Shown here: positions 1-64,000 of the stretch, one piece after another
Layout: each line of letters begins with the position of its first letter
How positions within the stretch are numbered: position 1 is the first letter of the stretch
DNA from: a virus
Strand: one strand, 5' to 3'
DNA length: 64,000 nucleotides
Virus record (IMG/VR): IMGVR_UViG_3300031788_000002
Span: 32,001-96,000 of that record
Notes under the pieces: generated by a model
What the model was told of the DNA's origin: nothing
Databases searched by the model: none
What the model saw: the letters and a program-made list of their open reading frames with translations, nothing else
Program-made: the position numbers and the translations under genes

Positions 1-355
1 GTTCGCGCCCGATCATGGCCTTGACACCGGGCAGTGGCTTGGACAACCCACCGCGCAGGTGTTCATATATAAACAGCAGCCGAAAGATTTGAAGGTACTC
101 TTGGTACGTCGATTGCGTGGCATTGTCCGACAAGGATGCCAACGCCACCTTGCGCGCGCGGGCGAAGGGTTCGGTATCGGCCTTCGTCAATTGGTCAACA
201 GCATACCGAACTTGTTGTTGTTCTTTCCGGCGCTGGGCCTCGCACTCATCAAGGGACGGCATAGGCCGCGCCTCCATACTCTCGCAATCGAAACTCTCGC
301 AATCGAACTGCCGCAGCCCAAATAAAACCCGGGCTCGATCTTCAGCGATGTTCAT
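1..355 (-). CDS. hypothetical protein, partial (runs off the left edge)
   Basis: AGGAG RBS upstream of ATG at 355. Frame MNIAEDRARVLFGLRQFDCESFDCES... is open to position 1. Absent from the ORF track because it has no stop in the window. Confidence 0.55.
   Translation of the reverse strand, partial: MNIAEDRARVLFGLRQFDCESFDCESMEARPMPSLDECEAQRRKEQQQVRYAVDQLTKADTEPFARARKVALASLSDNATQSTYQEYLQIFRLLFIYEHLRGGLSKPLPGVKAMIGRE
278..307. repeat. 15-bp perfect tandem duplication
   Basis: ACTCTCGCAATCGAA x2, in frame (FDCES FDCES). Confidence 0.9.
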
Positions 356-435
356 CGTGCTCTCCTTATCACCCTTCATCATCGTATCTGTGGTTTCCAT
401 CCGCTCGATACGGCACTCCGCGGGGCCACGTCTCC

Positions 436-472
436 GACGTCTGCCGCCGGACGTCTGCCGCCGGACGTCTGC
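436..472. repeat. 14-bp tandem repeat (about 2.6 copies)
   Basis: GACGTCTGCCGCCG x2 plus GACGTCTGC. Confidence 0.9.
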
Positions 473-833
473 GAGCGCGCCACCGAAGTCGATCTCGGCG
501 GCCGGCGGGTACGTCGGATCGCACTGCACGATGCAGCAATCTTCCGTCGCGTCGGAGCACCAGCCCGGCTCACTCGGCTGGGGCCACACTTCGTCCCCGA
601 TCCCTGGGAACAGCTTTTCCCGAAGTTGTTTCCGCTCGCGGATCTGGCCGGCCTCTCGCGTGTCCCGGTTTACAAGGTTTCGAACGTATGCCCGCGCCAG
701 CCGTGACGGGTTTAAAAATCCGCGTGTCATCAGCATGATGCTACGATTGTATATGCAAACGTCGACTTGCGCGCCGCTAAACGCGAAAGCCGATTTTGCG
801 GCGCCAGCCGCAGGAGAACACGAGGAAGTTCCC

Positions 834-1349
834 GTGAAAAACGATCGCCTTGCCAACACCGTGCTGTACATGCTTCGCGCGTGTCCAGACGCCGGCCTCA
901 CCAAGCTTCTCAAACTGCTCTACTTTGCCGACTACGAGCACTACCGTGAGCACCTGACCACCATCACTGGTGCCACCTATGTGGCGCTTGCGCGCGGTCC
1001 TGTCCTCGACAACTATGAGGAACACTTCGGGTCGCTTGAGAGTCGTGGGATCATGGCCTCCAGGGAGCCCAACATGGAGGCATTCAGCGACGCTGAACTT
1101 GAGACGCTCAGCGCCGTGGTCCTAAAGTATGGCGGACTGACTGGACGAGCGCTCAGTAACATGACCCACGAAGAAGCTCTTCCATGGTCCTACGCGTGGG
1201 ATCCGGAGGCTCCGGGGAATGTGATCCCACCGTCCTTGTTTCGTTGGCTTGAAAACATGCCCAATGAACAAGACGTCGCTACTGCTAGGGCGCGCACTCA
1301 AGCAGCATTTACTCGACCCGACCCAGGCGCGCCGCCACCTGAGTCCTAA
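834..1349 (+). CDS. Panacea-domain (DUF4065/SocA/GepA-like) antitoxin-like protein
   Basis: GTG at 834 after GAGGAAG. Motifs TKLLKLLYFAD, GPV and LSNMTHE..PW are typical of Panacea/DUF4065. The upstream part of ORF 117..1349 looks spurious. Confidence 0.8.
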   Translation: MKNDRLANTVLYMLRACPDAGLTKLLKLLYFADYEHYREHLTTITGATYVALARGPVLDNYEEHFGSLESRGIMASREPNMEAFSDAELETLSAVVLKYGGLTGRALSNMTHEEALPWSYAWDPEAPGNVIPPSLFRWLENMPNEQDVATARARTQAAFTRPDPGAPPPES

Positions 1350-1464
1350 AACTCTGCGACGTATTGGCTCGCACCTCGGCTCTCAGTAGCAGCCATCAAT
1401 AAGAACCTCAGCAGCCAGGTGAGGTACGCCTTGCCGTCGTCGCTGGGGGGCATGCGGGGCGGCG

Positions 1465-2091
1465 TCACTGCCTCCTCGTGACGAGCCCGTTGCGCAGCAT
1501 GGCAGCGTCGGCCGCGAGCTTGGCGTCGGAGAGGCGGCGAAGCTCGGGGGTGCTCATCCCGCGAGCGTCGTAGCGGGCGTCACCGGCGGCCTTGCCGAAC
1601 AGGCGGCGAAGCTCGGCGGAGTAGGCGTCGTCGGCAGCGTAAGCGGCGGCGGAGTTCGTTGCGCTGGTGTTCGTGGTCGGCGTCGACAACGCCTCGCTCG
1701 GTGTGGCCTCCGTAGCGGCTCCCGCGAGCTGCAACAGTAGCTCGCCTGCGTCGCGAGCCTGGGCCGCGCTGAGGTAGGTCGAGATTCCACTCCCCTGGTC
1801 GTCCTTGCAGGTGACCATCGCCACCCACTCATCTCCGTCCGTCGGCTCGATCACGAACGAACACCAGTCTTCGTCCTCGTATTTTGCGATTAGACTCCGT
1901 TTTCGGTGCCGTGCGACAGGCGCCACAGGCGCCGGCAGCGAATCCTCGTGCGCCTGTTCAAGGATGGCGTCGACGAGGGCGAGGAGCACAGAGAGGCCGC
2001 GCTCGTCGAACCTCGCTTCGAGCGCAAACCGACTACTGAGGAAGCTCAAACACGCCTTAGCAGCGCCTTCGATATTAGATCTAGACATCAT
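1465..2091 (-). CDS. hypothetical protein (composite-looking)
   Basis: GGAGG RBS before ATG-ATG; 208 aa. Confidence 0.55.
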   Translation of the reverse strand: MMSRSNIEGAAKACLSFLSSRFALEARFDERGLSVLLALVDAILEQAHEDSLPAPVAPVARHRKRSLIAKYEDEDWCSFVIEPTDGDEWVAMVTCKDDQGSGISTYLSAAQARDAGELLLQLAGAATEATPSEALSTPTTNTSATNSAAAYAADDAYSAELRRLFGKAAGDARYDARGMSTPELRRLSDAKLAADAAMLRNGLVTRRQ

Positions 2092-2203
2092 GCCTCCAAG
2101 CGTCACCAAGACGCGGCAAGGTACCCTACCCCCACCTCTGAACGATCCACCACCGCAGCAACAGGATGCGCGACGCGCACGTCGAGCACGGTATCATCGG
2201 TCA

Positions 2204-3205
2204 CTACGTACCTCCTGAGCCGACGCATCGCGAGCGCCCTTCTTTGTCGGCCCATCGGCCGGGGAGCGCGGCGTCGGTAGTGTACTTAACCGCGCCGCGC
2301 AGGTCCGCGCCGCTCATGTCCGCTCCGCTCAGGTCCGCGTGGCTCAGGTCCGCCTCGTACATGTTCGCGCGGCTCAGGTCCGCCTCGTACATGTCCGCGC
2401 CGCTCAGGTCCGCGCCGCTCATGTCCGCTCCGCGCATGTCCGCTCCGCTCAGGTCCGCGTAGCGCATGTGCGCGCCGCTCAGGTTCGCGTAGCGCATGTT
2501 CGCGTCGCACATGTCCGCGTAGCGCATGTTCGCGTCGCTCATGTCCGCTCCGCTCAGGTCCGCGTGGCACAGATCCGCTCCGCGCAGGTCCGCGTAGCGC
2601 ATGTTCGCGCCGCGCAGGTTCGCGCCGCTCAGGTCCGCGTGGCTCAGGTCCGCGCGGCTCAGTTTCGCTCCGCTCAGGTTCGCGCCGCTCAGGTCCGCGT
2701 AGCGCATGTGCGTGCCGCGCAGGTCCGCGTAGCGCATGTGCGCGCCGCGCAGGTTCGCGTGGCTCAGGTCCGCGTGGCTCATGTCCGCGCGGCTCAGTTT
2801 CGCTCCGCTCAGGTCCGCGCCGCTCATGTCCGCTCCGCGCATGTCCGCGCGGCTCAGGTCCGCGCCGCTCATGTCCGCTCCGCGCATGTTCGCGTGGCAC
2901 AGATCCGCTCCGCTCATGTCCGCTCCGCGCATGTTCGCGTGGCACAGGTCCGCGCCGCTCAGGTCCGCGCCGCTCAGGTCCGCGCGGCTCAGGTCCGCGC
3001 GGCTCAGGTCCGCGCGGGGGATTAGCCCCGCGCCCACCAGCCACGCCGCAAACGAGCCCTGCCACGCAGCCAACCAGATCGAGTGTAGTGGCGTCCATGC
3101 GACCGAGAGCGACCCCGACGGGGCCCACTGGTCAAACAGCGCCAGACCGGCGCTGCAGGCGCGAGCACGCACGAGATCGGCGCGGCTCAGCGTTACCGAG
3201 ATCAC
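2204..3205 (-). CDS. pentapeptide repeat protein
   Basis: Dozens of A[D/N/H][L/M]xx pentapeptides (ADLSG, ADMRG, ANLRG) with 15-bp DNA periodicity over about 2290-3015. Confidence 0.92.
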   Translation of the reverse strand: MISVTLSRADLVRARACSAGLALFDQWAPSGSLSVAWTPLHSIWLAAWQGSFAAWLVGAGLIPRADLSRADLSRADLSGADLSGADLCHANMRGADMSGADLCHANMRGADMSGADLSRADMRGADMSGADLSGAKLSRADMSHADLSHANLRGAHMRYADLRGTHMRYADLSGANLSGAKLSRADLSHADLSGANLRGANMRYADLRGADLCHADLSGADMSDANMRYADMCDANMRYANLSGAHMRYADLSGADMRGADMSGADLSGADMYEADLSRANMYEADLSHADLSGADMSGADLRGAVKYTTDAALPGRWADKEGRSRCVGSGGT

Positions 3206-3390
3206 GCCCGCACCTCCCCCGCCGACCTGGCGCGCTCGCCGGCGCGGAGCAGTCGGCGCAGGGCGATTGCCTGCCTGCGCGCTCGGGTGCGATCCCGTAG
3301 CGCCTCGATCTCCGCGGCCTGCACCTCGAGTCGGCGCAGGGTCTGTTCTCGGTAGAGCGCATCAAGCTCTGCGGCGAGCGTGGGGCTCAT
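3202..3390 (-). CDS. hypothetical protein
   Basis: 62 aa, helical; overlaps the next start (GTGA). Confidence 0.55.
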   Translation of the reverse strand: MSPTLAAELDALYREQTLRRLEVQAAEIEALRDRTRARRQAIALRRLLRAGERARSAGEVRA

Positions 3391-3463
3391 GTCGACCCCC
3401 GCAGGCTCGACAGGTTTGCGTTGACTTTTAGGCTGTTCATCGTCGTTCTCCTTTGGTCAGCTC

Positions 3464-3748
3464 TTACTGACCCTTGTACGTGACCCGGCGCACCACCGTG
3501 AAGGTCGGTCCCGTGCGATGCGCCGAGGCGCGCCCGACGACCACGTATTCCGTGGCGGGGTAAGGCCACGTCGCGAGGGGGCCCGAGGGATCCGCGTTCG
3601 GCGTACCGGCGATCTCGACGTCTGGCCCGAAGCGCTTACGGGCCGCGTCGAGGATGTCGGGTAGAAGGTGCGTGGCGTAAGCGATTCGAAGCAAGGTGGC
3701 GGGCGTGTTGCTGGGCTTCGAGGTCGTGCAGGTGCTATTCGTGTTCAT
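3464..3748 (-). CDS. hypothetical protein
   Basis: GGAG RBS; 94 aa. Confidence 0.6.
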   Translation of the reverse strand: MNTNSTCTTSKPSNTPATLLRIAYATHLLPDILDAARKRFGPDVEIAGTPNADPSGPLATWPYPATEYVVVGRASAHRTGPTFTVVRRVTYKGQ

Positions 3749-3967
3749 GGGTGGACTCCGGTTGATCGGTGTGCGCCAAGAGCCTTGGCGGCGACTGCAA
3801 TCGCTACCAGGGCTCGACTTTGTTGTGAGCGTAATTACGCCTTGCGAGGCGTCTTGGTTCCTTTCTTTGCCTTCGGAGCAGGCGCCTCGGAGGCGTCGCC
3901 GCGTCGGAGCGCGAGGCGCAGATAGCGCGTCGTCGCGCGTTCGGAGAGGCTGCGGCGCGGCATGCGC

Positions 3968-4435
3968 TCAGCCCTCCCGCACGACGCGACCGCTACGCCC
4001 GTCGTTGGAGAGCTGCACATGGTGTCCGCGCGTGCAGACGCGGTAGCCGGGCACGTAGCCGGCCTCGTACCAGACGAGCGCGCGACCGCAGCGCGGCGCG
4101 GGGCACCGGCACCACGCGCCACGCTCGTACCAGGCGATCGCAGCACCTTCGGGCCACTCGCCGGGGTATTCCGGCTCGATGGCCAGGCGAAGCCCGAGCT
4201 GTTGCGTGGCCCCCCGTCCGATGCGCACGATCGCGAGCCCGCGCGGCACGGTGCCCTGGAGAGTGACCGTCCAGATCGGGCCGTCGGGGGTATGGGTCGG
4301 CGCGGCGACGTTGCCCGCGCCCTCCAGCGCCTCTCGGACGGGGACCGTGAGGCGCATCTGCTCGTAGACGGGAGGCATGATGCGGAGGCCCTCGGCGCGG
4401 CGGATTCGCGGGCTCACGACGGTGCGCAGCTTCAT
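3968..4435 (-). CDS. hypothetical protein with C-terminal Cys/His Zn-ribbon
   Basis: GGGAG RBS; ATGA overlap with the upstream gene; CPAPRCG...CTRGHH. Confidence 0.65.
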   Translation of the reverse strand: MKLRTVVSPRIRRAEGLRIMPPVYEQMRLTVPVREALEGAGNVAAPTHTPDGPIWTVTLQGTVPRGLAIVRIGRGATQQLGLRLAIEPEYPGEWPEGAAIAWYERGAWCRCPAPRCGRALVWYEAGYVPGYRVCTRGHHVQLSNDGRSGRVVREG

Positions 4436-5202
4436 GGCGTAACTCCCGTCAACACGGCGCAGAGATGGCTGGTTCCCTGCCATGCGCTGATGAGGCAGAC
4501 CGAACCCATCGGGCAATCGCTGCTGGTGGTGCACGCGGCGTTGCTGAGGGGCGTCGCGCCCGAAGCGCAGACCGAGACGTAGACCTGCTGCGCGCAGCCG
4601 GCGCCGGTGTTGAGGTCCGCATAGAGATAGCACCAGGGGCTCAGCGCATTGGGGCACTCGCCCGTTTGGTTTTGATTCAGGGGGTTACAGGCCGTGAACT
4701 GCTCGATGTAACCGCCGTCGACGCAGGGGCTGATCCCGGCATCTCCCGCATCGGCGGGCGGGTCCGTTGGCCCGGCATCGCTGGGGGTTGCGCCCGAGCT
4801 ACTGGAAGAGCTGCTGACCATCGTTGTGGTTACCTCTGAGGATGAAGAGCTCGAGGACGATGGCACGCTAGCGCCCGAAGATGAGCTCGAAGCGTTCGCG
4901 GCAGAGCTCGATGATGAACTCGAAGGATCTGCGCCGTTGAGGCAGACCGCGTTGAGCACGCAGTGCAGCAAGGGATTGCAGGTGTTGTCGCTGAAGCAGG
5001 GACAGCCTGCCGTTCCGGGCGAACAGAGAACCACGCTGTGAGTACTCGAAGAGGTGGTGGGCGCGTGGGTCGACGTGGGCGTGTCCACGCCGCCACCGCT
5101 TCCCGTGATCACGCCCCCGCCACAGGCGGTAAGCGCCAAAACGAGCAGAGCTGTAATGGCCACGAGGCCGGCAAGGGGAAGGGAGAGCATCATGTTTTTC
5201 AT
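4432..5202 (-). CDS. Cys-rich, Ser-rich lipoprotein (myxobacterial type)
   Basis: GGAGG RBS; signal peptide with lipobox LTAC; PGTAGCPC module, poly-Ser linker, DAG repeats and a Cys-rich C-terminus. Confidence 0.8.
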   Translation of the reverse strand: MKNMMLSLPLAGLVAITALLVLALTACGGGVITGSGGGVDTPTSTHAPTTSSSTHSVVLCSPGTAGCPCFSDNTCNPLLHCVLNAVCLNGADPSSSSSSSAANASSSSSGASVPSSSSSSSSEVTTTMVSSSSSSSGATPSDAGPTDPPADAGDAGISPCVDGGYIEQFTACNPLNQNQTGECPNALSPWCYLYADLNTGAGCAQQVYVSVCASGATPLSNAACTTSSDCPMGSVCLISAWQGTSHLCAVLTGVTP

Positions 5203-5296
5203 TGGGTGTTCCTCCGTGTTCGTTGTGCCTGGAAAGCCCCGGGAATTATGGGAATCGCTAAAGTGGAACGGGTTATCGACGGACAAGACGTTCATA

Positions 5297-5333
5297 AAGC
5301 ATACGCGTCCGCAGCGCGCAGACGCGTATGCTT
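5297..5333 (-). terminator. 13-bp perfect inverted repeat, probable terminator
   Basis: AAGCATACGCGTC ... GACGCGTATGCTT, directly downstream of the 5367 stop. Confidence 0.6.
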
Positions 5334-5366
5334 CACCGCTTGCTGGCCTACCGACAGGGTGCGCTT

Positions 5367-5950
5367 TTACTTTGTAGCGTCATCCCATGAAAGGAAGGAG
5401 TGCGGACGGTGGCCCGTGGCAAGGGCAGCGTCTACTTGAACGCGTTGAACGATCTCGTGGGCTTGCTCCATAACGCGGTCGACCTTGCGCCGACACCGTT
5501 GCCTTTCTTCATCGTCGTAATCCCGCCGCTTGCGCTTCGCCGTAAGCATTTCCCAGGGCGTGACCTCAAACGACACCGGCGGAGCGCGAAATGGTCCTTC
5601 TTCGGCCTCTACGGCCGCGCGAATGTCCGCTTCCATTAGAGTGAGTTCGCGCAGCCCGTACAGCGTTCTTTCGGTATCCCAGCGGGTCTTGAACTCTTCT
5701 TTTCGTCGCGCTTGGTACACGCAGTACGTGCCACCGCGCAGCTCATTCAAGCAGGTACGGCAGCAAGGAGCTTGCCCAAGCACCAGGCTCTGGTGAGATG
5801 CCCCGTGGTGCGAATCGCTGTTCGGCCACAGGAGCAACGGCACAGCCAACGGCGGCTTCCAGTGACCTCATCACGCTCTGACAACAGCATTTCTACCGTT
5901 AAATCGCCGTACGTTCGACCACGTAGATCCGCCGTGTTGCTTATTCTCAT
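5367..5950 (-). pseudogene. frameshifted gene with an HNH/AP2-endonuclease-type N-terminal Zn module
   Basis: N-terminal frame DLRGRTYGDLTV...WLCRCSCG continues in a shifted frame as LGQAPCCRTC...; break near 5780. Confidence 0.5.
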
Positions 5951-6022
5951 TCCTCGGTCTCCAAAAAGAAACGCCGCCAAGGGCGAACTCCCGACGGCGT
6001 TGGATTGAAACGTGTTGGTTGA

Positions 6023-6526
6023 CTACTTCGTGTGGCCGACGTGCTTCATAACGGTGAGCGCGCTGTTCATCTCGGCAAAGCCCGAGTACGCCACCGTCTT
6101 CTGCAAGTTCCCCGCGGCGAGCTGCTGAGTCTTGAAGCTGTTGACCAGGGTGACGAGATCGGTCGCCGCATTGCTGACGGCCTGAACCAGCGCGGCGAAG
6201 GTGGGAAGGGGGTTTTGGGCATCGATGGCGATCTGTACCCCGTCGGCGAGCAGGGCCAAGGTATCATTGACCTTGGCGACTGCAGCCGTGTACGCCGCCG
6301 TGATCTGCACTTGGGTGGCGACGGGCAGGGATCCCTCGATAGACTGAAAGGCCACTTCGGCGTCGAGTAGAACAACCTGGACGATCTGGTCAAACGCCTG
6401 AACTCCCGCGACCGGGTTCGACTGGAAATTCTGCCACCAGGTCGCGGGCGAGGGGCAGCCCGTGCAGCACACCGCGCAGATTCCGACCATCATGGACAAC
6501 AGCGTCACCGAAATACGTTTCTTCAT
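6023..6526 (-). CDS. putative lipoprotein, helical
   Basis: AAAGGAG RBS; MKKR, hydrophobic stretch and a CTGC lipobox-like site. Confidence 0.7.
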   Translation of the reverse strand: MKKRISVTLLSMMVGICAVCCTGCPSPATWWQNFQSNPVAGVQAFDQIVQVVLLDAEVAFQSIEGSLPVATQVQITAAYTAAVAKVNDTLALLADGVQIAIDAQNPLPTFAALVQAVSNAATDLVTLVNSFKTQQLAAGNLQKTVAYSGFAEMNSALTVMKHVGHTK

Positions 6527-6580
6527 CAGTTTCTCCTTTGGGATGAGCGCTTCGTACATACGCCGGATCACTTCCAGACG

Positions 6581-6784
6581 TCAAACGGGTAGCGGAGGCG
6601 CTTCCCGCGTCTTCTCGGGAGTGATCCTAAAGGCGTGGATAGGGCACTCACTTTTGATGACGTCGTGACACGTGCAGCGGCGGGAGGCGACCATGTTGCA
6701 TTTGATGCAGCGGCCTTGTTGCCGACCCCCGACCATACCGAACTCAAGGACGTCGCTATGGCAGAGAAAGCAATGCCATTTCAT
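6581..6784 (-). CDS. small Cys/His Zn-finger protein (paralog A)
   Basis: WxCxLC...GRCxxC...CxCHDV...ECPIH. Confidence 0.7.
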   Translation of the reverse strand: MKWHCFLCHSDVLEFGMVGGRQQGRCIKCNMVASRRCTCHDVIKSECPIHAFRITPEKTREAPPLPV

Positions 6785-6975
6785 CAGACCATCTCCTGGG
6801 TTTCTTCACCATCTTCGGCTTGCCCATGGATAGGGCACTCGTTTTGAGAAACGTCGTGGCAGGCACAGCCGCGGGAGCATGTCATGCCGCAACGTGTACA
6901 ACGCCCGTGTTGGCGCTGACCAAGAATCCTGCGGGACTCCACGCGCCCTTCACACAAAAGGCAGAACCAGTGCAT
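6784..6975 (-). CDS. small Cys/His Zn-finger protein (paralog B)
   Basis: Start MHWFCLLC at 6975; same Cys/His pattern as 6581..6784. Confidence 0.7.
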   Translation of the reverse strand: MHWFCLLCEGRVESRRILGQRQHGRCTRCGMTCSRGCACHDVSQNECPIHGQAEDGEETQEMV

Positions 6976-6976
6976 G

Positions 6977-7288
6977 CTAGGGGACCTTCTTTCCTTGAAC
7001 GATGAACCCCGCGTCTTCGGGAACAGTGAGCTGATGCGTTGTTCCCTGAAACGTGAGGGTGACGTTGGCGCTACCGGCCATCGCTCTAATGTCGATAGTG
7101 GGCGTTTTGATGGCAATGTATCTGGCGGAATGCCTGAAAACAATCAAGGTGCCATGGTCGTTGAAGCGTACGCCGGCGAAGTAGGCGGTCGCCATCAACA
7201 ACGAGAAAGTGTTGGCACCAAGAAGGGGGGCGAAGCGGCGACGGTAAAGCGCTACACGCCGCATATGGTCGCATTGACGGCAGGCCAT
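6977..7288 (-). CDS. hypothetical protein
   Basis: Fills the gap in the minus-strand operon; N-terminal CxxC. Confidence 0.5.
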   Translation of the reverse strand: MACRQCDHMRRVALYRRRFAPLLGANTFSLLMATAYFAGVRFNDHGTLIVFRHSARYIAIKTPTIDIRAMAGSANVTLTFQGTTHQLTVPEDAGFIVQGKKVP

Positions 7289-7297
7289 TGAAGAAGC

Positions 7298-8281
7298 CTA
7301 CGAGGACTTCTTGGGCTGTGGGGTAACGTAGCCGCCGTGGATTGAGTTCGTGGGGATGTCAGGAAGCGGCTTCATGCGGCGGTGAAGCAGTGCTTGCAAA
7401 CCCTCTCGCGCCGCTTCTTTGAGCTCGGGGTAATCCTCGGCGCGTTCCGCTGCCGTGCCCTCGACTTTGATGATGACACTCTCCCCTGACAACGTGATTG
7501 TAGCCGAGCGCGTGTGCACATCGGCATACTCACGCTTTTCACAGGCGGACAGGCGCTCCATAATGCTCGTGGGTAGATCGTGTCGGTGTGCCATGACATG
7601 CGTCTCAAGTCGCTGAAGGCGTGCTTCCAGATCGCTAGACGGTACCTCGTGTGTTGCTGCCGAAGCGCTGGCGGGCGCCGGTTGCGCCTTTTCCAGCGCC
7701 GTACGGGGTGCAGACAGCTCTTCTGCAACTTCTTGAAAGATGGCCGGGGGTACATCGTTAGCGGAACGGTCCGCGTCGTCGTAGGCGTAGGTCCTATTCA
7801 CATTCTTTTTGGTGATGAGCTCCGCTTGGAGCAGGCACTTGTCGAGCTCCATGTGCAGAAAGCGTCGATGATGGCGTACGCGCGTGATCCAGGGTTCTCC
7901 CAGTGCACTGACGACTTGGGTGAGGCGCCGCCGGGCGCCTTGCACCGTAGTGGACCCATCTTTTCCGATGCACGCGAAGACGTCGATGATTGCCGCGGGC
8001 CATGCGCGGGGCCAGCTATACTTCGAAGGATAGCGGGCCGTGGGCCTACTACGCTTTTGAACTTCGTAGTAGTCCCGCAACCATGCCTTGAGCACGCTGA
8101 TGTTCTCAACAATGAGATGCAGGTCGTCGAGCGCTTTATCTGCTTCTTGCAGCGTGGCCCACTTCTCGCTGCGTACCATGTCTTGCCACGTCCTCGCTTT
8201 GTTGAGTTCCGTTGCAGACCACTCTTCTGCGTTTACGCCACTGGCGTTCGTTTTATTGTCCTTCGTGTGCTTGTCGCTCAT
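7298..8281 (-). CDS. hypothetical protein
   Basis: AAAGGA RBS; 327 aa. Confidence 0.7.
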   Translation of the reverse strand: MSDKHTKDNKTNASGVNAEEWSATELNKARTWQDMVRSEKWATLQEADKALDDLHLIVENISVLKAWLRDYYEVQKRSRPTARYPSKYSWPRAWPAAIIDVFACIGKDGSTTVQGARRRLTQVVSALGEPWITRVRHHRRFLHMELDKCLLQAELITKKNVNRTYAYDDADRSANDVPPAIFQEVAEELSAPRTALEKAQPAPASASAATHEVPSSDLEARLQRLETHVMAHRHDLPTSIMERLSACEKREYADVHTRSATITLSGESVIIKVEGTAAERAEDYPELKEAAREGLQALLHRRMKPLPDIPTNSIHGGYVTPQPKKSS

Positions 8282-8343
8282 GGTATTCCTTTAACAAGTG
8301 ATCCCCGTATTTGTTGTGCCATGCACTGTGGTAATTTTGTGGG

Positions 8344-9153
8344 ATGACCTACGTAGACTCGTTGACGTTCGCGGCACCGACGTTGGGTTGTTCTGCACTT
8401 CTTCCTACGCTGCCGAATGAGATCGGCCCGGCGCGGGAGGACCGCTTGTTCGAGCTGTACATGGCGGGGCAGTGCCCCCTGTGGTTGCGCCAATGGAAGG
8501 AGATTGTTGTAGAGGCCGAAGGGCTCAAGGGGTCCTTCTTCGTTCTTCCAGATTTCCTCTGCCTCGGCACGGACACCGACTACCTCTATACGCCGATGGG
8601 CGCGCTCAATGCAGAGCGCATTCTGGAACAGCGGTTCAACGCTGTGCTACCGACCGAACGCATGGTCGACTTGATCTACGCCGCGTCGAAACGGCAAGCG
8701 GCGCAGCCCTGGGGACCGCCTTACGACGATTCCATGATGAACACCAGCCGCTGGCCGGCGCAGAGCGCCAAGGTCATTGGGATGCAGCGTGCCCGCGGGG
8801 TGACGACAGGACAATTGGTAGAAGGCCATTGCAAGAACGTCATCGTGAGCGATAAAGCCATGGCGAAGCACGGCGTTCACCTGGGCTTCTACGGTTGGTT
8901 CTTAAACAACGGGGAGCCGATCCAGCAAGACAGCCTGGAGCATGGGGCTCTCTATTGCGATTACTCGCACGGCGTTCGTGGCGTGCTCAGTACAGTCGTC
9001 GTGGAAGACCAGACTATGAAGCTAGCGGACGCACTGAAGGACGAGCGGGCGCACGTGCTATTTTCGAGTACGCGCTTCGACCCGGGGTCGTACACGGCGG
9101 CGCGCGCCGCTTACTTCCAGATGCGTGGCGTCGAGGCGCCCTTGATTTACTAA
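8344..9153 (+). CDS. conserved hypothetical enzyme-like protein
   Basis: Motifs PDFLxLGTDxD, LPTxxMVDxIY, GHxK, YGW and HxxxYxDYSHGVR recall an uncharacterised bacterial family; leaderless start. Confidence 0.7.
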   Translation: MTYVDSLTFAAPTLGCSALLPTLPNEIGPAREDRLFELYMAGQCPLWLRQWKEIVVEAEGLKGSFFVLPDFLCLGTDTDYLYTPMGALNAERILEQRFNAVLPTERMVDLIYAASKRQAAQPWGPPYDDSMMNTSRWPAQSAKVIGMQRARGVTTGQLVEGHCKNVIVSDKAMAKHGVHLGFYGWFLNNGEPIQQDSLEHGALYCDYSHGVRGVLSTVVVEDQTMKLADALKDERAHVLFSSTRFDPGSYTAARAAYFQMRGVEAPLIY

Positions 9154-9213
9154 GAGCGGAAAGTTCAGCGTGCGCACGGTATAAGCATCCTGGGAAGGAT
9201 GCCGCGCTAGAAC

Positions 9214-9720
9214 ATGCCGTTTGATAATACCCTTCGACCACTCTCCACGGCGTCAGCGACGGAATACGTCAATCGACTGCTCAAAAAAGGGTACTACCCC
9301 ATCAATAAGCTCCCAAGAGATTCCCTGTTGCGCATTCCTTGGGAGAATGGTCCTGTTGTGTCCCATGGGTTAACCACAGGGCTACCTAAGGTACAACGGG
9401 GGACAGTGGATAGGTACGACCTACCGGCGATCACGCACAACGGTGCGATGTGCGCTTGGGGACCTGTGGTCTACCCACTTCTTTGGAAGCAGCTCCGCGA
9501 ACACGCGAACGAAAAAGAGCCCTCGACGGAACTTCTGAAACGATTCGTGTTGGACATCGCGCGTATTGCGAACAGTGCGGCGCTACAGCGCACCCTTTTA
9601 CAGTCCTACATTATCGCGCATCTTCAAGAGAACAAGGATCGCGCCTTCTTGCGCGTAGCTATTGACAGCGCGCTCTGTTTGTTGTCGAAAGAAGAAAGTA
9701 GTGCTGCCCCACATCGATAA
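9214..9720 (+). CDS. hypothetical protein
   Basis: 168-aa ORF downstream of the GGTATAAG motif. Confidence 0.6.
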   Translation: MPFDNTLRPLSTASATEYVNRLLKKGYYPINKLPRDSLLRIPWENGPVVSHGLTTGLPKVQRGTVDRYDLPAITHNGAMCAWGPVVYPLLWKQLREHANEKEPSTELLKRFVLDIARIANSAALQRTLLQSYIIAHLQENKDRAFLRVAIDSALCLLSKEESSAAPHR

Positions 9721-9798
9721 ACAACTGTTGATCGGCCTGTTCATCATTTTGATGATCAGCATGCTCCGCACCTTGTCGTGCTGAGCTTTAGGAGCCCC

Positions 9799-10377
9799 AT
9801 GCCCGAAGAACCCACTGCAACGCCTTTCCTTGACAGTCTCACGGACCGTCGCGTCTTTCGCGTTTTCATCCCGGCGATCACCAAAGACCAGCTGAAAGAA
9901 AATCAGCCCTACGTCATCCGCATCGTTATCCCCAAGGGCGCCCAGTTCCTTGAAGTGATGCAGATCGAACCGGTGTCCGCGGGGCTGGGAGCTTTTTCAG
10001 GGAGCTCGACGACGGCGTACGCTTTTCTGTGCGACCACGATGTTAAGGAAACGGAGACGTTCTACACAACCAGTTGGTTCAGCGACCGACCGATGCCCTG
10101 GGCGTCCGGGCAATCAGCAAAGTACGTCGATGCAACGCCTTTTCCAAAGATTTGTTGCTCGCCTCTGAACACGACGTCGCACAGTGGTATTCCGCTGCTG
10201 CACCTGCGCGTATGCGTGGTCCCAACAGATTACAAAGCCTTCGAAGCTGAGTTGGTTACTGTGGGGTACGTCATCATCAACACGAAGCCCTACGACTCGG
10301 AATCGTTGCTCGCTTACTATCAAGCGCGAGCGAAGAGCGCGCCTTCTTCGCCAACTTCACCCCCTGCTGTAGGCTAA
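9799..10377 (+). CDS. hypothetical protein
   Basis: AGGAG RBS before ATG at 9799. Confidence 0.65.
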   Translation: MPEEPTATPFLDSLTDRRVFRVFIPAITKDQLKENQPYVIRIVIPKGAQFLEVMQIEPVSAGLGAFSGSSTTAYAFLCDHDVKETETFYTTSWFSDRPMPWASGQSAKYVDATPFPKICCSPLNTTSHSGIPLLHLRVCVVPTDYKAFEAELVTVGYVIINTKPYDSESLLAYYQARAKSAPSSPTSPPAVG

Positions 10378-10416
10378 TCGAACGCGCTTGAGCACCGCGT
10401 AATCGAGGAGCAATAC

Positions 10417-10695
10417 ATGAACGTGGCGAAGCCACCGATGCCTGCTGTGGCGTCGGACATGGACTCTTTTGTCTCTAGCGTCGACTTTGCTTACTTTCGC
10501 ACGACGCTGCTGCGTATGAAGGGGCGCTACCCGGCGATTTACGGGCACGTGGCCTACGTGGACCCGTATATCGACTATGTGCGCGTGGAAGCAGCAGTAC
10601 CCATTAGGACTACGGCGATGCTGGTAGCCTGGTCAGGGACGCAGGCAGCGTGCTACGAGAAGTGGGAAGGCTTTCTTCCGAAGGGAGATGCGTGA
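10417..10695 (+). CDS. hypothetical protein
   Basis: GAGGAG RBS. Confidence 0.6.
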   Translation: MNVAKPPMPAVASDMDSFVSSVDFAYFRTTLLRMKGRYPAIYGHVAYVDPYIDYVRVEAAVPIRTTAMLVAWSGTQAACYEKWEGFLPKGDA

Positions 10696-10916
10696 TGCCG
10701 CGGGTACTTTCGTTTCAAGCGTTGAGCGATTCTACAAAGGAGGAGGCTGGCTATCTCCTCGATAACCTGGTCGATGATATCGCGGCGCTTGCAGAAGACG
10801 TCGCCGAAAGAACGGCGATCCACAGGTACATGGTGGACAAGCTTCGGGAGCCCATTGAAGCCGACGACGATGAGGAAGCAGAGGCTAACGAGGAAGAGGA
10901 CGAAGTTTTGGCGTAG
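10695..10916 (+). CDS. small acidic protein
   Basis: GGGAG RBS, TGATG coupling, acidic tail. Confidence 0.6.
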   Translation: MPRVLSFQALSDSTKEEAGYLLDNLVDDIAALAEDVAERTAIHRYMVDKLREPIEADDDEEAEANEEEDEVLA

Positions 10917-11035
10917 CGGCCTTCCCGCTGTACGCCGTTTGTACCCGGTGCCCTCGGGCTTAAACGAGCAGATGCTCAGGCCGGGTAACTTTTAGCTGTC
11001 GCCCTTGCTCCGGCTACGCGGGCAAGGGCGATGAC
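10911..11035. other. cluster of stem-loops including a three-way junction; candidate structured RNA
   Basis: Hairpin 10911-10935; TACCCGG/CCGGGTA closing two short hairpins (10942-10988); long hairpin about 10998-11035. Confidence 0.35.
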
Positions 11036-11169
11036 CGCCTCAGGTTTGTTTTGTCACCGAAGCGCAACATCTTGGTGATGCCGCCCGTACTTGCTCTAGC
11101 CCTTCTTTTTTATTACGAGAAACTCCGGTCGGTGTACATTGTGCACCGAGCACACCCTCCAGGAGCTTC

Positions 11170-12282
11170 ATGAGCGAACAACACTTGCTGCATCCGGATG
11201 TTCATCGCCCGGCGTCTCAATGGAGTGAAGATCAGACGCTTCACTTGGCCGCTTGCTACAGCAATCCTTTTCGCTGGCGTGTACGCCGCGAGTTGGCCAA
11301 TGACTTCCGTCGGCATATTGCGCAGATGCCCAACGTTCGTCTGCACTTTATTGAACTGGCGTACGGGGATCGCCCGTTCGAAGTAACAAATCCAGCGCTC
11401 TACCCGGATGACATCCAGGTACGTACGCCCCATGAGCTGTGGCATAAAGAGAACATGCTCAATGTCGCCATCCAGCACTTCCCCCCAGATTGGAAGTATG
11501 GCGGCTACCTCGATGCCGACGTGCAATGCACCCGTTACGACTTTGCGCTGGAGGCCATTCATCAGCTGCAGCACTACGAGTGGGCGCAACTTTTCTCGAG
11601 CTACACAAATCTCTCGGGTAAAACGATTCCAGGGCGGGGGCATCAGCGCATTGGGGAAACCTATGGCTTTGCCTACTTGTACTCAGAGTCCATCGACTTG
11701 ATGCTGCATTCTTCTAAAAAGACGCAGCTTGAAAGTGGTTTCGCCGCTCAGCCTGGTGTTCACATGCGTGGCCGACGTATGGGGGGTAACCCGGGTTTGG
11801 GTTGGGCCTTTCGCCGAAGTGCCTTCGATGCTGTAGGCGGTCTTCTCGACCGTTGCATTCTAGGTAGTGGCGACGGTTTCATGGCTTTTGGCCTTGCGGG
11901 AACTTACGACGAGTTGAAGAAGTATGGCGTGCCCCTCAACATGCGGCATTGGAGCGAAGTTCGCAACATTACGTTGTACACCGAGGCGTACCGTAGTGCG
12001 ATCTATGCGTGGCAGGAGCGTGCGGCGCGCTTAACCCGTAACATTGGGTACGTTGATCAGCACGTGATCCACCACTATCACGGACCCAAGGATCGCCGCG
12101 GATACACCACGCGCGATGCAATCCTCATCGAGGAGAAATACGATCCGATGCGCGACGTATACCCTGATTATCAGGGTATTCTTCAGCTATCTCCGGACAA
12201 GCCCCGTTTGCGAGATCGCATTCGTGCGTACTTCCTCTCTCGTGTTGAAGATCTGCCACACATCCCTTCCGACCTCGTCTGA
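11170..12282 (+). CDS. glycosyltransferase-like protein (GT-A fold)
   Basis: AGGAG RBS; WHKENMLN, DAD (DxD), GLGWAFRR, GSGD and HxYHG motifs. Confidence 0.7.
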   Translation: MSEQHLLHPDVHRPASQWSEDQTLHLAACYSNPFRWRVRRELANDFRRHIAQMPNVRLHFIELAYGDRPFEVTNPALYPDDIQVRTPHELWHKENMLNVAIQHFPPDWKYGGYLDADVQCTRYDFALEAIHQLQHYEWAQLFSSYTNLSGKTIPGRGHQRIGETYGFAYLYSESIDLMLHSSKKTQLESGFAAQPGVHMRGRRMGGNPGLGWAFRRSAFDAVGGLLDRCILGSGDGFMAFGLAGTYDELKKYGVPLNMRHWSEVRNITLYTEAYRSAIYAWQERAARLTRNIGYVDQHVIHHYHGPKDRRGYTTRDAILIEEKYDPMRDVYPDYQGILQLSPDKPRLRDRIRAYFLSRVEDLPHIPSDLV

Positions 12283-12344
12283 TTCTTTTAGCCCGCGATT
12301 TCGCGGTAGACTTCCCGCACAACGTTTTGTGTCGAGGAGGTCTT

Positions 12345-13376
12345 ATGGCCGCAGGTTCTGGTGTCTTCAGTACAGCACGACCGAAAAACGCGAATTTGGT
12401 GTACGCCGGTAAAGGAGGGATCGGCGGTGAGGTCGGCGAGCTTCGCCAGGACGTGGACAATGCCCTGTCCCCGCTGGCCGCGATCACGGTGGAAGAGTTC
12501 ATCAATCCGGTGGCGCCGTCGCCCACCGCCCTGATGGCCGCGACGGCGTCATCGACCACGGCGCTGTCCTTCACCAAGTTGGCGGGGAGCTTCACCCTGG
12601 CGACCTTGGCGAGCATGGCCACGGCTCCGCGGCAGGTGCAGCTCACGACGGGGGGAACGACGCCTGCCAATCAGCCGGCGACGTTGGTGTTGAAGGGGCT
12701 CGATGAGCGGGGTAAGCCGCAGAGCGAAACGATCAATCTCCTGCAGACCGCGGGCAACGTGCTGAGCAAGTACTTCTACACCGAGCTCGATGCTGCTCTC
12801 CCGGCGGCAGGGCTCGGTGCGGGGGCTACCCTGGCCCTTGGCGTTGGTAGCAAGTTGGGCCTCTCGCGCAAGGTCAAGACGCGCGCGGGGCGCGTCGCGG
12901 TGCTGCAAGAGGTTGCGCTTGGCGCAGTCGTGACTTCGGGCGTGGTGGTGGCGGAATCCACCGGCGCGGCGGCCACCGAGACCGGGCTGGGTGACCTGAC
13001 CAACGCAGCCACCATCGCCGCATTGAACGGGCAGACGCTGATCTTCAGCTTGGACAAGCAAGAGTTCAAGGCCGTGCAGTTCAATGAGCCTGCGAACGAA
13101 GCCGCGGTGGTTACGCAGATCAACGCGGTGTTTGGGGTGACCGTGGCGGCGGTGGGCGGCGTGGGCAACAAGTTCCTCGTACTGACCAGTACCACGCAGG
13201 GCATTGATAGTCAGATCGACATTTCAGCTGAGAGCACGGCGTTGGTACTCCTTGGCTTTGTACCCGGCCTCATCACGGGATCGGGCAATGGTACCTACGG
13301 GTCGTACACTCCTTCGGCGGCACTCAACGGCGCCAATGACTACGCCGTGACGTACGAGTTCGATCCCACCGTCTAA
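12345..13376 (+). CDS. virion structural / decoration protein
   Basis: GAGGAGG RBS; Ala/Gly/Thr/Val-rich beta-type sequence; stand-alone gene followed by a hairpin. Confidence 0.6.
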   Translation: MAAGSGVFSTARPKNANLVYAGKGGIGGEVGELRQDVDNALSPLAAITVEEFINPVAPSPTALMAATASSTTALSFTKLAGSFTLATLASMATAPRQVQLTTGGTTPANQPATLVLKGLDERGKPQSETINLLQTAGNVLSKYFYTELDAALPAAGLGAGATLALGVGSKLGLSRKVKTRAGRVAVLQEVALGAVVTSGVVVAESTGAAATETGLGDLTNAATIAALNGQTLIFSLDKQEFKAVQFNEPANEAAVVTQINAVFGVTVAAVGGVGNKFLVLTSTTQGIDSQIDISAESTALVLLGFVPGLITGSGNGTYGSYTPSAALNGANDYAVTYEFDPTV

Positions 13377-13432
13377 TCCCGCACTAAGCGAAGAAGGGAC
13401 ATGCCCCTCCCACGAAGGAGAGGGGCTGCCTT

Positions 13433-14026
13433 TCAGGTCATGGCGGTTCCCGCCCAAATGCCGACGTCAACCCAGTTCGTCGTGCATTCCGTAACGGCGC
13501 GCAGTTCGTCGTTGCTGAGATTGGGTGCGTCTTGCCAAAGCAGGGCCACGCAATCCAGTGACGTGTGATGCCTCTTCCAGCGTGCGACGGGCTCGAAACG
13601 GTCATCTACGAACACGTGGCCGAAGACCAGGTGCTTGTCGGCGGTAAAGTGCACGCGGGAGGCGGCATCGCGTCCGAAGAGCTCGCGCAGCCACTCCCGC
13701 CGGTCGTAATCCCAGGTGGGGGATGTATACGGCGACGACGTGATGAAGTGAACCTCGTTGCCGCGCAAAAGCTTTTGTACCCCTTCGATGGCACCCGGCA
13801 GCGGCTTCATGGATGCGGCGCGTCCAGGCTCGTTGATCAACGTCCATGTAGCGCGCATCTGTTCGTCCGTAAGCTTCAGCGCACTTTTGTAGTCGTAAGA
13901 GCTGACCAGCCCGAGATCGTTTCGCGTGAAAGTTGTACCGTTGGCTTGGTTGCAGCAATCCACGTACAGCTGCCGAAAGTCGGCGATGACGCCGTCTACA
14001 TCCAGAAGAATAATTGGTTGGCTCAT
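13433..14026 (-). CDS. HAD-family 5'(3')-deoxyribonucleotidase
   Basis: DVDGVIADF motif I, PLPGAIE, ITSS, DK...FVDD. Confidence 0.88.
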   Translation of the reverse strand: MSQPIILLDVDGVIADFRQLYVDCCNQANGTTFTRNDLGLVSSYDYKSALKLTDEQMRATWTLINEPGRAASMKPLPGAIEGVQKLLRGNEVHFITSSPYTSPTWDYDRREWLRELFGRDAASRVHFTADKHLVFGHVFVDDRFEPVARWKRHHTSLDCVALLWQDAPNLSNDELRAVTECTTNWVDVGIWAGTAMT

Positions 14027-14262
14027 TTAAGTTCCGTGGCCAGGTTGCTCAGCGTGTCGACGCTGAAGCGCCGCCCGTTGATTGTAACGGTAAGAACCCA
14101 AACCGATTCTTTGAAGTATTCCTTCTGCACATGCTTCGCGTAGGTCAACGCGCGCTGCTCGATGCTTGCATTTTTGCTGTGTACGACATCGAAAGGAAAG
14201 GCGTTGATGACCCATTCGGCGACAACAACCTCGTCCTGCTCTTCGCTATTCTGTGTTGACAT
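14023..14262 (-). CDS. hypothetical protein
   Basis: Start MSTQNSEE; overlaps the nucleotidase start. Confidence 0.55.
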   Translation of the reverse strand: MSTQNSEEQDEVVVAEWVINAFPFDVVHSKNASIEQRALTYAKHVQKEYFKESVWVLTVTINGRRFSVDTLSNLATELK

Positions 14263-14269
14263 AGGGCTC

Positions 14270-14587
14270 TTAACGGTAGAAGCGAACCTTGGGGAACAGC
14301 TTTCGGATCTTTTCTTTGGCGTCTTCCCGCGTAAACGCGCGCAAGTTATCGTCGATGGTTCCTTCGTCGTTGGCGTACCAGTACAAGGGGGCGCCCAGCC
14401 CCCAGTAGGTTCCGCGCTTGTCGTAGCCGCCACTGTTGAGGTAGACGCGCTGCAAGACGAGCTTGCCCGCGTAATCCTTGGGTTCCGCTCGAAGGCCCGT
14501 GCGGCCGTACGCAGCGCCGCGTTGTGGGTCGCCGCCCCAACCACGTGGGTCACGTGTTGAGTAGCTTGGGGCCACGCTTCTTTCCAC
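14270..14587 (-). CDS. phage hypothetical protein
   Basis: GGYDxxGxYWGxGxPLYW motif, familiar from phage hypothetical proteins. Confidence 0.65.
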   Translation of the reverse strand: MERSVAPSYSTRDPRGWGGDPQRGAAYGRTGLRAEPKDYAGKLVLQRVYLNSGGYDKRGTYWGLGAPLYWYANDEGTIDDNLRAFTREDAKEKIRKLFPKVRFYR

Positions 14588-14897
14588 AGCGCTGTTGCGC
14601 GCGTATGTTGTTCTGCACGTCTGCTTCCATTTGCTTCGCCGCCTTCGGCCCGCGTTGTGTTGCGCGTTGGATGTATTGATCGTTGCTTTCTGTCAACGCC
14701 CGGAGAGGATCTTCCTCTTCTTCATGAAGCCGACGAAGAAGGCAGCGCAATACGTCCAAATGCAGTTCGAGCCCATGGCGCGCCGGCCCCTTGACGTCTG
14801 CTGTGCGCCTCGTGTCGATAAGGATGCCAACACTTGTGGTGACGCCGGCGGCACAGCAGCGCAAAACGTCTGATTCCTTTGGCGTGGGATTTCGCAT
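14550..14897 (-). CDS. hypothetical protein
   Basis: AGGAAG RBS; similar to the upstream gene. Confidence 0.55.
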   Translation of the reverse strand: MRNPTPKESDVLRCCAAGVTTSVGILIDTRRTADVKGPARHGLELHLDVLRCLLRRLHEEEEDPLRALTESNDQYIQRATQRGPKAAKQMEADVQNNIRAQQRCGKKRGPKLLNT

Positions 14898-15082
14898 GTT
14901 TCTTCCTGTTCTGTCTTCAAACGGTCAATAACCTGGTGCAGAACACGCAGATTTAATTCGAAGGCATCGATGGTGTGACATCGCAATGCAGGGTTTTCGT
15001 GGAACAGCGTTGGTGTCTTTCGCAGTAAAGCGCGTAGGGAAAGAACAAGAAGCCATACTTCGTCGTTTGTAGGTTTTCGCAT
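14693..15082 (-). CDS. hypothetical protein (3' end overlaps the next gene)
   Basis: GGAGG RBS before MRKPTNDE. Confidence 0.45.
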   Translation of the reverse strand: MRKPTNDEVWLLVLSLRALLRKTPTLFHENPALRCHTIDAFELNLRVLHQVIDRLKTEQEETCEIPRQRNQTFCAAVPPASPQVLASLSTRGAQQTSRGRRAMGSNCIWTYCAAFFVGFMKKRKILSGR

Positions 15083-15108
15083 GACGCGCCTCCGGCGCAT
15101 GCATCTGG

Positions 15109-15693
15109 GTGAACCTCGAAAGGCGTGCTACAAAGCGCGCAATGGCAATGACAGCGAAAGCAATTCTCGCTCTTCTCTTGGCGCTACCACGCTACAGCGC
15201 CGATACCGAGACCGCCGAGCAGCGCACCAAGCGCCTCGAAACCGTGGCGACGTCCATCAACGTGGTCAGCGAAAGCGCCACGTGTTCCGGGCGCTACGAG
15301 GGAAAGGAAGGGTGCAAGCGCTTCTGGCCCTTGAGTGCCAAGGCGCTTCAGCGCTTGCTCATCACGGAGGGTTTTTTCGAAACGGGGTTTGCTCAGCGCG
15401 TGCACGAGGGGCATTGCTTGAAGCATGAGTGCGACGGGGGGCGCGCTCGAGGCCCTTGGCAGCTCCAGCGCAACGGCCTCATGCCCATCGAAGCCTGGGA
15501 GAAGATGACGGATGCCGGCGAAGAGAGTACGCGCGTGGGCGCCTTCTACGCCGCACGTAAGCTCGCTCAGGATTTCAACGCGTGCCAAAGCATGGAAGGT
15601 GCCATCGCGCGGTACGCTACAGGGAGCTCCTGTACTTGGTCAGGCGCCCCCGCACGCGTGCGCTTTTTTGAGCGCTTGATGGCTAAGGACTAG
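15109..15693 (+). CDS. lytic transglycosylase/lysozyme-like protein
   Basis: Hydrophobic N-terminus; ETGF (catalytic-Glu-like), GPWQL (GLMQL-like) and ARYATG. True start may be 15142 or 15148. Confidence 0.65.
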   Translation: MNLERRATKRAMAMTAKAILALLLALPRYSADTETAEQRTKRLETVATSINVVSESATCSGRYEGKEGCKRFWPLSAKALQRLLITEGFFETGFAQRVHEGHCLKHECDGGRARGPWQLQRNGLMPIEAWEKMTDAGEESTRVGAFYAARKLAQDFNACQSMEGAIARYATGSSCTWSGAPARVRFFERLMAKD

Positions 15694-15698
15694 CCTGA

Positions 15699-16052
15699 TT
15701 ACTCCGTGGAACGCAAGCGTTCATCCCAACAGCAAGCGTCTCCAACCCAGGCTTTTTGATGCCGGTGAGCAGTTTCTTTCGGAACGAGCGCGCGGCAGAA
15801 TCGGCAGCGTACGCGCTTGTGTACCGTAGGCGCATGACCGCACTGCGCATGCAATTCCCGTAAGCGAGTGCGAATGTTGCCTTCTTCTCGTTGCAGCGCC
15901 ACGCCATCATCAGCATCTTTTGCTTGTACATAGCGGTCGATGTCTCCCGCTAGGTAGATGAGCGTGGTGAGCAGGTCCTGAAGATCGCGATCCGCTCTGT
16001 TCTTGTAATTGAAGAGCGCATCTGGCAGACGCGCGTCAATGGACGAAGTCAT
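15699..16052 (-). CDS. hypothetical protein with C-terminal Zn-finger
   Basis: ATGA coupling; CRFC...CCWDERLR. Confidence 0.6.
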   Translation of the reverse strand: MTSSIDARLPDALFNYKNRADRDLQDLLTTLIYLAGDIDRYVQAKDADDGVALQREEGNIRTRLRELHAQCGHAPTVHKRVRCRFCRALVPKETAHRHQKAWVGDACCWDERLRSTE

Positions 16053-16558
16053 GTGGGTACTCGGCGGCGCCCCGGAGGTATGGGCATCGTGGGGTTGGTT
16101 TCGCTGGGCGCGTGGGTCGCGCACAAATCACGGTTCGGGCCCGCCGGGCGGGCACAGCGTAAACACATGGGCCGGTCACAGGTTGTACCGGGGGTTTTAC
16201 CCGGCCCATCGCAGAGCTTGGTGCTAGAGGCTTGGCAGCGGTAGCAGGGCGCCTTCTTGCGGCCACAGATGAAGGTCGCAAGGGGTTCCGCCGTGGGGGG
16301 TCCTGCGGGCGGTGGAGCAGGATATTCGGACGTGCCCAGCAAAAAGTCGAGGGACGCCCCAAGGGCTTTGGCGAGACGGCGCGCGAAGTGAAACGAGGGC
16401 TCCACCTGACCCTTCTCAACCTTTTCGAGGTAAGTGGCGGTAATGGGCGTGATGCCCGTATTACGCATATTTTGGGCAAGGAGGGTCTGTGTCCATCCTT
16501 TTTCCTCGCGGATCGCTTTGACGCGAAGCCCGAAAGAGGGCTGCATCGCTTTGACCAT
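16049..16558 (-). CDS. XRE-family HTH regulator fused to a Cys-rich Zn-finger
   Basis: IREEKGWTQTLLA...YLEKVEKG...LAKALG..LDFLLG; C-terminal CYRC, LCD, CDRPMCLRC, LCATH. Confidence 0.85.
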   Translation of the reverse strand: MVKAMQPSFGLRVKAIREEKGWTQTLLAQNMRNTGITPITATYLEKVEKGQVEPSFHFARRLAKALGASLDFLLGTSEYPAPPPAGPPTAEPLATFICGRKKAPCYRCQASSTKLCDGPGKTPGTTCDRPMCLRCARPAGPNRDLCATHAPSETNPTMPIPPGRRRVPT

Positions 16559-16607
16559 TATGCTTCTCCAGCGTTAAAAGGCGACCCGTGAAGGCCGCCT
16601 GTAAAGG

Positions 16608-17075
16608 TCACGCTTTAGGCGGACCGTCGTCGGGTACGCGCGTGTTGACCCCGTATAGGGCCTCTTGCGCCCGTGCTTCCAGCCCAGGAATGGCAATCAG
16701 CCGGGCATCATACAAGGCCGCCGCAAGGCGAAGAAAGACCAACATGCGTGGGTCGGGGGCGTCGTCGCAGGAGCGCACGGTGTTGATCAGTTGGATCGCC
16801 GCATCCACATAGCTGTCCGCGAAAAGACGGGGCAGGGTGTGAAGAAGGATGCCGTGCAGCTCGGCTTTGTCGTCCTCCGAAATTTCGTCCTCGAAGTCAT
16901 CCACAGCATGGATGATTTCGTTGAGGTGCTGCGCGGTGGTCTCCCGCAGTTGGTGGAACAGGTCCATCTGCGCCTTGTTCAAACACGCCAGATGAAAAGC
17001 CATCAAGACTTTCAGGTCGTGGTCTTTCAAGTCTTTGAGCAACTTCTGCTTCAGATCGTCTTCACTGATGGTCAT
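16608..17075 (-). CDS. hypothetical helical protein
   Basis: Start MTISEDDLK at 17075. Confidence 0.6.
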   Translation of the reverse strand: MTISEDDLKQKLLKDLKDHDLKVLMAFHLACLNKAQMDLFHQLRETTAQHLNEIIHAVDDFEDEISEDDKAELHGILLHTLPRLFADSYVDAAIQLINTVRSCDDAPDPRMLVFLRLAAALYDARLIAIPGLEARAQEALYGVNTRVPDDGPPKA

Positions 17076-17121
17076 GGTTTCTCTTTGAGTAAGCGGCGCG
17101 CTGAAGCGCGCCGTGCAGGTT

Positions 17122-18228
17122 TCAGGTTCCGGGTTCACGAATGTCGCCGCCGGTAGCGCAGCAGGGTTTTCCGTCTTCTGTCCAGCCGGTATACCGAACA
17201 GTGAGCTGTTTTCCGATGAGTGCGGGTGCTTCGATGAGCATCCGCCGACGTTTATCCGCGGTCCCTCGTGGAACCACTTCGAAGGGCGCTCCGTTCTTGG
17301 TCTTACAGGTGAAGACCGGCATATCGAGAAACTTGCCCTTGCCGACCGTGTAGCCAACGATCGGAAACTCTGCATCCTCGAAGGCTTTGAACTTGAGCAG
17401 ATCCGGGCTTCGAAAACCGTACCGGTAGGTGCCCTCATTCAAGCGCACGATGCCACCTTCGTAGCCCTCGGCCACAAGCCGATCATGGTGGGCCTGGACG
17501 TCGTTCGGTGAATGGACAGTCCATGTCGGAACACATTTGATGGGGCCGTCCGTATGGGTTTCGAGAAAGGCCGAGAGCCAGACGCAGCGCGTTGACCACG
17601 GCACACTGCTATCGGGGGGCCACGTGGCATCGTAGGCATGGTACTCAATCAGTACCGACTCCGGTTGGGGCTTGCGCACCAACGAGTTAATGCGCTCGAG
17701 GCTCATGCCGTGCGTGTACAGCTCGCCGTCAAGCGTCGTGTGCACAGGTAAAAACGTGCTTAGGGCGTTTGCAATGTGGACCACGCTGTAGGGATCGCCG
17801 CCTCTGGATTGAAGGCGTACGCTGCCGTTGCTCCAATAAGAAAGGCAGCGCAACCCGTTGTACTTGGGCTGCATCGTCGCCGGCCATACGATCCTCTTAA
17901 CGCGATCCTTGAAGTTCAGCGCCAACATAGGCTTGAGCAGGAAGCTCAGCTCCCGCGTCTGGTTGTACTTCTTTTTGCACTGCTTCTTCCACTTCGCGAT
18001 GGCTTCAAACCGTGCTTGTTCCTCCGCCGTCGTGGCGTTGACGCGTCCCACATTCTTGGGAACGCAGCGAAAGCGCGCTTCTTGCTGTTGCCCCTCCTCT
18101 AAACCCCAGCGTACGCAGACATCCGGACCTTCGACCCAGCACAGCCACGTGTTGGTCGTTCCCGTCGCCGTCTTTGCGTAAAGGAGGGGAAGGGGGCTGT
18201 TCCCCTTCCAATTATCAATGTCGTCCAT
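17122..18228 (-). CDS. lig: ATP-dependent DNA ligase
   Basis: PMLA; motif I QPKYNGLR; III LDGELY; IIIa YD; IV EGGIVR; V LLKFK; OB fold with LTVRY. Confidence 0.92.
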   Translation of the reverse strand: MDDIDNWKGNSPLPLLYAKTATGTTNTWLCWVEGPDVCVRWGLEEGQQQEARFRCVPKNVGRVNATTAEEQARFEAIAKWKKQCKKKYNQTRELSFLLKPMLALNFKDRVKRIVWPATMQPKYNGLRCLSYWSNGSVRLQSRGGDPYSVVHIANALSTFLPVHTTLDGELYTHGMSLERINSLVRKPQPESVLIEYHAYDATWPPDSSVPWSTRCVWLSAFLETHTDGPIKCVPTWTVHSPNDVQAHHDRLVAEGYEGGIVRLNEGTYRYGFRSPDLLKFKAFEDAEFPIVGYTVGKGKFLDMPVFTCKTKNGAPFEVVPRGTADKRRRMLIEAPALIGKQLTVRYTGWTEDGKPCCATGGDIREPGT

Positions 18229-18245
18229 CGTAAGTCTCCGTAATA

Positions 18246-18272
18246 GTTATGCCAAAAAGTATCTGATGTTTC
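18246..18272 (-). promoter_or_regulatory. GAAA-N15-GGCATAAC putative promoter
   Basis: The same bipartite motif occurs at 9159(+), 47052(-) and 62196(-). Confidence 0.5.
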
Positions 18273-18336
18273 ACGTGTTAGACGGCGCTCAGTACCGTTG
18301 TGCCCTAAATCCGTGCGATGTTGCTAGACTGAAGCC

Positions 18337-18678
18337 GTGGCCTCCGACAAGGACAAAAGCGAAGAACGCGCGCAGCAAACAGCGCAGATGAAAATGCGCT
18401 CGGCGATCAACGATGCCTACGCCGCGCTTCAAGGAGATGCGGCCACACAATCCTTCGTGGCATTTACTTTTGAAGAAGCCGTGGACAGCCAGATCGAACG
18501 CATTTCGGGAACCAGTACGCGCTTGCGGCCCAATGAGCTGGATCGCGTGACCGCGATTCAGAACAATTTAACCCAAGCCATTCAAGTCATTAAGCAGTCG
18601 CCCCCGTCGGCCTTCATGGCCCCCGATCCGACGCGGGACGTCAATACACCCGTTACCCCTACAGGGAGTGGATCATGA
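18337..18678 (+). CDS. hypothetical protein (probably virion-associated)
   Basis: Leaderless GTG 6 nt after TGC-TAGACT. Confidence 0.7.
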   Translation: MASDKDKSEERAQQTAQMKMRSAINDAYAALQGDAATQSFVAFTFEEAVDSQIERISGTSTRLRPNELDRVTAIQNNLTQAIQVIKQSPPSAFMAPDPTRDVNTPVTPTGSGS

Positions 18679-19274
18679 GAGCAGTGACGGCAGCAGTAGG
18701 TTCTCGTGGAATTGATGCGTTGACCCTTGTGAACACACCCGCCGTGGCCGCTGGGTTGAAGAAAAGCGGTGTTGATTTTGTTGGGCAGTACCTTGGCCGG
18801 GTTACGCCGGCGAGCGTCGCTTGCCTCTTGGAAGCCGGCTTGGCCTTTACACCGATTACTTACGCCGACATCTTCGATCCCAATGACGGGCTTGAGGTAC
18901 TGAAGCTCCTCGGTGCTCCTTCAGGATGCACGGTTTGGCTCGACGTGGAATCGGTAACGACGCTGACGGTCGCTGAATTGCAACAGAAGATCAATGCCTG
19001 GGCGAGTGCCTTGGCAGGCGCGGGGTATCAACCCGGCGTGTACGTGGGCTGCTTGAGCTTGTTGACGAGCGCGGAGCTCTACGCACTCAAGGTGGTGCGC
19101 TACTGGAAGTCGCAGAGCTGCGTACGGGATCGCTTTAACAATCTGGTCGAGCCTACATGCGGTTGGTGCATGTACCAGCTTTACCCCAGCGTTAGCTGGG
19201 CAGGGGTCTGGTCGGACGTCAACTTCGTGCAGCAAGACCATAAGGGGCGCTTGCCTGTCTTGGTGCAGGCGTAG
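18675..19274 (+). CDS. DUF1906/GH25-like glycoside hydrolase (putative muramidase)
   Basis: GID, FVGQYL, VWLDVE, PGVYVG, MYQ and DVN TIM-barrel motifs. Confidence 0.75.
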   Translation: MRAVTAAVGSRGIDALTLVNTPAVAAGLKKSGVDFVGQYLGRVTPASVACLLEAGLAFTPITYADIFDPNDGLEVLKLLGAPSGCTVWLDVESVTTLTVAELQQKINAWASALAGAGYQPGVYVGCLSLLTSAELYALKVVRYWKSQSCVRDRFNNLVEPTCGWCMYQLYPSVSWAGVWSDVNFVQQDHKGRLPVLVQA

Positions 19275-19280
19275 CTTTTC

Positions 19281-19309
19281 TTGACAAGGGATCGAACTTG
19301 TTTTAGCCT
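19281..19309 (+). promoter_or_regulatory. sigma70-type promoter
   Basis: TTGACA-N17-TAGCCT. Confidence 0.75.
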
Positions 19310-19313
19310 TCCC

Positions 19314-19394
19314 ACTCCTTCGTTGGTTCGGGTGATTCGTCGCGTGTGTGCTCTTCGAAGACCCGCTGGTTAGCTCCGGCGGGTCTTCGTCTTT
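19314..19394 (+). ncRNA. candidate small RNA with an anti-SD 5' end
   Basis: Lies between the promoter and an intrinsic terminator; no convincing ORF; begins (A)CUCCUU. Confidence 0.55.
19356..19394 (+). terminator. intrinsic terminator
   Basis: 14-bp stem CGAAGACCCGCTGG/CCGGCGGGTCTTCG followed by TCTTT. Confidence 0.75.
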
Positions 19395-19412
19395 GTGGTG
19401 TAGAATCACGCG

Positions 19413-20072
19413 GTGGCTCTCGACCTACAGATCATCCAACCGCAAAACGCGATTCCCGTTAGTCGCACCACGCTGGTGACCATCGGAGGGCTGCGCGCGC
19501 TGGATGTTTTGGGTTCGGACTTTCGCAGTGTTGATACGGTGTACATCAACGACGTGGAGAGCCCCGATGTCATCGTGGTCAGCGCAACGCGTCTCCTCGC
19601 GCAGTTGCCAAGCAGCTTGCAGAGCTTCCCCGACGTTCAAAGCGTTCAGGTACTGAGCCGCCAGCTGACCCTGTCGAAAAGCAGCGTCCTACGCTTTATC
19701 ATCGGAGATACCCCCGGTACGGTGTTTGGTATTCTTCGGTTGCTTCAGCTCTTCGTGAAAGTGCTTCTGAGTGAACCCGGCAGCGACATATTCAACAAGA
19801 CGTTGGGGGGTGCGCTCCTTCGTTCTGTAGGCACTACCTTTGGCAGCGAAGAGGGCGACAACATTCGAACCAATGCGCTGATCGCGGTAGACCGAACCTC
19901 GCGACAGATCATTTCAATTCAAAGCCGCAATGGTACGCTGCCCCGCGACGAGCGCTTGCTCAGTGCAAAGCTGATGGGCGCCACGTTTTCTCGAGCAAGC
20001 ACGTCCATGTTTCTCAGCATTGAAGTCATGTCCCAGACCGGTGTACCGGCACGAATGAACATGGAGCTATGA
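19413..20072 (+). CDS. baseplate protein (IPT-like N-terminus, gp25-like C-terminus)
   Basis: LLQLFVKVLLSEPGSD..GG...DERL pattern; precedes the wedge gene. Confidence 0.65.
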   Translation: MALDLQIIQPQNAIPVSRTTLVTIGGLRALDVLGSDFRSVDTVYINDVESPDVIVVSATRLLAQLPSSLQSFPDVQSVQVLSRQLTLSKSSVLRFIIGDTPGTVFGILRLLQLFVKVLLSEPGSDIFNKTLGGALLRSVGTTFGSEEGDNIRTNALIAVDRTSRQIISIQSRNGTLPRDERLLSAKLMGATFSRASTSMFLSIEVMSQTGVPARMNMEL

Positions 20073-23000
20073 ATGGCCCTGCGCGATTATGAGGCGTTTA
20101 TCCGGCAGTGTGTTGCGGCGTTCGACCCGAACCTCGACACGACTCCCGGCTCGCCGTTCGACAACAAGGTCATTCAGCCCCTCGAGCGCCGTTTAGGCCC
20201 CGATCCCTTTTCGGTGGACTTGATGACCTTTGTCATCGAGCGCTTGCGTCAAGCGTACCCGCAAATGGCCACGGGGGAAGCGGACACTCTGACGGATCTC
20301 TTGGTCAAACCCGTGACCCTGCTCTGGGATCCACTGGTCCGCGAGAACACGCGCGTGCGTCGCAATTTATCGTTTGCGGATCCCAGCACGCTAACTGCTG
20401 AAGAGGCCGATAGCTTGGGCGGCAACTTTTTTGTGCCGCGGCAGCTCGGCAAGTTCTCTCAGGGGACAGGGCGCGTTTACTTCGCAACCCCACAGCAGAT
20501 TACGGTGACCCAAAACAACTTCGTCACGGCACTGGGAGGGCTCATTTTTGTGCCCACGTCGGTGCAGAGCATTCGCAGCGAAGAGATGCTCCTAAACATC
20601 GATACGAACGGTCTTTACTACATCGACATTTCCTTGATCGCGAGCGCCCCGGGAAGCGCGTACGACATCACTCCCAACACGCTGTCGTCCATCGCCAACA
20701 TCCCGTCGGCGGTGCAGATCACCAACCTGGCGCGCTTTCAAGGAGGGGATGACGAAGAGTCCCCCGTGGATTATGCCGGGCGGCTTCAGCAGGGGTTGGG
20801 GGAAAAGAGCTTGGTTACCCTGCGCGGCGCCGCGGCCAAGCTGCTGGAAGCCTTCCCCGCGATCAACCGGTTGAACTTGGTGGGGGCGGGGGACCCGGAG
20901 ATGCAGCGCGACGTGCTCACCGGTGGCGGGCTAGGGCCCATCGTGGCTTCGGGGACCGGGGGCGTGGCCATCAGCGATGGGGGCGATGGGGCATTTACGC
21001 GACGCTTCTTCACCAACGAAGTGAACTTCGACGACGTCGTCGGGTCCGAGACCGATTTTGTGCTGACCGTCTTCGGGGCTGTGTCCGGGGTGGCCGCCGC
21101 TGTCGACATTGCAGTGCAGCGCGTCGTCGATCAAAACAGCGTCGATCTCGTAAGTCCTCTTTTGGTGCTGACGACGTCGGGCATCGCATGGATGCTGCGT
21201 CAGACGCAATTGACGCTAAGCACCATCCCCGGGGGAATTCTCTTTCCCAACACGCCCAACGGGGAACTGGTGGTCCCGAGCGGAACCATTCACATAGGGG
21301 GCGCTTTTGACTCTTACGTGCGCGGCAATGACTTTGATACAGCCACGTTGGCCCTCGCCAATGTGGCGGCAGACACCCCGTTGATTTCGGGTGTGCACGC
21401 GCTCGTTACGGACAACACGGGGGGCGGCGTAACGAACACGTCCTTGGTTACGCTGGCGGATTTGCTGCTTGGAGGGAACTACCAAGCGGGAGACAGCACG
21501 GACACCGTGCTCGCCACCGCCGAGTACGAGGGGTACGCCTTTCAGCTCGAGAACGGACCCAACACGGGAACGTATCGCATTCTTGAGTACTTTCCGGCCA
21601 GTGCCCCGGGGGGAAATCCAGCCCTTCGTGTAGCGGGTGCTTTGGCGGTCAGCACCCTTGTACCGGCGCGCTGGCGGCTTTTCAGTGACATCGACGTCAA
21701 CTTGATTGAACCGAAGCAAACCCATGTGAGCGGGCAGGATTTGGTGGCGACGCAAGGCAGCGCGCTTGTTACTACCGAAGGGGACATCAGCTTTACAGAT
21801 TTTGGCGTCAGTAAAGGCGATACGCTTCGAATCCTTGATGGCCCCAATGCGGGGGATTACACCATCATCGCTAACCCCCTGGTGCCGGATTACGATTACA
21901 TCCAGGTGGACCGGGCGCTTGCTTTCTCGAGTACGGATACAAGTTACACGGTATTCACGCCGAATAGCGGAAGCCTGACGCTGCCACTGGTGCGCATTAC
22001 GAGCGTTGAATTGTTGGACTCCAGCGCGCAGCCGCTTGGTAGCTTTATTCCCTACGCAAAGCCTATCGACATTCAAAGCCGGTCCTTTCAAAATGCTGGG
22101 CAGGGCGTTAAGCACGATCTACGCAACGTTCGTGTAGGGCTCGTCAGCCTTCAGGCGGATCCCACATCGCTGAGCTTTGTCATTGGCGTGGGCGCTACCA
22201 CGTTGACATTTTACTTCCCCACGTTGGCGTACCCTGCGGTTACGGTGACCTTAACCCCGGGCGCGGTTCTTTTAACTGATCTCATCGACCAGCTCAACGA
22301 ACTGCTTTTGGTAGGAACTGGGGGTATTTATGCTGAAGTCATCGTTCAGGTAAACACACGTCAGTTTGGCGTGCGCCCGGTGGGTGACGGCTTCGTAGCC
22401 CTCATCGGGGGTACTGCGCGCACCACCTTATTTGGCTACGCCGATTTGCGCACAACCGCGGATATCCGTACCGACGAAGGCGACACCGTCGACAATTGGT
22501 GGGGTACTCTAAACCCCGCCATCGACCCCATTACAGGGCTGGACGTGGTGCAGATCATCGATGGGCGCAATAGCGGGTTCTACGCGGGTCCTTTCCTTTT
22601 GCAGGCGCAGGACACGACCGACTTTCCCCAGGCCGCAGCCTCCCGTGCTCTGCTCATTGGAAGCTCCCTCGACGCGTTGAGTAATGGGGGCGTCTGCTTT
22701 GCTCCTGATGCCCAGCGCCATGTCATTCTGGGTTCGCGGTCCCTTGGCAGCGCGCGCGTTTACTTCTTGGAACCCACGACGTTCGAGGTCAACGCCAACA
22801 CCGTCTTTACCTACGACGCGGGCGCGACAGGTTTCATTCAGTTCATCCCGGACCCCACGCTGAACCAACAGCAGATTCCGCCTCTACCAAACGGTGTAAC
22901 GCCCACCGATGGGGTGGCTACTGCGGCGGGTACTTCGTTCAGTTCCGCGAGCCAGGACTTTCTTCTTTCGGGCATTAACATTGGGGATCAGCTCTTCATC

Positions 23001-24200
23001 GACAACATTCCCCTGGCTGGTACGGTTGCACTGACCAATCCCGTTGTAGGGGCTGCTGGAACAACGCTGATTTACAGCATTCAAGACAGCCCGGATCGCC
23101 AGCTCGTGTTGGTGCGTGATGACCCAACGATTCCCGCCAATGCCGTTACAATGACGGGCATCATCAACCAGATCAACGCATCCATCGGATTGACAGTGGC
23201 GTCGTACAACGCCAGCAATCAGCTGACGTTCAGCACAAGTCTTCCCTTTGTTATTCGAGCGCAGGGAACAGCAAACCCCATTCTGCTAGGGGATATTCTG
23301 GGGTATGCGGGGCCTCGTGCGTTCAGCGATGAAGACACCAGTAATGCGTCGCCGTACAGTTTGGAGGATGGGTACACCGTCACGGATGTGGGCACGACAA
23401 CGTTAGGGGTAATGCCAGTCTTCACGTCCAGCGACCCCAACTGGCCCGCTACAATGACGAATCAAACCTTTCGCGTACTGCGCAAAGGGGTGCAGCGGGT
23501 ATCCACCACGCAAATGGCTGTGCAGATAGCGGAGGCGGGGCTTTACTACGTGGATGTGCAGCTCGTTAGCATGGGCGCCGGAGACTTCTGGAACATCACC
23601 GACAGTAACCAGATGACGGCCATGGGGTACAAATCCGACGGGTATTACTTAACGACCGCCGATTCCAATTTGACGTTCAGCCTTGTCGAGCGGCCTACCT
23701 TGATCGTGTCCCGAACCATCCTCGAGCAGGGGGTGGATGATGATCCGCGAAACGCGACACAGGTTTCTGGGCAGAACCTTCAGATTGCGTACGATCGCTC
23801 AGACCTCGTGGGATCCGTTCAAGCGTTTGAGATGAGTGAAACGGAGCGGGTTGTTTGTGCGAGCCCCCTAAGCCGCCACCTGATCCCTCATTTCGTGCGC
23901 TTCGACATGACGTACTACGGGGGTAGCGACGAAAGCGTCGTTCTGGCGGATGTGCAGACGTACATCAAGAACATTTACCCAACGGATGGGCTGGACGCGT
24001 CCGAAGTTCAACAGTTGGCGGGTAATCGGGGAGCGACCAAGGTCACGAACCCACTGACCCTCCTCGCAGTGGTTCACTACGAAGACCGCTCCGTTTACAT
24101 TCAGCGGTCCCAGGATTCTCTGGGTGTCAGCCGTCTAAATGCGTTCTTCCCTGATGTGCTCAACATCACGCGCAGTCTTTCGAGCACGAGTAACCTATAA
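20073..24200 (+). CDS. baseplate wedge protein (J/gp6-like)
   Basis: 1375 aa; N-terminal baseplate-J-like features (DLLVKP, G.V.F, PG.AY.I, GG.DEE, VG.GDPEMQRD). Confidence 0.75.
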   Translation: MALRDYEAFIRQCVAAFDPNLDTTPGSPFDNKVIQPLERRLGPDPFSVDLMTFVIERLRQAYPQMATGEADTLTDLLVKPVTLLWDPLVRENTRVRRNLSFADPSTLTAEEADSLGGNFFVPRQLGKFSQGTGRVYFATPQQITVTQNNFVTALGGLIFVPTSVQSIRSEEMLLNIDTNGLYYIDISLIASAPGSAYDITPNTLSSIANIPSAVQITNLARFQGGDDEESPVDYAGRLQQGLGEKSLVTLRGAAAKLLEAFPAINRLNLVGAGDPEMQRDVLTGGGLGPIVASGTGGVAISDGGDGAFTRRFFTNEVNFDDVVGSETDFVLTVFGAVSGVAAAVDIAVQRVVDQNSVDLVSPLLVLTTSGIAWMLRQTQLTLSTIPGGILFPNTPNGELVVPSGTIHIGGAFDSYVRGNDFDTATLALANVAADTPLISGVHALVTDNTGGGVTNTSLVTLADLLLGGNYQAGDSTDTVLATAEYEGYAFQLENGPNTGTYRILEYFPASAPGGNPALRVAGALAVSTLVPARWRLFSDIDVNLIEPKQTHVSGQDLVATQGSALVTTEGDISFTDFGVSKGDTLRILDGPNAGDYTIIANPLVPDYDYIQVDRALAFSSTDTSYTVFTPNSGSLTLPLVRITSVELLDSSAQPLGSFIPYAKPIDIQSRSFQNAGQGVKHDLRNVRVGLVSLQADPTSLSFVIGVGATTLTFYFPTLAYPAVTVTLTPGAVLLTDLIDQLNELLLVGTGGIYAEVIVQVNTRQFGVRPVGDGFVALIGGTARTTLFGYADLRTTADIRTDEGDTVDNWWGTLNPAIDPITGLDVVQIIDGRNSGFYAGPFLLQAQDTTDFPQAAASRALLIGSSLDALSNGGVCFAPDAQRHVILGSRSLGSARVYFLEPTTFEVNANTVFTYDAGATGFIQFIPDPTLNQQQIPPLPNGVTPTDGVATAAGTSFSSASQDFLLSGINIGDQLFIDNIPLAGTVALTNPVVGAAGTTLIYSIQDSPDRQLVLVRDDPTIPANAVTMTGIINQINASIGLTVASYNASNQLTFSTSLPFVIRAQGTANPILLGDILGYAGPRAFSDEDTSNASPYSLEDGYTVTDVGTTTLGVMPVFTSSDPNWPATMTNQTFRVLRKGVQRVSTTQMAVQIAEAGLYYVDVQLVSMGAGDFWNITDSNQMTAMGYKSDGYYLTTADSNLTFSLVERPTLIVSRTILEQGVDDDPRNATQVSGQNLQIAYDRSDLVGSVQAFEMSETERVVCASPLSRHLIPHFVRFDMTYYGGSDESVVLADVQTYIKNIYPTDGLDASEVQQLAGNRGATKVTNPLTLLAVVHYEDRSVYIQRSQDSLGVSRLNAFFPDVLNITRSLSSTSNL

Positions 24201-24202
24201 TG

Positions 24203-24571
24203 TCAACGGTGTACTCCGCTGACATCATCATCCAGGGGGATGGTGGGTACGAAGTGGCCTTCGTCGACGATCAATCCACTGCGTGGGTTCATCAAGAGCT
24301 TGCACGAAAGGCAGCGCAGAAGCGCTTGCGCCGTTGCGCAGTCTGGAAGCCATGTGGTGCCGGCACCCCGTGCACCACCGATAAATTCACGGATCATGTC
24401 GCTGCGGCAGCTCGGGCACACGAATTGGTTGTAGAAGGCGGCGTCTGCCTTGGCAGCCGGCGCAATTGCATCCGTGTATCCTTGAATGGCCTTGCGCGCG
24501 ACGTCCGGGTTCAGCGTTTGAACCGCGCCGCGGGCTTGCGCAAAGTCAGCCAGCGTTATGGTCTTCGACAT
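24203..24571 (-). CDS. Zn-ribbon protein, antisense within the tail operon
   Basis: CPSC...CLSC; leaderless ATG 6 nt after TGC-TACCCT. Confidence 0.7.
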
Positions 24572-24588
24572 CGAATGAGGGTAGCAGA

Positions 24589-27500
24589 ATGCCGAGTGCT
24601 GTAGCGCTTTTGACGTTTTCTCAAGGGTTGCGTGTAGGCAGTCCGGGTCAGGCACTGATCGTGGTCGACGGCGCTCCCGTCACCATCACCAATGCGGGGA
24701 ACTCGGGCGTTCAATCCTTTTTGATCGAGCTTCTGTACGCGCCCCCAAGTAGCAGTCAGCAAATCACCCCGGGTACGCAGCCTCCGACGGTGTTGGCACA
24801 GGGTAACGGTGTACCGACGGCCAGTTTGATGCCCGACGAGGGCGTTCACGGGTGTTACCGTCTTCGTTTGACGGTGTGGGCGGGGACGAATTACACGGGG
24901 CAATCGGACGTCGACATCCGCAACGTCGCGGTGGTGACACCGATCTTGAAGTCGGTGAAGCCCCCCTACCAAAAGTTTCCGGATCCGTTGCCTCTGGAGG
25001 CCACAGGGGTTTCCGGTGCCAAGCCTGATGAGCTGAATTTCGAAGGGCAGCCGTGGGGATGGTCCGGTTCGGATTCCTATGAACGCACGGAGTACCACCT
25101 CTTAGACTCGTTTATGGAGCGCGTGGACGGCTTGGCCAGCGAGGGCATCGCCGGCCCCACAGGTCCCGCGGGCGCTACTGGTGCGGCGGGAGCCACGGGA
25201 ATCCCGGGGCTTGCGGGAGCTACCGGTGCGACGGGAGCCCCGGGCGCTACCGGCGCGATGGGGTCGGCCGGGCAGTCTTTGGCCGCCAATTCCATCGACT
25301 TGTTCAATCGCGTGGGTCCCACGTTGAACATGTCCGCGAGCTGGCCTCCGCAGCCTACGGGCGCATTGCTCCCCTGGGGTGCTTTCCCCCAAACGGTTAC
25401 GGGGGCGCATCCGTTGACGCTTTCGGTAGATCCCACCACGAACGCGGTGGAAGGGGTTGGGCCTTTTGTTTGGTACACGCGCGTCGGGTCCCGGGACTTG
25501 GTACGCGTGGACATGGGCGCCGGGGGTATTTCAAGCAACGCTAGCGTCGTGGTGCCCTTATTTGGGGTTGCCCCCAACGTGACCATCCTTGGTCATCTAC
25601 AAACGCCCGGCGCACTCTGGGTTTTTGCGTACACCACCGTTTCTTACAACCCGGTGAAGACCCTCATCGCGCGCGTCGACTCCGCTACCACCGCGGTCAC
25701 GTACGCGTACTACCCAGGAGATGTGAGTGCACCCACGGAGCCTGGGGCTATTGGACTGACCAACGCGTACGTTGCCCCGGTGTTCAATACGTACCTCGGA
25801 AAGATTTTGTTCACGTCGGGGTATGAACAAATCACCACTTTTCTCGTCTACAGCCTCGACGTTGTAACCGGCGAGGTGGACCATCTCACTCTTTCGCTAA
25901 CGTCTCTCGATGGAACCCAGACGATGTACTTCACCAACATCATGGGGATGTTGATGGTCGGCGCTTACTTGTGGCTGGTTGTCTCTGGTGATTACAGTAC
26001 TTCGCCGGATATCGGTTCCAACGCGACGTACTTGGTAAAAGTCAATCCGTACACGTATCAAGCCCTCGATCTTGTCGAGCTGTACACCAGCTCTTCGGGC
26101 ACGCCCAGCAAGATGCTGGCTACGGCAACCAAGATTTACATTTACCCTTACCATCCCGGAAGCGCGTCTGAGCCAGGCTACACAACGACGCTCACGCAAG
26201 TGGATATGACGACGCTTGCTGTTGAAACCGTGACGTGGTTGGGCGAAGGAAGCATCACTGCGCTGGCTTACGATGGTACCTACGTGTGGGCTGCGGTGGC
26301 GTTGTCATCGGCTCCTGAAATCGGATCACCGGCGCTTCAATTCAATCAGCTGACACTGGTAGAAACGGCCACGCCGGTTTGGGGGTCGTCGTTTAATGTG
26401 AATCAACCGGAACCGGACGGCGTAGAGGGTAACCAGTGGTATTGGGGGCCTATTGTCGCTTACGACATGGCGTACGACCCGTACACGCAAACGTTGTACG
26501 CGGTGGACTCCAACAACGACTTTTTGATTACCTGTGCTTTACCCTCGGGGGGTACCTGGCTTGGTGGAACGAAGGGCATCGTAAATTGGGGGAATGGCGC
26601 GCAAGGCCCCGTGGGAGCCACAGGCACAGACGGTGCAACTGGAGCCAAGGGGGCTACTGGTGCAACTGGTGCCACCGGTGCAACTGGAGCCACGGGGGCT
26701 ACTGGTGCAACTGGTGCCACCGGTGCGACGGGTGCAGCGGGGAGCTCCGGCGCTTTCACGGCGACAACAACCGCAGGGTTCACTCAGCCGGCGGTCAATG
26801 CCTCTGTGGTCGTCGCCGTGCCGACGGCACCTTTCACGACCGGGCAGCAAGTAACGATTCCAGGGGTCGGCACGTACACCGCGACGGTGACGGACGGCTC
26901 ACATCTAACACTGTTGAATTCGTACCTTACGAAAAACGCCGCGCCGGGCACCGTCGAGCCGAGCGGGCTTATCGTGACGTCAGGCGGCTTGACGTCGCGA
27001 GACGTTCGCACGCCGGTACCCCTGCATGAGTGGTACCTCACCGAATCTTCGAGCCCATTCGCTGATACGGGGTCGAGTGCTAATCCATTCTCCTTCGCTG
27101 TTCTTACGGGTACGTCGGTCTCGTTTCAGCAGGCGGGACCCTTGCAATACGCGGTCGATACGAGCAGCGGCCTAAACCCCCCGCATGGGGGGGCTATGAC
27201 GGGCGGCAACAACGCAACCGAGGAAATCGTCTACCCGTTTACGCTGAGTGTGTGGTTCTGGAAGAACTCGAATCCTGGAACATCGGGTTTACTTGGCCGA
27301 AGCTACGGAACATCCGGTGGAATTACGAGTTGCTCGTGTGGCCTATGGGACTACAGCGGTACGCCTGGGTTTGGGTTGTACACTTCCGCGACCGTTACTC
27401 TCGTTAGTTCTTATCAGACTATCACTTTGGGTGCCTGGCACAATATTGTGGGCACCTACGACGGCGCGTACGCGCGCCTGTACTACGACGGGAACCTCGT

Positions 27501-27699
27501 GCAATCGACGGCGGTAACGGGGGCAATTCAGTGGACGACGACCAACAACTGGTGGTTTGGCGATGAGCTTGTAACGTCGAGTTCGACGCTCAACCCAAAT
27601 TCCTACCCAGGCATGGTCGCGCTCCCTCGCATTTACAACGTCGCGCTGACCGCCGTGCAGGTTCAAACGCAGTACCAAGCCATGATGGGTCGGTTCTAG
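24589..27699 (+). CDS. tail/virion fibre: collagen repeats, beta-propeller-like middle, C-terminal LamG/ConA-like domain
   Basis: GAGGG RBS before ATG at 24589; two Gly-X-Y tracts; [10 protein letters not shown]...LYYDG...RIYNVALT. Confidence 0.85.
26595..26750 (+). repeat. collagen-coding 9-bp-unit repeat (GAT)n
   Basis: GGTGCAACT/GGAGCCACG/GGGGCTACT units with higher-order duplication. Confidence 0.85.
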
Positions 27700-27700
27700 C

Positions 27701-30700
27701 ATGAGTTTCGGTAATACCCCGTGGGGTAGCAATTGGGGAGCCGGAGAAGACGCTGTTCCCCTTGAGAATATTCCCACGAGCCGCCAGTGGGATATCTTCG
27801 ATTTATCGGGTGTTGCACGACCCGATGACTTGGAGCGCGTCGCTACCTTTGTTCAAGTGGCTCTTGTCGGAAGTGCTGAAGGATTCTTTCCCAGTTCCTT
27901 CAATGTTGCATCTGGGGGAGCGTACCCAGCAACCACCGCTATCCTAGCGATTGATGTTGCGGTCACAGCTTCCTTCACGGTTCAGTACGACGTTAGCTTT
28001 GAGGCGCTCCCCCCGGACTTTAGTGGCTTATCCCAGGACGTTCCTTGTGGGCCTCATGTTTACCTAGGGGTTTGGGATGCCAATGGGTACGCTGCCGGCT
28101 TTTTCATCTCGGAAGAGGGTTGGGCTTATACCGGGGAAGTCACTATCGACAGCGATGGAAACATCATCCCCGACCAGCCCGTTACGCAGATTCCGGGAAG
28201 CGCCACGTGGACGCAAGTCGGGGTTGAGTACGTTATTCGCGTTGTTGTCGACGCCAGCGCTCAGCTTTTGTACCTGTTCATTACACCCAGCGCGAGCGCT
28301 TCTGCGGGACAGCAGCTTCAGGCCATTCTAGTAGCGCTGCCGACCATCAGCGACATTCCTAGTGCCGCCTTTGTTTCGGTACTAGGGGCGCCCGAGGCTG
28401 TTTCTTGGGTCGAGCTATTCAACTACCAGCTTTCCTCTCAAGCGCTTTTGTTGTCGGTACCCCCCACCGCGAACGCGGGCAGTGATCAGACGACGCTGTT
28501 CTGCAGTATTGTGCAGTTGGATGGTAGTGCGAGTTTTGACCCGCATGGACTCGCGCTGACGTACGAATGGCGCTTGGTCGACGCACCGAACGGCAGCATG
28601 TTTTTGGCCACGGGCGGTGACGGCCAAACGTTCGAAGAGGTACCCCCCACCGGGTTTACCGATACCTTCTACAGCGAAGATTTGGTAGCGATTGATGCAC
28701 TCGAACCGCTGCAAGTCGGGGATGTATTAACGGACAACGACGGGTCGTTCACGATCGTTAATATCAATAGAGTAAATCCGTTTTCTGTCCAAGTAGAGTA
28801 CCAAGATTTGCCCGAGAACATTTCGGGTACGCAGTTCAAAGTACTTCGACAGAACGGGATCAATGGAGCAACAACGGTCAAGCCGACGTTCTACCCCGAC
28901 GTCTTGGCGTTCTTTACGTTTGACCTTCGCGTGAATAACGGCAGCACAAGTTCGAGCCCCCAGGGAACCAATCGAAGCCGCGTGCTGGTGAACGTGCTCG
29001 AGAGCGCGCTTCCAAAGGGATGTCCTATTGATGCGTCCTTCCTGTTCGATAATTTGCTGTCGGTCTGGAAGCAGGTTGAGGATCGGGATCGCATCAGCGT
29101 CTTTTGGGAGGCGTTGGCGCGCGTTGCGTCCACTGAGCTCTATACGCTGTGGCAGGTCGAGTACAGCAAGAGCCTTCGGGATATTCAGCGCACCTTTATT
29201 CGTCGTTGGATTCACTACGACTTGTTGTTGCCCGAACCGTCGCCGGAGCTTACCGCCGTGCGTTTCATCTGGGGTGGGATTACCTCCAATGCACTGCCCT
29301 CCTCAGGGGTGAGCGGGGTCGCGGGCACGCGCGTGGTGGTGGGCTCTCCTTTCTTGGCGGCACCCGTGGCCGTCCCCTTGGTCGGACTGGGCACGGTGCC
29401 CCCCACAGCCTTCGCGCAAGAGCTGCAGGCACGCCTTCGCGAAGTGTTGGGGCCTAGCGTCACGGCCACGGTGTGGTGGACGCGCCCCTCAGTTACTTCA
29501 GCGCCCATCGGCGTGTTGACGTACCCCGACGCCGTCGCGGGGCTCACTCTGACCGTTTCCGTGGACGGGGTATCCGCTACGGCCACCGTCGGAACGCCAA
29601 GCGATCTTCCCAGCTTTCTGGCGGACTTGGCCGCGCAGTTGCCCGCAGCCGTGCTGACGCTGACGAGCGCGCAGGGCCTGCGCGTTGGTTCCCCTACCGT
29701 GGGCAGCCCCGCCGGGGCGGCGCTCAGCATTGATCTGGGCAGCACACTGCTTGTGAGCAATGGGGGGCCGCTGACCTTCGCTTCGCTGACCTCGGCGCCC
29801 GCGGCGTATGTGCACGTAACCGCCGCGATTCCTTTTGTTCTCCTTGGTACATCGACGTCGCCAGGCTTTACGTACCCGTGCGTCAACACCTTGTTAGGGG
29901 GTACGGGCGGCGAGGCGTTGAGTGCTTACGCCTTTCGGGTTTCGTGCTCTCTAAGTGACAGCGCCCTACTGGAAGACGACTTGTTGGTGGTTAACCGGCA
30001 AGGGTACCGCGTGGTGCGCGCCGTGGATGACCCTAGCGATGACTTCGCGTTTCAACGCCTCGTGGTTAAGGACCCCCTTCCACCAACAGTGTTGGGCGGC
30101 GCGAGTTGGGTGGTTCCGGGGTGGGTGGATTCCACCTTTTTGAATTTCTGGGCGGGACTGGTGGACGCGGGCGACCCCGTGGACTTCGAGCTCATCGTTC
30201 CGGTCAACGGGCAGAACGTCATCACGTTGGTGTCCACCGTGGCCCTCGGAGCGAATGCAACGCAGGTCAATCGCCTGGCGGTGGATACGGGACTCTTGGC
30301 GGCTCAGCTGTCGCTTCAGCCCGGCGCGTTCGTACGTCTCGCTCGTGTACTGCGCCGTCATTTCATTCCGGTGGACAGTCGCATCGTCGATATCCCCACG
30401 CTCAGCGATGTCATCGCGATCGTGGATACAGACGAGGTGTTGCTACGGAACGTGGATTACTTCCTCGAAGCGTTTCGAGGACAGTCGGCCCTGCGTTTCG
30501 TGTCGGGTGTTGCGCCCGATGTCGGGGATGTTTTTGAAAGTGAGCGTCCCCCGGTGCGCTTGTGGGCGGAGTACACCTTTTTCGATAACAGCGATCTCAT
30601 CGAGGCCAACTTCGGCTCTGCGATCGGTCTAACCCGGGACATGGTACCCGCTACCGTGGATTACCTATCGGCGGTGCGGGGCATCTGGTACGCGCGATAC

Positions 30701-31984
30701 AACGGCCCGACGATGCAGAATCTGCGCATCGCCATGCAGATATTCTTAGGGCTACCCTTTGCGGAAGAAGCGGGCACCATTCTTGAGATCCGCACGGACT
30801 TCTTTACGCAGCAAAGCCGTATCCTAATTCAAGATACGGCGAATGCAGCTCTTGTTCGTTCCTACGTGTACCCCCGTGTTCTTGGCCTCGAAACCAACTC
30901 GGTGACGAATGCGCTGTACGCGGTTGGGGATACGGTTACGCAATTCGCGCCTCTTGTAACGGGCGCCGAGGTCGTGGATTACGTCAAGGATCCCTCGTGG
31001 TTTCAGGGGATCTTGATGCAGGGGGTCTTCTACGAAGTTCAGAAGTACCACACCTTCTTAATCCAGGTTAATAGCCAGGCGTTCAACCTTGCGTCAGTGG
31101 TGTTCGCGCAACAGTTTATTCAGAGCATCAAACCGAAGTACACGATCCCGCTCTACGTAGTGTCCATGGATGCGGGGGCGTCGGATGGCACCAACGGCGA
31201 TCAGATTGACGTGGAGGATGACGTCACCATGGTGTTGACGCTTTACCTGTACGACACACCAGGAGATCGAGAGGGCGCGAGCATTTACTTCGATGAGCCG
31301 TGGCCTTCGGGTGCGCGCTACAACAACGAGAGCTGGCGCAACTACTACGATCGTGGGGATGACCCGACCGTGGCGCTGCCCGTTTATCCTGGTCCTTCGG
31401 CACCAGTACCCTGGGGTTTTGATAAGGAGTGGGTGTGCCCTGCAGACGAACTTGAGGCAACTCAGTCAGCTGTCTTCCCCGGGGGTACCCTTCCCACGTA
31501 TGACAGCGTGTTCGCGTATGACCAAAATCTAACATCCCAAGAATTCGCGACCGTTCTTCCACCTCCTGCGTACCCCGCAACGGTTCCGCTGTTCATCGCA
31601 CCCTACGGCGGCACGATTCAACGTGCCAGTATTCAGTTGAACGGGCCTACCCAGGGGGGCGCTGCGTTAACGCAAGCTGCATGGGTCGCTACCCTTCTCG
31701 TTAATGGGGTTGCTGTGGCAATCCTACCGTTTACGCTGGGGTATACGCACCCCGTCAACGGCTTCGTTGTAACCCTACCTCAGAACATCGAGCTCACGGT
31801 AGCGCTGACGGCTGCGTTGAATGGTGGGGATGCTGTTGCCTTGTCGATTGCACCGGTGAGTGCGCTCGAACAAGTGCCGGGCTGGACGCAGATTGTGGCC
31901 GCGGTGTTCATTGAGCGCGGCGCGTGGGCATTTGATGTACCCTTGGCGGCGGGAACATATTGTAGTACGGGGGATGTTACATGA
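27701..31984 (+). CDS. large baseplate/tail protein with PKD/K319-like Ig module
   Basis: PTANAGSDQ...LDGSASFDP..LTYEW; GPT..NL.......LGLP; IKPKYT (gpI-like). Confidence 0.7.
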   Translation: MSFGNTPWGSNWGAGEDAVPLENIPTSRQWDIFDLSGVARPDDLERVATFVQVALVGSAEGFFPSSFNVASGGAYPATTAILAIDVAVTASFTVQYDVSFEALPPDFSGLSQDVPCGPHVYLGVWDANGYAAGFFISEEGWAYTGEVTIDSDGNIIPDQPVTQIPGSATWTQVGVEYVIRVVVDASAQLLYLFITPSASASAGQQLQAILVALPTISDIPSAAFVSVLGAPEAVSWVELFNYQLSSQALLLSVPPTANAGSDQTTLFCSIVQLDGSASFDPHGLALTYEWRLVDAPNGSMFLATGGDGQTFEEVPPTGFTDTFYSEDLVAIDALEPLQVGDVLTDNDGSFTIVNINRVNPFSVQVEYQDLPENISGTQFKVLRQNGINGATTVKPTFYPDVLAFFTFDLRVNNGSTSSSPQGTNRSRVLVNVLESALPKGCPIDASFLFDNLLSVWKQVEDRDRISVFWEALARVASTELYTLWQVEYSKSLRDIQRTFIRRWIHYDLLLPEPSPELTAVRFIWGGITSNALPSSGVSGVAGTRVVVGSPFLAAPVAVPLVGLGTVPPTAFAQELQARLREVLGPSVTATVWWTRPSVTSAPIGVLTYPDAVAGLTLTVSVDGVSATATVGTPSDLPSFLADLAAQLPAAVLTLTSAQGLRVGSPTVGSPAGAALSIDLGSTLLVSNGGPLTFASLTSAPAAYVHVTAAIPFVLLGTSTSPGFTYPCVNTLLGGTGGEALSAYAFRVSCSLSDSALLEDDLLVVNRQGYRVVRAVDDPSDDFAFQRLVVKDPLPPTVLGGASWVVPGWVDSTFLNFWAGLVDAGDPVDFELIVPVNGQNVITLVSTVALGANATQVNRLAVDTGLLAAQLSLQPGAFVRLARVLRRHFIPVDSRIVDIPTLSDVIAIVDTDEVLLRNVDYFLEAFRGQSALRFVSGVAPDVGDVFESERPPVRLWAEYTFFDNSDLIEANFGSAIGLTRDMVPATVDYLSAVRGIWYARYNGPTMQNLRIAMQIFLGLPFAEEAGTILEIRTDFFTQQSRILIQDTANAALVRSYVYPRVLGLETNSVTNALYAVGDTVTQFAPLVTGAEVVDYVKDPSWFQGILMQGVFYEVQKYHTFLIQVNSQAFNLASVVFAQQFIQSIKPKYTIPLYVVSMDAGASDGTNGDQIDVEDDVTMVLTLYLYDTPGDREGASIYFDEPWPSGARYNNESWRNYYDRGDDPTVALPVYPGPSAPVPWGFDKEWVCPADELEATQSAVFPGGTLPTYDSVFAYDQNLTSQEFATVLPPPAYPATVPLFIAPYGGTIQRASIQLNGPTQGGAALTQAAWVATLLVNGVAVAILPFTLGYTHPVNGFVVTLPQNIELTVALTAALNGGDAVALSIAPVSALEQVPGWTQIVAAVFIERGAWAFDVPLAAGTYCSTGDVT

Positions 31985-32628
31985 ACGCCGACAATGTTCT
32001 TATAGAACACCGCCGCGCAGGCATCCTCGTTGAAACGCGCAGTGTTCACAATGTTTGGACGTCGGTCGGTAAAGCGTACTTATCCCAATTGGTCGCTTTT
32101 CAAGTCATCGATGACGCTATCGGTGACTTTCCGCAAGAAGACCATCGCATCAAATACTTTGGGGTGGGCATCGGCGGTAACGAAGCCTCTGGGATAGCGT
32201 ACGAAACGGTGTTGGCCACAGCGTACCCACCAGGCGAAGATCCTGTCGGTACGGCAGGCAACGCGTACAACAAGATCAATCCTACGGGACCCTTGATCAC
32301 CACGCTTGAACGCCCTGTGCGCTTCACGGGAAGTACGCAGCCGTATCCTAGTGCGCTCTCTTCCGATGTTTGGCTCTCAAACCCTCTTGTGGCGTACTAC
32401 CGCGATATCAACTCGGTGACGTTTCGCACGACATTGGATGGATCGGCGGGCATCTTAGCGTACAGCCCCTTTACGATCCTTCCCATTTCTGAGGCAGGGC
32501 TCTTCAACTCCGCGGCGTCCCCTAACTTACCGTACAACGCGGCGCTTGCTTACGTTAATTTCAACGCTCTCTTTTTCCAAAGTGACAGCGTGATCACGTT
32601 TTCTTGGACCGTGAGGTTTGCATCGTGA
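31981..32628 (+). CDS. tail-fibre/baseplate-associated protein (paralog A)
   Basis: HNVW..G..YLSQL, YFGVGIGG, LERPVR, ISEAGLF. Confidence 0.65.
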   Translation: MNADNVLIEHRRAGILVETRSVHNVWTSVGKAYLSQLVAFQVIDDAIGDFPQEDHRIKYFGVGIGGNEASGIAYETVLATAYPPGEDPVGTAGNAYNKINPTGPLITTLERPVRFTGSTQPYPSALSSDVWLSNPLVAYYRDINSVTFRTTLDGSAGILAYSPFTILPISEAGLFNSAASPNLPYNAALAYVNFNALFFQSDSVITFSWTVRFAS

Positions 32629-33275
32629 GATTCACGGAAGACATTGAAGTCAAACAGAACTTGCATCTCATCGCGCGGGAACGCGGAAAGATTGTCGCGC
32701 GACGCGATGGGCACAATATCTTCGTGGATCTGGGCCGCGGGTGGCTGTCGCAGCTCATCGCGTATCAGTCCTATGCTCCCGATGTAGCCCAGCGCGATGA
32801 CCGCGTGCGCTACATGGGGTTCGGTATTGGTGGGGTTCGCCAGCTTCAACTAACGACGGCCAACAGCTCGCCCATCGGAGGCCCTGGCGATCCGTACGCA
32901 GCCAGCAGCGCTACAGGCATTGGGGCCAATAATCAAACCGACTTAAACCGTGCGGTTACGGCGCTCGAGCGCCCGGTGCGGGTGTCCGGGGGCTCCACCA
33001 GCTACCCCGGGGTGAGTGGCGATAAATGGCTGGGCGCTATCCAAGCCCCCGCGCAACATGCCAGCGGTGTGAGCACCACGTTTGCTCGGCTCTTTCTTCA
33101 AACGGAAGTCAGCTACTTACCGTTTGCGTCGGTTCCCTTGAGTGAGGTTGGGTTGTTCACGTCTGCTGCCGATTCAGGTTTCTACCTCAATACGCTCATT
33201 GCGTACGATACGTTTGATACGCTGAGCAAGACGACGGCGATCTCGCTCGAGGTCTCGTGGACGTTCAACTTTTAG
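32625..33275 (+). CDS. tail-fibre/baseplate-associated protein (paralog B)
   Basis: GTGA coupling; HNIF..G..WLSQL, YMGFGIGG, LERPVR, LSEVGLF. Confidence 0.65.
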   Translation: MRFTEDIEVKQNLHLIARERGKIVARRDGHNIFVDLGRGWLSQLIAYQSYAPDVAQRDDRVRYMGFGIGGVRQLQLTTANSSPIGGPGDPYAASSATGIGANNQTDLNRAVTALERPVRVSGGSTSYPGVSGDKWLGAIQAPAQHASGVSTTFARLFLQTEVSYLPFASVPLSEVGLFTSAADSGFYLNTLIAYDTFDTLSKTTAISLEVSWTFNF

Positions 33276-33284
33276 GAGTTTGCT

Positions 33285-35303
33285 ATGCCATTTATTCGCT
33301 TCAACGACCCCCTTTATAATCTGCAAGGCGGCGCGTATCCGGGAAGTATCGGTACCCAAAGCTACGCGCGCGCCAACGTAACCAACGGGGGAACAGGGGG
33401 CGGTGACGGGAGTGCAAACGCCGACAGTGCCAAGGTTGGAGGGCCCAACGCGGGTACCTACTTCGTGGCGTTTGGGGAAGACGCTACCAGCACGTTTACA
33501 AACCGCGGGCTGCGAGCGCTAACCCAGAATACGGACGCGATCGACAACATTCTTCGTGGAAGCCTTCCACGCGTTGAGCGGGATACAATTGTTGTTGGTA
33601 CGGCGACCGCAAACATCTCGCTCGGAGGTGATGTATTCGTAGGCCCTAGCGGTACCCTGAACACCCAGGACGCCATCAATCGTTTGGTTTATCTCGAAAA
33701 CAGCGACGGAAGCGTTTTGTGGGTCTCGGGGCAGATACCGCTTTGCTCCCTCATTCACAATGGTGCGGGTGTCAATGTTTTGGGCACCGCGGCCGATGGA
33801 TTCTACACCAACCCCACCCTGCGCTTTCCTGTTCTAATCCCTCCGGGGACGTACACACTTTTTGTTGGACGACGCACCAGTTACGCCAACTTGTTGGAAG
33901 CCCGCGCGGGCGATTGGGTTGCGGAGCACTTGCTGGGACGCGCGTACGACTCGAATCTGTGGAAGCACTTTAGCCATGGTCTCAACGAGAAGTATCGGAA
34001 GTCCACGGCGCGCACCGGCGGTGGTGCGGAGGACAACGACACGCCCGGGAGCGGGTCGACCATCTATCGTGATGGTCCTTCGGTTTCCATCATTGCGGAA
34101 AACCACGCCTGGGAAGCATCGCCGAGCGCCTTTGATGATCCGCTGCGCGCGCAGTTCACGACCGCGCCGTTGGCAGGGTGGTATCTGGGAAGCGCGGGCT
34201 ATACGAACTTCGACTACACGATTTCGGGGAGTACGGGCCATGTGCACATTACGACACGCCGTACGTCGGGTGGGGGCACAGAGCGCGGTCCTTCGATTCG
34301 TGATGTTGCCGCAACGTTGGTGGTCAATCCGGTTGATTTGGCCGCGAATGAAGTAGGTAGTGACCCATACTTTACGTATTTAGCCGTGCGGACGCCGGCA
34401 ACCCTTAACCCCGGCAGTACAGGGTCTAGCTACGTCGCTGTCAATGCACCCTACTACTTCTCCGAGAGCGGAAAGACAGGGATAGCTTTCGGCATTGATA
34501 TTCTTTTGGTTGAGCGCTTGGATGGCGCTGTGCTGACGCGCATGCCGTACCTGGTGTACAGCCTTCCTAATGCAGTCACCGCCGAATTGATGCCTCTTGG
34601 CGGGGATATGAATTCCCCGGTTCCGACGTTCGCCCCCAATACTTCTTGTTATGTGACGTGGCTTCAAGTGGTGGACGTTGTCGGGGGCGCCACGACGAAT
34701 CAGCCGCAGCTTGGGCCGATGCCTCAATCCGGCATGGCCTACGCGCCCTTTATGCATATCTCACCGGCGCGTAATCGAGCGGGTACTCCGGACAGCGGTA
34801 TGCAGGAACTGGCTTCTGGTTTCTACGGGTCTGCGCTGAACAATACCCCCGTCTTTGCTGTTGGTAGCTTTTACTACACGGGAAACCTGTCCCCGCAGTT
34901 CACCGTTTGCTCCAACGGCAACATCGCGAACAGCGGCATCATCACCAGCGCACTACGGGAACGAACAATCGCCGCGACGATGAGCACCACGATGACGTGG
35001 AACATCGATCTCTGGAACGGTCCTTCCAGCGTGCTCTTTGACGCAACAACCGTTGTAGGCATCACGGAGCTAACGATTACCACAGTGGGTGCAACAGCGA
35101 ACTGGGCACTGACTCCAGGCGACTCCTTTACTTTCTACATCAAGAGCAATGGCTCTGCTTTTACGCTGAATACACCAAGCAATTGGGTATTTAGTCGCGG
35201 CGACAACGTTATCGCGGATCTCCTCGGACTCGTCTACATGTTCGTCTGCCGTGTGGCACCAGATGGCATCGTGCGGATCACGCGTACAGACTTCGAAGGG
35301 TAA
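33285..35303 (+). CDS. virion structural protein (tail fibre-like)
   Basis: AGGAG RBS; FGEDATS...NRGLRAL..NTD; Gly/Thr-rich. Confidence 0.6.
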   Translation: MPFIRFNDPLYNLQGGAYPGSIGTQSYARANVTNGGTGGGDGSANADSAKVGGPNAGTYFVAFGEDATSTFTNRGLRALTQNTDAIDNILRGSLPRVERDTIVVGTATANISLGGDVFVGPSGTLNTQDAINRLVYLENSDGSVLWVSGQIPLCSLIHNGAGVNVLGTAADGFYTNPTLRFPVLIPPGTYTLFVGRRTSYANLLEARAGDWVAEHLLGRAYDSNLWKHFSHGLNEKYRKSTARTGGGAEDNDTPGSGSTIYRDGPSVSIIAENHAWEASPSAFDDPLRAQFTTAPLAGWYLGSAGYTNFDYTISGSTGHVHITTRRTSGGGTERGPSIRDVAATLVVNPVDLAANEVGSDPYFTYLAVRTPATLNPGSTGSSYVAVNAPYYFSESGKTGIAFGIDILLVERLDGAVLTRMPYLVYSLPNAVTAELMPLGGDMNSPVPTFAPNTSCYVTWLQVVDVVGGATTNQPQLGPMPQSGMAYAPFMHISPARNRAGTPDSGMQELASGFYGSALNNTPVFAVGSFYYTGNLSPQFTVCSNGNIANSGIITSALRERTIAATMSTTMTWNIDLWNGPSSVLFDATTVVGITELTITTVGATANWALTPGDSFTFYIKSNGSAFTLNTPSNWVFSRGDNVIADLLGLVYMFVCRVAPDGIVRITRTDFEG

Positions 35304-35305
35304 CC

Positions 35306-36763
35306 ATGAGACAAGAGCTAGTTACATCGCGGCGATTCTCCCACGAGCCTTACATCATTGAAGCGACTTCTGTGAAGAGTATTGTAACGTGGAACCCTAG
35401 TACGCAGGGGGGCCACCTTCACGTCGTCTTCAACAGCATGCCCAACGGTCCTGTGTACGTGGCGCTCGACCCTGCGTTCAATCCCGTAGAAGGGGATCTT
35501 CTTCGCATCACGACGACGGCTGAGACGTTGGGGGGAAAGATTGCTTGGTTCGGTAGCGGCAGTACGCTCTTGACCACCTACGACAACTTCAACACGCCCG
35601 TGGAGCTCCAGTACAAGCGTACGAACACCATCGGTTCTTTTCAATGGCTGCGGGTTAACACCGTACCCAATGACCTCGATGCCGCCGCTACCTTAGCGTA
35701 CGCGTTACCCAGGGAATTTAAGCATAACGGGTATATGCCCGGAGGTACCTCAACGCTGACACGCATGAGCTACGCCAAGCGAGTAGCAAGCGGCGGAATA
35801 GCGTTAGGGTCCACGGACGCGAATGGATACGGAACGCTCTTCTACAGTGAAGCGAATAGCCCCCAGTCCCTCAACGTTCTTGAGGATGCGGCTACCTTTT
35901 CGGTGCTACGCGCGGCGTGGTCGGCGGGTACGGAGGGAAGTGATCTCGTAACCCTGGGGGATGCCTCGGAACTTGGCGCACCAGGACCTATCTCAATTAT
36001 TTACAACACGAGCGCGGGTACATCGACGAACGTCACCGTCTCCGGAGGGTTTACCCGACATGTGTGCCCACCGTATCTAGGCCCGTCGGGGATTGTTATT
36101 GTTGCCGGGCGCGCTCTTGGCGGTGAAGTGACCTTTTACAACTCGAGCTCGTACGGGTACGCGTGGGGTAGTCAGGGCACAGTTACTGGCCCTGTTTATT
36201 GCGTGTACGCCGCCAATGGCTTCGTTTATTATGGGGGTGCTGGCGGTGTGTGGCGTGCTCCCTGGGACGTGAACACATGGACGCAGGTACTTACGCTCGG
36301 CGATCCGGGTGCACCGTGCACGGGGCTTGGTCCCGTTCCTGGTAATCCGGCAGGTGTGATGGCTTCGGGTGAAGGACAGGTGCTTGTCTCTCAGAGTTAC
36401 GGCGACGTCAGCACGTGGATTCCTGGCTTTGGGCAGCAGCTCTCAAATATCTTGTGGACGGGCACTGAGCTCATTGGGATCTCCGGTAATGTTTTGTATT
36501 GGAGCCGGGACCCTGAACTGCTGGACTTCAAGCGCGGCGGCGGGGGGCTTTACACGAGCCTTGGGATGCCTAGCGCAATGCCGGGTTATGACGGCTTTGT
36601 CGCCGACGCTTCCTATACATTCGATTTTCAAATGGGTCCCGATGGCGCGTACCTCATTCTTCCGGGGTCGTCTTACATGCTAAGGGACACGAGCCCGCTC
36701 ATTCCCGCGCTTTTACGTTTCTTCCCCTTGCCTTCCCTGTTCTTGTCTAAGATAACGTCATGA
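35306..36763 (+). CDS. beta-propeller-like putative receptor-binding protein
   Basis: Gly/Ser/Trp-rich repeats; tail context. Confidence 0.5.
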   Translation: MRQELVTSRRFSHEPYIIEATSVKSIVTWNPSTQGGHLHVVFNSMPNGPVYVALDPAFNPVEGDLLRITTTAETLGGKIAWFGSGSTLLTTYDNFNTPVELQYKRTNTIGSFQWLRVNTVPNDLDAAATLAYALPREFKHNGYMPGGTSTLTRMSYAKRVASGGIALGSTDANGYGTLFYSEANSPQSLNVLEDAATFSVLRAAWSAGTEGSDLVTLGDASELGAPGPISIIYNTSAGTSTNVTVSGGFTRHVCPPYLGPSGIVIVAGRALGGEVTFYNSSSYGYAWGSQGTVTGPVYCVYAANGFVYYGGAGGVWRAPWDVNTWTQVLTLGDPGAPCTGLGPVPGNPAGVMASGEGQVLVSQSYGDVSTWIPGFGQQLSNILWTGTELIGISGNVLYWSRDPELLDFKRGGGGLYTSLGMPSAMPGYDGFVADASYTFDFQMGPDGAYLILPGSSYMLRDTSPLIPALLRFFPLPSLFLSKITS

Positions 36764-37131
36764 CCGACGTTCACCCTTTTGGTCTCATGCTTTTGGCCGT
36801 GGTCATCTCGTCGGCGGTGGACGCCACGAAGGTGGTCGTTCGTTCTCTCGTACCTTCGTTTACGCCGAAGAAAACGTTGTGCGGGGCAACGAAGACGTTC
36901 ACGGTTATGTACTGCAGCACCCTTGCTCGTTTTTACAATGAGCTTGTGCTGCACGTACTTCCTTACGGGTGGGCGGCGGTGTTGGCCCTGATCCCGGAGC
37001 CGTTCACGTTTGGGCCTATGACGACGTATGCAGGGCGGCTCTTTCTGGCTTTCTTCGCCGCAACGTTTGCGGCGCTGATCTATCGCGCCTCGCGCAAGAT
37101 GCTGACGCAGGTGCTTCTCTCCCGTGTCTAA
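36760..37131 (+). CDS. small membrane protein (holin-like)
   Basis: About three hydrophobic segments and a basic C-terminus. Confidence 0.5.
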   Translation: MTDVHPFGLMLLAVVISSAVDATKVVVRSLVPSFTPKKTLCGATKTFTVMYCSTLARFYNELVLHVLPYGWAAVLALIPEPFTFGPMTTYAGRLFLAFFAATFAALIYRASRKMLTQVLLSRV

Positions 37132-37164
37132 CGGATGCAGCCTACCTTCTGGTAGGCTCGTGCG

Positions 37165-38004
37165 GTGCCTTCGGACAACTCGTTTCTTCGCATAGCGTCC
37201 CCCGAGGGCATGGTGCTCGCTTCGGCGGTTTTGCGCGAAGCACCCCAGCCTTTCTCTGGAAGAGCGCTCGAGCAGCTTTACGTGGAGCCGGCGTATCGCG
37301 GGCAGGGATTTGCGCGGGCATTGATCCAAGAGGCCAAGCTGGCCGCTGAGGGACCCTTGTACATCAAGCCGCGTCCCTTTGGAGATATGCCCGCGAGCAT
37401 CGAGGCGCTGCGCCAATTCTACACAAAGGAGGGCTTCGTTCCGGTGGACAACCGCGATACGCTGGTGTTCGTGCCCTCGTTTCAGAAGAGCGCGGCGAAC
37501 GAGGAGAGCAGCTACCAAGGAAAACCTTCAAGCCCGAACACCGTTAAATTCACGGTCGACTTTCAGGGCTTCAAGGTGCGCGTGGACCGACCCAAGGGCT
37601 TTGTCATGGTGGGCAAAGACGCGAAGGGCACGCCTTGGAAGCGCACCTACCAGTACGACTACGGTTTCTTCCCGAAGACCGAAGGAGGCGACGGGGATGA
37701 GCTCGATGTTTTTCTGGGTCCTAACAAGAACGCGCCGGACGCGTATTGGGCGACGCAGACAAAGCCCGATGGAACCTTTGATGAGTACAAGGTGTTTCTT
37801 GGCTTTGATAGTGTAGCGCAGGCCAAGGCCGCGTACGTAGCGCACATTCCGAAGGATCGGTTGCAAAGCATGGCGACGATGTCCCTTGGGATGATGCAAG
37901 CTTTGCTAGGCTCGCCTCCGAAAGAAGACGTCGAGAAGACGTCTATGTGGAACGCTTTCTACGACGAGCTGATCCAAATCCACGCTGTTAACCCCGTGCG
38001 TTAG
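37165..38004 (+). CDS. GNAT acetyltransferase fused to an inorganic pyrophosphatase-like domain
   Basis: LYVEPAYRGQGFA...FYTKEGF (GNAT); YDYG..PKT.GGDGDELDVF...DEYKVFLGF (InPase). Confidence 0.85.
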   Translation: MPSDNSFLRIASPEGMVLASAVLREAPQPFSGRALEQLYVEPAYRGQGFARALIQEAKLAAEGPLYIKPRPFGDMPASIEALRQFYTKEGFVPVDNRDTLVFVPSFQKSAANEESSYQGKPSSPNTVKFTVDFQGFKVRVDRPKGFVMVGKDAKGTPWKRTYQYDYGFFPKTEGGDGDELDVFLGPNKNAPDAYWATQTKPDGTFDEYKVFLGFDSVAQAKAAYVAHIPKDRLQSMATMSLGMMQALLGSPPKEDVEKTSMWNAFYDELIQIHAVNPVR

Positions 38005-38018
38005 AATAGGAGCCTAGA

Positions 38019-38951
38019 ATGCTGAAGCGTGTCTTTAACCATCATATTGGGCGCTTTGTTACCTTTGGTCGGCGCACGCCGACGATCGTTCAGCCGCATT
38101 ACCGGCTGAGCCGTTACATGACTACGGAGCCGACGCCGCCGGCTTCAGTGTCTTATGCCCCCGCGGCGGGACCGGCCCTCAGCGACGTGTACTGCAACAA
38201 TACGCTCGGTTGTTGCGTCATCGCATCGGGTTACCACATCGAAGGCGTGGCCACGGGCAATGCGGGCAATCTGTTTGTCGCCTCCGACGCTCAGATCGTT
38301 ACCGATTACGCGCACATCGGGGGCTACGTCCCTGGAAACCCCGCGACGGACAACGGTTGCGAGATTCAGACGGCTTTGGCGTACTGGCAGGCGAAGGGGT
38401 TTGCCAATGGAACGAAACTCCTCGGCTACATTTCGGCCAACGCCACCAACAAGCTCGAGCTGATGCTCGGCATGTACCTGTTCGAGAATTGCGACTTTGG
38501 GGTGGCGCTCCCCGACGCGTACATCAACCCCTTTCCGAGCGGCAACGGCTTCGTGTGGGATGTGGCCGGTGCCACCGATCCTCAAAACGGGCATTCCTTC
38601 TGCAGTATCGGCTACGGGCCCAGCGGGGCACTCATCGATACCTGGGGGCTTCAAGGTACGTTCACGTGGAACGCCATTGCGCAGTACGCCATTCTTAACA
38701 GTGGCGGCGAGGTGTGGTTCCTGCTGACGCCCGATATCATCAACAAGGCGATGGCCAAGGCGCCGTGCGGATTCAACCTGAACCAGCTCATCTCGGACTT
38801 CGATGGCCTTGGGGGCAGCGTGGTGGTGCCCCCCGCGCCGACGCCCGTACCCCCGCCGGTTCCCCACCCGAGCATCACCCTGGCCCAGGCGCAGCAGGCA
38901 GCTTCGGCGGGAGCGATGGCAGGGCTGAAGACCATCTGGCCGAGTAGCTAG
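38019..38951 (+). CDS. papain-like (C1-type) cysteine peptidase
   Basis: NNTLGCCVIA catalytic-Cys region; GHSF..IGY; TWG; Pro-rich C-terminal linker. Confidence 0.7.
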   Translation: MLKRVFNHHIGRFVTFGRRTPTIVQPHYRLSRYMTTEPTPPASVSYAPAAGPALSDVYCNNTLGCCVIASGYHIEGVATGNAGNLFVASDAQIVTDYAHIGGYVPGNPATDNGCEIQTALAYWQAKGFANGTKLLGYISANATNKLELMLGMYLFENCDFGVALPDAYINPFPSGNGFVWDVAGATDPQNGHSFCSIGYGPSGALIDTWGLQGTFTWNAIAQYAILNSGGEVWFLLTPDIINKAMAKAPCGFNLNQLISDFDGLGGSVVVPPAPTPVPPPVPHPSITLAQAQQAASAGAMAGLKTIWPSS

Positions 38952-38965
38952 AGAAGAGGGCACGC

Positions 38966-39214
38966 GTGGCCAAGATCACCATCAGTCGTACGCTCAGCGC
39001 GCTGACGGACTCGGTTACGGCGGTTCAGGGGAACTCCAGTACCCCCTGGCTGACGTCGAGTCCGCTCGTGCCCGTGAACTACGACGCGATGGCTCTTGGC
39101 TACGATACCAGTGGCAACATCACGTCGGTGGCTTATTCCCTAGGGGGTACTGTCCTTGCGACATTGACGCTGACGTACACCAATGGGAATTTGACAGCGG
39201 TCGCGAGAACCTGA
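38966..39214 (+). CDS. small virion protein
   Basis: YD....Y...GNITSV.Y......TLTLTYTNGNLT.V pattern. Confidence 0.6.
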   Translation: MAKITISRTLSALTDSVTAVQGNSSTPWLTSSPLVPVNYDAMALGYDTSGNITSVAYSLGGTVLATLTLTYTNGNLTAVART

Positions 39215-39642
39215 TGGCGGCCATCGCCTTCAACCCATTCACGGGGACCTTCGACTTCGTGGGGGGCGTGCCCTCCACGAACGCGGTGCTTTCAAAGGCC
39301 GGGGAGTTTCAAGCAACGGCCGACGTAGCCGCGGGACTGCTTGTGTACGTGACCCCCGCGGGAATCGTAGAGGTAGCGGATAACGTCAGCTTAGCCACAG
39401 CTCCTGCGAGCGCTTGGGTGGTGGCGCTGCCCTCGGCGTTGATCGTAACCCTGGCATACTTCGGCCGTGTGGACGGGTTTTCGGGGTTGACGCCGGGCAC
39501 AACACTGTACCTAGGTCGTGCCGGGCGTGCTGTAACCGCGCCGCTACTAAGTCTGCCTTCGGGTTCGATAGTTCAAGCAATTGGTATGGTACTAACGCCG
39601 AGCTCGGTGTTGTTTCAACCCCAGCCCCTCGTGGAGATGTAG
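39214..39642 (+). CDS. capsid cement/decoration-like protein
   Basis: FNPFTGTFD start; GLTPGTTLYL...G.IVQ.IG module. Confidence 0.55.
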   Translation: MAAIAFNPFTGTFDFVGGVPSTNAVLSKAGEFQATADVAAGLLVYVTPAGIVEVADNVSLATAPASAWVVALPSALIVTLAYFGRVDGFSGLTPGTTLYLGRAGRAVTAPLLSLPSGSIVQAIGMVLTPSSVLFQPQPLVEM

Positions 39643-39984
39643 ATGGCCCCTAAAAAGTATCGCGTAACGGAGCTGGCTCAGCCTTTTGTTCGCGAAGGCA
39701 CCTTCAGCTTTCGCGTGCGCTACGCCCAGAAGAATGCGGATGGAACCATGACCATCTGCGCCCTAGGATCAGCACCGGTCTTCCACGTACCTGTTGGGGG
39801 TGTTGTGCAAACGGAGAATCCTGTTGCACAACAGATGCTTCAGAACATGCACGCCCCCCAAAGCAGTCGGCGCAATGGGCAACGGCATCCCGAGGGTTTA
39901 CTTTTTCTTGATGTCACTGCGGATGCCCCGCCAGTGAACGTTGATATGGACGTGTCGTTCGCTCAGCAAGGATCTGCGCAATGA
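39643..39984 (+). CDS. hypothetical protein
   Basis: GGAG RBS; translationally coupled in the operon. Confidence 0.6.
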   Translation: MAPKKYRVTELAQPFVREGTFSFRVRYAQKNADGTMTICALGSAPVFHVPVGGVVQTENPVAQQMLQNMHAPQSSRRNGQRHPEGLLFLDVTADAPPVNVDMDVSFAQQGSAQ

Positions 39985-41492
39985 GTAGTTTCATCCCGAT
40001 CAAGCTTAATCCTGTCACCGGTAACCTCGCTCAATTTGCGCTGGCTGACGCGGCAGATTTAACGTCCATTACGCGCCGAGGTGCGAGCGGAAACCTGACC
40101 ATCGGTGGCAACATCGGCGCGTCCGATAAGCTTCAACTGGGTTCCGCCGCCGGCACCGTTGAAATTCTTGGCGCCTTTCTCGTAGATGGCTCGAGCACGG
40201 TGTCCGTCAATGAGACGGTTACGGGGAACTTCACGGTTGATGGCACGGTCAACCTTGGAAATAACGCCGGGCACACCATCAACTTGGGCGGAGGTACCGC
40301 CGATACCATCGCGCAGAACGCCACCGTAGCCCCCGGCGCGGGATTGGTGAGTATTGGCTCCAGCGTTTCACAATACGAGTTGGCGCTGTGGCTGAAGTCG
40401 GTGGGGGGCGCATCGAGTGGCAACCCAGGGCTGGCCGCGTACAACTTGCAAGCTTCCGGTACCAACGCCGGTGCCTACGCAATCGGTGTGGACCGTACGC
40501 GGATTAGTCAAGCGCAAACCACCAGTACGGATCTGATGGATGCCCTGGCGGACATGAGCGCGTCCATCAGTTCTGCGGGTACCCCAACACTTCAGAACGT
40601 GTACGGCAACGGGCAGTCCATTGCAGTGACGTCGGGGCACGGGTCCATCGCGTTCTCGAACAATACAAACTCCGACACCACGCCCGTTCTTACCCTTTCG
40701 AAGGCGCCCACGTCTGCGTCCACCGGCGGCGACGCCTTTGACATCACGGTCGGCGTGAATTCGACGGGCAATGTGTTGGTCATCAACAACGCGGGCTCGG
40801 GCAATGCGCTCGACGCGCAAAAAGCGGGGGTCTCGGTTTTCAAGGTCACCGGCGCAGGGGGTATCACTGGAGCCGGCGCTTCCGGGGCCCCGGTGGCCTT
40901 GGGCGCTACCGCGGCCAGCGCCACCCTTTCGACGACGACGTCGGGCAACGTCGTGTTGAGCTCCGCGGCCGAGATCAGTTTGACCGACAGTGGTTTGACG
41001 CTAACCCTGTCCCAGTCCAGCGCCCGCGCATTGGTGGAAACCGGTACCAACCAGGTGTTCAGCGGCGTGACCAGTCTTTTGGGGGGCCTCAACGCGTTGG
41101 CCACCAAAGCTGACACCCAGGGCAACATTCAATCCTTTGTTGTTTCAAGCGGCTACACCACGGCGGTGGGCGACGTCGTCGCATTGAATTCCTCGTCTCA
41201 GCTGGTGAAGTCGACGGCGGCCGGGGCGGCCAACGTGGACAATCTGGGGTGCGCGCTCGACGTCGTCGTGGGGAACGGCACCCTGACGTGCCGCGTGGCC
41301 ATGTTGGGCGCCAAGGTGACGGTGGCAGGGCAGACGTGGACGCCGGGCGGTGCTCTCTTCGCGCCGGTGGGCACGGGGGGTCCGCCTACCCAAGCCGCGT
41401 CGAGCACCACGGGAGACTTGGTTCAGCGCGTAGGGTGGGCGGCGACGGCGACAACGTTCTACTGGGATCCCGCCGTGGGCGTGGTTCTCTGA
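39981..41492 (+). CDS. virion fibre/decoration protein
   Basis: Gly/Ala/Thr/Ser-rich; TLQNVY; C-terminal cement-like module. Confidence 0.65.
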   Translation: MSSFIPIKLNPVTGNLAQFALADAADLTSITRRGASGNLTIGGNIGASDKLQLGSAAGTVEILGAFLVDGSSTVSVNETVTGNFTVDGTVNLGNNAGHTINLGGGTADTIAQNATVAPGAGLVSIGSSVSQYELALWLKSVGGASSGNPGLAAYNLQASGTNAGAYAIGVDRTRISQAQTTSTDLMDALADMSASISSAGTPTLQNVYGNGQSIAVTSGHGSIAFSNNTNSDTTPVLTLSKAPTSASTGGDAFDITVGVNSTGNVLVINNAGSGNALDAQKAGVSVFKVTGAGGITGAGASGAPVALGATAASATLSTTTSGNVVLSSAAEISLTDSGLTLTLSQSSARALVETGTNQVFSGVTSLLGGLNALATKADTQGNIQSFVVSSGYTTAVGDVVALNSSSQLVKSTAAGAANVDNLGCALDVVVGNGTLTCRVAMLGAKVTVAGQTWTPGGALFAPVGTGGPPTQAASSTTGDLVQRVGWAATATTFYWDPAVGVVL

Positions 41493-41504
41493 TAAAGACG
41501 GAGT

Positions 41505-42182
41505 ATGGCTACTCGAAAGCTCTCGCGTGTGAAGGCCCCTCCCGCACCCGTGCCGGTGTGCACTGTAGAGGCGTGCGCCGCTGTTCCCCCGCCGGCGCCG
41601 TCTGCGCCGGTTGAGGAGACGTTGTCGAATGAACAGATGGTGGCGCTTTACAACAAATTGCGCGCGTCGGAACGAGGGGAGTACGCGCTGCAAAACGAAG
41701 AACGCCAAGCGCTGGATCGTATGGAATCTTCCCGCAACGCCCGGTGGAGAGCCCTTCGAGAGGAAGTGCCGCGCCCGACGCTAAAGGAAACGCCTTTGGT
41801 GATGGCGCAAGCGCTGGCGCCCCCCGTTAGCATTCGGCATCAAGCCGAAGATGGCAGCATCACGCTGCCCATTCCCGAAGAGCTGCGCTGGAAGTTGGCG
41901 TACCTGGAGTTGAAACGGGAGAAGGCGCTCGAAGCGGTTGTAGCGCCTCTGCGGCAGCAATATGCGGAAGCACTGAAGCGCGCCTGCGACCAAGCGCTTA
42001 CCGTATCGCCCGAGTACCGCGCTGCGGTGAACGCTGTAAATAGCGCGTCGAACGAAGCTCTTGATGTATTGGAGAAATTGATCCCCAGCACACACGCGGT
42101 TGTAACGCTCAATCATGAACAAGGGTTCGCGCAAGCGGTTGTAAACCCTGAGATGCACAGCAAGCGCTTTCTTATTACCTGA
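41505..42182 (+). CDS. coiled-coil protein (possible fibre chaperone)
   Basis: GGAG RBS; charged and helical, between fibre genes. Confidence 0.55.
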   Translation: MATRKLSRVKAPPAPVPVCTVEACAAVPPPAPSAPVEETLSNEQMVALYNKLRASERGEYALQNEERQALDRMESSRNARWRALREEVPRPTLKETPLVMAQALAPPVSIRHQAEDGSITLPIPEELRWKLAYLELKREKALEAVVAPLRQQYAEALKRACDQALTVSPEYRAAVNAVNSASNEALDVLEKLIPSTHAVVTLNHEQGFAQAVVNPEMHSKRFLIT

Positions 42183-42183
42183 C

Positions 42184-42675
42184 ATGCCTATTGCCCTAAA
42201 GCTCGGTACCACCGGCAACCTGGCGCGCTTCGCTGTGGGTGATGCGCTGCTGGTTGACGAGATCGAAACGCTGAACCCTACGGGCAATCTGACAGTGGGT
42301 AGTTTGCTGGGTGCTACCCAGTCTCTTTACTTAGGATCGGCAGCGGCCACGACGGTTGTACAAGGCAACCTGTCGGTTATTGGGTCCTTCACGTTTTCGA
42401 ATTATGACCTGTACCTAGCGAATGATCCCGTTACCGTTTCAACAACGTACGCAAATACGTTCGTAGGAAACAAGCTGACGAACGAGACGTGGACGCGGGT
42501 AAGCGGTGGCACACTTCTTAAGAACATAGCGTACACGTACACGGGGAATAAAATGACCCAGGAAGTACGCACTATCTATGCGTCGAATGGTACGACTGTC
42601 GTTGCTCAGCTGACTGTGGCGTACAGTTATACTGGCAATAAGATGACGAGCGCCAACTCAACGCGCAACGTGTAG
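42184..42675 (+). CDS. virion fibre/decoration protein
   Basis: N-terminus similar to 39981; repeated YTGNKMT. Confidence 0.6.
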   Translation: MPIALKLGTTGNLARFAVGDALLVDEIETLNPTGNLTVGSLLGATQSLYLGSAAATTVVQGNLSVIGSFTFSNYDLYLANDPVTVSTTYANTFVGNKLTNETWTRVSGGTLLKNIAYTYTGNKMTQEVRTIYASNGTTVVAQLTVAYSYTGNKMTSANSTRNV

Positions 42676-42682
42676 GAGCCTT

Positions 42683-44278
42683 ATGTTTTCGTTTCCTGGC
42701 GCTGCAGCTCCGACCTTCGCGGATCCCAATACGCAAGCGGTGCACACCAATGCGTCTGTGAGCGCCAGCGGGTCCGTTGTTCTTTCAGGTTACGGAGCGG
42801 GTTCGCTCGAGCTCATCGTCAACATCACCGCGTCGCCCACGGGAACGCTACCGACGCTCCAGTACACCGTCACCGAGGTGGACCCGGTAACGCTGACCGC
42901 AACCGTTGGGGCCGCGCATTCTTCCAATGTGTTCAGCGCCATCGGGATTCAAGTGTTGACCATTCCCACGCAAAGTGGCGCGGTGAAAGTAGCGTGGACG
43001 ATAGGAGGTACGGGCTCTCCCACGTTCACGGGGGTGAACGCGTCGGTAAGTGCGAAGGCCGACGTTGCGGTGGGTGCGGTAGGCGCTGCAGCACCGTTAA
43101 CGGCCGTGCAGGTCGCGGGCTCCGATGGAACTAATCTGCGCGCGCTTGCCACCAATACGTCAGGGCAGCTGGTTGTCGCCCCCTTAACTACCACAGATAA
43201 AAGTGGTTCCGGGACGCTAGGGGCCCTGAACGCTACGCTCACCGTTCCACTCAACGGATGCACTACGTTGACGTGCAGCACAACCGGTACGTGGAACGGT
43301 ACGGTAGAGGTTTTTGGGCAAGCTGGGGATGGACAGTGGGTTGGGCCCTTGCCCATTTTATTTGCCTATTCTTTTCAAAACTATTCCCTCAATCAAGGGT
43401 TTAACTTTGCAAGCAACATCGTCGGCAGCGTTAACGTCGGTGGCTATACCCAAATACAGCTTCAAATGACGGCGTATACGTCGGGTACAGTTACCATTAC
43501 GTGGAATGCTTCCGTTGCACCTGGGACTACAGGTGCTGTTGCTCTACTACCGGATCAAGCAATTGCAATTGCGGGGGGTCTGACTGCATACGGGCAAACC
43601 TTTTACAATAACCCCATTTGTATCGGCGGCGTTGACGGGGGTGGGTTATTGCGCTCCGCATTAACGGACACGTCGGGGCGCCTAGTTGTTACACAAACAA
43701 CGGCTACGAATCTTAAAGCACAAGTCGTTGGCCCGAACACGCTCGCGGATGCAACCGCCAACGCAGCAACTGCAGTACCCGCCCAGGCGTTTATTTCGGG
43801 GTACAATGGCACAACGTGGGACCGCACGCGTTCAGCTGGAAATGCAGCGGATGCTTTGGCCACGGTGGCATTGGGTGTCATCTACGTTAATGCGTTCAAC
43901 ATGGGGTACAACGGCACAACGTGGGACAGATTGAAGTCCAGTACCGCTAACGGTCTTCAAGTCGATGTAACGCGTGTGCAGGGGACGGTTTCAACAAAGC
44001 CAACGACCGCATCGACCCCGGCCGTCACACAAGTAGCTGGCAGTGCATCGAACGTGGTGCTCAAAGTTGCCAACGCCAATCGGTTAGGTTTACTCATCTA
44101 CAACGACAGCACAGCCATCCTCTATGCAAAGCTGGGGACGACTGCGTCGAGCACCAGCTATTCGGTGCAGCTTGCACCCCAAACTTCTTTTTCAATCCCC
44201 TTTGGATATACGGGAGAGGTCGATGGTATCTGGGCATCGGCTGCGGGAAACGCGTACGTTACAGAGTTGACTGCGTAA
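42683..44278 (+). CDS. virion fibre protein
   Basis: AGGAG RBS; GSDGTNLR, GYNGTTWDR x2, NRLGLLIYNDS module. Confidence 0.7.
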   Translation: MFSFPGAAAPTFADPNTQAVHTNASVSASGSVVLSGYGAGSLELIVNITASPTGTLPTLQYTVTEVDPVTLTATVGAAHSSNVFSAIGIQVLTIPTQSGAVKVAWTIGGTGSPTFTGVNASVSAKADVAVGAVGAAAPLTAVQVAGSDGTNLRALATNTSGQLVVAPLTTTDKSGSGTLGALNATLTVPLNGCTTLTCSTTGTWNGTVEVFGQAGDGQWVGPLPILFAYSFQNYSLNQGFNFASNIVGSVNVGGYTQIQLQMTAYTSGTVTITWNASVAPGTTGAVALLPDQAIAIAGGLTAYGQTFYNNPICIGGVDGGGLLRSALTDTSGRLVVTQTTATNLKAQVVGPNTLADATANAATAVPAQAFISGYNGTTWDRTRSAGNAADALATVALGVIYVNAFNMGYNGTTWDRLKSSTANGLQVDVTRVQGTVSTKPTTASTPAVTQVAGSASNVVLKVANANRLGLLIYNDSTAILYAKLGTTASSTSYSVQLAPQTSFSIPFGYTGEVDGIWASAAGNAYVTELTA

Positions 44279-44287
44279 GGAGACCGC

Positions 44288-44626
44288 ATGACTTCGCAAA
44301 CGTTAACCGCCGTCATTGCTTCGTGGACCCCCGTCAATGTGAATGCCGGTACGTATACTTGTCAGTACTTCGTGCAGGATCAACCAACAACAGCCGCATC
44401 CACCATGTTCTGGTATCGGGGTATGGTCCAAGCACAGGCTCTGCCGGCAGCGCCCGCGACCGCTGCTATCACACCGGTTACGCTCACGGGTTTGACGCAG
44501 GCGGCCCTTCTACAAAGCTTGCAAGCCGATGTAGCTAACCTCGTCGTCGCTTTGACAGCAAAGTACCCGACGGTTATTACGGTTCCAATCGGCTATGCAA
44601 CGCCGGTCATCGTGAATATTCCGTGA
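44288..44626 (+). CDS. hypothetical protein
   Basis: AAGGAG RBS. Confidence 0.6.
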   Translation: MTSQTLTAVIASWTPVNVNAGTYTCQYFVQDQPTTAASTMFWYRGMVQAQALPAAPATAAITPVTLTGLTQAALLQSLQADVANLVVALTAKYPTVITVPIGYATPVIVNIP

Positions 44627-44627
44627 T

Positions 44628-45161
44628 ATGAGCTACTTGATCGCTGATGCGCAGGATGTCGTTCCTCTCAGCCTCGTGGTGGAGCGCGAGGGCGTGGGGG
44701 GTATCGCGGGGTTATCCCCCACGGTAGCTCTGCGCCTCGGGGAAGATCCAACACAATACTTGGACTGGTCCCTCATGGCCTTCAAAGCCAGCGGATGGGT
44801 AACGAAGTACAAGACCATGACGGGGGTTGAGCGCGGGCACTACTACACGCTTCTCAGCTTGCCGACGTTGGGGGCTGTAGCCGGGGCGTCTTACGTGGCA
44901 CAGTTCAACGTGAACAATGGCGCCGATGTTCAAGGGGAGGCCGAGGACGTTCTTTTAGTGACCTCGGTCGCTACGGATGTTGCGTTGCTTCGAAAGGCGC
45001 TGACCAACCGAATGGAAGAATCTCCGGGCAACCCAGGGCAGCTCACCCTGTTTGACGATGACGGCTTCACCGTTTTGGCGCGGTGGCAGCTTACGGACAC
45101 GACCGGGGGGGCGGTGGTCAGCAGTTTGGGGACGCCGGCGCGTCGGAGCGCGCGCGTGTAA
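44628..45161 (+). CDS. virion structural protein
   Basis: LRKALTNR...LTLFDDDGFT.L..W.L C-terminal module. Confidence 0.6.
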   Translation: MSYLIADAQDVVPLSLVVEREGVGGIAGLSPTVALRLGEDPTQYLDWSLMAFKASGWVTKYKTMTGVERGHYYTLLSLPTLGAVAGASYVAQFNVNNGADVQGEAEDVLLVTSVATDVALLRKALTNRMEESPGNPGQLTLFDDDGFTVLARWQLTDTTGGAVVSSLGTPARRSARV

Positions 45162-45373
45162 TGCGCAGCGGCTTTCTTGCGTTGACGGGCGTTCCTTTCG
45201 GAACGCTTACGATCACCCGGGGCCTCGGGGGTTTCGGCACAGGGTTGGTGGAGCCGGTTGTAGAGGAGGGCGCGGAGCTTCCACGTCCGGCCCCGCGAGC
45301 GGTGCCCGAGAACAAGAAGGCGCCCACGGCGCTTGTTTACCAACCGATGGCTAAGAAAAAGAGGGGGCGCTAA
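45161..45373 (+). CDS. small hypothetical protein
   Basis: TAATG coupling; ITRGLG motif. Confidence 0.45.
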   Translation: MRSGFLALTGVPFGTLTITRGLGGFGTGLVEPVVEEGAELPRPAPRAVPENKKAPTALVYQPMAKKKRGR

Positions 45374-45380
45374 GCGCCCC
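45355..45380 (-). terminator. intrinsic terminator ending the replication block
   Basis: GGGGCGC-TTA-GCGCCCC followed by CTCTTTTT on the minus strand; convergence point of the two blocks. Confidence 0.65.
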
Positions 45381-45384
45381 TGTA

Positions 45385-45573
45385 TCAGTCGAGCTCCGCC
45401 CCTTGCAAACGGCGCAGGGGGGAGTCCGGCGCCCCGAAAACTTCGAGGCCCGCCAGCGCTACGATGTCCCGCAAAGACGCTTCGGGCGCCGTCGGGTCAA
45501 CGTCGATAAGATCCTCAGGCCGAGGAAGAACACAGCCCGGCCAGAGGTTCGCGCTGGCCGCTAGGCTTTTCCC
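45385..45573 (-). CDS. -1 frameshift extension of the 45561..46496 gene
   Basis: Slippery G GGA AAA at 45573-45567; -1 frame open to TGA at 45387-45385; no evident RBS-preceded start of its own. Confidence 0.7.
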   Translation of the reverse strand, partial: GKSLAASANLWPGCVLPRPEDLIDVDPTAPEASLRDIVALAGLEVFGAPDSPLRRLQGAELD

Positions 45574-46496
45574 ATGAGCGACGCCAAGAGATCTGCCGAG
45601 AGCTGCTCGTCGTAGCCCTGGCGGAGGTGCGCCTTGTAGTATTCCAGCAGTTGCGTGTGATCCATGTTCAGCGCGCGCTCGGTGAGCATCATCAGCATCA
45701 TCAACTGGACGTTCGTGAGCTTGACGCCGCCAGTTACACGCTTGTTGAGCTCGGTCACGCTGGCGGACAGCTGTTCCTGCACCAAGGTCAGCCGCTGGAT
45801 GGTCTCGGCAATTTGGAGAAGCGTGACGTTCGTCTCCCGAGCGTTGGTTCCTTGCGGCTGTTGCATGGCGGGCTGTTGAGGAAAGGGGATCGGTTGCTGC
45901 ATGGGTTGCTGCGGCACGAGTTGCGGGTTCGTCGACATACCAGGTCCCGGCATCGTCGGCATCCCGAAAGACGTCGGGGAGTTCATCGGCATCGTCGGCA
46001 TCCCGAAGGACGGCGGCGCGTTCATCGTGTTTGGCATCTGGGTAGGGATTTGTCCCGGCATCGACTGCGGTTGCGAAGGCATTTGACCGGGCGCACCCAT
46101 GTGCGGGGGGAGCATGTGCGCGGGGATCACGACAGGGACTTGCGGCCCGGGCATCTGCGGGTTGAAGCCCCCCGGTTGCTGTTGTTGCTGTGGAAAGCCG
46201 CCTTGCACCGGCTGTTGCTGGAAGGGCAGTTGCTGCGGGTTGTTCGGCATTTGGGGCGGCATCTGGGGGTTGTTGTTCATGGCAGTTCCTTTTCTCTTGT
46301 CATGCTCGATCAGCGCGTCCGCAACGGTTTGAGCGCGGGCGTCCACGCTGAGGTCATGAAATGCGATCTTTTGTTCTTCCGTGCTGCACAAACCCATCAA
46401 GTGCATGAGCCTGTACAAGCCGGCCAATTGATACTGTGTTTTGAGGGCAGCGACATCGCGGGGGGCGGTATCGATGCTTACAAGGGCGATTCCCAC
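45561..46496 (-). CDS. Pro/Gln/Met-rich low-complexity protein with C-terminal coiled coil
   Basis: AGGAG RBS; GTG overlapping the upstream TAG; 311 aa. Confidence 0.8.
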   Translation of the reverse strand: MGIALVSIDTAPRDVAALKTQYQLAGLYRLMHLMGLCSTEEQKIAFHDLSVDARAQTVADALIEHDKRKGTAMNNNPQMPPQMPNNPQQLPFQQQPVQGGFPQQQQQPGGFNPQMPGPQVPVVIPAHMLPPHMGAPGQMPSQPQSMPGQIPTQMPNTMNAPPSFGMPTMPMNSPTSFGMPTMPGPGMSTNPQLVPQQPMQQPIPFPQQPAMQQPQGTNARETNVTLLQIAETIQRLTLVQEQLSASVTELNKRVTGGVKLTNVQLMMLMMLTERALNMDHTQLLEYYKAHLRQGYDEQLSADLLASLMGKA

Positions 46497-46891
46497 TACT
46501 TTCTCCTGAGCTGCGTTAGGCGCTGTTGATGATCGGGGGAGAGCTCGGACCAACAAGCCGACACCTGCATATCAACACAGCGATAGCAGGGCTTTGCGTC
46601 GACCTTGGCAGGGTCTGGGTTGCGAATGTTCTTCGCCGGGCACTTCAGCTGTGCCTGTAAGTTGCTCCAAAACTCGGTGATGAACGTGATGAGGTTGACG
46701 CGCAATTCATCGAGGGCGTTGGGCTCTACGACAAACTCTTTACCCAAAAGCGCCTCGATGTACGCTGCGCGGTACCAGTTCGGTTGAACCGGTAGTTCCG
46801 CATGACGGCAGAGCTGGTAGAGCTCCGTGCGGTTCATGTGAGCGAAGAGTTCATAGAGCTCTTGCGTGGAGGAATCGAGCGATGGGTCCAT
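46496..46891 (-). CDS. hypothetical protein (helical N-terminus, Cys-rich C-terminus)
   Basis: MNRTELYQLCR; CP...CYRC...C. Confidence 0.7.
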   Translation of the reverse strand: MDPSLDSSTQELYELFAHMNRTELYQLCRHAELPVQPNWYRAAYIEALLGKEFVVEPNALDELRVNLITFITEFWSNLQAQLKCPAKNIRNPDPAKVDAKPCYRCVDMQVSACWSELSPDHQQRLTQLRRK

Positions 46892-47309
46892 CTTCGTCTT
46901 CGTTCCAGGCCCAGACTTCTGTGAAGGGGTCCTGATTCGGAAGGGTTACGGTTTTCGCACTTGAGATAGCAAAGTTTTGAGCGTCGTTACACCCGGCTGT
47001 TTTGGCGATGATATCTTCGAGTAACTTCACTCTATTGGACGCATCATTGCTCTTATGCCGAGCTACCTTCGTGGATTTCAGCCAGCGCTCGTTGTAAAGC
47101 TCTTCTTCGCGGAAGTGAAGTAGAAGAAGCACCTCGTACTCCACATTGGGGCGAAAGAACGCCAAGAAGTCAGGGTGGTTTTTTCCTAGAAACCCCTGCA
47201 CTTCGTTCTTGAAACGCTCCCCCTCTTTGGTCAGTTTACGGAAGCGCCCGCGGGTAAAGTACGCGTGGTTGGTCGACGGGGGAAAGAGGGGAAGGCAGAC
47301 GTACATCAT
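46851..47309 (-). CDS. rusA: RusA-like Holliday junction resolvase
   Basis: PPSTNHAY; DASNRVKLLED; ND.Q. Confidence 0.8.
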   Translation of the reverse strand: MMYVCLPLFPPSTNHAYFTRGRFRKLTKEGERFKNEVQGFLGKNHPDFLAFFRPNVEYEVLLLLHFREEELYNERWLKSTKVARHKSNDASNRVKLLEDIIAKTAGCNDAQNFAISSAKTVTLPNQDPFTEVWAWNEDEDGPIARFLHARAL

Positions 47310-47890
47310 GGGGGTGTCAAGCGTCGGAGTCCCCGGCGTCCTTGGTCCATGTTGGTCATTTCGACGTTCTGCCCCCGAAGGGTTACCTGGCGGCTCAGTC
47401 CCTTGGCGTAGCGCTCGAGCGCCTCCAAGATGGCGGTGATTTGCTTGTTGGCAACTTCGAGGTCCTGTTCAAGCTTCAGAAGTTCCCGAAAGCGCGGCTG
47501 TTCCTTGACCAAGTCTCTCAGAACGGTTTCGGCAGGTTTCGGACGCTTACCGAGGGCCACTTCATTGCGTATGGTGGCGCGTAGGTCGACCCCGATGATG
47601 TCCATTTCATTGCGTATGGTGATGAGCCGCCCTTCGATCTCCGCCTTGGCGCAGCTCGTGTACTCGAACCAGCAATCCACCTGGCCCATCAGGATGGAAT
47701 AGGCGTCGCCTTCGAGGCGGGTGTATTGATCGGGATGAATGAGTGGGCGAGGAAAAGGGGGACGGCCCGGGGGGTCGAACCCCTTCATGGACAATTCCAT
47801 GAACACGTCGTCGTAGCTATCCCATGTCGCGTGTGCAGCGGCTTCTTGCTGTTGCCCCAAGCCGATGTTGCCGCCTACGTGCAGCGTCAT
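47306..47890 (-). CDS. helical protein, possible UvsY-like recombination mediator
   Basis: Long coiled helices ending LSRQVTLR; recombination context. Confidence 0.45.
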   Translation of the reverse strand: MTLHVGGNIGLGQQQEAAAHATWDSYDDVFMELSMKGFDPPGRPPFPRPLIHPDQYTRLEGDAYSILMGQVDCWFEYTSCAKAEIEGRLITIRNEMDIIGVDLRATIRNEVALGKRPKPAETVLRDLVKEQPRFRELLKLEQDLEVANKQITAILEALERYAKGLSRQVTLRGQNVEMTNMDQGRRGLRRLTPP

Positions 47891-48744
47891 GTCAGCCTCC
47901 TAGGTACGAGAGAACGTTTGCGGCTTTGCGCGTGCCGGGTATAGGCCGGTTCGCAGGGCCGTTCGAAGGGGCACCATGTGCAGTGGCGCCCTTCTTCTCG
48001 ATCGGGAAGTTGGTTCTGGGACGCAAGTAAGTGAATGTGCTTGGCCCGGCTGTCCATAAAGTTCCAAGCGTTGACGTCGAAGGGGATGAGCCAGGGGGTC
48101 TTTGGGGGTGTGTAGTTGCTGTTCGACTTGTTGTAATAAAGGATCCACGTCAGCGGAACATCGAGTAATCGCTGATACAGAGACACCTGCTGTACGTGGT
48201 CTTTATCCGGCTGCTTGATCTTGTCGTACTCCGGGGCGCTCTTGGTTTTGATCTCGAGCAGGATGCGCAAGTAAATATTTTCTTCCTGGTCGTAGAACGT
48301 GAAGAGGCCGTCGGCGCTGGACTGGTAAAGATACTGGGCGGCCAGGGCACTGGTTGTGGCGTCGATGCGTAGCTCGTGCTCGAACACGAGCTTGCCGCCC
48401 GTGTTGAAGCACATACGCTGGAAGTCGTCTTGCAGCAGTGCGTGCACCATGTGCCCCATGTCGAAGCGCATCTGCATGTTGACGTCCGCATCTTCTTCAT
48501 TGACGGTCTTCTGCGCATTTATCAACGAGTAGGCCGCGTGCCGACTGCAATGGCACAATTCAGACGCGTGAAGCCCCGGAGCACGGTCTTCGTCTCCGGG
48601 GATGAATGCATTCACCGTACGCCGGCGTTTGCGCTGCGACTTGTAGTGTTCGAAGATACCCTTTAGTGCGGCCACATGGGCGAGCAGGGGCTTCCAGTCG
48701 TTGAGGGGGTCGTAGAGGTCATTGATCGTTACGAGACGGGGCAC
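47887..48744 (-). CDS. Cas4-like PD-(D/E)XK exonuclease
   Basis: HASE..C.R, G..VH, ADG, LEIKT, QVSLY, C..CPF...C. Confidence 0.85.
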   Translation of the reverse strand: MPRLVTINDLYDPLNDWKPLLAHVAALKGIFEHYKSQRKRRRTVNAFIPGDEDRAPGLHASELCHCSRHAAYSLINAQKTVNEEDADVNMQMRFDMGHMVHALLQDDFQRMCFNTGGKLVFEHELRIDATTSALAAQYLYQSSADGLFTFYDQEENIYLRILLEIKTKSAPEYDKIKQPDKDHVQQVSLYQRLLDVPLTWILYYNKSNSNYTPPKTPWLIPFDVNAWNFMDSRAKHIHLLASQNQLPDREEGRHCTWCPFERPCEPAYTRHAQSRKRSLVPRRLT

Positions 48745-49246
48745 CGCTTACCTGCTTCCAGTGTTCATAGGGGACCAGGATCCACTGGTCGTCAACGTGC
48801 AGCGTCGACCGGTTGGTAAAGTTAATCTGGAAAAGGGGAACCTCACCGAGCGCACACTCAGAACGAATCTTGTCGAGGTCGGCTCTCTCCACCCTTATCC
48901 CCTTGGTGAAGGCGGTTTTATTCTCGATGCGGTACTTGCCCTTGACGCGGCCATCCCCTTTGCGCCAGGAGAGCGCCCCCGACCCCCGTTGACGGTGCCC
49001 GCCCATGTCCGCGGCTACCGCTTCTTCTTGCTTCATGGTCGCGCGCTTGACGCGCTTCGCGCTGGGCAGGGGGGGAAGCACGCTGGGAGCAAGGAGGGGC
49101 ACGTTGATGGGGCGCTCCGAGGTCATCGCCTCGAACAACCCATCGTAGTTACCCGTCCACACGCCCACCGCATTACCCACGGAGAACTGCCAGTTCATTC
49201 GTTCGGGCGTCAGCGTAATGGGAAGGATCTTCAGCGATACAAGCAT
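48719..49246 (-). CDS. PD-(D/E)XK nuclease, resolvase-like
   Basis: QEEAVA..MGG....GSGA...KGD......IENK. Confidence 0.7.
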   Translation of the reverse strand: MLVSLKILPITLTPERMNWQFSVGNAVGVWTGNYDGLFEAMTSERPINVPLLAPSVLPPLPSAKRVKRATMKQEEAVAADMGGHRQRGSGALSWRKGDGRVKGKYRIENKTAFTKGIRVERADLDKIRSECALGEVPLFQINFTNRSTLHVDDQWILVPYEHWKQVSGAPSRNDQ

Positions 49247-50586
49247 TGCACACCCGCTGACGCGAAGACTTCGCGTCTAACAAAGAACTCAAAGTTGACG
49301 TTACCCATCAAGTGCATACGCAGGTCATTTTCCGTAGGGTACTTGGTGCCCTCCAGGGGTTGCCGTGTCTGCCAATTGGTGACCATGAAGTAGCCACCGA
49401 AATTGGTGATGACACCACGGTGCGCCGCGGAGCGAATCAAGTCGCCATACATGTCGGTACCAAAGAGGTCGTAGTAGTACCGAAACTCTCCCGTGATGTT
49501 CTCGTGGGTTCCCGCTTTGCCCTTGAGGGTTTTGTAGTGGACCTCCTTTCCTATCGCGACCTTGTTGTTATCGTTAATCTTCGCGCCGCTCCAGAGCACG
49601 ACGTCGATGAGTTTGAAGTGCTTGCTGGCTTCGCCCCCTTTGACCTCCCAGTCCTGGATGTACTTCTGCATAGGACTTGGGGCGCTGCCCTTGCTCTGAT
49701 TGGCTACGACCTGCTGCACCATCATTAAGGTGGTGTTGTTGGTACCCCGGCGCGTCGTGGGTACGTAGTTCAACCAGAACTGCTTCATTAAAAACGCGTG
49801 GGCGCCGCGTTTGGCGAACTCATCGAGGTCTTTTTCTGCATCGGCCTGAGGTTGCAGCGAGGAAATGCTGTCGATGGCGACGATGTTACAAACGCTGCGT
49901 GACGTGAGGCCCAGAACTCCTTCGAGAATCTTCTCGCCGGTATCCCCCTGGATGGTTTCAATGTGCCCAACCTGCCGCTTCCAAAAGTCGATCTCTGTGG
50001 AAGAGAGCTGGGGGTAACCTCGCTGGTGGCGGATCTCGTTCCAGTTGTTGAGCACATTGTCGGGCACGGCGATGTAGCAGCCGACCTTTCGAATCCATTC
50101 AAAGTCCATGGCGCCCTCGGTATGGGCGATGGCCCCAATGAAATCATCGCCATAGATGCGTTGTTGCATGGCGAACATACGCCAGAGCAACCAGCTCTTG
50201 CCCGACCCGTAGGGCCCCGAAAGCATGGCGCCCCCACCGGCGGGAAACCCGCCCCCGAGGGCGATGTCGAGCTCGATGATGCCCGTGGGTCGTCGGAGCA
50301 AGTAAGGGCTTTCCAGGTCCTCTGCACTGACGAAAGTTTCGGGGTTCTTTTGGCGGAGCGCGTTGATCTCGCGCATCTTCTCCGCGTAGGACTTGTCCGT
50401 AACGCGGGTGAAGGTCTCGGTAGGGCTGAGCGCGCTCATGGAGGCCAGTGCTCCTTGGGGAGCAACCCCGGCGCTGACCTCGGAGGTCATCGCTACGGAA
50501 ACGGTAGCGATCTTGGGCTGCGCTTTACCCTTGGCTTTCTTATCGTTGGGGGCGGGGTCTACTACGGTCTTTTTCTTTGCTGGCAT
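49231..50586 (-). CDS. recA: RecA/UvsX-like recombinase
   Basis: TG..ELDIALGGGFP.G; Walker A GPYGSGKS; IDSI; GG...KH. Confidence 0.9.
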   Translation of the reverse strand: MPAKKKTVVDPAPNDKKAKGKAQPKIATVSVAMTSEVSAGVAPQGALASMSALSPTETFTRVTDKSYAEKMREINALRQKNPETFVSAEDLESPYLLRRPTGIIELDIALGGGFPAGGGAMLSGPYGSGKSWLLWRMFAMQQRIYGDDFIGAIAHTEGAMDFEWIRKVGCYIAVPDNVLNNWNEIRHQRGYPQLSSTEIDFWKRQVGHIETIQGDTGEKILEGVLGLTSRSVCNIVAIDSISSLQPQADAEKDLDEFAKRGAHAFLMKQFWLNYVPTTRRGTNNTTLMMVQQVVANQSKGSAPSPMQKYIQDWEVKGGEASKHFKLIDVVLWSGAKINDNNKVAIGKEVHYKTLKGKAGTHENITGEFRYYYDLFGTDMYGDLIRSAAHRGVITNFGGYFMVTNWQTRQPLEGTKYPTENDLRMHLMGNVNFEFFVRREVFASAGVQCLYR

Positions 50587-50738
50587 GATTCTTTCTCAAA
50601 GGGTTCCGTGCCGTGCTTCGGGCACTGAAGGACCGAACCGTGCTTCTCGAGCGGGCCGCCACACTTAGGGCAACCCGCGTTCGCTACCTTCTCCCGCTGC
50701 TCCTGATCTACCCGTTCATCAACGCCGAGCTTCTCCAT
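50562..50738 (-). CDS. 58-aa Zn-ribbon protein (below the ORF-track cutoff)
   Basis: AAGGAG RBS; MEKLGVDE...EKVANAGCPKCG...CPKHGTEPFE. Confidence 0.75.
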   Translation of the reverse strand: MEKLGVDERVDQEQREKVANAGCPKCGGPLEKHGSVLQCPKHGTEPFEKESCQQRKRP

Positions 50739-51060
50739 AACCGGTCTCCTTGAGCACCGCGCGAAGCCGCGCGGACTTGGAGAAGCATACGCGAATTTGA
50801 AGGTCGACGAACCGTTGGGTTTGCGTTTGCTTACGGCGCCCCTCCTTACCCGCGAGGTAAGTCAGAGAAACCGTACGCTGAACGCGCGAGGTGTAGACGC
50901 GCAGCGTGCCTAAGCCCGGTACGACGACGGTGCCTTGATGCACCAGTTGATCGAGCAGCGCATCGTACAAGGCGTCGGTGATGCTTGAGACACGCTTTCG
51001 GGACAGACCGAGGCGCTGCGCAACCAATGCGTCGAGGGCCAGCTTGTAGGTCTGACTCAT
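50719..51060 (-). CDS. HU/IHF-like DNA-binding protein
   Basis: L...VA..LGLS.K.V..I.DAL...GTV.VPGLGTL.V...V.F.KS..L. Confidence 0.75.
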   Translation of the reverse strand: MSQTYKLALDALVAQRLGLSRKRVSSITDALYDALLDQLVHQGTVVVPGLGTLRVYTSRVQRTVSLTYLAGKEGRRKQTQTQRFVDLQIRVCFSKSARLRAVLKETGYGEARR

Positions 51061-53084
51061 TAGCCCTTGGCCTCGCCCCAGCTATCCCCCGAGCCACCCT
51101 CTGCAACGAGGGGGCAAAGAAGTTCTTCACTGAAGGGATGTTCCATTATCTCCTGGATGTTGGACATGGCAAAAGGCACGTATTCGGTACGGCACTCAAA
51201 GACGAGTTCGTCATGCACTTGCAGAACGGTGTGACAGTCGTATTCCCGATCAAGGGCCAGGGTATCAATGCTTAATTGTGCCATCATGGTGATGTCGGCC
51301 GCGCTGCCCTGTATGACAGTGTTCACCGCAAGGCGCTCCCCTTGTGCTCGCTCCACTTTATTGGACGACATGATCATGGGGATGTTGCGTCTACGACCGA
51401 GAATGGTGAAGGCGAAGCCTGAGGCGCGTCCTTCTTCCACCGTTTCGGTCATGAAGCGTTCCACGGCGGGATAGGTGCCCTTGTACTTCGCTATCTTGTC
51501 CTTGGCAGCTTGAACGGTGATGCCGAGGTCGTTCGCTAATTTGTTTGGGCCCATACCATAATTGAGCCCGAAGCCGATCGATTTTGCCCCAGTGCGGTCT
51601 TCGGCGCATGCATGCAGGTACTCTTCGAGCGTGCTGCCATAAAGGGTGGCCCGCGTCAGAACACCGGGAAGTACGGTCTCCGCTTCTTGTGCAGCATCGG
51701 TCGGCGACAACTTGGCGATCTTCTTGAGTAACCCCTTGGCTTCATTGATGTCGTCGTAGGACTTGCCGAACATCAGGGAGGCGTTACCGGCGTGGATATC
51801 CCATCCGCGCAAGAAGACGCCGACCATGGTTTGTTCTTGGGCAGCGGCGGCGAGCAGACGCATTTCCAGTTGCGAGTAATCAAAGCCGATGACGGTGTAA
51901 CCGGGGTCCGTAATGAACGCCTTACGTAGGTTCCACTGATCATTCTCAGGGCGAGGTATGTTCTGAAGGTTAGGGTCACTTGAACTTATACGCCCTGTAC
52001 GCGGTGTTTGATTGAAGCTCGAATGAATACGGTCGTAGGTGTCCACTAGCGCATCCAAGCCCACGATGTACGTGCCGTGCAGCTTTTCGTACTCGCGTTT
52101 TTGAATTATCAGCCCGACGACAGGGTCATCGTGTCGATAATGCTCGAGGCTGTCCGCATCCCACGACGGTCGGCGTATGCCGGACTTTCCCCCACTCGTC
52201 CACTTCAGAGGCGTTAGCCCTGTGCTATCCATATACTTGCCTACTTGGATGGATGAATTGGGGTTAAGAGCGAAGCCGGCGCGCATGGTGATCTCGCGCT
52301 CGATCTCCGCAATCTTCTTCTCCGCTTCGGGGCGGGCCGCTGCAAACTGCGCGCGGTTGACTTTGATACCCCGGCGCTCCATTTTCCAAAGCGACCGTGT
52401 GAAGGGAGATGCCACCTTGGTGAAGTAATCCCACAAGGTTTCGATGTACGGCGGCTTGCGGATGAATAGCGAGTACGTGCGCTCGCTTTGAAGTTTTGCG
52501 CGTAGAGATTCGAAGACTTTGAGCGTTCCCCACGCGTCGTTGGCCGCGTACTCTACGAGCAGCCCGAAGTTTTCCCGTTCCGCTTTTTCAATCAGCTGCG
52601 CGGGGGATTGCTTCGCATTGATCCTACCGAACTGATCCTGGAAGTCGGCCCAGGTCCAATTGAGAAGATGCTTCGCGATGAACTTGAGCTTGTGCGACAA
52701 TTGATCGTAAAGCAGGGAATGCATGACCTGGACGCAGTACCACTTGCCAACGAGCGTGTGCCCGAAGTTGGCCAGGATGTGCATGTCGTACTTGGCGTTC
52801 GCCAAGATCCAGGTGATGTTTGGGTTTTGAAAGCAAGGGGTAAAGAGTGGCAACAGGTCTGCGTGCAGGGTGGCGCGTTGCTTACCCCAAGCCAGCGACC
52901 AATAAAGTGGTACGTCTTTCCAGCGAATGAGCCCGGTGGTCTCTGTATCGATGGCGACCTCACGCGTGTTGTACACCTCGCGAATAACCCGTTGAATTTC
53001 ATCGGGGTGTGTAATGGGTCGTGTGGGGAGCGTAGCGTAAGGATGCCCGATGTATTGGGCGGTCGGTAAATCGGTGTTCCACAT
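51060..53084 (-). CDS. polA: family A DNA polymerase with 3'-5' exonuclease
   Basis: Exo DTET / NAKYD / YAAND; TGRISSSDPNLQNIP; motif A DYSQLEMR; B AKSIGFGLNYG; C VHDE. Confidence 0.96.
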   Translation of the reverse strand: MWNTDLPTAQYIGHPYATLPTRPITHPDEIQRVIREVYNTREVAIDTETTGLIRWKDVPLYWSLAWGKQRATLHADLLPLFTPCFQNPNITWILANAKYDMHILANFGHTLVGKWYCVQVMHSLLYDQLSHKLKFIAKHLLNWTWADFQDQFGRINAKQSPAQLIEKAERENFGLLVEYAANDAWGTLKVFESLRAKLQSERTYSLFIRKPPYIETLWDYFTKVASPFTRSLWKMERRGIKVNRAQFAAARPEAEKKIAEIEREITMRAGFALNPNSSIQVGKYMDSTGLTPLKWTSGGKSGIRRPSWDADSLEHYRHDDPVVGLIIQKREYEKLHGTYIVGLDALVDTYDRIHSSFNQTPRTGRISSSDPNLQNIPRPENDQWNLRKAFITDPGYTVIGFDYSQLEMRLLAAAAQEQTMVGVFLRGWDIHAGNASLMFGKSYDDINEAKGLLKKIAKLSPTDAAQEAETVLPGVLTRATLYGSTLEEYLHACAEDRTGAKSIGFGLNYGMGPNKLANDLGITVQAAKDKIAKYKGTYPAVERFMTETVEEGRASGFAFTILGRRRNIPMIMSSNKVERAQGERLAVNTVIQGSAADITMMAQLSIDTLALDREYDCHTVLQVHDELVFECRTEYVPFAMSNIQEIMEHPFSEELLCPLVAEGGSGDSWGEAKG

Positions 53085-53112
53085 GCAAAGGCGCTTTCAA
53101 AGTAGAACGTTT

Positions 53113-53139
53113 GCGCCCGCGTCCCCGAAACGCGGGCGC
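53113..53139. terminator. 10-bp hairpin between the SSB-like gene and polA
   Basis: GCGCCCGCGT/ACGCGGGCGC. Confidence 0.5.
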
Positions 53140-53152
53140 CAAAACGCGCGGG

Positions 53153-54511
53153 TTACTGACCCTGCTGCCCGGAGAAGGGGGGCCAGCCGGGCAGGTTCAT
53201 AGAGGGGGGCGAGAAGGCGGGCTGTGCCTGTGAAGCGGGCCAGATGGGCATTCCCCCGTTTGGCATAGCGGGCGCTGCCATCGATGCGGGGGGCGTTGGC
53301 ATCAGGGGTTGCTGCGCAAAGGTTGGCGGGGTGAAGACGGGGTACGGCGCCGGTGCGGCAGGCATCGCGGTCTGCATGGGGGGATTGAAGGTTGGGTACG
53401 CGACCGGTACCTGCGTCTGGGAGGCAGGGCCCTTAGGAATGCCCCAAAGCTTGCGCTGTTCTTCGAGGGGCGTCGGCGCGAACTTCGCATCGAGGCGCAA
53501 CGGTTTGATGTTGGCCGCCGTCGCTGCGTCCACTTGAATTGGTCGCGGGTTCGATCGGTTGGTGGGCAACAACGCGGTCTGGTTGTTCTTACCCGTAGGG
53601 ATCGCCGTGAGCTCGAGGTCTTCATCGAAGAGCGTCGCGCGCTGGGGCGTCAGGTTGTACTGAGCGCACGCACGGCACGACAAGACCTCACGAACGAAGA
53701 GCACTTGCCCGCAGAGGGCGCAGCCGTAGGGTGCGTTCAGCTTTTTGGTCTGCTCTGCATTCAAGGTTGTCGTGCGCAGGTCGACAACCAGTGCGCCACA
53801 CGAGGGGTTACCGCACATCTTGGCCGTGCAGATGATGGAGGCTTGGCTACCGCACGTTACACAATCTGTGCAGATGGTTTGGTCCATGTAGCCAAAGAGT
53901 TGTTCCTTGTGCATGGCGAACATCGGCCAGGGGATTAGATTTCCGATTTTGTACTCGTACTGGCCGACCCGTTGGTCATTGGGCGCTACGGGAACCCAGT
54001 CGTAGTACGGCTGTCCCGTTGAGGGGTTTCTGGCGTCGCTCGGAAGTTTGCACCACAGACCGTAGTCGTACCAAGTAAAGCCGAACTGCGGGGTGTTCGA
54101 CATGTACTTACCACGATCTTCTTTTCCAGAGCCCCAGTACATGTCACATCCAAGGCAAGGCTCACGACGATTCTTGTCCATGCGCAGAGGCCCTGCGCAG
54201 CACACCGCCGTCTTTTTACTCGTGGGGTGACGGTGTACGTAAAAGGGGAAGTACTCGAGCGTCTCCTCTACAATCGTGTTGTCCTCGAGCACGTAGGGGA
54301 CGACGTACTTTCCCGGGATGAAGCGACCCATGCGTGGATGATCCGGGAGGCGGAACGTATCCTTCCAGTAGGGGCCTCCCCCGCCAGCCTTCCGCGATTC
54401 CCGTGACTCCGCCTCACACTGCTTACGGTAGTGCTCCCGTTGATTCGCCGTGCCACCCCCGAAGGGCGTGACATGCGTCAAATCCCGCGGGTCTTTTCCA
54501 AATGCTGCCAT
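53153..54511 (-). CDS. putative ssDNA-binding protein with multiple Zn ribbons and a Pro/Gln/Met-rich tail
   Basis: H..C...C..C (gp32-like Zn site) plus four further CxxC-type pairs; strong GAGGAG RBS; lies between primase and polA. Confidence 0.55.
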   Translation of the reverse strand: MAAFGKDPRDLTHVTPFGGGTANQREHYRKQCEAESRESRKAGGGGPYWKDTFRLPDHPRMGRFIPGKYVVPYVLEDNTIVEETLEYFPFYVHRHPTSKKTAVCCAGPLRMDKNRREPCLGCDMYWGSGKEDRGKYMSNTPQFGFTWYDYGLWCKLPSDARNPSTGQPYYDWVPVAPNDQRVGQYEYKIGNLIPWPMFAMHKEQLFGYMDQTICTDCVTCGSQASIICTAKMCGNPSCGALVVDLRTTTLNAEQTKKLNAPYGCALCGQVLFVREVLSCRACAQYNLTPQRATLFDEDLELTAIPTGKNNQTALLPTNRSNPRPIQVDAATAANIKPLRLDAKFAPTPLEEQRKLWGIPKGPASQTQVPVAYPTFNPPMQTAMPAAPAPYPVFTPPTFAQQPLMPTPPASMAAPAMPNGGMPIWPASQAQPAFSPPSMNLPGWPPFSGQQGQ

Positions 54512-54529
54512 ACGTTCTCCTCTGGCCCT

Positions 54530-55657
54530 TTAGGCGTTACTTACAGGGACTGTGCCCTCTTTTTTGTTAAGCCAAGTGCTGTACGGTACGGCGTCGAAGA
54601 GCTGTTCCCAGACTTCTTCCGCCGTTAAGTTATCGGGTTGGGCATCTTCGTCATCGAGCAAACGGGGTGGGTATTCAATGACGTGGGCGTTGAGAGTGCT
54701 TCCCAGGGAGGGGCCGTCGTAGCGGCGGTACGCGCGCATTAGTTCCTCCCCGGGGTCTTGGTGAAAGCGGATCTGGTAGGGGTCCACGGCGTAGCGCTTT
54801 GTTTGCTGAAGAACTTGCCCGGCGTTGTACGTGCCACGGATTCCCGCGGCGTTGTTATCGAGGAAGAAGTACACTTTCCCGCCAAACTTTTCAATCAGCC
54901 AGCGGTGCTCCCAGGAGAAGTAAGAGCCCATCAAGCCGATCACATTCTTGATGCCGGCTTGCCAGACCCACATGCACGCTTTGTATCCTTCTACAACAAC
55001 CAAAAAGCTATGCTCGGGTCTGTGCACAAGGAGAGAAGGAAGCACGTTATGCAAGTTGTAAAGGACCTTGCGTCGATCCCAGGGGCCGCGCTCGGGTAGA
55101 CCCCACAAGAGGTATTCCTTGTTGTAGATTTTGTAGCGGGGGCGCACATCCTTGTGGAGCGTACGTCCGTTGATACCCACGAGGCGCCCGAGGGTATCGC
55201 GAATGGGGTACGTGATGCGGTCGTGCCAATGGTCAAAGCCGACGTCGAAGTAGCGCAGCGTTTCTTCCTTGAACCCGGCCATTAGAAGTGAAGGGATGGT
55301 GTATCCATCAAAAAAGCCAAGGGCGCCTTCAGGCAGAGGCGCCAGGCTGTAGACCCCCGGGTCGAGGGGGTCAGGCCCCGGGGGGGTTGTACGCCGCGCG
55401 GCCTCGATGAGGTCTTTGTACTGAAGGTCGATGAGCTGATGGGAAACGCCTACCCCGCGCAAAAAGGTGAGCAGGTTTCCCTTGGCGTGACAGGAGTGGC
55501 AGAAGTAAACGCCGTTCAGGATGTTCATCGCGAAGGACGCGGTGGCATCATCATGAAACGGGCACAGGGCCATCACGTTCTCCGAACCGGAGGGCCGTAC
55601 GTTCTCGAGGAACTTGTAAGCGATATCCAGAATCTCGGAGTGAACGTCGTAGGTCAA
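54530..55657 (-). CDS. DnaG-type primase (CHC2 Zn finger and TOPRIM)
   Basis: CPFH...CHSC; RITYPIRD..G.LVG..GR; RYK; LYNL; VVEG. Confidence 0.9.
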   Translation of the reverse strand: MTYDVHSEILDIAYKFLENVRPSGSENVMALCPFHDDATASFAMNILNGVYFCHSCHAKGNLLTFLRGVGVSHQLIDLQYKDLIEAARRTTPPGPDPLDPGVYSLAPLPEGALGFFDGYTIPSLLMAGFKEETLRYFDVGFDHWHDRITYPIRDTLGRLVGINGRTLHKDVRPRYKIYNKEYLLWGLPERGPWDRRKVLYNLHNVLPSLLVHRPEHSFLVVVEGYKACMWVWQAGIKNVIGLMGSYFSWEHRWLIEKFGGKVYFFLDNNAAGIRGTYNAGQVLQQTKRYAVDPYQIRFHQDPGEELMRAYRRYDGPSLGSTLNAHVIEYPPRLLDDEDAQPDNLTAEEVWEQLFDAVPYSTWLNKKEGTVPVSNA

Positions 55658-57111
55658 TGAACCATCCCCGCGACCTCAGCTGCCCCCTTAGAAATCTCAG
55701 CGGATTCTTGTTTATTTATTAGAGGGCGTGGAGGCTTAACAGCAGAAGCTTGCTTTGACTGCGCTTCGGTTTTCAGGACCGCTTGCGCTTCCTTGTCGGA
55801 TAGTTCGCCGTAGTAAGAAAAGTTGTGGGCGGGCATTCCGTGGATACGAAAACCGGAGAGCTTATAGCGTCGACATGCGCCCCCCATAACGAGGGCCAGC
55901 GTGTTGGCTCCCTTCTTCCACTCATTGATAACGCGAATGAGCATGGTGGCGTCTTGGCCAAGGGAGTCGGAGAACGCGACCTCTTCCGTGTTGGCGTCTT
56001 CATTCTTCGCGGCGTCCCGGTTGGCTTGAACGCTGGCGATGACGGGTATTTTCATATGAAGCACCACCTGCCGTAGGGCGCGGCTGATGTTGGCAACCCG
56101 CTCGTTAGGTTTCTTCGAACCGTGCAGGTCACTCATGAGGTACATGCCGTCGACGAATACAATGTGCGGTTTGTAGCGATCGATCTTCGATTCGAGCCAC
56201 GCGACGGTGTCCTGTCCAGGACGAACGTCTTGTGCCGAAAGGCATACGAAGGTCATGCGCTGTTTTAGAAGGCGCAACGAGTCGGCCACACAGTAGAAGC
56301 TATCGCGTTCTTCAGGCGTTAGACGCCCTGCGGTGAAGCGCTCGTAATCAACTCCAGCCATGGTGCAGCCGATGCGTTCGAAGATCTCATCGGCGTCCAT
56401 TTCCTTAGAGTAAATGAGAATGCGATAGGCAGGGTCGAGATCGATGATGAAGGCGGCGAGGTAACAAATGATCCAGCTCTTCATCGACTTCGGGCGTCCG
56501 TAGACGATGATGTAGTCGGTGCTTCGAATACCGAGCGTCGCCTTTTGAAGAGGTTCCCAAGGCCAGGGGCATACGGAAACCCGTTCCCCACGTGCCGCGG
56601 CTAAATAATTGTTCCAGACGCGGGGCATGGCGTCGGAGGCATGCACATCGATCTTACGCGGCGTGCAATCGTTGCGAAGGCTTGCCGCAGCTTCTTGAAG
56701 AAAGCCGACGGCGCGTGCCGGGTCCACTTCCACCAACTCGCCGACTTGCGCAACGAGCTGCCTCGTTTGAACCTTGATCCGGTCCTTGCGCACCTCAGCG
56801 CAAAGAGCGTCGGTGGTCATTGATTTATCGTCGCAGAGGGCAAAGTGAGGAAACTTCTGCATCAGCGCTTGGGGACCCCAAACGCTGCCCATGGTCTCCG
56901 GCGCGGAGTAGTAACCGAGGAGCTGAGTAAAGAAGCCCTTGGTTTCGGACATTGTGAAGTCGTCGTGCGTAATCCCCCATTGCACGACCGAGTTCAGGTC
57001 GCCGTTACTAATGATGCGCGATACGAGCTGATGCTGCCAACTGTACAGGGTACGGCGCTCCTTTCCTGCCCCCAGGATTGTTACGGGGGGTGACGACGGT
57101 ACGTCCCCCAT
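55654..57111 (-). CDS. DnaB-like (SF4) replicative helicase
   Basis: GRPKSMKS, SKEM, VFVDGMYLM, QANR, FSDSLGQDA. Confidence 0.9.
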   Translation of the reverse strand: MGDVPSSPPVTILGAGKERRTLYSWQHQLVSRIISNGDLNSVVQWGITHDDFTMSETKGFFTQLLGYYSAPETMGSVWGPQALMQKFPHFALCDDKSMTTDALCAEVRKDRIKVQTRQLVAQVGELVEVDPARAVGFLQEAAASLRNDCTPRKIDVHASDAMPRVWNNYLAAARGERVSVCPWPWEPLQKATLGIRSTDYIIVYGRPKSMKSWIICYLAAFIIDLDPAYRILIYSKEMDADEIFERIGCTMAGVDYERFTAGRLTPEERDSFYCVADSLRLLKQRMTFVCLSAQDVRPGQDTVAWLESKIDRYKPHIVFVDGMYLMSDLHGSKKPNERVANISRALRQVVLHMKIPVIASVQANRDAAKNEDANTEEVAFSDSLGQDATMLIRVINEWKKGANTLALVMGGACRRYKLSGFRIHGMPAHNFSYYGELSDKEAQAVLKTEAQSKQASAVKPPRPLINKQESAEISKGAAEVAGMVH

Positions 57112-57174
57112 GCGGTCTGCGCAATGAGGGACATTGGTACTACTAGGTGTGGTAGTTAGGAGACAGCGATCCCA

Positions 57175-57501
57175 CTACATATCGGGGACGTCGCTACCGG
57201 TCAGGTGCTCCGCGAGACCCATTGCCTGGGTTTTCGGTAGAGAGACAGCTCCAGGCCCGTCTACCCCATCTGAGAAAACGGTGCGTGCAACGTCCCCTTC
57301 CAGACAAGCGACAAACTGACGAAATGCGTCTTGGGTCGCTGGGCTCCATACGTTGCCGGTATGACGAATGAAAGCGGACACCCGCGTGGTAGGATTCATT
57401 AAAGCGCTGAGCACTTGAATCTCGGGTGTGTTTTTGGTGTAGTCGATGGTGAGACGCGCTAGCTGCACGCGTGTAAGAGAGCTGGTTCCATCAACGGGCA
57501 C
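57175..57501 (-). CDS. hypothetical protein
   Basis: AAGGA RBS; GTG start. Confidence 0.65.
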   Translation of the reverse strand: MPVDGTSSLTRVQLARLTIDYTKNTPEIQVLSALMNPTTRVSAFIRHTGNVWSPATQDAFRQFVACLEGDVARTVFSDGVDGPGAVSLPKTQAMGLAEHLTGSDVPDM

Positions 57502-57510
57502 AGCGATTCC

Positions 57511-57834
57511 TTAAAGGATAGGAAGGCCCGCCGCGGCGGCGCCCTCGTTGAGAAGGCGTCGTCCCGTAATGAAACACGCCTCAGTGGTAAACGACAGCGC
57601 ACCCTCGGCGGAGGGGCAAGGACACGTCAAGGTGACGGTGTACCGTTGCTTGCTGTAGTCCTCGGAAGCGGTGGACAAGAGCACCGCAACAGTGCTTGTG
57701 AGTTCCCCCTTCTGTTCAGCGAAATGAGCTTGCTGTGCCATCAAGCGGAAGGGGTCTTCTTCCAAAGCGCCGCCGCTTTGTTGCGGAGAAATCCCGTACT
57801 TCTCGTAGAGGGCGTGCCAAGCGGGCGTGATCAT
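57511..57834 (-). CDS. hypothetical protein
   Basis: ATGA coupling. Confidence 0.65.
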   Translation of the reverse strand: MITPAWHALYEKYGISPQQSGGALEEDPFRLMAQQAHFAEQKGELTSTVAVLLSTASEDYSKQRYTVTLTCPCPSAEGALSFTTEACFITGRRLLNEGAAAAGLPIL

Positions 57835-58262
57835 GGAAGTACCATCGGCGGGGGTACGTGATAGTTCGGGGTTACCTTGATAACCTCGTCAACGACATCC
57901 TTGGGGATTAGCCTTTTCTCAGCGGCCAGCTGAAGCTTCTTCGGATCGATTTTGTAGACGACCTTGTTGGTGATCGTTCCCCCTGCGGAGAGAAAGGCAT
58001 CGTGTCCCACGGCCGCATAAAGAGCGTCGGCGTTCACGGTGGTGGTTTTTTGGTAGAACTCGAAGTCGCTGCAGGAGACACCGAGACCCCGCACGGCTTT
58101 CTCTGCATCTTCCCGCGTTGTGTTGTACGCTTCCAGCAAGCCATCAAGCACTAGAAAGAATGCTTGATTGGCTTGCTTGAATGCTTGCAGATTGCTCTTG
58201 GCGTTTTCAAACGCCGCCACTTCCGGGACCTTGCTTGAATCGACGTCGTTGTGTCTCACCAT
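57831..58262 (-). CDS. hypothetical protein (helical N-terminus, Gam/gp157-like layout)
   Basis: GAGGAGG RBS. Confidence 0.6.
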   Translation of the reverse strand: MVRHNDVDSSKVPEVAAFENAKSNLQAFKQANQAFFLVLDGLLEAYNTTREDAEKAVRGLGVSCSDFEFYQKTTTVNADALYAAVGHDAFLSAGGTITNKVVYKIDPKKLQLAAEKRLIPKDVVDEVIKVTPNYHVPPPMVLP

Positions 58263-59122
58263 TCCTCCTCACCCGCAGCGCCATCAAGCTGCGACGCACT
58301 GACTGTTTCAGGGGCTACGACCTCGCCGTAAACCGTTTGCATGTAGCTTGCGTAGTACCGTTTGACGGCGCTGAGCCCGGATGCAAACTTCTCTTTGGGA
58401 CTGCCCGTGCTCTTGTCAGAGAAGCAACGAAGAACGTAGGCAGGGTGAAGCAAGGGCACGACGGGGTATTCCACGACGCTTTGCTGCGTGGGCATGATGT
58501 ATTCCCCGCGCACCTTGTGACGCCACACGCCCTTCGGCGTGAGCTGCGCGCGATGACCTGCGCCGGGAAGCTTCAAAACGGTGCCCGGGGCACCCACCAT
58601 GTCGGGTTTCAGCTCCCCGGATTCTTGAAGTACTTTGAGTGATCGTCCGAGAACGGCTTCGGCCGCTGTGGCTCCCAGGGTTACGATGAGAATTGGATCC
58701 ACCGCGTAGATTTCTTGTTGAAGGCGCGGTAGACACGCGGCCCGCTGAACAGTATTGGGGGCTTCATCTTGTTCGACGGGTAAAGAAACGCCTTTGCGCG
58801 TTACGAACTTCTGGCGTCCTTCACCATCCAGTTGATAGATGAAGGAGCGGCAGCACACGGCGTTTGTGATGTAGAAGTGCTTGATGCCGATGGCTTCAAG
58901 AACGGTGCGCAGGAAGCGACCACTCTTGCCTATGAAGGGGCGCCCCTCTTCGTTTTCCTCACGTCCAGGGCCTTCGCCGATGAACATGATGGCACCCTGA
59001 GCGCCTTCGCCGAATACGAAGGCGCCCCCGGTTTCTTGCCGGACCTGCCCAAGATTGCAGGCCGTACAGGTCTCCCATTCTTGTCGAAGAACGGTGAGGC
59101 TCTTTCGGTAGTCAGGGGTCAT
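58256..59122 (-). CDS. family 4 uracil-DNA glycosylase
   Basis: CTAC, FIGEGPG..E...G.PF.G.SG, YITNAVCCR, LHPAY. Confidence 0.92.
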   Translation of the reverse strand: MTPDYRKSLTVLRQEWETCTACNLGQVRQETGGAFVFGEGAQGAIMFIGEGPGREENEEGRPFIGKSGRFLRTVLEAIGIKHFYITNAVCCRSFIYQLDGEGRQKFVTRKGVSLPVEQDEAPNTVQRAACLPRLQQEIYAVDPILIVTLGATAAEAVLGRSLKVLQESGELKPDMVGAPGTVLKLPGAGHRAQLTPKGVWRHKVRGEYIMPTQQSVVEYPVVPLLHPAYVLRCFSDKSTGSPKEKFASGLSAVKRYYASYMQTVYGEVVAPETVSASQLDGAAGEEEW

Positions 59123-59125
59123 GAA

Positions 59126-59575
59126 TCAACCAAGAAGGATTTTCTTCGCGTCTCTTGTGCCTTCGTTCGGCAAGGACTTTGCCAGGGTCAAGTTGGCGCT
59201 TTGCGCTCGAGCGCGAAGCAGCCCGGTTAGCAGGTTCTCACGCATGCTGCTGTAGGCGCGCGCCTCTTCTTCTTCCATCTCGGAGAACCGTCGGATGTTC
59301 TCGATGTGTACCGTGAGCGTAACCGGCGCGTTGGACAGGTCGAGAGGCAGCAATACCGGGTCGTAGGCCGCGTGGAGGATGCCCTGCGGGGTTGGAACAC
59401 GAATCGGTGCGCAGTGCAGCTCGAAGGCATCGTAGACGGTTGCAACGTCGCCGGCCTGGGCCTTGTGGTACCGGCACCCATCGCCAATGCGGCAAACCAG
59501 CCGACGGGTGCCCGAATCCACTACCGCCCAAACAGTTCCATCGTTGTTGCTGGGGGCTTCATTCTTGATTTCCAT
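59126..59575 (-). CDS. hypothetical protein (beta-rich with C-terminal helix)
   Basis: Start MEIKNE after AGGA. Confidence 0.6.
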   Translation of the reverse strand: MEIKNEAPSNNDGTVWAVVDSGTRRLVCRIGDGCRYHKAQAGDVATVYDAFELHCAPIRVPTPQGILHAAYDPVLLPLDLSNAPVTLTVHIENIRRFSEMEEEEARAYSSMRENLLTGLLRARAQSANLTLAKSLPNEGTRDAKKILLG

Positions 59576-61299
59576 GATGACGGGAATCCTACGAGGATCG
59601 GTTCGTACGGTCCGCCTTCCTCGGCAGGCCAGGACCGTAAGTGGCTTATCAGCTTTTTCGCCATGCCGATGCACTGGCCAACGTCGTCCACGATGCCCAA
59701 GAGCAGCGGCGTCTTTTTGTCAGGTTCTGGCCGCGTCGGGCGGCCTAGCAATTGTTGTAGACCTGGCTGTTGTGAAAACAGCGAGGAAAGGATGATGGTG
59801 TCAAGGCGCTGGCAGTCGTACCCTTCTTTGCCGTACTTGGTGATGGAGAAGATGACGTCGCGCTCAGCCACGAAGCGGTTGCGTACACCCGGGTCGACCT
59901 CGTACGTCAGCAGCCCTGCCTGGGTTGTGACCGCAAGCAAATCGTGGATGTATGCGCGTTGCCGTCGCTCGAGCTCATTTTGGAGCTTGCGGGCTACAGC
60001 AACTTGACGCTCAATTTGTTGCAGGCCCACGAGCTCCGCACGAAGGGTCTGCTGTTCGAGGGCCGTGATCCCCTTCGTGAGGCGCGCTTCAATGCACGCT
60101 TTGCGCCGCTGCATCTTCTTCAGGTCCTTGGGCGGCACTAGGAGGGGGCTCAACTGTTCCCCCACATCGGCGGGGGTAGGCAAGGGGATGTCCGTGTAAA
60201 GCGGGTGCCCCGGGCGCTCCCAGCACGACGTCAAGTTGACGACCTCATCAACGCTGTTCGAGAGCACCAAGACCACCCGTTTGTTTTGTCGCGCTTCGTG
60301 CACCAAGCGCAGGAGTAAATTGACGCGGGGTGGGCATTGCCCGAAGTAACTGCTGAGCTTTGAGAGATGTACCTCGCCGTTGACGTCAACTACTTTGGGC
60401 GCGACGGTGGGGTCCTTCATGTCGACACCTACGCCACTCCAGATGAAACTGAAGGTGGGTAGAAGCAGCGGCGTTAGATTCTTGTAAACGATGGGGCCTA
60501 CGTGTCCTTCAGAAAGAACGTGGCGTCCATCCGTGCGCTCGGGGGTTGCCGTCAACGAAATGCGCATGCCGTAGAACATGTCGGCGGTTTTGGAGAACAG
60601 GGGTGCTGGGCAATGGTGGCCTTCCTCAAAAAAGATAAGCCCGAACCATCGGCGTGCTTCTTCCGGAATGGTGTCCGCCCAGTTAGCGATGGAATGGTAC
60701 GTCGCAAGGACAATGCCGTGTTGCCATTCCTTTTTCCCCAGGGCGTAGACACCTACACCGCCCGGAACAACAAGACACGCGTTGATCTCTTTTTGCCACT
60801 GGTAGAGCAGCTGCGTGTTGTCCACCAGGATTAGTGCAGGTACACAGCGCCGGGCGATGAACTCAAGGGCAATAATCGTTTTTCCGCGGCCACATGTTAA
60901 TTGCAGTACACCACCTTGTGAACTCTCGAGCGCCTCAAGGCTTAGCCTTTGAATGTTGTTACCTGTGGGTACCAGAATCTTGTGGCCGCCCACCGTTTTC
61001 TCGATTTTGTGGTCGAGCTTTATACGGCTAGTAAAATTGATGGTGGGGTACTGACGCGGACGACAGTCAATGACAGGGCAGGGTAACCGCACGGGGTCCC
61101 AGAAAGCGCGAGGTATTAAAAGGTGAGCGGGCGCTTCCTTCCAGAGATAATCGATGCGCGTATGGCCTTCGGCACCATACGCGCTCGAACTCTCATACGT
61201 GAGCGCGCTCTTCACGCTGTTCACGTCAATGAGATACTTCGGGATCCAAAGGTAGCGGTCGAGGTACGCCTTGTCGGGATCCCGGCGAATGACTTTCAT
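59521..61299 (-). CDS. superfamily 2 helicase (UvsW/XPB-like)
   Basis: CGRGKT, EEGHH, LTATPER.DG, EGYD...LD, QLLGR..R. Confidence 0.88.
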   Translation of the reverse strand: MKVIRRDPDKAYLDRYLWIPKYLIDVNSVKSALTYESSSAYGAEGHTRIDYLWKEAPAHLLIPRAFWDPVRLPCPVIDCRPRQYPTINFTSRIKLDHKIEKTVGGHKILVPTGNNIQRLSLEALESSQGGVLQLTCGRGKTIIALEFIARRCVPALILVDNTQLLYQWQKEINACLVVPGGVGVYALGKKEWQHGIVLATYHSIANWADTIPEEARRWFGLIFFEEGHHCPAPLFSKTADMFYGMRISLTATPERTDGRHVLSEGHVGPIVYKNLTPLLLPTFSFIWSGVGVDMKDPTVAPKVVDVNGEVHLSKLSSYFGQCPPRVNLLLRLVHEARQNKRVVLVLSNSVDEVVNLTSCWERPGHPLYTDIPLPTPADVGEQLSPLLVPPKDLKKMQRRKACIEARLTKGITALEQQTLRAELVGLQQIERQVAVARKLQNELERRQRAYIHDLLAVTTQAGLLTYEVDPGVRNRFVAERDVIFSITKYGKEGYDCQRLDTIILSSLFSQQPGLQQLLGRPTRPEPDKKTPLLLGIVDDVGQCIGMAKKLISHLRSWPAEEGGPYEPILVGFPSSWKSRMKPPATTMELFGR

Positions 61300-62156
61300 G
61301 GGCGGTGGAAGTACGCCGTCCAGGGATAGTAATCTACGATATTCAGCGCGGTCATAAGCCCTCCCTTAATTGCACCCCGGCCTAGCGCAGCGGCAGCCAT
61401 GCGCCAAATATCTTGGGGTTTCACCGGCGGTGGTTCGGGTACGGTGAGAAACGAACCTGATTGAACGCCGGGTAGAATGTGGTTTTGTGGTGCGTATGCG
61501 GGGACGCTAGCGTTCTCCGGAGCGACGAGTTGTACCGGCATGTGCTGGGGCTGGCTCGCGAAGTAACTTCCGTGAACTGCGTAGGCTTGTTGTTGCTGTA
61601 CCGGGTACGCTTGCGTTTGGGTCCCTTGTTGTACAGGGCGTTGGTACATAGACTGCACCGGGTATTGGGGCTGCGCTTGGTAAGTTTGCTGTACTTGCGG
61701 TAGGGGTGCCGGCAGCCGTGTTTGATTCGCGAGCGCTTGCTGTAGCGAGCTCATCTGTTGAATGGGCGTCGGGTAGGTTTGCGACGTACCGGGCATCATC
61801 GCCGGTGGCATGACCGGGTGCGGCGTCGGCGTTGGCGCCACCGGTCGGGAAGGGATCATCCCTAGAATGGTCGGGCTCGTGTTGGGTTCAATCTGTTGAC
61901 GTACGGGTACATTCATAGACATTGCTTCCTGACAGCGACCATAAAAAGAACACGCCTCCCTTTGATGCGTTGCGCCTGACCAATAGCTTGTGTCATTGCC
62001 CCCCGCGCATTTAACGTTGTTTGGATCGTGCTTGACGCCAAAGCATAGGGGGCCAACCCAGCCGCAAGACGCGCACACGCTCTCTTCAGACCCGTTGGCA
62101 TTGCACGCCGTTTGAACCGTGTGTCGTCTGCAGCTTGGGCAGAGCGCGCTTTCCAT
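61296..62156 (-). CDS. Cys-rich N-terminus, Pro/Gln-rich low-complexity region and C-terminal helix; first gene of the replication block
   Basis: GAGGAGG RBS. Confidence 0.75.
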   Translation of the reverse strand: MESALCPSCRRHTVQTACNANGSEESVCASCGWVGPLCFGVKHDPNNVKCAGGNDTSYWSGATHQREACSFYGRCQEAMSMNVPVRQQIEPNTSPTILGMIPSRPVAPTPTPHPVMPPAMMPGTSQTYPTPIQQMSSLQQALANQTRLPAPLPQVQQTYQAQPQYPVQSMYQRPVQQGTQTQAYPVQQQQAYAVHGSYFASQPQHMPVQLVAPENASVPAYAPQNHILPGVQSGSFLTVPEPPPVKPQDIWRMAAAALGRGAIKGGLMTALNIVDYYPWTAYFHRP

Positions 62157-62195
62157 AAACCTCCTCGGGGGCTAGCGGGGCTTGCCTCCAGTTCT

Positions 62196-62246
62196 CTTAT
62201 GCCTGCGCTACCCGCTACTCTTTCGGCTATTACGGCGTGCTAGTTT
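62196..62246. promoter_or_regulatory. divergent promoter region
   Basis: Minus strand: GAAA-N17-GGCATAAG. Plus strand: TGC-TAGTTT extended -10 ahead of 62258. Confidence 0.5.
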
Positions 62247-62257
62247 GAGGGAGCGCT

Positions 62258-63694
62258 ATGCAAAAACTCAGTGGTATGATCCTGGACCCCTTCGACGATG
62301 CCGAAGGCCGCGTGATGCGCGCGCTCTATCCTCGTTATGAAGATGTACCCTCTTTTGTGAAAACCGCGATGACGGTTTCCCAAGAGGAACTTCAAGCTCT
62401 TCCCGACGATGTATTCGCCTTGGTGTTGCGCCAGGGGGATGTAACTCTTCGCAAGTATGCGTGTGTCGATACAGGGAATACCGCGTTGAACGTGGGGTAC
62501 TTCTTGGCCACTTTCGACAAACTCCCCGTCGAAGCAGTGAAGGTAGCGGCGCACAGTTTGATCACGGCGTGCGGCTGGTACGACATCGATCCGCCTGAAG
62601 CATTGAAGAAGCTGAGCACGGGGCTTTTGCCTACGGTGGGGCGCCAACGGGTGTGGAAGGACAGTGAGGGTACGCTGTACGGAAGCGATGGATCGAGCTG
62701 GGATCTTCAAAAGACGGCGGATGTTATCGGCACGATGGACATGCCCACGCAGGCGCCCATGGATAGCGTGGTGCGTAAAAAGCCGGCGCTGTCCGTCGCG
62801 AAGACAGCGGAAGAAGGCATCGCGCACCTGGTGGACACGGATAAGAAAACCGAAGGGGACGACGACACCGTACTCGAGCAGACGTTCGGGATTACTGCGA
62901 AGAATCCAGCCAAGGAGCCACAAGTTACGGCGGTGCTGCGCCCGCATGTGGACGTGACGGATAAAGAACCGCCGAAGCTGGTGAGCGAGAAGACCGCACG
63001 GTATTACGCGCTGCCCTATGCGCAGCGTTACCCTCTCGATACACATGCGCAGGTAAAAGCGGCGAGCGCGTACTTCGATGCGTATGTCCGCCTTATGGCT
63101 CCAGAGGATCGCCACACGTTCGCGGTCAATCTGGTGAAGCGCGCCGAGCCGCTTTCCATCGGTCTAAGCAAGACCGCTATGCAGTACGGGCAAACCGCGT
63201 ACGCACCGGCGGAACACATTGAAGCGTGCATCGAAGGGCGCGTTCAGCTGCTTCAGCCCCACGTGGATGGATTTACGGAGGCGGAGAAGACCGCGAGCCA
63301 GCATGCCATCGGTCTTTACCAGGAGCTGTTTCACAGCCGGGCGCTTTTAACTCCCCCGGTGTTTGCGCGGACGCTTTCGGATATCGATAAGCTGGCGGGT
63401 CTTGATGAATTTTGGGACCAAGACGTTGTCGACCCCTTCCTGTCCACGTTCTATAAGACCGCGGAACAAGATGATTCGAGCGATGCCCTCATCGTGGGTA
63501 ACGAATACATGCGCTTGACGGACTTGAAAGCCCTTGCGGCTAACAAACCCGCTACGTTGCGAAAGCGGTTCAGCGAAGAGCTTGTTACGGCGTTCCAGAA
63601 GGATCCGGTGGGTATCTTCGAATCGCTCCCCCTGGACCAACGCTTGGTTTTGATGCGCATCGCTAATGGTGCAACCGAAACGCGAATGGCGTAG
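62258..63694 (+). CDS. probable head-associated protein with repeated KTA motifs
   Basis: LPDDVFAL, RYPLDT..QV..A..YF; seven KTA. Confidence 0.7.
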   Translation: MQKLSGMILDPFDDAEGRVMRALYPRYEDVPSFVKTAMTVSQEELQALPDDVFALVLRQGDVTLRKYACVDTGNTALNVGYFLATFDKLPVEAVKVAAHSLITACGWYDIDPPEALKKLSTGLLPTVGRQRVWKDSEGTLYGSDGSSWDLQKTADVIGTMDMPTQAPMDSVVRKKPALSVAKTAEEGIAHLVDTDKKTEGDDDTVLEQTFGITAKNPAKEPQVTAVLRPHVDVTDKEPPKLVSEKTARYYALPYAQRYPLDTHAQVKAASAYFDAYVRLMAPEDRHTFAVNLVKRAEPLSIGLSKTAMQYGQTAYAPAEHIEACIEGRVQLLQPHVDGFTEAEKTASQHAIGLYQELFHSRALLTPPVFARTLSDIDKLAGLDEFWDQDVVDPFLSTFYKTAEQDDSSDALIVGNEYMRLTDLKALAANKPATLRKRFSEELVTAFQKDPVGIFESLPLDQRLVLMRIANGATETRMA

Positions 63695-63708
63695 GGTAAG
63701 GCCGATAC

Positions 63709-64000
63709 ATGCCGACCTTGCTCCGCCCCGACGATCCGGATATTCAGAAGCTCGAGCGGCTTGCGGTTAAAGGAACGAGTGAAGACGAAGCCAAGACGCT
63801 GGCGCAGCTTCTTCAAGAAGAACCCGAAGACAACGCCACGCAAGTCGCTGAGGTGCTCGAAACGCCAAGCACCAAAGTGGTTTCTTCGGCGGCTCCTTCA
63901 CCGACCACCATCAACCTGTTCCAACATCCGGACGCGCACCCCTATGTGCTCGACGTGGCCCTTCTTCGTCGCTATGGCCCGGCATGGATGGGTTGGGAAC
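63709..64000 (+). CDS. hypothetical protein, partial
   Basis: ATG at 63709, open to the window end; LFQHPDAHPYVLD..L...YG..W..WE. Confidence 0.7.
   Translation, partial: MPTLLRPDDPDIQKLERLAVKGTSEDEAKTLAQLLQEEPEDNATQVAEVLETPSTKVVSSAAPSPTTINLFQHPDAHPYVLDVALLRRYGPAWMGWE

Follow-up and report, generated by a model that had tools for sequence, protein, structure and literature searches.

A predicted small RNA gene at the head of a phage structural operon belongs to a conserved family with complementarity to a distant phage gene

Organization of the locus and its promoter

The stretch of DNA analysed here (64,000 nt, hereafter the window) comprises bases 32001–96000 of the 167,481-bp IMG/VR record IMGVR_UViG_3300031788_000002, which is linear, ~89 % complete and ~58 % GC; positions are given in window coordinates. 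The unit of interest sits in a 138-nt gap (19275–19412). Upstream of the gap lies the gene for a 199-aa Rv2525c-like glycoside hydrolase or lysin (18675–19274; Pfam PF08924), whose end overlaps a weak hairpin of 7 pairs followed by TAGCTTTTCT (19252–19271, +), which was picked up in a terminator scan and is possibly the hydrolase gene's own weak terminator. Downstream of the gap is the gene for a 219-aa protein (19413–20072, +), the first of a 22-gene plus-strand structural block that includes a baseplate-J-like protein and collagen-like tail fibres. The 219-aa protein itself had no sequence match in Pfam, PHROG or PDB.

Within the gap, the −35 hexamer TTGACA (19281–19286, +) and the −10 hexamer TAGCCT (19304–19309, +) are separated by a 17-nt spacer and constitute a predicted promoter, P1, recognized by its sequence and by the conserved position of the −35 hexamer and conserved spacing of the −10 hexamer in relatives. 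The predicted small RNA (sRNA) would extend from 19314 to 19398 (+), giving a length of ~80–85 nt; we infer both of its ends, placing the start 5–7 nt past the P1 −10 hexamer and the end within the U tract. Its 5′ region, (A)CUCCUUCGUUGGUUCGGGUG (19314–19334, +), is predicted to be single-stranded (unpaired probability 0.83) and occupies the same position as the seed with which the RNAs of relatives are predicted to pair with og104, a gene described below; CUCCUUCGUUGGUUCGGG begins at 19315. Directly 5′ of the terminator there is a GUGUGCUCUU patch (19347–19355, +), and in an alignment all relatives of the window's clade have a CUCC-type patch here. The intrinsic terminator (19356–19398, +), detected by terminator scan and by folding, is composed of a 14-bp stem, the loop UUAGCU and then UCUUUGUGG; in its hairpin (19356–19389) 10 of the 14 pairs are G-C, and the 6-nt loop and stem are followed by TCTTTGTGGT. 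Just downstream is P2 (19401–19415, +), the leaderless promoter of the 219-aa gene, in which the −10 box TAGAAT (19401–19406) is separated by six nucleotides from the GTG start codon at 19413.

The predicted fold of an 84-nt RNA from this unit has an energy of −33.8 kcal/mol (z −3.8), nearly all of which is supplied by the terminator. A prior reading of the locus that used the letters alone (the sequence-only reading) had described about 40 nt of weakly structured RNA followed by a 14-bp hairpin and a U tract, and all of these elements are found where it placed them. Several other functions were considered for the unit and dropped. No alternative fold of the riboswitch or attenuator type rivals the −28 kcal/mol terminator, and that reading was abandoned on this ground. 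The sole open reading frame in the unit is a 30-codon frame that begins inside the −35 box; a small-peptide reading was dropped since no frame is conserved, and the indels and the length range of the family RNAs (55–93 nt) appear incompatible with one. A CRISPR-repeat mimic, a replication-origin primer RNA and a packaging RNA were likewise dropped, given stems that are wholly different between relatives and a structure that is too simple; the GC skew of the record, which has no inflection, was also counted against these three.

The promoter is unusual for its genome. TTGACA-N17-TAGCCT, which the sequence-only reading had singled out as the best sigma70 match, is indeed present, and no other perfect TTGACA-N17-TAnnnT occurs in the 167-kb genome; it is also the sole intergenic TTGAC-N16/17-nAnnnT genome-wide with a terminator after it. 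Sigma70-like sequences (TTGACA with at most one mismatch, N16–18, TAnnnT) are depleted about threefold across the genome, with 10 observed versus 29±4 in shuffles. Many genes instead have TGnTAnnnT positioned 6–7 nt ahead of a start codon that lacks a Shine-Dalgarno (SD) sequence, and this proximity implies many leaderless mRNAs. Both genes flanking this region (18337 and 19413) carry a leaderless-type promoter box, and an SD-like word is found upstream of 68 of the 168 genes of this phage (about 40 %). A search for tRNAs and tmRNA returned none. Rfam at gathering score produced zero matches in the whole window, while at permissive E-values the best hit in 19200–19500 was ctRNA_pGA1, with 22 bits against a 45-bit cut-off and in the terminator-like part only; the Rfam comparison that had been suggested for the small RNA thus returned no family. 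The intrinsic terminators of this phage have a characteristic tail in common, TTCTTTAGCC, 3′ of the hairpin (108681–108718, +; −17688 to −17735, −; −768 to −825, −; 45350–45385, −; all in window coordinates). The same AGCC tail is also found 3′ of the sRNA terminator in most relatives and is absent in the window's clade.

Conservation of the unit in related phages

Homologues of the 219-aa protein numbered 249, every one of them metagenomic. We took 21 viral and 80 metagenome loci, which gave 86 distinct regions upstream of homologues of the 219-aa gene. The motif (C)TTGAC was present 116–170 nt ahead of the start codon in 43 of these 86 distinct relatives, with the C preceding TTGAC in 36 of the 43. 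On the sense strand, 41 of 47 TTGAC occurrences fell in two 30-nt bins, 121–180 nt before the start, while the antisense control was flat. A −10-like nAnnnT followed at a spacer of 16 or 17 in 26 of 42 relatives, compared with a mean of 2.2 (maximum 8) at control offsets, so that the promoter, whose non-conservation the sequence-only reading had said would count against it, is retained in much of the family. About 36 relatives have a GC-rich hairpin (−17 to −28 kcal/mol) and a T tract, and RNAalifold applied to 30 homologues returned a stem of 11 pairs, 10 of which show compensatory changes. The conservation of the P1-terminator cassette in relatives argues that it did not arise by chance, and it lends support to the proposal of a putative free-standing promoter-to-terminator unit of ~80 nt.

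The predicted RNAs of the family are 55–93 nt long (median 68). Family-wide, transcript positions from about +5 to +16 are 65–77 % pyrimidine; C makes up 48 % and G 9 % of the terminator loops. The RNA body was not more structured than shuffles, and a 5′ hairpin was unsupported (mean z −0.17, p = 0.35). The pentamer GACGC is enriched at the RNA 5′ end, occurring in 10 of 31 family RNAs versus 0.9 expected, and one subfamily has an invariant 21-nt 5′ block (GACGCUUCCCCUCAGGAGCAC) amid a spacer, a loop and synonymous sites that vary.

The unit is single-copy in each genome examined. Relatives without it (L008, L031–33 and L036–39) keep the leaderless promoter, which there follows immediately on the upstream gene, and P2, in the form TGnTAGAAT or TAGACT followed after N6–7 by the start codon, is found in most relatives, those lacking the unit included. 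Because P2 is present in these unit-less relatives, the unit is best regarded as a separable module and P2 as the universal promoter; the earlier remark that the next gene has its own −10 box (TAGAAT, 19401) therefore holds well beyond this phage. In some relatives an HNH-type homing-endonuclease gene has been inserted right after P2 (L108:1500–2139, equivalent to G003:4719–5357; also in the upstream regions of L017, L024 and L025). The first four codons of the 219-aa gene are duplicated at the start of the inserted gene, which begins with MAVD; behind it, the 219-aa gene restarts without a −10 box of its own. In G003 the sRNA unit still stands in front of P2 despite this insertion.

The window's clade consists of relatives with 73–78 % protein identity (L201, L202, L204, L029, L028 and L007). 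It keeps P1, the terminator and P2, with −10 versions TAGGAT, TAGCAT, TACTCT and TAGTAT, and the RNA body diverges; the pieces in common are GYUGGYUCGUGC and the CUCC-type patch before the terminator. DNA and protein searches found no relatives among cultured phages. There was also no match in GTDB representative genomes, and hence no clue to the host. The element would thus be an sRNA gene family of large (about 100–190 kb) uncultured phages from sediments and soils, with no Rfam match and no cultured relative.

Complementarity to og104 and its loss in this phage

For a comparative target search, genes were called in the whole records of eight relatives and grouped into reciprocal-best-hit orthogroups. 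Nine genomes were included in the search, and each genome's own RNA 5′ body was scored against every initiation region, from −40 to +40. One orthogroup, og104, reached a mean z of −2.96 over six genomes, whereas the best orthogroup in 25 runs with shuffled seeds averaged −1.10±0.19, with a minimum of −1.66. In G009, the RNA segment CGACGCUCUUCAG is perfectly complementary over 13 nt to CUGAAGAGCGUCG, at −21 to −9 relative to the og104 ATG. In G008, CGGUGCCCAUGCCG matches CGGCAUGGGCACCG perfectly over 14 nt, from −4 to +10, thereby spanning the ATG. The match in G013 is between ACGACGCGUUCC and GGAACGCGUCGU (12 nt perfect, −25 to −14) and lies beside the SD, as does that in G003, where ACAGCG(C)UCCCCUCAGGG could form 17 bp with one bulge (11 nt perfect) with CCCUGAGGGGACGCUGU. 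In each of these four genomes og104 ranked top among 134–194 initiation regions, the runner-up complement was 8–9 nt, and non-cognate combinations of sRNA and target gave at most 9 nt. The four pairing sequences are all different; since each is a perfect complement of its own target, the RNA and og104 appear to have co-varied.

Other relatives give a less clear picture. Hand alignment suggested 11 bp with one bulge in G007, 12 of 13 positions in G005 and two 6-nt blocks in G012, and the perfect stretches computed for these three genomes were only 5–7 nt. G006 and G014 have weak complementarity to og104 only. Wherever the match is clear, the RNA segment involved begins at about +1. Moreover, the og104 targets share GCGUC, the complement of GACGC, which accounts both for the excess of GACGC in the RNA 5′ ends and for the invariant 5′ block of the subfamily.

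The og104 product is a protein of about 135 aa (133–144) that is Zn-ribbon-like and has invariant EPWR, C, CxxCG and H in an alignment (G009:48590–48991; G008:13553–13987; G003:31869–32279; G013:113422–113829; and others). It belongs to no Pfam family; the RNA-polymerase-binding protein RbpA was a weak match in one of seven members (E = 0.005), and an AlphaFold model of moderate confidence (pLDDT 67) had no fold match in PDB. Lying 19–36 kb from the unit on the opposite strand, the gene closes the replication block. It comes so directly after the preceding ORF that no room is left for a promoter of its own. Because the complementarity of the RNA 5′ end co-varies with the initiation region of one distant gene, the simplest reading is that the family consists of trans-acting, gene-specific antisense sRNAs. 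Repression would be the direction of this regulation, which we infer solely from the position of the site.

The genome analysed here appears to lack the target. Searches of the record (89 % complete) by tblastn, local hmmsearch and profile search did not find og104. By synteny with relatives, its slot (45162–45560, −) is intact and contains ~180 nt after a 331-aa gene and a terminator, with nothing else. In G010 and G011, records of the closest viral relatives, og104 is missing and the slot is again intact. The slot is occupied by og104 in G012, which belongs to another clade; the complete genome G002 has neither the unit nor og104. The 331-aa replication-block gene ends with a G GGA AAA slippery site, a stop codon and a GC hairpin (45355–45580, −), an arrangement conserved in G010 (41260–41600). 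The ~60-codon extension that follows is conserved in G010 and more loosely in G011 (54150–55300), and in other clades og104 comes after this extension.

Searches for a substitute target were negative. RNAduplex against the 168 initiation regions of the phage's own genome gave a best energy of −24.0 kcal/mol, compared with −25.0±2.1 for shuffled seeds, and ungapped complements of at least 10 nt in that genome numbered 577 versus 423±99 in shuffles. A comparative search within the window's clade (G000, G010 and G011) yielded −2.16 against a null of −1.86±0.33, which is not significant. The sequence-only reading had found no long complementary target in the window, and this extends to the whole genome. 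Its proposal of a trans-acting sRNA is supported for the family, through the co-varying complementarity to og104, and not for this particular RNA, for which no target beats shuffles. A 12-bp complement (with one G·U) to CUUCGUUGGUUC occurs at −11223 to −11212 (genome 20777–20788, +), within an intergenic region of 111 nt, where it immediately precedes AAGGAG-N4-GTG and a mini-ORF of 15 codons; chance alone should produce roughly one match of this kind in each genome, so it is at chance level. Another chance-level match (~0.7 expected) is at 42087–42099 (+), where 13 nt are perfectly complementary to CGCGUGUGUGCU in the RNA body; it falls within the coding region 41505–42182, ~85 nt ahead of the start of the next gene. 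Given the loss of og104 in the window's clade and the divergence of the seed, the RNA here would be an orphan, either retargeted to another phage or host mRNA or vestigial.

Competing explanations and relation to known regulators

We consider it probable, on balance, that the unit is a member of a conserved single-copy family of phage sRNAs that pair with og104, and that in this phage og104 has been lost and the RNA orphaned. According to this model, the sigma70-type promoter P1, with a strong −35 and a weak −10, would produce an RNA of ~80 nt whose 5′ part is pyrimidine-rich with little structure and whose 3′ end is set by a strong intrinsic terminator, which adjoins the leaderless promoter of the structural operon on its upstream side. 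In the family, the first 12–17 nt of the RNA would base-pair with the translation-initiation region of og104 and block ribosome access, perhaps with mRNA decay, and the level of og104 would thereby be set apart from that of the rest of its operon. In the window's clade, the terminator may still keep read-through transcription away from the leaderless promoter.

A vestigial RNA with an insulating terminator is a serious alternative in this clade, although we regard it as rather unlikely that the unit is now a terminator or insulator only, with the hairpin halting transcription that arrives from the lysin gene and so giving the leaderless P2 mRNA a clean start, and with P1 a relic. Such a role fits the loss of the target gene and the failure to find a replacement, the fast divergence of the RNA body among relatives of 73–78 % identity, the loss of the hairpin in relative L030, and the fact that terminators in this phage generally consist of a hairpin with TTCTTTAGCC. 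However, a perfect TTGACA-N17-TAGnnT has been kept in the window's phage, L201, L204, L029 and L007 though spacer and body diverge, which argues that P1 is still under selection, and the short cores GYUGGYUCGUGC and CUCC are shared within the clade. It is quite improbable that the unit is a cis-acting leader of the late operon, comparable to the lambda PR′-6S RNA-tR′ arrangement, in which an antiterminator reading a 5′ RNA or DNA motif would let polymerase into the structural genes. The unit is always on the same strand and directly upstream of the structural operon, even where a homing endonuclease follows P2, and some relatives have a possible boxB-like mini-hairpin (GCUUC-CCCUCA-GGAGC), both of which favour a leader. 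Yet P2 is universal and suffices in unit-less relatives, there is one unit per genome despite several late operons, and no Q family was detected, neither PF03589 nor PF06530 matching the 167-kb record (89 % complete) at E≤1. Furthermore, no fold competes with the terminator at −28 kcal/mol, the RNA body is no more structured than shuffles, and a leader would leave the co-varying complementarity to og104 unexplained.

That complementarity could also have arisen at the DNA level, if the shared 11–17-nt sequence were an operator, with one DNA-binding protein of the phage, possibly og104, occupying both the copy at the P1 start site and the copy ahead of og104. The two copies form a direct repeat in genome coordinates, and og104 is Zn-ribbon-like, both of which fit an operator. 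We nonetheless judge it very improbable: the location of the site varies between −27 and +18 with respect to the og104 ATG and is always inside the ribosome-binding window, there is no promoter space upstream of og104, the imperfect cases in the hand alignment have single-nucleotide bulges and U·G pairs of the sort that RNA duplexes tolerate, and the unit has the complete anatomy of a terminated sRNA gene. The sequence-only reading had favoured an abundant anti-SD RNA that masks AAGGAG-type ribosome-binding sites generally and spares leaderless phage mRNAs. CUCCUU at the start of the RNA is a perfect complement of AAGGAG, leaderless genes are numerous in this phage, pyrimidines abound in the 5′ regions throughout the family, the terminator loops have a C content of nearly half, and the distant relative L027 carries CACCUCCUUUCU. 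The seed, whose conservation that reading had named as a check, speaks against it, as CUCCUU is unique to this phage even among its closest relatives (73–78 % identity), and 8 of 31 family RNAs contain a 5-mer from the 16S 3′ tail, versus 7.9±2.3 in composition-matched shuffles. In addition, the visible targets in the family are gene-specific sequences beside or over the ribosome-binding site of one phage gene, and the 68 of 168 phage genes with an SD-like word would be hit too. We see only a slim chance that generic masking is correct. A chance just as slim attaches to a variant in which, after loss of the target, the RNA of this clade was re-aimed at SDs generally through the 5′ CUCCUU and the CUCC-type patch, so that SD-led host and early phage mRNAs would be damped and leaderless structural mRNAs would escape; if true, the re-aimed RNA would be a phage competitor of the 16S anti-SD.

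On the favoured reading, that of a gene-specific sRNA family, the family is new and is, as far as its sequences indicate, of a known kind of regulator. Enterobacterial sRNAs of the RybB and OmrA/B type are trans-encoded and have a 5′-terminal seed and a Rho-independent terminator. The unit resembles them in having its own promoter, a predicted length of ~60–90 nt, an unstructured 5′ seed and a terminator hairpin with a U tail, and the family also resembles them in pairing, as predicted, at or next to the ribosome-binding site or start codon of an mRNA encoded elsewhere. In contrast to that type, it has no sequence or Rfam relationship to them, is encoded by large uncultured phages, and has as its visible target a phage gene rather than a host gene, with the window's member lacking a visible target. 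RsaE and RoxS are C-rich sRNAs of Firmicutes with UCCC motifs, and the family shares with them pyrimidine- or C-rich unpaired stretches and C-rich hairpin loops. Unlike RsaE and RoxS, it has no homology to them, its 5′ hairpin is not statistically supported, and relatives pair through longer gene-specific sequence, not just with G-rich SD cores. Lambda 6S RNA and StxS are short PR′ transcripts that arise by termination at tR′, upstream of the late genes. Here too a constitutive-looking promoter and a strong terminator lie immediately upstream of late or structural genes and would give a short RNA able to act in trans. The two arrangements differ in that the late operon here has a leaderless promoter after the terminator, the unit is dispensable in some relatives, and no Q-type antiterminator family is detectable. 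StxS is a 74-nt trans-acting sRNA, and phage examples of base-pairing sRNAs have been compiled in a review (PMC12197685).

The present family would be an undescribed one, defined from sequence alone by its promoter, 5′ seed, terminator and specific phage target, og104. To our knowledge, base-pairing sRNAs have seldom been described in virulent or very large phages, and hardly any of them has a target supported by co-variation. For annotation, the family would account for the conserved gap of 138 nt that precedes the structural operon, and the conspicuous "anti-SD" word in that gap would be incidental. More broadly, it would provide a testable case of a phage controlling its own operon-distal gene by RNA, and the window's clade, having retained the RNA after loss of its target, would constitute a natural experiment.

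Follow-up and report, generated by a model that had tools for sequence, protein, structure and literature searches.

The locus studied here raises the question of whether a gene of a large environmental phage gives rise to two proteins, one that ends at the stop codon of the gene and a longer one that is reached by a −1 shift of the ribosome. The window, i.e., the whole stretch of 64,000 nucleotides that was analysed, covers positions 32,001 to 96,000 of the IMG/VR record IMGVR_UViG_3300031788_000002, a virus record of 167,481 bp whose completeness is put at 89% by CheckV. On the minus strand, the main gene ends with the codons ATG (45575-73), GGA (45572-70), AAA (45569-67), GCC and TAG (45563-61). 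The original prediction, made from the letters of the sequence, had read this end as a complete −1 frameshift cassette, and its individual elements were found at the places given (Table 1). The heptamer G GGA AAA is in phase, the 6-nt spacer and the perfect 7-bp stem behind it are present as described, and the −1 frame stays open for 60 codons up to a stop located 4 nt before the terminator. The extension begins with the codon AGC (45567-45565), whose first base is also the final A of the heptamer. Also the predicted product sizes, 311 aa at normal termination and 370 aa after frameshifting, agree with the coordinates. Among the 14,389 codons of the likely genes of the window, the in-phase GGGAAAA occurs a single time.

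Table 1. Coordinates of the main gene, its −1 frame extension and the neighbouring features, numbered along the window.
Feature	Position	Strand	Remarks
Upstream 131-aa gene	46496..46891	minus	coupled to the main gene
Main 0-frame gene	45561..46496	minus	311 aa; GTG start at 46496; stop TAG 45563-45561
Slippery heptamer G GGA AAA	45567..45573	minus	X XXY YYZ phase; decodes Gly-309 and Lys-310
0-frame stop TAG	45561..45563	minus	one codon past the heptamer
−1 frame extension	45385..45566	minus	60 codons and TGA 45387-45385
Proximal hairpin CGGCCAG (45560-45554) / CTGGCCG (45544-45538)	45538..45560	minus	7 bp, 9-nt loop; spacer GCCTAG of 6 nt
Distal hairpin GGCCGGG / CTCGGCC	45518..45542	minus	shares bases with the proximal hairpin; mutually exclusive
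WPGC motif of the extension	45543-45532	minus	conserved
SAP/HeH-like two-helix part of the extension	about 45504-45388	minus	structural likeness weak
Intrinsic terminator of the leftward operon	45354..45380	minus	7-GC-pair stem 45380-45364, then T-run
Convergent 70-aa gene	45161..45373	plus	last gene of the rightward structural block; stop codon in the terminator loop

The original prediction had placed the cassette in a replication block rather than on a tail chaperone, and the surroundings of the gene agree with this. The main gene is the last one of a leftward operon that encodes a family-A DNA polymerase, a RecA/UvsX-like protein, a Holliday-junction resolvase, a Cas4-like exonuclease, a 194-aa protein, a RusA-like protein and the 131-aa protein, and the gene order of the operon is kept in the relatives described below. 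The GTG start of the main gene overlaps the stop codon of the upstream gene (TAGTG), which represents translational coupling to the 131-aa gene. At its other end, the main gene converges on a rightward structural block on the opposite strand, and the 70-aa protein encoded by the last gene of that block shows a conservation of 34-43%. With the extension included, the otherwise empty gap between the two operons is filled and 11 nt of non-coding DNA are left. Automatic annotation misses the −1 extension in every assembly examined: the gene callers give 311 aa for the main gene in all of them, and the approximately 180 nt behind it are either left empty or called as a meaningless fragment. No tRNA genes were found within the 64-kb window.

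Relatives of the locus were collected by several routes. The contig L020 was located via its Cas4-like exonuclease (53% identity), and its gene order is the same as that of the window. Its homologous gene ends with GCG GGA AAA TAG, and the −1 frame continues for 61 codons to a TGA before the terminator; the extensions of the window and L020 are 63% identical, compared to 33-35% for the main proteins. Scanning of metagenomes with the extension alignment yielded L022-L024 and protein searches yielded L025-L028, which together make up clade C. All of these genes end with GGA AAA TAG and are followed by a 67-codon −1 extension that is approximately 35% identical to that of the window. When 1.84 billion representative proteins were searched exhaustively with the extension profile, 13 matches were obtained, and in none of them was the main protein fused in frame to form a longer product. 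Twelve of the matches were short proteins of 39-77 aa, which are gene-caller fragments of the extension domain, and the thirteenth, P0022 of 120 aa, was chimeric-looking. The DNA of profile-matched proteins provided L030-L033, and the peptide pattern [LMV]WPGCxLP[KR] provided L152-L154, L156, and L157 from IMG/VR; the heptamer was not used in finding these nine lineages. L088 and L089, on the other hand, came from the heptamer-requiring pattern GGGAAAA..TGGCCNGGNTG, and were therefore left out of the tally given below. This pattern hit more than 117 stretches, nearly all of them by chance, and L088 and L089 were its only real new relatives (L140 turned out to be the L020 contig). The sole match of a scan of genome contigs, L029 from a Burkholderiales MAG, was the antisense of a GNAT gene and was rejected as a chance match. 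Blastn against the phage collection gave no match, nor did IMG/VR scans with the 311-aa and 531-aa proteins. In the whole 167,481-bp genome, the extension profile matched once.

Extension homologues, each read in the −1 frame and preceded by a homologue of the main gene, are thus present in at least 12 diverged lineages of phages (L020, L022-L028, L030-L033, L088, L089, L152-L154, L156, and L157). The domain is invariably in the −1 frame, and the gene immediately preceding it encodes in each lineage a protein built of an N-terminal helical domain followed by a P/Q/M/A-rich linker and a helical C-domain.

The coding character of the −1 frame was assessed from the substitutions between relatives. 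The extensions of the window and L020 differ at 19, 15, and 40 sites of codon positions 1, 2, and 3, respectively, with 24 synonymous versus 22 non-synonymous codons (chi-square p = 7 × 10−4). The ungapped comparison of L022 and L023 gave 7, 4, and 26 differences and 20 synonymous versus 9 non-synonymous codons (p = 1 × 10−5). Among the six frames, the −1 frame alone is stop-free in all 10 lineages tallied. In the alignment of 14 extension members, W, P, G, C, P, D, and L positions are invariant, and the extension consists of the motif WPGC..P...D followed by two helices. When modelled alone by AlphaFold (AF2) with the 14-member alignment, the 60-residue extension reached a pLDDT of 83.7. Because of the third-position bias, the sole open frame in 10 of 10 lineages, the invariant positions and the confident fold, we conclude from these sequence comparisons that the −1 frame region is protein-coding and under purifying selection.

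The heptamer was examined in the same relatives. An exact in-phase xxG GGA AAA is kept in 7 of the 11 relatives that were found blind to the heptamer (L020, clade C, L031, L032, L152, L154, and L156), and their −1 frame is open and coding, so that the comparison of homologous loci proposed with the original prediction came out in its favour. The exact G GGA AAA is also present in the heptamer-selected L088 and L089. Its absence from four of the 11 (L030, L033, L153, and L157) speaks against a programmed frameshift. The site reads A GGA AAA in L033 and G AAG AAA in L153, while L157 has lost GGGAAAA and carries G GGG GGA four codons before the stop, and L030 has no slippery site. In this genome GGA makes up 15% of the Gly codons and AAA 29% of the Lys codons, and G is found at 32% of third positions (product 0.014); therefore, a conserved Gly-Lys dipeptide would yield the heptamer 1.4% of the time. 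The corresponding binomial P is 5.6 × 10−7 for 4 of 6 lineages and, by a hand calculation, of the order of 10−11 for 7 of 11; these values serve as a guide only, as the lineages are not fully independent. The synonymous sites neighbouring the heptamer are close to saturated. In all GGGAAAA-bearing lineages except L088, the 0-frame stop is located 0-2 codons past the heptamer.

The third element of the proposed cassette, the hairpin, fared differently. The heptamer and the −1 coding region stand, but the hairpin was not corroborated. In the folding test, the 42 nt starting 4 nt past the site were compared with all windows of equal length of each locus. The window ranked at the 14th percentile, no better than the background (a separate folding comparison gave a z of −0.78), and L020 at the 12th, while clade C, L088, and L154 were within the best 1%; L157 and L156 were at the 3rd and 7th percentiles, respectively, and L152, L031, L032, L153, and L089 between the 20th and 63rd. 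A strong hairpin is seen in clade C, L088, and L154, and none in L089, L032, and L153. The energy of the proximal stem of the window is −12.1 kcal/mol. The distal hairpin is more stable than the proximal one and is included in the fold of lowest energy when segments of 60 or 67 nt are folded, and the same distal hairpin is present in L020 in a stronger form. RNAalifold gave no consensus structure across the family (−0.99 kcal/mol; no meaningful covariation), and the downstream region had no match in Rfam. A GGAGG-like motif is located 7-13 nt upstream of the site in L020, L024, L032, and L088, and the window is without it. By these comparisons, the elements shared by the family are the heptamer and the nearby stop, and the stimulators appear to be lineage-specific. 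The proximal hairpin of the window may be one of them, as an uncorroborated candidate.

An alternative source of the 60-aa domain would be its synthesis as a separate small protein, with translation starting close to where the main gene stops, either independently or by termination-coupled (re)initiation. The gene callers indeed place the start of the small ORFs (P0021-P0031) on the codon that precedes WPGC or slightly further upstream. The start codons located on or close to the first conserved position are a GTG in L030, the lineage without a slippery site, an ATG in L031, a TTG in L032 and a GTGA overlap in L033; therefore, independent initiation is possible in those lineages. In L020 and clade C an ATA, which is a rare start codon of table 11, overlaps the TAG. 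In the window, however, no ATG, GTG, or TTG is present in the 242 open codons of the −1 frame upstream of the heptamer, and the frame before the motif contains no ATG, GTG, TTG, or ATA. Similarly, the −1 frame of L020 has 51 open codons upstream without ATG, GTG, or TTG, and none of these three codons precedes the conserved motif in L152, L153, L156, and L157. Therefore, normal initiation is unavailable in these lineages. Furthermore, the starts that do exist are without properly spaced SD motifs, the domain is always in the −1 frame, and coupled initiation requires no in-phase GGGAAAA, yet 7 of 11 lineages keep it against the codon bias. On balance, we regard a separately initiated protein as unlikely. 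Slippage of the RNA polymerase in the A-run is even less probable. It would produce a subpopulation of mRNA minus one A, and thereby the long form, with the same protein outcome as ribosomal slippage, and the conserved GGGAAAA does include a short homopolymer. The A-run is, however, four nucleotides long here, compared with about nine A or T for productive bacterial slippage (PMC5009743), and the GGG is conserved too, as is predicted by tandem tRNA re-pairing.

The two remaining explanations do without recoding. In one of them the 176-nt stretch serves as a 3′ UTR or RNA element, and chance accounts for both the heptamer and the open frame. By a hand estimate, a 60-codon open frame is approximately 13% likely at this G+C, the hairpin is within the background, and the window is one among a very large scan. 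Nevertheless, we find this explanation highly improbable in view of the protein-level conservation with third-position bias across lineages, the −1 frame being alone among the six in staying open throughout the 10 lineages tallied, and the confident fold; in addition, Rfam is without a match and the RNA structure is not conserved. In the other, a single 370-aa ORF has been split, either through a 1-nt error of assembly or sequencing or through a recent mutation that inactivated it. Homopolymer errors that merge frames are common in assemblies, and an error of this type had been raised with the original prediction as a possible source of the signal. However, 19 independent loci from NCBI, ENA, Logan, and JGI assemblies, representing different samples and pipelines, are identical over the 330 nt from the heptamer onward save for one SNP. 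The 19 assemblies agree, and the offset is therefore no assembly error. As the same −1 offset is present in more than 10 diverged lineages and no in-frame fused homologue is found among the 1.84 billion representative proteins, we give the split ORF next to no chance. The SNP, 45381 A>G, is present in five assemblies and adds one pair to the terminator stem. The main gene varies at 1 site in 915 nt among the near-identical loci, and this population variation (19 near-identical loci; 1 SNP per 330 nt and 1 per 915 nt) is too low to indicate selection. The exact 311-aa protein is present on contigs from many samples, and peat and wood are among the sources that contain the phage.

The conservation of the heptamer at the nucleotide level, the coding −1 frame and the lack of an own start in most lineages thus favour a programmed −1 ribosomal frameshift, and on the strength of the sequence evidence we consider it very likely that a shift at GGGAAAA yields both the 311-aa and the 370-aa product. 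The mechanism itself is classical; the gene family in which it would occur here is new and unnamed, and belongs to large environmental phages. According to this model, the ribosome would be positioned at G GGA AAA with tRNA-Gly on GGA and tRNA-Lys on AAA. A fraction of the ribosomes would slip back by one base to GGG AAA, bypass the TAG one codon on and add 60 residues to give the 370-aa form, and the others would terminate at 311 aa. The slippage is presumed to be ribosomal, and its frequency would be raised by the nearby stop and, in some lineages, by a hairpin or an upstream SD-like motif; the 0-frame TAG after the heptamer may act as a ribosome pause. A point against the model is that in E. 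coli A AAA is less shifty than A AAG, and E. coli may not represent the tRNA-Lys set of the host of this phage. The missing family-wide stimulatory RNA structure counts against it as well. The added residues would constitute a small conserved domain in which the WPGC..P...D motif is followed by a helix-loop-helix. This domain might allow the long form, kept at a set low stoichiometry, to anchor the disordered P/Q-rich protein on DNA or on a partner. As put forward in the original prediction, the protein may also contain a coiled coil, and the ratio of its two forms may be fixed.

To get an idea of what the two forms might do, the protein sequences and models were compared with known domains. 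Two helical domains, one N-terminal and one C-terminal, make up the main protein together with a disordered P/Q/M-rich linker between them. In the AF2 model, the N-terminal domain (residues about 10-72) has a pLDDT of approximately 90, the linker is below 55 and disordered, and the C-terminal helices are poorly modelled. No explanatory match was found for the main protein in Pfam, PHROGs, PDB sequences, or the ESM Atlas. A profile search of the PDB sequences and a PHROGs scan of the homologues returned only weak matches of the low-complexity type, and Foldseek against the PDB gave no match for the model of either the main protein or the extension. The VIA matches of the main protein, which include Sak, NinB, DnaD, and Rho-N (best Z 6.8), were under the noise level of the tool for helical models and were rejected.

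For the extension, AF2 predicts helices at residues 29-39 and 50-56. The top VIA neighbours of residues about 22-60 are the SAP domains of MANF, CDNF, and Ku70, the LEM-like domain of LAP2, and SLX4, with Z-scores of 2.2-2.8 that are below significance (2.8 for the MANF SAP, and 2.3 for the Ku70 SAP and the LAP2 LEM). The Pfam family Rho_N is touched by 3 of the 14 members of the extension family, with a best E-value of 0.012 that is below the cut-off. The model of the extension thus bears a weak resemblance to a small nucleic-acid- or partner-binding module of the SAP/HeH type. As in the SAP/LEM/Rho_N HeH modules, residues about 22-60 are modelled as a helix-loop-helix, with all scores below significance. 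To our knowledge, the definitions of SAP/HeH modules do not include the invariant N-terminal WPGC..P...D motif.

As a further, rather doubtful step, the frameshift could fix a low ratio between a DNA-anchoring isoform, tailed with the SAP/HeH-like module, and an untailed isoform of a disordered P/Q/M-rich scaffold, which together with two other P/Q-rich proteins of the block would organise a replication/recombination compartment. If this holds true, recoding would control the valency or the anchoring of a condensate-like assembly, and we know of no such role described for programmed frameshifting. Two isoforms that differ by a probable nucleic-acid-binding module, as suggested by the models, would offer a handle on the function of an unannotated gene. 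The family also forms a naturally replicated set for learning what makes G GGA AAA shift, as it comprises more than 12 lineages in which the stop distance, the hairpins and the SD-like motifs vary.

Among the known systems, the G/GT-type tail assembly chaperones (TACs) of lambda use a −1 frameshift at G GGA AAG that has persisted in diverged phages although their proteins share little identity, and G_GGA_AAG is highly shift-prone in E. coli (PMC5009743). The locus described here resembles lambda G/GT in the predicted −1 slip on G GGA AAR close to the 3′ terminus of a short phage gene, in its conservation among diverged phages and in the C-terminal extension, which would be carried by a minor fusion product next to a major short one. 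In contrast to lambda G/GT, the main gene ends an operon of RecA-like, resolvase, exonuclease, and RusA genes and does not lie between the tail tube and tape-measure genes, its extension is short, with 60 aa, and looks SAP/HeH-like instead of a T-domain, and the stop is mostly 0-2 codons past the site. The synteny expected of a tail chaperone was not found, since the main gene lies on the strand opposite to the structural block. The window protein and its homologues had no significant PHROG or Pfam matches that would assign them to the TACs, which is weak evidence as TACs are very diverse.

In SEA-PHAGES, 2397 of the 2476 annotated programmed frameshifts belong to TACs, and non-tail frameshifts of phages are described as known and rare (PMC10885494). 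The non-tail cases listed are T7 gene 10A/10B and the major head protein of phage A2, with further reports for Cro, lysins, polymerases, and RusA/RuvC (PMC10885494). Unlike the present gene, these cases belong to different gene families, and none of those listed combines an N-domain, a P/Q-rich linker and a helical domain with a SAP-like tail. In the dnaX variants, the longer product results from the frameshift and the 0-frame stop is located directly after the site (PMC5009743). The main protein differs from DnaX in having no AAA+ clamp-loader homology, as no Pfam match was found and AF2 models it as small helical domains with a disordered linker. The slippery site reads G GGA AAA and not A AAA AAG, and there is no conserved 3′ stem-loop or 5′ SD stimulator. 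In common with dnaX tau/gamma, the gene is replication-associated, its two predicted isoforms share the N-terminal part and differ in a C-terminal domain, and a stop codon is located just 3′ of the −1 site.

Upstream of the slippery heptamer (G GGA AAA), homologues of the genes for the 131-aa protein and the 311-aa main protein are arranged as two overlapping genes in the window and in the relatives of clade C, unlike in relative L020, where a single unbroken frame of 457 codons (7830-9203) corresponds to both. Motifs of the GGAG, GGGAGGG, or GGAGGA type are found 7-16 nt 5' of the heptamer in several relatives, and no motif of this type is present at that distance in the window. By analogy with dnaX, these motifs may act as upstream SD stimulators.

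Features flanking the heptamer in the window and in its relatives
Feature	Location	Strand	Position
70-aa ORF	window 45161-45373	+	end within terminator loop
GGAG / GGGAGGG / GGAGGA-type motifs	L020 9181-9193; L024 2974-2988; L032 3466-3482; L088 2095-2111		5' of heptamer

In relative L088, the first 0-frame stop is reached only 55 codons 3' of the in-phase heptamer (2112-2280), so the unshifted product would bear an out-of-frame tail rich in R, S, and L. The downstream hairpin of L088 is also among the strongest.

The convergent 70-aa ORF was predicted by most gene callers and is conserved at the protein level, with 34-43% identity to its clade C relatives. In clade C, the opposite-strand stops of this ORF and of the -1 extension overlap (CTAG) in the terminator loop. 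Comparison of 19 assemblies revealed a sole polymorphism in the 330 nt 3' of the heptamer, an A>G change at window position 45381 that is present in five of them and adds one G-C pair to the terminator stem.

Among the matches to the -1 extension in the protein profile search was P0022, a predicted protein of 120 aa, the C-terminal ~40 residues of which are almost identical to the extension of the window. Its N-terminus, by contrast, resembles a signal peptide and an unrelated domain. P0022 could be the product of a chimeric contig or of a recombinant.

The N-terminal domain of the main protein (residues ~13-68, window 46290-46470) was modelled with confidence. One structural neighbour was Rho (1a62), whose helical N-terminal region was matched over 48 residues with a Z-score of 5.3, which is under the noise level; the same fold class was also suggested for the -1 extension.
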